Shown here: positions 1 through 20,083 of the stretch, piece after piece
Numbering within the stretch: the first letter of the stretch is position 1
Layout of the letters: each line of letters opens with the position of its first letter
Origin: Cyanobacteria bacterium P01_D01_bin.156
Lineage (GTDB): Bacteria > Cyanobacteriota > Cyanobacteriia > Phormidesmidales > Phormidesmidaceae
Length of the DNA: 20,083 nucleotides
Assembly: GCA_039024555.1 (NCBI GenBank)
Contig: JBCCQQ010000088.1
Span: 1-20,083, forward strand
Direction: 5' to 3'
Program-made: the position numbers and the translations under genes
The notes under the pieces: generated by a model
Told to the model about the DNA's origin: nothing
What the model saw: the letters and a program-made list of their open reading frames with translations, nothing else
Databases searched by the model: none

Positions 1-938
1 CCGATGGAGATCGGATTGTCTCCGGCAGCCATGACACCACCCTTCGGCTGTGGGACCCGGAGGGCAACCCCATCGGCGACCTCCTCCAGGGCCATCGCAG
101 CGCGGTTTATGCCGTGGCCTTTAGCCCCAAGGGAGATCGCATTGTCTCCGGCAGCGCTGACTCCACCCTGCGGCTGTGGGACCCGGAGGGCAACCCCATC
201 GGTGAGCCCCTGGAGGGCCATCGCGACTCGGTTAGAGCCGTGGCCTTTAGCCCCGATGGAAATCGCATTGTCTCCGGCAGCGCTGACACCACCCTGCGGC
301 TATGGGACCCGGAGGGCAACCTCATCGGCGAGCCTCTGGAGGGCCATCGTAGCTCGGTTAGAGCCGTGGCCTTTAGTCCCGATGGAAATCGCATTGTCTC
401 CGGCAGCTCTGACAACACCCTGCGGCTGTGGGACCCGGAGGGCAACCCCATCGGCGACCCCCTCCAGGGCCATCGCAGCTCGGTTAATGCCGTGGCCTTT
501 AGCCCCGATGGAGATCGGATTGTCTCCGGCAGCCATGACACCACCCTTCGGCTGTGGGACCCGGAGGGCAACCCCATCGGCGAGCCCCTGGAGGGCCATC
601 GCAGCGCGGTTTATGCCGTGGCCTTTAGTCCCGATGGAGATCGCATTGTCTCCGGCAGCTCTGACACCACCCTGCGGCTGTGGGACCCGGAGGGCAACCC
701 CATCGGCGAGCCCCTGGAAGGCCATCGCAACTCGGTTTATGCCGTGGTCTTTAGCCCCCAGGGAGATCGGATTGTCTCCGGCAGCCGTGACACCACCCTG
801 CGGCCGTGGGACCTGGAGGGCAACCCCATCGGCGAGCCCCTGGAGGGCCATCGCAGCTCGGTTAATGCCGTGGCCTTTAGCCCCGATGGAGATCGTATTG
901 TCTCCGGCAGCGATGACTCCACCCTTCGGCTGTGGGAT
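1..938 (+). repeat. Tandem 126-bp coding repeats (WD40 units), near-identical at DNA level
   Basis: The motif attgtctccggcagc recurs every 126 nt (8 occurrences). The region is visibly more GC-rich than the rest of the window. Confidence 0.95.
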
Positions 939-1241
939 CGCATACGCTGGCAGGATTGGCTCCATGACTGCTGCAACAAGCTACTGCACCACAGCGACCT
1001 GGTGCAGCCTAGGACTGATGTTGCCAAGCGGGCCTGTCAGGTGTGTATGGACCATGCCTGGAACCACCGCGAGCGGGCAACGTTTTTGGTGGCCCAGGGT
1101 AAGTCGTTGGCCTATTATCAGCAGGATGTAGATGGTGCAGTGGCGAAGTTTGAGGAGGCGTTGGCGATTGATGATGAGGCGTTAGATGTCGAGCCGAGGG
1201 GGCTGGCGGAGAAGATCAAGGGGTGGGGGACCTCTCCCTAA
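3..1241 (+). CDS. WD40-repeat protein, 3' part (gene starts upstream of the window); WD40 array followed by a helical/TPR-like C-terminal tail
   Basis: The frame is open from position 3 (DGDRIVSGS...) to TAA at 1239-1241. It carries about 7.5 copies of GHRxxVxAVAFSPDGDRIVSGSxDxTLRLWD with a 42-aa period. Confidence 0.95.
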   Translation, partial: DGDRIVSGSHDTTLRLWDPEGNPIGDLLQGHRSAVYAVAFSPKGDRIVSGSADSTLRLWDPEGNPIGEPLEGHRDSVRAVAFSPDGNRIVSGSADTTLRLWDPEGNLIGEPLEGHRSSVRAVAFSPDGNRIVSGSSDNTLRLWDPEGNPIGDPLQGHRSSVNAVAFSPDGDRIVSGSHDTTLRLWDPEGNPIGEPLEGHRSAVYAVAFSPDGDRIVSGSSDTTLRLWDPEGNPIGEPLEGHRNSVYAVVFSPQGDRIVSGSRDTTLRPWDLEGNPIGEPLEGHRSSVNAVAFSPDGDRIVSGSDDSTLRLWDRIRWQDWLHDCCNKLLHHSDLVQPRTDVAKRACQVCMDHAWNHRERATFLVAQGKSLAYYQQDVDGAVAKFEEALAIDDEALDVEPRGLAEKIKGWGTSP

Positions 1242-1375
1242 GTCCCTCTCCTCGCAGGAGAGGGACTTTGAGTGGGGGTTGCTAAATAGCAAAAAATGCT
1301 GACCCTCCTTCTCCTGGGAGGAGAAGGGGCACATCGAACAATCCTTATAACTAAGAATCGGGGGATGAGGTCCCC
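1226..1375. repeat. Nested palindromic intergenic element (outer inverted repeat plus two inner hairpins); probably also a bidirectional terminator
   Basis: Outer IR ggggacctc (1226-1234) / gaggtcccc (1367-1375). Hairpin aagtccctctcct-cgc-aggagagggactt (1240-1268, 13-bp stem). Hairpin ccttctcct-ggg-aggagaagg (1307-1327, 9-bp stem). Confidence 0.75.
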
Positions 1376-1749
1376 AACCTCTCTAAAATCATCACCAACA
1401 CACCCTCCAAATCCTCTTCCACCTGCCAGTTCCTTACCCGCAATACGCGTAACCCCACCGACCGCATCCAGGCATCCCGCGCCGCATCCTTTTCCCGCTG
1501 ATAATCATGAATCTGCCCGTCTACCTCAACGACCAATCGAGCCTCATGGCAATAAAAATCAGCAATGAAACGACCAATGTTATGCTGCCGCCGAAATTTA
1601 TAACCAACTAACCGACGGGCACGTAGACACTCCCATAAAATCTGCTCAGCAGGTGTTTGCCGCTGTCGCAGCTTGCGGGCGCGCTGCAGCAAAATATTTG
1701 GAATATGCCGGTTATGGCCTGCGATGTGGGAGATTTTCTTTTTATTCAT
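1351..1749 (-). CDS. DUF559 / Vsr-like endonuclease domain protein
   Basis: Family motifs ARKLRQRQTPAEQILW, KFRRQH-IG-FIADFYC, LVVEVDGQIH, D-ARD and G-RVLR. The ATG at 1749 is preferred over 1839 because the extension looks non-conserved. Confidence 0.9.
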   Translation of the reverse strand: MNKKKISHIAGHNRHIPNILLQRARKLRQRQTPAEQILWECLRARRLVGYKFRRQHNIGRFIADFYCHEARLVVEVDGQIHDYQREKDAARDAWMRSVGLRVLRVRNWQVEEDLEGVLVMILERLGTSSPDS

Positions 1750-1953
1750 GGGGTTAAGATGCCCCAAACACCGATTCTCAGACTTTTCTAAACAAAAATA
1801 GGACTGTGGAAAGATATACCTATTCTTAAGCAAGTCCATCTTTTCTGAAGTAATTGGACTGGCTTTTCTAAAATAGAGAATGTGCTAACTAAGCTGCTGA
1901 TTACTACACCTGTGAAATCTGCAGGTGACTGCCACATATAAGGAGACCTTGTC

Positions 1954-2535
1954 GTGCCACAAGCGCGCCGCCAGCAACATTGTTTCACCTTATCTTTCGT
2001 AGGGCTACTGGCCGCAGGGATGTGGTTGGGGCAGTGGCATTTGCGCAGTCGTCTATCATCACCGACGGTGGCCCTGGTGCTGGGGGGCGATGCTCAGCGG
2101 GAAGAGTTTGCCGCTGAGTTTGCGATGGAAAATCCTGGGCTGGAAGTTTGGATTTCATCGGGGGCAAATCCGGAGTATTCCACGTGGGTATTTGAGAATG
2201 CTCGGGTACCCCTAGAGCGACTGCATTTGGACTACCGAGCTGTGGATACGGTGACAAATTTTACGACCTTGGTGGACGATTTTGACCACATGGGTGTGGA
2301 GAGTGTTTACTTGATTACGTCGGACTATCATATGCGGCGAGCAAGCACCATTGCCGCGATTGTTTTGGGTAGCCGTGGCATTCATTACAAACCTTTGTCG
2401 GTAGCGTCTGAACGTCCATCGGAACCGCTGTTGCGCAGTGTGCGAGATGGGGGACGTTCGATTTTATGGGTGTTTACGGGAAAAACAGGGTCTGAGTTGG
2501 TGCAGCTATCTTCTCGGTTGCCTGTGTGGCCTTAG
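1954..2535 (+). CDS. YdcF/DUF218 family protein
   Basis: N-terminal TM helix, LVLGG, DYRAVDTVTNF and LITSDYHMRRA motifs. GTG start with AAGGAG at about 1940-1945. Confidence 0.9.
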   Translation: MPQARRQQHCFTLSFVGLLAAGMWLGQWHLRSRLSSPTVALVLGGDAQREEFAAEFAMENPGLEVWISSGANPEYSTWVFENARVPLERLHLDYRAVDTVTNFTTLVDDFDHMGVESVYLITSDYHMRRASTIAAIVLGSRGIHYKPLSVASERPSEPLLRSVRDGGRSILWVFTGKTGSELVQLSSRLPVWP

Positions 2536-2588
2536 CAAGGATAAGGGGCTGGGCTCCTGGTTGATTTTGATGTTTTTCGAGGCTGGCT

Positions 2589-3320
2589 ATGACATCTACG
2601 TTAAAGGATTCTCGTTATACCGAAGAACAGATCAAGGCTTGGTTACGGGGGCTGTTGGCCATTGCTTGGGCTGATGGTGAGTTTGATGAACAGGAAAAAG
2701 AGCTGATCCACGCCATGATGGATGAGGATTTTGCGCCTGGATTAGATTTTGAGACCTTCGAGCCGATTAGCCCTACGGAACTGGCGACTGTTCTAAAACC
2801 GAATCCGGTGGCGGCGGAAAACTTTTTGCGAATGGCGGTGATGGTTGCGATCTCAGACGGTATCTACTCCGCTGCCGAAGACAAAATCCTCATGGCATTC
2901 TGTCAGGCCCTAAATCTAGATACCGCTGTCCTACAGTCCTTAGAATCCACACTATATAATCTGCATCAGGTTAAAGAAGAGGTTCAACCCGGTAGCAGCG
3001 GTACTGATGCTGTCTCGAATGCTGCGGCCAGTCCACTGACACCTCCTGCACCTAAGGAAGGCCCTGATCCAATCAAGCCCATGCGGGACTGGCTCGATCA
3101 GCTAGAGGTACAAGATGCCCGTCTGGCAAGATTTGTATGCAAAATGATTCCATCCCAATGTCCCTTTGAGCGGGATGTCACACTCTTTGGTAAAAAAGTA
3201 GTCCATATTCCCCCCATGTGTAAGCTTAATCCGCTTTACGAACAGTTGGTGGGTCTGCGGTTTCGGGCCTTGTCCCATTTAGCTGATGATTTAGGCGAAG
3301 ACGTTACTCCTTATTTATAA
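2589..3320 (+). CDS. TerB-like N-terminal domain plus 'Mo-dependent nitrogenase C-terminal' (Mo-nitro_C) domain protein; function unknown, not a nitrogenase subunit
   Basis: WLRGLLAIAWADG and VAISDG (TerB-like); CKMIPSQCPFERD...HIPPMCKLNPLYEQLVGLRFRAL (Mo-nitro_C signature). Confidence 0.88.
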   Translation: MTSTLKDSRYTEEQIKAWLRGLLAIAWADGEFDEQEKELIHAMMDEDFAPGLDFETFEPISPTELATVLKPNPVAAENFLRMAVMVAISDGIYSAAEDKILMAFCQALNLDTAVLQSLESTLYNLHQVKEEVQPGSSGTDAVSNAAASPLTPPAPKEGPDPIKPMRDWLDQLEVQDARLARFVCKMIPSQCPFERDVTLFGKKVVHIPPMCKLNPLYEQLVGLRFRALSHLADDLGEDVTPYL

Positions 3321-3412
3321 GTTGGTAAGCGTTATCCAGGGCTCACTATCCGGTGAGTGAAGTGGGTAACCGTCCAGAAGTAGTCATGTGGGCATTGCCC
3401 ATCATTGGGTGA

Positions 3413-5230
3413 GTGGGTCATCGAGAACATTTAACAACTGAAGTTTTAGTGGTTGGGGGTGGCACTGGTGGGACCGCTGCCGCTATTCAGGCAGCCCAGC
3501 TAGGTGCCCAAGTGTTGTTGGTTAGCGAATGGCCTTGGCTCGGAGGCATGTTGACATCCGCAGGGGTAACTGCACCCGATGGCAATGAACTAGCGGCATT
3601 CCAAACCGGTTTGTGGGGAGCTTTTTTACGAGAGTTAGAGCGGCGACAGCCAGGGGGCTTGCACAATGGCTGGGTCAGTTTCTTTACCTACGAACCTGCT
3701 GTGGGGGCAGCGATTTTTGCTGATTGGGTGGCGGCATTGCCCAATTTGAATTGGCGCTGGGGGCATCAACCAAGAGCGGTTTGCAAAACTGGAAACCAAA
3801 TCACAGGTGTGGAATTTGAACAGTTTTCTGTAGATGCTCACATTACTCTCGATGCGACAGAACTGGGTGATTTGTTGGCGCTTGGAGATGTCCCTCATCG
3901 CTGGGGTTGGGAAAGCCAAGATCAGTGGCAGGAGCCTAGTGCACCTAAATCATTAACAGATCCCCAGGACCTGCTAGCGCCTGCCATCAAGACCTATCCG
4001 GTGCAGTCTCCCACATGGGTTGTGGTCATGCAGGACTACGGCGCTGGAGAAACGGCACTAAAAATTCCTGCGGCAGGAGACAGTTCTGCTTTTACAGGTG
4101 CTTGGCAGGGGTATGGGCCAGAAAAATTTCTAAATTATGGACGATTGCCCGGTAATCGCTTCATGATTAATTGGCCCCAACGGGGCAATGACTATGGTGT
4201 GGGGTTGCATCGTTTAATTGAATCTGATGCGGTCCGCTATGACTATTGGCAAGAGGCTAAATCCTATAGTCAACAGTTTGCTCATTTTATTCAGGCTGAG
4301 CTGGGTGATCGCTACGGGTTGGCTCAAGGGATATTTCCGACCTTAGACGGGACCCCCGGCGGCGGGGCGTTTGCTCTGTATCCCTACTATCGCGAAAGTC
4401 GTCGGCTAGTGGGGCTAACGACGGTCAGTGAGCGGGATATTTTGCCAGTAGCTGGAGGACAGGTGGCCCCACTGCCGGTTAATGATGATGGCGTGGTAGA
4501 TGCGATCGCAATCGGCAACTATCCCAATGATCACCACTACCCTGGTTTTGACATGCCCCTGGCCCCTAAAGCCATTCACTGGGGAGGACGTTGGACCGGT
4601 ACTCCATTTACCATCCCTTACCGTGCGCTAGTATCGGCCACGGTGGACGGTCTTTTGGTGTGTGATAAAAATATTTCAGTGACCCACATTGCCAATGGTG
4701 CAACTCGTCTACAGCCTGTAGTTTTAAATATTGGCCAGGCAGCGGGGGCAGCGGCAGCGTTATGCATACAAAAAAACTGTCAGCCTCGAGAACTATCCGT
4801 GTTCTCCCTACAGAAAACTCTGCTCAAAGCTCAATCACCGGCAACGGTTGTCCCCTGTTTTGATTTACTGCCATCAACGCCCCAGTGGCTGGAGCAACAA
4901 CAAACCTATCTGCAACAACCAGAAACCTATCCCTCCAGTGGGTTCGTTGTTGCCTTAGGTCAAGCTCCTATGCCCCAAGAAACCTCTGATAGGTTAGCCC
5001 GTAGCACCCTTCGCCTAACGGGGCATTATGAAAAAGGACAGAATGATGCTCATTGGTTGGTGACAGACACTCATACGTGGGGAATAGTTGCTGTTTCCCC
5101 TACTTCTGTATATCAGTTGGAACAAATGAAGTGCAATAGTTCTGTATCAGTAACTGGGATCCCTAATTCAGGAGGCAATTGGATTGTGCTGCGGACGATT
5201 ATGGCTAGTGATAGTCTGAAGTCAATTTAA
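3413..5230 (+). CDS. FAD-dependent oxidoreductase
   Basis: Rossmann motif VLVVGGGTGGTAAAIQAA, LGGMLTSAG, DATELGDL, YYRESRRL, IPYRALV and ANGATRLQP..GQAAG. GTG start. Confidence 0.9.
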   Translation: MGHREHLTTEVLVVGGGTGGTAAAIQAAQLGAQVLLVSEWPWLGGMLTSAGVTAPDGNELAAFQTGLWGAFLRELERRQPGGLHNGWVSFFTYEPAVGAAIFADWVAALPNLNWRWGHQPRAVCKTGNQITGVEFEQFSVDAHITLDATELGDLLALGDVPHRWGWESQDQWQEPSAPKSLTDPQDLLAPAIKTYPVQSPTWVVVMQDYGAGETALKIPAAGDSSAFTGAWQGYGPEKFLNYGRLPGNRFMINWPQRGNDYGVGLHRLIESDAVRYDYWQEAKSYSQQFAHFIQAELGDRYGLAQGIFPTLDGTPGGGAFALYPYYRESRRLVGLTTVSERDILPVAGGQVAPLPVNDDGVVDAIAIGNYPNDHHYPGFDMPLAPKAIHWGGRWTGTPFTIPYRALVSATVDGLLVCDKNISVTHIANGATRLQPVVLNIGQAAGAAAALCIQKNCQPRELSVFSLQKTLLKAQSPATVVPCFDLLPSTPQWLEQQQTYLQQPETYPSSGFVVALGQAPMPQETSDRLARSTLRLTGHYEKGQNDAHWLVTDTHTWGIVAVSPTSVYQLEQMKCNSSVSVTGIPNSGGNWIVLRTIMASDSLKSI

Positions 5231-5449
5231 AGTAAACATATTTCGAAATGTAACGATATTCACTTTCATCTCACATCAGGAAACCGAGCTAGATATTTCC
5301 CAGAAAAATACGGTGACTTTTTTGAGTGCTTTAATCTATTTAAGATAGAAGATCCGTATTGTTGACCACAGATTTTCACATAGTTTTTCCTGAGTCATTT
5401 GTCAAATCTCTGTAGTCAGAAAGTAGCAATACTACTTATTCTCTGACCC

Positions 5450-5698
5450 ATGAGACTTTCCTTATCAGCCCTTTCAATTGCTATTGTCGTTCCCTTTTTA
5501 GGGCTAGCTACGTTTTCTGACTTTGCAACAGCAGATCGGGGTAGCGGTCGTCTAACAAACGAGATGGCAGACCGCGGTAGTGGACGTTTAGATTCTAATC
5601 AACCTCAGCAAGCAAGCTATGACACAGTTGCTTACCGTGGTAGTGGACGCATTAATCAAGACGAAGCTTATCGTGGTAGCGGTCGTTTATCTGCTTAA
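5450..5698 (+). CDS. patX: PatX-type RGSGR signalling peptide precursor (signal peptide plus four RGSGR motifs)
   Basis: 82 aa. Hydrophobic N-terminus ending A-T-A. RGSGR at aa 30, 42, 63 and 75. Lies between the FAD oxidoreductase and hetR, a context consistent with patX. Confidence 0.88.
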   Translation: MRLSLSALSIAIVVPFLGLATFSDFATADRGSGRLTNEMADRGSGRLDSNQPQQASYDTVAYRGSGRINQDEAYRGSGRLSA

Positions 5699-6080
5699 TT
5701 ATTCAAATCTTTTTCCAATACATAGGTAATGAAGATTAAGGTTAAATTTGATCACTCAATTTCTGGATAAAAAGTATAGATATTAGTCAGAAAAAGCTTT
5801 ACGCTAACCGTGGCGAGTAGTATACAAATTGATTACCAGTATTGATGTTTATATGTCTGATTCACGGCTGTTGCTAATTTAGTGTATGAAGCAGTCTGTA
5901 AAATGTGCCATGTTGCAGTATCTTGCAGATAACGCCATATCTGTTCTTGGCAGTACTATGGTTCAGCAAGCTGGCCTCCTTTTTATTTGTCTAACAAATC
6001 AAAAATAATTGGTGCTTCTTTGAGAAAGCCTGTTGCCACTGGTCTCACTATCTACGCTGTTAGCGTGTATCTATTTCTAA

Positions 6081-7016
<936 letters not shown>

Positions 7017-7048
7017 GTGTCAATCTCACGTAGTCTTGGGTTTTCAAC

Positions 7049-7092
7049 AGCAACACTTTTACCCTTAGGAATCTCAGGGTAAAAGTGTTGCT
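7049..7092. terminator. Perfect 17-bp hairpin downstream of hetR
   Basis: agcaacacttttaccct (7049-7065), 10-nt loop, agggtaaaagtgttgct (7076-7092). Confidence 0.7.
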
Positions 7093-7120
7093 TTGATGGC
7101 ATCTGTATTGGCATGTTACT

Positions 7121-7170
7121 TCCAAGCAATCTATATGAAGTTACTGAGGACTTCATATAGATTGCTTGGA
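7121..7170. terminator. Perfect 21-bp hairpin between convergent genes
   Basis: tccaagcaatctatatgaagt (7121-7141), 8-nt loop, acttcatatagattgcttgga (7150-7170). Confidence 0.65.
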
Positions 7171-7187
7171 GATGTTTAATCTCTTTC

Positions 7188-7439
7188 CTAGAGAGTATTC
7201 CAGGCTTGGGTCAAAATCTCTCTGAGTAAATGCCGACTTTTAGGGTCTAGAAGGGCATCGTCGACCATTAATTCAGTAATCACATCTTCTAAAGTTTGCC
7301 CCTGAGCTCGTGCAGTTTCAATGACGTGCACAATCGCTGTGGCAATATTAGCTTCGCTAACGGCCTTGTCTGCAGGGGAGGTTTCTAAAACGGTCTTTAT
7401 AGTTGACGGGCTCATTTTATGTATGTGGGTAAGATGCAA
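7188..7439 (-). CDS. Small cyanobacterial hypothetical protein (start may be 7415)
   Basis: Amphipathic helical ORF with AIVHVIETARAQGQTLED...DDALLD...QAW, resembling a conserved small cyanobacterial family as I recall it. Ends at the hairpin pair. Confidence 0.7.
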   Translation of the reverse strand: MHLTHIHKMSPSTIKTVLETSPADKAVSEANIATAIVHVIETARAQGQTLEDVITELMVDDALLDPKSRHLLREILTQAWNTL

Positions 7440-7655
7440 AAACTCTCCAGCGAGCTTGCTTTATCCCGCTGAAAATTTTACTTATTCAATTGGGTTGGTA
7501 AAGGTAAGTGAAATAGCCACTCGGAGATGCTTGAACCGAGAAAAGATAAGTAATGCTACTCAGCCTTTACACATATTGACCAGAAGTTAACAAAGTCTAA
7601 CCTAAGTCGGTAAGTAAAAAGATTTTATTTTTGGCAATTATGCATAAAGTTTGAT

Positions 7656-8984
7656 TCAAGTCTGAGAGGTCGGAGGCTGTTTTTTGAGTCGAGGAAAATT
7701 CGGTAGATCCACAGCAGCTAACGACCCAATTCGCTTTTGAGGCTTTAGGGGATTAACCAGGGGAGATGGACTACTGAGAGCAGTGACAGCAGGCAAATAA
7801 GTGCTATCAGCTGTGCTGGTTATTTTGGCCGCCTGAACTCTGGCAAGAATTTGAGCTGCTTTAGGAGACAAGACAGAAGAAGATGTTGACATGTCTTCCT
7901 CTGCTGAGTTGTCAATGACTGGATTTGAAGAATCTTGGTCTGTGTCACTCCAAGGAGAGGGCTCAGTAATCTCTGGAGAGGTTTCTGAAGAGCTCGTCTG
8001 TGTGTTGATAGAACCAGGGGCCTCTGCTGGACCCATGACTCGGGCTAAGTCGTGCCATAGCTGATCCTCTGCTTCTGTTGCCATGGTAGAGGTATTGGTT
8101 GGCTGAGAACCGGCCTTAACCCCTCGAATCATGGATTCAAGCTGAGGGTCAAGAGTGTTACGACCCAAGGCCGCTTCCCAAGGCTGAATCTCATCCGTTT
8201 TTGGCATAGTGAGCCCCTGAAGCGATGGTTCAGTATCTGTGCTAGGTGCGCCTGAGGACACATTAAGACATTTTTCTAGGGCAACTTTAAACTGTAGGGT
8301 GTAGCGTTGCTGTCTCTGTAGGCGGGCTCTTAAATCTCGACAGCTGGCGTTAGCTTGTAACAGTGCCTGTGATTGTTCCGTAGCTTGCTGAACTAAAACG
8401 GTGTGCTCTGCTTCTAGTTGATTGGCGTGTTCTTTTACCGCTGCGAGCTCTGTCTGCAGACTTTCATTTAAGACATGCTGATGCTGTAACGACTGATTGC
8501 TTTGCTCCAGTTCAGTCACTAACTGAACAATTTCACGATCACCTGAGTTGCCTGAACGGTCAATTTCAGCTTGAAGTGCAGATTGAGAGCGTTCTAAAGA
8601 TTCTTCTAGTTCTGACACTTTAGCCAGCAGCACGTCATTGCATTCGTTTAAGTCCCTTACCAGGTTTAGGAGCTCAGTTTCGCGCTGCCTGCTTTGTTCC
8701 GCTGATGTATCGGAGGAAAGAGTGCTGTCATCTAGGTGTTGGCTAGAAGAATCCATAGCAGTAGTCCGCAAAGAAGAAGAAGGCTCTGGGATTTGATCGG
8801 TGGCGATGGTGCCGGGGAAATGGATAGTTTGCCAGCTACTGTCGGTGAATTGCTCAACAGGTAGCTGAGCCCCTTGAGACGAACTGTCAGAGGCGTTGTT
8901 TGCTTGGTCAGGAAGACTATTGTGAGAATTGGTTCGGTTGAACATTCTGGAGCACCGCAGTAATTGAGGCGGAGAAGATTGCAT
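7656..8984 (-). CDS. Coiled-coil-rich hypothetical protein with disordered Ser/Pro-rich flanks
   Basis: Long heptad-rich core (RETELLNLVRDLNECND...LRARLQRQQRYTLQFKVALEKCL) and C-terminal SPSPLV.PLKP.KR..SLAAVDLPNFP. GGAGGAG precedes the ATG at 8984; the ORF is open to 9074. Confidence 0.8.
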   Translation of the reverse strand: MQSSPPQLLRCSRMFNRTNSHNSLPDQANNASDSSSQGAQLPVEQFTDSSWQTIHFPGTIATDQIPEPSSSLRTTAMDSSSQHLDDSTLSSDTSAEQSRQRETELLNLVRDLNECNDVLLAKVSELEESLERSQSALQAEIDRSGNSGDREIVQLVTELEQSNQSLQHQHVLNESLQTELAAVKEHANQLEAEHTVLVQQATEQSQALLQANASCRDLRARLQRQQRYTLQFKVALEKCLNVSSGAPSTDTEPSLQGLTMPKTDEIQPWEAALGRNTLDPQLESMIRGVKAGSQPTNTSTMATEAEDQLWHDLARVMGPAEAPGSINTQTSSSETSPEITEPSPWSDTDQDSSNPVIDNSAEEDMSTSSSVLSPKAAQILARVQAAKITSTADSTYLPAVTALSSPSPLVNPLKPQKRIGSLAAVDLPNFPRLKKQPPTSQT

Positions 8985-9221
8985 ATTACGCCAATCTCCT
9001 CCAAGTATTAGCACAGAAAGATTAATTGGTAACAAACAATCTACAGAAAGTTGGGCTTGTGGCCCTCTCGCCATACATTAGGCGCTGCTTGAGCGGCTGC
9101 ATGGAATAGACCATCGTTATTGCCCACTTAAATATAGGTAATGCCCACCCTGTCGATAATCAAATACCAATGCGTCCCTTTTTCACCATGGCAACTGTAT
9201 TAAAAGTTAAAGATTGATTTT

Positions 9222-10289
9222 TTAATGGCTTGTGACTCCAAGGGCTGTTTCTAAGAGAACGCTATGGAGTAAGGCTTGATCAATCTGCGATCGCACTTGA
9301 ACATCATCCAGACTATCACCATTGGCATAGTGTTCTAGCCACTGTTGGGTCATGCTGTAGGTGTCCTCAGGCATGAGCGGGAGAGGATCTGCAGGCGATA
9401 GTCCCCAGCCAGTTAAGGATAGAGCCTGCATAATCTGTGTAACCTTGGGATCGTAGCTAATCGCGAAGCACCGACACCCTTCAGCGGCGGCCATAACCAC
9501 CCCGTGAAACCGCATAGCAATGGCCATTTCAACGCCGCGAAAAACACCTTTTAATTGGCTCGGGTTAGCGATTTGGATGATTGCGTGGGGACCTGATAGG
9601 TGCTGCGCAATATGTGTGGCAATTGCTAGATCTTTTGTAGGTTGGAACGGCAGCAGGATGACGCAGGTGTCGGTCGCCTTCTGAAAATCAGCAATCGCCT
9701 TGGTTAAATTGTTCAACCGCTGGGGAGTGAGTAAATAATGCTCCCGCAGAGCAACTGCCACGCGGGGGGCATGTAAATCAGTCATGGCAGTTACATGACT
9801 GGACTGGAGTGCCCACACTGGATCGGGAGCCAGTTGGCACTTAATACCCCAGTCGCTCACAAGTTTTGCCGAAGCTCCATCGCGTACGCTGATAGCGTCG
9901 CATGCGTTGAGCACCCAGCGGGTGATCCATTGGCTGCTGCGTCGATTTAGCGGACCAATGCCCTGTCCCCAGGCGATGGTACGTAACCCCATCCACTGGG
10001 CTAATTTCATCAGTCCCCCATAGTAAAACGGATTAACAGCACTGGTAGCATCCTGCATGAGACTGCCACCGCCCCAAATAAATGCTTGGGAGCGACGTAG
10101 GGCAGATACCACAGCTGGTAAAGATTTACGGGGAACAGACTCTACACCGTAGCGCTGCGCGGTTTCCTGAGGACTACCTGAAAGTACAATCGGCGTGATC
10201 GATGTTGGCAACACCTGCAGTAGCGTTGCCAGCAGGGCTTCATCACCGCCATTGCCCATGCCATAGTAGCCACACAACACTGCTCGCAT
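9222..10289 (-). CDS. csaB: Polysaccharide pyruvyl transferase CsaB
   Basis: GYYGMGNGGDEA, IWGGGSLMQD.TS, WGQGIGPL, SVRD, AMRFHG and SYDPKV. Confidence 0.92.
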   Translation of the reverse strand: MRAVLCGYYGMGNGGDEALLATLLQVLPTSITPIVLSGSPQETAQRYGVESVPRKSLPAVVSALRRSQAFIWGGGSLMQDATSAVNPFYYGGLMKLAQWMGLRTIAWGQGIGPLNRRSSQWITRWVLNACDAISVRDGASAKLVSDWGIKCQLAPDPVWALQSSHVTAMTDLHAPRVAVALREHYLLTPQRLNNLTKAIADFQKATDTCVILLPFQPTKDLAIATHIAQHLSGPHAIIQIANPSQLKGVFRGVEMAIAMRFHGVVMAAAEGCRCFAISYDPKVTQIMQALSLTGWGLSPADPLPLMPEDTYSMTQQWLEHYANGDSLDDVQVRSQIDQALLHSVLLETALGVTSH

Positions 10290-10421
10290 GTTTTCTCTGT
10301 TTGTCCCTGAACATCTTGCTAAGATTATCGCGGACTATTTACCAAATATCCGCCATAGGATGGGCAAACAGAGCTAGCACAGCACCCATCCTGCTATTTC
10401 CTATTCCCCTTTGTTCCTACT

Positions 10422-10718
10422 ATGCATGCACTTTCAATACCTACCTGGATGGTTCACATTTCCAGCGTAATTGAATGGATTGCGGCCATTTATTTTGTCT
10501 GGCAGTTTGCCGAAGTCAGCGGCTGGCCTGCCTGGCGATGGTTATCGTTTGGCATGTTGCCTGCATTGGTAAGTGCCATGTGTGCTTGTACCTGGCACTT
10601 TTTTGATAATTCGTCGCCGTTGGCGTGGTTGGTGGTGCTGCAAGCCGCTATGACTGTGGTGGGTAATGTTACTGTTTGTGGTGCAGCATGGCATATCTGG
10701 AGGCAGTCCCGTGTCTAA
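10422..10718 (+). CDS. Ycf49-like membrane protein (DUF2499)
   Basis: MHALSIPTWMVHISSVIEW...MLPALVSAMCACTWHFFDN...LQAAMTVVGN. Confidence 0.9.
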   Translation: MHALSIPTWMVHISSVIEWIAAIYFVWQFAEVSGWPAWRWLSFGMLPALVSAMCACTWHFFDNSSPLAWLVVLQAAMTVVGNVTVCGAAWHIWRQSRV

Positions 10719-10998
10719 GGAAACCTTGTTTGCGGTCTCTTTGTTTCCCTACTTGGGGTTTCTCTACTTCTTAACTAAGTCGGGTCAGACGCCTAGGCTA
10801 GCCCTGATTGGGTTTTATGTACTGTTAGTCTTTGTGGCAGTGACCATTCCAGCGGGTATTTATGCTAAGCAAGCCTATGGGTTAGAGCTGGCTAATGTGG
10901 ATTGGCTCCACGGCAGCGCTGAATTTTTTCTTACCCTGTCAAATATTTTCGTGGTGCTGGGTTTTAGAAACGCGGTGCAAAAGCTAAAGGACAGTTAA
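10711..10998 (+). CDS. DUF3593 membrane protein
   Basis: GTG at 10711 with GGAGG upstream, overlapping the DUF2499 stop. LFAVSLFPYLGFL...LANVDWLHGSAEFFLTLSN. Confidence 0.88.
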   Translation: MSKETLFAVSLFPYLGFLYFLTKSGQTPRLALIGFYVLLVFVAVTIPAGIYAKQAYGLELANVDWLHGSAEFFLTLSNIFVVLGFRNAVQKLKDS

Positions 10999-11088
10999 GC
11001 CTCATTCAACCATTTGTATTGAATAAGGAGTCTAATGGCTAACGGTCTATTGGATACTTAAGTGTGCTGGCGTTGATATGGCTAAACC

Positions 11089-12543
11089 TTGACCACTGAA
11101 AATCCTTTTTTGAGTTTGACCTACGAGCCTGCTTTAGAGGCTTTAGGCGATGACTATTACGATGTTGTCCAAGCAGCTACGTTTCCGCAGCACCTTCTGC
11201 GATTCCGTAATGATGATTTGCTGGCAAAGCTAGGACTACAGCCAAAAACCGTCAGCGATTTTGACTTTATTGAAGCGTTTGGACAGTTTCAGCAGCGTTC
11301 ACCGCTGTTAGCACTGCGTTACCATGGCTATCAGTTTGGCGACTATAATCCTGCGCTGGGAGATGGTCGCGGATTTCTCTATGGTCAGGTGCGAGGGGCC
11401 GATGGAGCGCTCTACGACTTTGGTACTAAGGGCTCAGGGACGACGCCCTACTCCCGGAATGGGGATGGTCGTTTAACCCTTAAGGGCGGAGTGCGAGAGG
11501 TTCTTGCCTCTGAAGCACTGCACGCGCTGGGAGTGAATACCTCCCGGACGTTGAGTTTGGTTGAAACTGGTGAGCGCTTATGGAGAGGGGATGAGCCGTC
11601 GCCTACTCGATCCTCGGTGATGGTGCGCTTTAGTCAGTCCCACATTCGGTTTGGCACGTTTGAGCGACTCCAGTATCTGGGACGAGCCGATCTGATGACG
11701 CCCCTGCTAGATCATGTAATTGAAGTCTACTATGCTCACTTGCTAGCCGTGCAGGATGTGCAGGAACGCTATACCCAGTTTTATGCCGAGTTGGTAGAGC
11801 GGGTGGCCAATACGGCAGCTCAATGGATGTCTGTGGGCTTTTGCCACGCGGTGCTGAATACGGACAACATGTCCATCACAGGAGAGAGCTTTGACTATGG
11901 TCCCTATGCCTTTATGGATGAGTTTAATCCACGGTTTACGGCCGCCTACTTCGACTATATGGGGCGCTACAGCTATGGCAATCAGCCGCGCATGTGTGAG
12001 TGGAATCTGTGGATGTTACAAAAGCCCTTGAAGCTCATTATGGCGGATGAGGATTTGGAGTCTGGGTTAACGATTTATCGCGATCGCTACTACGCTGCCT
12101 ATAAAAAAAGAATGCTGGCTAAATTAGGATTTGAGCAGCTACTGCCAGAGTTGGGGGATGAGTTACTCAGGCTGACCCTAGAACTATTAGAGAAAACCCA
12201 CAGGGGCTATCATGACTTTTTCATGGGAATGACAGAGCAGTTTTCAGTGGATTGGGCAGATGGACCTGAACACATTTTGCAAGCAACTGTAGAAAACTCT
12301 GATGAAGATGCTGGCTTTTGGTTGGACGCCTGGCGTTTGCACTTCCATACATGCTTGACGACCTTGTCTGTCGAGGAAATATCTCAAGTAGGGATGTGTT
12401 TGCGACGGAATAACCCCACCATTGTTTTACTGCGTCCAGAGATTGAAGCAATCTGGGAGCCAATTGTGGCTGAGGATAACTGGCAGCCGTTTTACGATCT
12501 GCTGGCTAAAGTTCAGCAGCCCTTCAATAAAAAACAGGGGTGA
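11089..12543 (+). CDS. selO: Protein adenylyltransferase SelO (YdiU/UPF0061 family)
   Basis: [51 protein letters not shown] and [25 protein letters not shown] start. Confidence 0.93.
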
Positions 12544-12564
12544 GGAGGAGCCCCCAACCCTGTT
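12529..12564 (-). terminator. Rho-independent terminator, minus strand and possibly bidirectional, overlapping the selO stop
   Basis: Stem aacaggg (12533-12539) / ccctgtt (12558-12564). The A6 run at 12529-12534 gives a U-tract on the minus strand. Confidence 0.55.
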
Positions 12565-12714
12565 CAAAAATTTTATTGTGCAGTGGTGTGCATGATACCT
12601 GCAGAATGTACTTGCAGGTTACGCTTCCCATGGCTATTGAAATTTACGAGTTTAGCGTTCACCTATGGCTCTAAAGCTATGTGCGCAGAGCTCTATCCGG
12701 TCAGCGTTGGTGTG

Positions 12715-13536
12715 CTATATGGCTAGCAGGCGTCGGAGTCCACTAATGCCGATGGCAATGTAGCCAATGGCTAACAAAATGCTGCTAAGGGAAATGCGGA
12801 TACTAGCTTTGGTTGCTTCAGAGCGTACACGCTTAGTAGCTTCTTCACGCCGAGTACCAATCTCAGTTTCTAATCGATTGCGTAGCTCAGAAGCTTGACC
12901 GGTTAGGAATTCATCTAAAGCGTTTGGATCGCCTTCAAACTGGCGAATTTGTTCTGCTTGTTCTGCGGTCACCTGCCCTGCAGCAACAAGTTGCTCAAAT
13001 TGTTCGGGATTATCAAGCAACAGGGCGATGCGATCGCGCTGCTGGGTAACTTCTGCATTTAATCGCTCCTCTAGCTGAGTCGCGGCTTCACTGGCCTCAT
13101 CAGATACTTGAGTTAGCGCTTCCTGACTTTGTAACCGCACATTGTTCATGTGAACGGGAGTCAGGAGCGCAAAAATGAGACCTAGAATACAGGCCAAAAT
13201 ACAGGTCCAAAATCGAGCATCGAGAGCTAAATTCCCACGATTGCGCTTGCCTGTAACATAGCTATCAATCCAGAAGCCAGTAAACAGAAGGGCAATGCCG
13301 ACGAGAGGCACAATGCCACGATCCACCAGCTGTGTGGTGGTGCTGATTTGCCAGCCACGGTTCAGTAAGTCCGGTGGTAACAGTAGCACCAAAAAATCTA
13401 CAAGAGCGGCCAAAATCGTGATGCCACCCACTAGTTTTAGAGCCAGTGCCGCAATAGGAGATGGCGCACTGCCTGCTGGGTTTCCAGAAGAAGTCATAAA
13501 AGGTGCATTACCTGCTGGGTTTGCAGAAGAAGTCAT
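12715..13536 (-). CDS. hpsJ: Hormogonium polysaccharide biosynthesis membrane protein, HpsJ family
   Basis: LKLVG...DFLVLLLP...WQI...QLVDRGIVPLVG. Three TM helices, a coiled soluble loop and a C-terminal TM helix. Confidence 0.8.
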   Translation of the reverse strand: MTSSANPAGNAPFMTSSGNPAGSAPSPIAALALKLVGGITILAALVDFLVLLLPPDLLNRGWQISTTTQLVDRGIVPLVGIALLFTGFWIDSYVTGKRNRGNLALDARFWTCILACILGLIFALLTPVHMNNVRLQSQEALTQVSDEASEAATQLEERLNAEVTQQRDRIALLLDNPEQFEQLVAAGQVTAEQAEQIRQFEGDPNALDEFLTGQASELRNRLETEIGTRREEATKRVRSEATKASIRISLSSILLAIGYIAIGISGLRRLLAI

Positions 13537-13537
13537 A
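13463..13537. repeat. 39-bp tandem duplication covering the hpsJ start
   Basis: cctgctgggtttccagaagaagtcata (13472) versus cctgctgggtttgcagaagaagtcata (13511). Encodes MTSSANPAGNAPF / MTSSGNPAGSAPS. Confidence 0.9.
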
Positions 13538-13745
13538 GGATTATAACGAAACGCCTCAGATACTCGATAGTGTCCGACATAGTTCCCGTTACAGGCTGAT
13601 TTCTAATAAGATGTGAAAGTTTTGATTTTGCTGCTGCTGCTGGAAAGGATGAAACGATCTGTAGAACTTGCTCCTTGCCTGACGTTGACAGATAAAATCA
13701 TACCGAGGATCAGCCACGCCTTGATGCTTTAGCCCTAGTCGGGTT

Positions 13746-14423
13746 TCAAGTCGCACTTTGCAGGTTTTCAGCATACTGGCGCAAAATGTCCGGACCCCGT
13801 GATGTGCCCAGCCGTGTGGCTCCCGCTTCTATCAAAGCAATGGCTTGCTGCGGTGTGCGAATGCCGCCCGATGCTTTGATACCTGCCTGACCACGGCTGA
13901 CATCCTTGAGTAGGCGAACATCGTCTATGGTGGCTCCACCGTTCCAGCCGGTACTGGTTTTGAGAAACTGTACGCCAGCATCCATACAGATATCGGCTGC
14001 TGTCCGTTTTTCAGATTCTGTGAGCAGTGACATTTCTAAAATTGCTTTGATGCACTGCCCTGTTGACTCCGCAATTTGGGCTAGTTCCCTATGAACTCGC
14101 TCCAATTGACCCGATTTGAGCCAGCCCAGATTAATCACAACATCCAACTCTGTCGCCCCATGTTCTGTCGCTTCTTGAGCGGCAAAGAGTTTACTGGCTG
14201 GGGTATCTGCCCCTGTGGGAAAGCCAATGACCGTACAGACAGCTGTGCGACTTTCATGTAGATTTTCGACGGCTCGCTGAACGTGCACTGGATAAACACA
14301 AACACTTGCAAATCCGTAGCGTTGAGCTTCTGTACACCAATGGTCTACCTGTTCAATGCTGGCCGTAGGAACCAGTAGGGAGTGATCAATGTATGGGGCA
14401 AGGTCAATATTGTTGGAGTTCAT
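13746..14423 (-). CDS. deoC: Deoxyribose-phosphate aldolase
   Basis: [39 protein letters not shown] and GATRLGTS. Confidence 0.97.
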
Positions 14424-14689
14424 AGGGTTAGGTAGTTAGACAGACGCTAATGCATAACCATGGCAAGAGCAATAGAGCCAGTCGGTAATAGCCTTTATAC
14501 GTTTGAAGAATAGATAAACCAAATTTGATAACCGAAACATGGGCTGCGTAATTTCAGTAGAGTTTAATGAGTACATTTAAAGCCACACGGGCATGTTGAA
14601 CTCAGAAAACCTATTTAACATAACGATGTGAGATTACGTCAGTACTCCCTACTGTTTCAATCCAATTAGTTTTTATTCAAGATATTTTT

Positions 14690-15652
14690 ATGGCTGAATT
14701 ATCTATTTCTGCCATTATTTGCACCCACAATCGCGATGAATATTTAGGGGCGGCTATCGATAGTTTGCTGACCCAAAGTTTAGAGAATATTGAGATTTTG
14801 GTGGTGGATAACGCATCTACGGACACTACCTCAGAAGTGGTCCAACAGCGACTGTCGGATCCTCGGCTTCGCTATGTGTATGAGCCGGTTTTAGGATTAT
14901 CTTCTGCTCGTAATACGGGAGCTAAAACGGCTACAGGAGATGTTTTGGCCTATTTGGATGATGATGCAGAGGCCAGTCCCCAATGGCTAGCGGAATTGCT
15001 TGAGGTTTATCAAAAGAATCCTAAAGTTGCGATCGCAGGCGGTAAAGTTACTCTGCTGTGGCCCCCTGGTGTGGAACAGCCTCCAGCTTGGCTATCCCAA
15101 GATTTATCCAGCGGTCTAGGAGCCTATGACTTAGGTAAGCAGGTGCGCTTTATTAAAAACCCTAGTCTGACCCCTCGAGGACTCAACTACTCTTTGCGCA
15201 AAACGTTTTTAGATTCGGTGGGTGGCTTTGACATTAACCTAGGCCGAGTGGGTAAAAACTTGCTCTCCAATGAAGAGTTGCACATGACCCAAGTCGCCTT
15301 GAAGCGTGGTTGGCAGGTGTTATATGTCCCCAACGCGAAGGTGGCACACAATGTTTCTCTAGCTAGACTCAAGCCCAGCTGGTTCCTGAGTCGAAGTTGG
15401 TGGCAAGGAGTGAGCGAGTGCTACCGTGAACAAGTATCAGGATGTGCGGGTATTATCCAACTGCAGTGGGGAAGCGAACGTTTAGTCCGTGGTTTTTATA
15501 AAGCTATCAAATACGTCAATAATCCAGCTCAGCGATTTGAAAATTTGACGTATGCCTATGGTCAGCTGGGCTATATAAGTAGTGTGCTGAAACATCTGAT
15601 TAAGCCTAATAAATCAGCAAAATCTAAACCTGCAAAATCTTCGGCAGCCTGA
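14690..15652 (+). CDS. Glycosyltransferase family 2, probably for hormogonium/exo-polysaccharide
   Basis: IICTHNR, VVDNASTD, GLSSARNTG, YLDDD, GGFD..LGR and LLSNEE. Confidence 0.92.
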   Translation: MAELSISAIICTHNRDEYLGAAIDSLLTQSLENIEILVVDNASTDTTSEVVQQRLSDPRLRYVYEPVLGLSSARNTGAKTATGDVLAYLDDDAEASPQWLAELLEVYQKNPKVAIAGGKVTLLWPPGVEQPPAWLSQDLSSGLGAYDLGKQVRFIKNPSLTPRGLNYSLRKTFLDSVGGFDINLGRVGKNLLSNEELHMTQVALKRGWQVLYVPNAKVAHNVSLARLKPSWFLSRSWWQGVSECYREQVSGCAGIIQLQWGSERLVRGFYKAIKYVNNPAQRFENLTYAYGQLGYISSVLKHLIKPNKSAKSKPAKSSAA

Positions 15653-15721
15653 CTTGACTGTCACATTTGTACAGAGAGTCCCAAGACATTTTTTACTTAA
15701 TCGTTAAGTTTCCATTTACCC

Positions 15722-16681
15722 ATGACTGCTGCCACTAAAATTCCTGTTTCTGTGCTGATCCCTGCCAAAAACGAGGAAGCCAATTTACCTGCCTGTTTGG
15801 AGAGTGTTGCCCCAGCAGATGAGATTTTTGTTGTCGATTCCTACAGCGTCGATCGATCCGTAGAAATCTCAGAATCTCACGGGGCAAAAGTGGTTCAGTT
15901 TGACTTTAATGGTCGCTGGCCCAAGAAGAAAAACTGGGCCCTTGATAATCTGCCATTACGCAATGAATGGGTACTCATTGTGGACTGTGATGAGCGGATT
16001 ACCCCAGAACTGTGGGCCGAGATGGCAGCAGTCATTGCTAACGATGAACTAGATGGTTGCTATATCAATCGTCGAGTCTATTTCCTAGGTAAATGGATTC
16101 GCCATGGCGGGAAATACCCCGATTGGAACATGCGCTTTTTTCGCCATGCTAAGGGCCGTTATGAAAATCTCAACACGGAAGAAATTCAAAATACGGGTGA
16201 TAACGAAGTTCATGAGCATGTGGTGATTGAGACCAGTAAAGTGGGCCATCTCAAAAACGATATGCTGCATATTGATTTTCGTGACTTATTTCACTGGCTG
16301 GCCCGTCACAACCGCTATTCCAACTGGGAAGCTCGGGTGTACTATAACTTGCTGACGGGGATGGGAGATGACGGCACGATTGGGGCCAATCTCTTTGGTG
16401 ACTCTGTGCAGCGGAAGCGATTTCTCAAGAAAATTTGGGTACGCCTTCCCTTCAAGCCATTTTTGCGATTTGTGCTGTTTTACTTTATTCGCCTAGGGTT
16501 TTTAGATGGCTATCCTGGCTATATTTACGGACGTCTGCTGAGTCAGTATGAATATCAGATTGGGGTTAAGCTATACGAACTAAAGTTTGGTGGTCGTCTA
16601 AACATAGAAGACAAACCACAAAAGTCGGATAACAAAGAGGTTCCTGAAAAGCCCCAGGCCGCCCTGGTGGGAGATGCTTAA
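15722..16681 (+). CDS. Glycosyltransferase family 2 (WaaE/KdtX-like beta-glucosyltransferase type)
   Basis: LIPAKNEE, VVDS.S.D, KKKNWAL, VDCDE, EVHEH, RHNRYSNWEA and LGFLDG. Confidence 0.92.
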   Translation: MTAATKIPVSVLIPAKNEEANLPACLESVAPADEIFVVDSYSVDRSVEISESHGAKVVQFDFNGRWPKKKNWALDNLPLRNEWVLIVDCDERITPELWAEMAAVIANDELDGCYINRRVYFLGKWIRHGGKYPDWNMRFFRHAKGRYENLNTEEIQNTGDNEVHEHVVIETSKVGHLKNDMLHIDFRDLFHWLARHNRYSNWEARVYYNLLTGMGDDGTIGANLFGDSVQRKRFLKKIWVRLPFKPFLRFVLFYFIRLGFLDGYPGYIYGRLLSQYEYQIGVKLYELKFGGRLNIEDKPQKSDNKEVPEKPQAALVGDA

Positions 16682-16714
16682 TCTCTTTGAGGACCCAGTA
16701 GCTACATCTAACGG

Positions 16715-17350
16715 ATGACTCAACCTGCTATCAAACCGGAAACCTGTGTGAATTCAGCCTCTGAAAAGGCGTTTAGCGACTTTGGTCCGCCTTCTCTGGT
16801 GGATTTAACCCAGTATTATCAGCCTGGCTTTGAAATTGGGCGGCCTAAATGGTACGTGCTGTTGTGGTGGTTGGTACAGTCTGTGGTGTTTCCCCTGACC
16901 CTGCATACTACCCATGGACTGCGCTGTGCTGTTTTACGGTTGTTTGGTGCCAAGATTGGCAAAAATGTCGTGATTCGACCGTCGGCTCGTTTTACATATC
17001 CGTGGAAAGTTGAGATTGGTGATCATAGCTGGGTGGGTGAAGATGTTGTTTTCTATAGCCTGGCGCCTATTCGTTTAGGGCAGCACTGTGTGGTTTCTCA
17101 AAAAAGCTATCTATGTACCGGTAGCCACGACTTCAGCGATCCAAGTTTTGCTCTGGTAACGGCTCCAGTTGTGATTGAAAATGGGGCCTGGATTGCTACG
17201 GATTGTTTTATTGGTCCTGGTGTACGGATTGGGGCTAATGCTCTAATTGGTGCTCGCAGTAGTGTCTTTAAGGATATGCCTGCCCAACAAATTTGTATGG
17301 GGTCTCCTTGTCGTCCTCAAAGGCCTAGAGAAATGAGAAAGATTGGCTGA
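16715..17350 (+). CDS. hpsU: WcaF-like hexapeptide acetyltransferase (hormogonium polysaccharide acetyltransferase HpsU type)
   Basis: LLWWLVQ, LRLFGAKIG, TYPWKVEIGD.SW, SQKSYLCTGSHD and IGARSSVF. Confidence 0.8.
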   Translation: MTQPAIKPETCVNSASEKAFSDFGPPSLVDLTQYYQPGFEIGRPKWYVLLWWLVQSVVFPLTLHTTHGLRCAVLRLFGAKIGKNVVIRPSARFTYPWKVEIGDHSWVGEDVVFYSLAPIRLGQHCVVSQKSYLCTGSHDFSDPSFALVTAPVVIENGAWIATDCFIGPGVRIGANALIGARSSVFKDMPAQQICMGSPCRPQRPREMRKIG

Positions 17351-17409
17351 CGTTGGCGCACTGGAAGTCTACGCGGCACAATGACCAGTAGATAGGATTT
17401 GGAGCTGCC

Positions 17410-18183
17410 ATGGGAAAAATGGGCATTCGGGGAGATGGTAAGAGGCTAGCGATCGCAACCTGGCTAGCGATTCTTGGTACCTTGGGGGTAAATACCCTGT
17501 CCAATTTTTTTCCTGTGGATGGTAACACGGTAGCGGACTTGGCCAATGGTCCCCTCGCGGGTGTGTTGATTACACCTGCGAATTACGCCTTTGCCATCTG
17601 GGGAGTCATTTATGTTGGGCTGATTGTCTACGCCTGGTATCAATCTCGTCGTAAATATCGGGGACAGCTGCTGATTCGTCGGATCAATACGTGTTTGATT
17701 GTGGCCTGCGTTGCCCAGATGGTGTGGATCTATCTGTTTACACTGCAGCTTTACTGGTGGTCAGTGGTGGCCATGGTACTGATTTTGTTGCCGCTAATTG
17801 CTGCCTACAGCGAGTTCGAAGATGGCCAAGCCGATCAACGCCGTCGACGCATGGTCCACGGACCCATCAGCATTTATCTGGCCTGGATTTCGGTGGCTAC
17901 AGTGGTGAATATTGCCTCAGCGCTTTATATCAACGGGGTAGCCAATTTGGGGCTGTCTGGTGCGATTTGGACCGCCATTATGGTGGTAGTCGCCAATGCG
18001 ATCGCAATCTTAGCCATTATTAAACGGCGAGATGTGCCGTTTGCCCTGGTTTATATCTGGGCAGATGTGGCGATTGCCCAGCGCCATCAGGACATACCCG
18101 TTATCTGGATTCCAGCCTTGGTCATGGTTTTACCCTTGGTAGGGTTACTGTTGACCCAGCGCTACCCGAGAAAGAGCTGGTAG
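17410..18183 (+). CDS. Tryptophan-rich sensory/TspO-related integral membrane protein
   Basis: About 7-8 TM helices; TPANYAFAIWGVIY and PISIYLAWISVATVVN motifs. Confidence 0.75.
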   Translation: MGKMGIRGDGKRLAIATWLAILGTLGVNTLSNFFPVDGNTVADLANGPLAGVLITPANYAFAIWGVIYVGLIVYAWYQSRRKYRGQLLIRRINTCLIVACVAQMVWIYLFTLQLYWWSVVAMVLILLPLIAAYSEFEDGQADQRRRRMVHGPISIYLAWISVATVVNIASALYINGVANLGLSGAIWTAIMVVVANAIAILAIIKRRDVPFALVYIWADVAIAQRHQDIPVIWIPALVMVLPLVGLLLTQRYPRKSW

Positions 18184-19673
18184 GCTGGGTTGTCGTTTTC
18201 TTCCCAATAGCGATAGCCCAAAGTTTCTAAAAACGCCTGCCACTCGTTCATTTCTTCTGGCGGTACCTGTATGCCGATGACAATACGGCCATAGTCTGCG
18301 CCGTTGTTGCGATAGTGGAACAGGCTGATATTCCAGTTGGGGCTCATGGAGCTGACAAACTTCATTAAAGCTCCTGGACGTTCGGGAAATTCAAATCGGT
18401 ATAGCCGTTCGTTTTTAGCTAGAGCAGAGTGGCCCCCCACCATGTGGCGCAGGTGCATTTTTGTTAGTTCGTCGTTGGTAAGGTCTAGCGTTTTGAAGTT
18501 GTTTTCTTCAAAACGCTCTTTCATGGCAATGGCATCGTTGCGATCGCAAATTTCTAACCCAACAAAAATGTGAGCCTCTGCCTGAGCGGCAATACGGTAG
18601 TTAAACTCCGTTAGATTGCGTTTGCCGATGGTGTCACAAAACCGTTTTAGACTCCCCGGCTCTTCCGGTATGGTGACCGCAAAAATCGCTTCCCGCTGTT
18701 CCCCTAGCTCTGCTCGTTCTGCCACAAACCGCAGGCGGTCAAAGTTCATATTGGCACCACAGGCTACCGCTACCAGAGTCTCATCCTGAATGCCCTGTTG
18801 TTTCACATAGGCTTTTGCCCCAGCAATGGCCAATGCCCCTGCTGGTTCCACAATGGAACGAGTATCCTCAAACACATCCTTAATAGCCGCACAGGTATCG
18901 TCAGTGCCTACTAAAATAATGTCATCAACATACTGCTGACATAGCCAGAAAGTTTCCTCCCCCACCTGGCTTACAGCTACGCCATCGGCAAATAGTCCCA
19001 CCTGACTTAGCTTGACCCGATGCCCCACTTTCAGGGACTGGTACATGGCATCTGCATCTAGCGGTTCGACGCCAATGATTTTAATTTCAGGACGTAACCG
19101 CTTTACATAGGCAGCAATCCCAGAAATTAGACCGCCGCCACCAATGGCCACAAATATGGCATGGATAGGCTGCTGATACTGGCGCAAAATTTCCATGCCG
19201 ATGGTGCCCTGTCCGGCTATTACATCCGGGTCATCAAAGGGATGGACAAAGGTCATGCCCTTTTCCGCCTCTAGCTCACGAGCATGGACATAGGCTTCAT
19301 CAAAGGTTTCACCGTACAGCACCACCTCACCACCACGGGCCTTAACCGCATTGATCTTCACCTCCGGTGTAGTTTCTGGCATGACGATAATGGCGCGGGT
19401 GCATAGTCGTCGTGCGCCCAAGGCCACACCCTGGGCATGGTTGCCTGCCGAGGCTGCGATTACCCCCCGTGCTAGCTTATCGGGCGGCAGTTGGGCCATT
19501 TTGTTATAGGCCCCTCGCAGCTTAAAGGAAAACACCGACTGCATATCTTCCCGCTTGAGGAGCAGCTGATTGCCAAGACGCTTAGACAGATTCGGCGCAA
19601 TTTCCAGGGCCGTTTCCTGGGCAACATCGTACACACGGGCATTGAGAATGCGTTTCAAGTAATCAGCGTGCAT
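18162..19673 (-). CDS. ilvA: Biosynthetic threonine ammonia-lyase (threonine deaminase) with two C-terminal regulatory domains
   Basis: LKREDMQSVFSFKLRGAYNK (PLP lysine), ASAGNHAQG, IGGGGL and FEFPERPGAL. ATG at 19673 preferred over 19706. Confidence 0.97.
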   Translation of the reverse strand: MHADYLKRILNARVYDVAQETALEIAPNLSKRLGNQLLLKREDMQSVFSFKLRGAYNKMAQLPPDKLARGVIAASAGNHAQGVALGARRLCTRAIIVMPETTPEVKINAVKARGGEVVLYGETFDEAYVHARELEAEKGMTFVHPFDDPDVIAGQGTIGMEILRQYQQPIHAIFVAIGGGGLISGIAAYVKRLRPEIKIIGVEPLDADAMYQSLKVGHRVKLSQVGLFADGVAVSQVGEETFWLCQQYVDDIILVGTDDTCAAIKDVFEDTRSIVEPAGALAIAGAKAYVKQQGIQDETLVAVACGANMNFDRLRFVAERAELGEQREAIFAVTIPEEPGSLKRFCDTIGKRNLTEFNYRIAAQAEAHIFVGLEICDRNDAIAMKERFEENNFKTLDLTNDELTKMHLRHMVGGHSALAKNERLYRFEFPERPGALMKFVSSMSPNWNISLFHYRNNGADYGRIVIGIQVPPEEMNEWQAFLETLGYRYWEENDNPAYQLFLG

Positions 19674-19895
19674 TGGAGTGGCGGTAGAACATGGTTTACA
19701 GTCCACCTTTAATCAAACCATATAGGACGGTGCTGATCCGTTGTCTGGTATTGCTAGTCGAATAGTTTGTTGGGGCAAAGGGATATTAAAGCATTGTGTA
19801 ACACCCCTTGTTTCACGGTGGCATGTTTTATGATTCCCTAGTCGTAGACCAATGCCAACCGCTCTGCATTTATCTCAGAGGAGGTGACTAATGCC

Positions 19896-19946
19896 ATGTT
19901 AACGGAACTCCAAACTCGAAAGCTGCTGAAATTGTTCTGTATGTAG
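19896..19946 (+). pseudogene. Truncated gene start resembling the N-terminus of cyanobacterial EF-hand calcium-binding proteins
   Basis: Strong RBS gaggaggtg (19878-19886), then MLTELQTRKLLKLFCM*. The stop falls where Y-D of the first EF loop is expected and coincides with an IS/MITE-like end. Confidence 0.55.
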
Positions 19947-20045
19947 GGTTTGCTGAAAAACTGAATAGAAATCTCAGGGGTTATCCCATCGCCCAGACAG
20001 GGTCAGTAGTCCCTTTCCTAGAGGCAAGGATTTTCAGCCAGTCCT
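19945..20045. mobile_element. Possible MITE or IS end (about 100 bp, imperfect terminal inverted repeats)
   Basis: agggtttgctgaaaa (19945-19959) and ttttcagccagtcct (20031-20045) pair at 12/15 positions. No transposase is visible in the window. Confidence 0.45.
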
Positions 20046-20083
20046 TGCATAGCGTTTCTGTAAAGGGACACATATTCGTCTGA

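Follow-up and report, generated by a model that had tools for sequence, protein, structure and literature searches.

The patX gene of a cyanobacterium that very probably lacks heterocysts belongs to a selected, lineage-wide multi-motif variant

Why would a gene directly upstream of hetR encode the RGSGR peptide four times? The question arises from an open reading frame (ORF) at 5450..5698 on the forward strand of contig JBCCQQ010000088.1 from Cyanobacteria bacterium P01_D01_bin.156, within the 20,083-nt stretch of DNA that was analysed (the window). Its translation gives 82 residues with four XRGSGR cassettes, which a motif scan placed on the same strand at 5534..5551 and 5570..5587 (both DRGSGR) and at 5633..5650 and 5669..5686 (both YRGSGR, the last followed by a three-residue non-polar tail). 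The four RGSGR cores lie exactly where the original prediction had put them (5537-5551, 5573-5587, 5636-5650 and 5672-5686, spaced by 12, 21 and 12 aa), and the cassettes follow the order described there, A-D-RGSGR-L twice and then A-Y-RGSGR-I and A-Y-RGSGR-L; the 15-nt motif copies do differ by synonymous changes only, at 1-4 nt per pair. In the six-frame translation of the 6.6-Mb genome, RG[ST]GR was matched 33 times, 4 times inside this ORF and 29 times elsewhere. With only 29 other matches in the genome, four in one short frame are not a matter of chance, and a chance origin of the ORF was rejected on an estimate of ~5e-12 genome-wide for four motifs in one 82-codon frame, assuming independence. 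A profile of 17 homologues matched no second patX copy in the genome, the present gene being its sole match, and none of the 33 six-frame matches pointed to a patS- or hetN-like ORF. Elsewhere in the genome, a 176-aa protein with a signal-peptide-like start (C44:7841-8371, +) contains A-D-RGSGR-V, which agrees with the cassette consensus and may be due to chance, and a dispersed repeat reading RRGSGRK in one frame (C5:147473, C5:150996, C11:83460 and C68:15822) is probably a non-coding or mobile-element repeat.

We are almost certain that the ORF is orthologous to patX, its host being a non-heterocystous filament akin to Leptothoe and Adonisia. Several hallmarks of PatX were found together: a small RG(S/T)GR protein (82 aa, four motifs), a position upstream of hetR, in a slot that holds a single-motif ORF in 66 of 85 loci of other families, and a predicted DIF1 (sigma-HetZ) promoter in a genome that contains hetZ. 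Position, promoter and protein anatomy (a hydrophobic N-terminus and RGSGR) thus bear out the PatX identity originally proposed. The NCBIfam PatX model NF047413 did not match the 82-aa protein; in a sample of 74 of the 162 complete ORFs, its cut-off was reached by 5 of 39 syntenic single-motif proteins and by none of 35 multi-motif proteins, and since few syntenic single-motif proteins pass either, the miss reflects insensitivity of the model outside its seed taxa. The newer Pfam PatX family, PF28278, was found in 14 of the 109 homologue matches of one search, all 14 multi-motif, and in none of the 54 matches of another homologue search; in the 82-aa product itself, no Pfam family was detected at E <= 0.1. 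In the ESM Atlas, PatX clusters ranked first and third (scores 0.86 and 0.85), which we treat as a lead only, and the accompanying structure model (pLDDT 0.32) was disregarded. Two other identities were rejected. PatS is a very short cytoplasmic peptide with one C-terminal ERGSGR, whereas the present product has 82 aa, a hydrophobic N-terminus and four internal motifs, and gave no match to NF047415. HetN has a short-chain dehydrogenase fold with an internal ERGSGR, whereas this protein is only 82 aa long and, as stated, has no Pfam family.

The gene order at the locus is FAD oxidoreductase, patX, hetR. hetR, the presumed target (6087..7016, +; NCBIfam PRK13245, 546.8 bits against a cut-off of 489), begins after a gap of 388 nt, in agreement with the prediction that it lies directly downstream, and it was the only hetR matched in the genome. 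The FAD-dependent oxidoreductase gene (3413..5230, +; PF12831, 325.9 bits) serves as an upstream synteny marker, for which no mechanistic role is claimed: the C-terminal part of the enzyme is encoded upstream in 19 of the 21 genus loci, the remaining two being cut contigs, and likewise in 22 of the 66 single-motif loci of other families. Also in the window, a protein with TerB and a Mo-nitrogenase C-terminal domain is encoded upstream of the patX locus (2589-3320, +), and two ORFs without a family above cut-off converge on hetR (7188-7439 and 7656-9074, both on the reverse strand).

A predicted sigma-HetZ/DIF1-type promoter lies at 5388..5414 (+), with the -35 element TCCTGA at 5388-5393, a 17-nt spacer and the -10 element TGTA at 5411-5414, and a transcription start is predicted near 5424. 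The site has one mismatch to the sigma-HetZ consensus TCCGGA-N16-17-TGNA-N7-9-T (PMC13342950), and TCCTGA is the variant drawn for patX of Leptolyngbya BL0902 (PMC11298460, legend of Fig. S1). Of 163 motif ORFs, 158 have a promoter-like site in the 150 nt preceding them, in most cases 60-63 nt ahead of the ATG and in single- and multi-motif patX genes alike, against a background of 4.1% in 5000 random genome windows; the 57 promoter-like sites found genome-wide are a chance-like number by a rough hand estimate. The position and sequence of the site suggest that sigma-HetZ uses it. Between 5231 and 6110 there was no exact HetR site (GGG-N5-CCC) or NtcA site, and a sigma-70 promoter and terminator scan was uninformative.

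The HetR protein is 91-96% identical to those of named Leptothoe, Adonisia and Leptolyngbya PCC 7375 / Heron Island J, and 74-75% identical to that of Nostoc. With the PfaA/HglE-type and PfaD/HglA-type models, which we take to be heterocyst-glycolipid markers, the 99% complete genome gave nothing above cut-off and no match, respectively, and it contains hetZ and two nifH genes above cut-off (C71:18366-19175 and C59:21895-22704). Because of the absence of a glycolipid-marker match, the two nifH genes, hetZ and the kinship of HetR, the host is very probably a filament without heterocysts, as had been supposed, that could potentially fix nitrogen. Two more hetZ-like genes fall below the HetZ cut-off (C17:21063-22175 and C33:57329-58138), and a TCCTGA-N17-TGTA site lies ~860 nt upstream of the former.

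We examined 182 hetR-upstream loci, hand-picked among the matches listed, over 1.5-2.6 kb where the contig allowed: 97 from the host family, in which 123 genomes at least 90% complete were searched, and 85 from other families. In the host family, 93 of the 97 loci had at least two motifs, two had one and two had none; of the latter, one contig is cut 33 nt before hetR and the other locus is a second hetR copy. In the other families, a single-motif ORF was found in 66 loci, none in range in 17 and a multi-motif ORF in 2. The premise that PatX normally carries one motif therefore fails in the host family, and four motifs are the low end for the genus. This search for ORFs with at least two RGSGR upstream of hetR also showed that the extra motifs are kept in relatives, with 4-9 copies in the 19 complete genus genes (a twentieth is truncated): nine in PCC 7375 and Adonisia turfae CCMR0081 (L075), six in Leptothoe spongobia (L071), five in Leptothoe kymatousa (L077) and four in Heron Island J. 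Two database proteins (P0014 and P0020) have three, and the database holds further multi-motif homologues, one of them named Symploca. A separate expansion was seen in family f14, where genus g114 has 6-8 motifs (3 loci), nine of the ten loci of genus g75 have 1-5 and the tenth has none in range, and a single motif is found in the sister genus g128 (3 loci). At least 7 changes of motif state were counted on a quick HetR tree of 114 loci. A degenerate two-motif DNA pattern run over 401 genomes was discarded, as low-complexity matches dominated and a reversed control was equally frequent. No RG[ST]GR ORF was found within 1.5-2.6 kb upstream of hetR in any of 13 loci of families f10, f17 and f29 (L024, L223-L228, L231-L233 and L283-L285), whose patX may lie elsewhere or have diverged. 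Three longer multi-motif proteins (P0058, P0088 and P0141) have 163-192 aa and 5-9 motifs, and in one of them most cassettes begin with Ala.

In the cassettes of the 19 genus genes, 109 in all, Arg is encoded by each of the four CGN codons and Ser by both AGY codons, and no cassette with 1-2 mismatches turned up when these genes were scanned for them; as the cassettes were located via the motif itself, fully decayed ones escape the count of 109. Ala precedes X in 71 of the 109 cassettes and Ile, Leu or Val follows the motif in 92; the last motif ends 3 residues from the C-terminus in 19/19 genes, 18 of which end in Ala. These conserved flanks and the non-polar tail resemble, and may be, processing signals. 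The first cassette is acidic and the last one begins with Tyr in all 19 genes, an order that may be functional or may have been left by unequal crossing-over between inner repeats. Cassette spacing is 12 aa in 69 of 90 genus intervals and ranges from 9 to 21.

The copies also turn over. Copy number varies from 4 to 9 among species with HetR 91-96% identical, near-perfect and recent repeats occur in L074 and L075, and decayed cassettes are present in P0006, P0014, P0064, P0072, P0076 and L375. At the site of the 21-aa spacing, a DRGSGR cassette is present in each of the three nearest full-length homologues (64-66% identity), and in the DNA alignment to L003 a 12-nt gap accompanied by substitutions falls at 5611..5629 (+). 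The segment is a probable remnant of a fifth cassette, which this gene has probably lost. Selection rather than slippage, as argued originally, is thus a false choice: purifying selection on the motif is upheld, but copy number changes, and a fifth cassette has apparently disappeared here. In several genera, each cassette type has its own constant place although the spacers are unrelated; most g42 loci, for instance, read D-F-Y. Multi-motif patX is a real, selected and lineage-wide variant of a known signalling protein, neither a new system nor unique to this genome.

How the four motifs would act depends on export and processing. The hydrophobic N-terminus (residues 1-28; 5450..5533, +) is a probable Sec signal peptide, with a 12-residue Kyte-Doolittle maximum of 2.55, within the 1.85-2.65 of the 19 genus genes. 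The residues A-T-A do precede the first DRGSGR, as the original prediction had noted for a signal-peptidase site, but the site is a peculiarity of this gene, present in only 1/19 genus genes by a strict rule and 5/19 by a lenient one; a conserved cut exposing DRGSGR was rejected, given that the -3/-1 site before cassette 1 is not conserved in the genus. In Nostoc, the only organism for which export of PatX has been demonstrated, the signal peptide is needed and the S13 peptidase PatP cleaves the protein; when the signal sequence was removed, PatX showed no HetR binding in a two-hybrid assay, and the hexapeptide binds at 88 nM (PMC12756182). The only PatP cut mapped there lies 27 residues upstream of the motif, not at the motif (PMC12756182). 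The present genome contains two S13 peptidase genes of the PatP family, candidates for PatP.

The four-motif patX is best read, we infer, as a precursor that releases several peptides, as originally proposed. That the whole chain applies, from export through cutting into several HetR-inhibiting XRGSGR hexapeptides to a dose set by copy number, seems to us somewhat more probable than otherwise. Repeated duplication of a ~12-residue cassette would have expanded patX into a polyprotein. Sigma-HetZ would transcribe the gene from the TCCTGA-N17-TGTA promoter, the hydrophobic N-terminus would direct the product via Sec to the periplasm, by analogy with Nostoc PatX, and periplasmic peptidases, with PatP as the named candidate, would cut before each X and after each final Arg, giving up to four free XRGSGR hexapeptides. 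These would re-enter cells, bind the HetR hood cleft and release HetR from DNA, steps that were shown in Anabaena and are presumed to apply here. Extra cassettes would raise the dose per precursor while being individually replaceable, and may offset a weaker HetR pocket (E254S).

The structure of HetR with PatS6 bears on this reading. E254 and D256 hold the free N-terminal amine of the peptide and R223 lies near its free carboxyl, the first side chain contacts nothing and has no effect on Anabaena HetR binding, and 7-mers bind worse than the hexapeptide, with an N-terminal extension clashing with a loop (PMC4649674). Because both free peptide ends are engaged and 7-mers bind worse, separate hexapeptides are favoured over an intact multivalent chain, the other option in the original prediction, which conflicts with this structure. 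The suggestion of two kinds of peptide fared unevenly: the acidic-first/Tyr-last order holds in all 19 genus genes, but HetR does not contact the first side chain, and D- and Y-peptides would therefore differ, if at all, in processing, transport or range.

In the cognate HetR, five of the six peptide-binding residues are kept (R223, E253, D256, D270 and D278), and the equivalent of Anabaena Glu254 is Ser261 (6867..6869, +; alignment to 4HRI/3QOD). Ser occupies position 254 in all 21 genus HetRs, with the other five pocket residues kept; E254 is kept in 57/57 Nostoc-type loci. In Anabaena HetR, E254A changes the Kd from 12 to 91 nM, and Ala at D256 or D278 weakens binding 35- to 135-fold (PMC4649674); among the accessible texts, this structure paper was the only one found to deal with E254. 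On the quick HetR tree of the 114 loci with both genes, E254 was lost 5 times. All 11 loci with six or more motifs are without E254, but they represent only two lineages; in f14 the loss of E254 precedes the expansion, whereas in the host family multi-motif genes precede the loss. Multi-motif genes occur in 33 of 76 E254 loci and single-motif genes in 9 of 38 non-E254 loci, and an independent-pair test of E254 loss against at least two or at least five motifs gave p = 1. His stands at the first peptide position in 49/76 E254 loci versus 3/38 others, with 3 supported pairs in the same direction (p = 0.25). Neither association is significant, and both are leads from sequence comparison. A complex prediction for the HetR hood dimer with mature PatX returned no answer (score 0.00) and is evidence neither way. 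In genus g41 (L329-L335), HetR has D256N and D278N in 7/7 loci, yet a 1-2-motif patX is retained. In family f7 (L392-L406), genomes have 2-3 hetR paralogues, and an RGSGR ORF of their own lies upstream in 8 of 15 loci. The first peptide residue tracks HetR position 254, Tyr accompanying Val in 3 loci and Gln or Thr accompanying Glu in 5, which suggests parallel, possibly insulated peptide-HetR pairs.

Three other explanations were weighed against the precursor reading. The peptides could be a secreted signal read by a non-HetR receptor or a transporter-coupled regulator, hetR adjacency then reflecting shared sigma-HetZ control only. This would accord with the one deletion study of a non-heterocystous strain, BL0902, whose transcriptomes indicated that the effects of PatX were 'basically independent of HetR' (PMC11298460), with the loss of E254 from the cognate HetR and with D256N plus D278N in all seven loci of a neighbouring genus. 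However, the BL0902 result is based on 126 shared genes in a bulk transcriptome (PMC11298460), the motif is the exact HetR ligand and the five other pocket residues are kept, and we consider this explanation unlikely. The multivalent chain, whole or partly cut, might still bridge the clefts of a HetR dimer or several dimers, with E254S relaxing the need for a free N-terminus; the predominant 12-aa spacing and the loss of E254, one of the two amine-holding residues, in both lineages with at least six cassettes would fit. Yet the residues that engage the two free ends, D256 and R223, are retained, an N-terminal extension clashes with the HetR loop (PMC4649674), both spacing (9 to 21) and copy number (4 to 9) vary, an exported 54-residue chain would need to re-enter the cytoplasm, and multi-motif genes predate E254S in the host family, which together make bridging quite improbable.

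It is likewise decidedly unlikely that a single cassette matters and that the others are by-products of slippage kept alike by concerted evolution. The range of 4-9 copies at 91-96% HetR identity, the near-perfect repeats of L074/L075, the decayed cassettes and the probable loss of a cassette here all speak for slippage. Nevertheless, none of the 19 complete genus genes falls below four (P0014 and P0020, from the database, have three), the motif stays constant against diverging spacers and synonymous sites, and distinct cassette types hold fixed positions with unrelated spacers in several genera, such as D-F-Y in most g42 loci.

Returning to the precursor reading, a bolder version of it, which we regard as unlikely, would make PatX in the host family a genuine bacterial morphogen in polyprotein form, its number of cassettes and their first residue evolving in step with the HetR pocket. 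Without E254, binding would be weaker or reshaped, the first position would change from His to Tyr, Asp or Glu, and amplification (twice independently to at least six cassettes) would retune the inhibitor dose and thereby lay out a concealed cell-to-cell pattern, for instance of sites of fragmentation or zones of nitrogen fixation, along heterocyst-less filaments. In that case the D- and Y-type peptides, whose net charges are +1 and +2, might not travel equally far or be taken up alike. The role of HetR and PatX in filaments that form no heterocysts is posed as a question in PMC11298460, and multi-copy patX offers a way to test the role of the signal where there are no specialised cells: with a natural series of 1-9 copies and natural HetR pocket variants known as Anabaena mutants, dose and processing are directly testable.

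The findings also correct the published distribution of patX. Table S3 of a 2025 survey (PMC12756182) gives PatX as 0 for Adonisia turfae CCMR0081, Leptothoe spongobia and L. kymatousa, which carry 9-, 6- and 5-motif genes upstream of hetR, and also for Leptolyngbya cf. ectocarpi LEGE 11479 and Nodosilinea nodulosa. For these two, the proteins that bear their names (P0009 and P0038) have 6 and 3 motifs, respectively. Elhai and Khudyakov (2018) reportedly found PatX to be co-extensive with HetR, and strains such as PCC 7375 had been sequenced by 2018, and we would sooner expect than not that their paper or its supplement already shows multi-motif PatX. In the accessible portions of the PatX/RGSGR literature, including PMC7761841, PMC5812504, PMC7377430 and PMC12669612, no description of multi-motif PatX was found; the BL0902 PatX in Fig. 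S1 of PMC11298460 may also be multi-motif.

Among known systems, the closest is PatX itself (Asl2332 of Nostoc PCC 7120; NF047413; PF28278), a small protein with a hydrophobic N-terminus, RG(S/T)GR and a DIF1/sigma-HetZ promoter, and patX of Leptolyngbya BL0902 is likewise reported directly upstream of hetR (PMC11298460). Unlike this known PatX, the present protein has four cassettes, no match to NF047413 and a cognate HetR with S254, and its flanks follow (A/S)-X-RGSGR-(I/L/V), whereas known PatX mostly reads H-RGSGR-(R/stop). PatS and HetN of Anabaena PCC 7120 also yield XRGSGR peptides that bind the HetR hood, but each has one motif and no Sec signal. In Firmicutes, Phr and arbitrium peptides undergo Sec export, extracellular maturation and re-import to act on a cytoplasmic regulator, usually with one peptide per precursor and a TPR receptor; the route proposed here is alike, although the receptor fold is unrelated. 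Yeast alpha-factor, animal neuropeptide polyproteins and multi-core cyanobactin precursors consist of a signal or leader followed by tandem cores with conserved processing flanks. To these the multi-motif PatX is related by analogy only, without homology, and it differs from them in that its product is predicted to be unmodified and its target to be an intracellular transcription factor.
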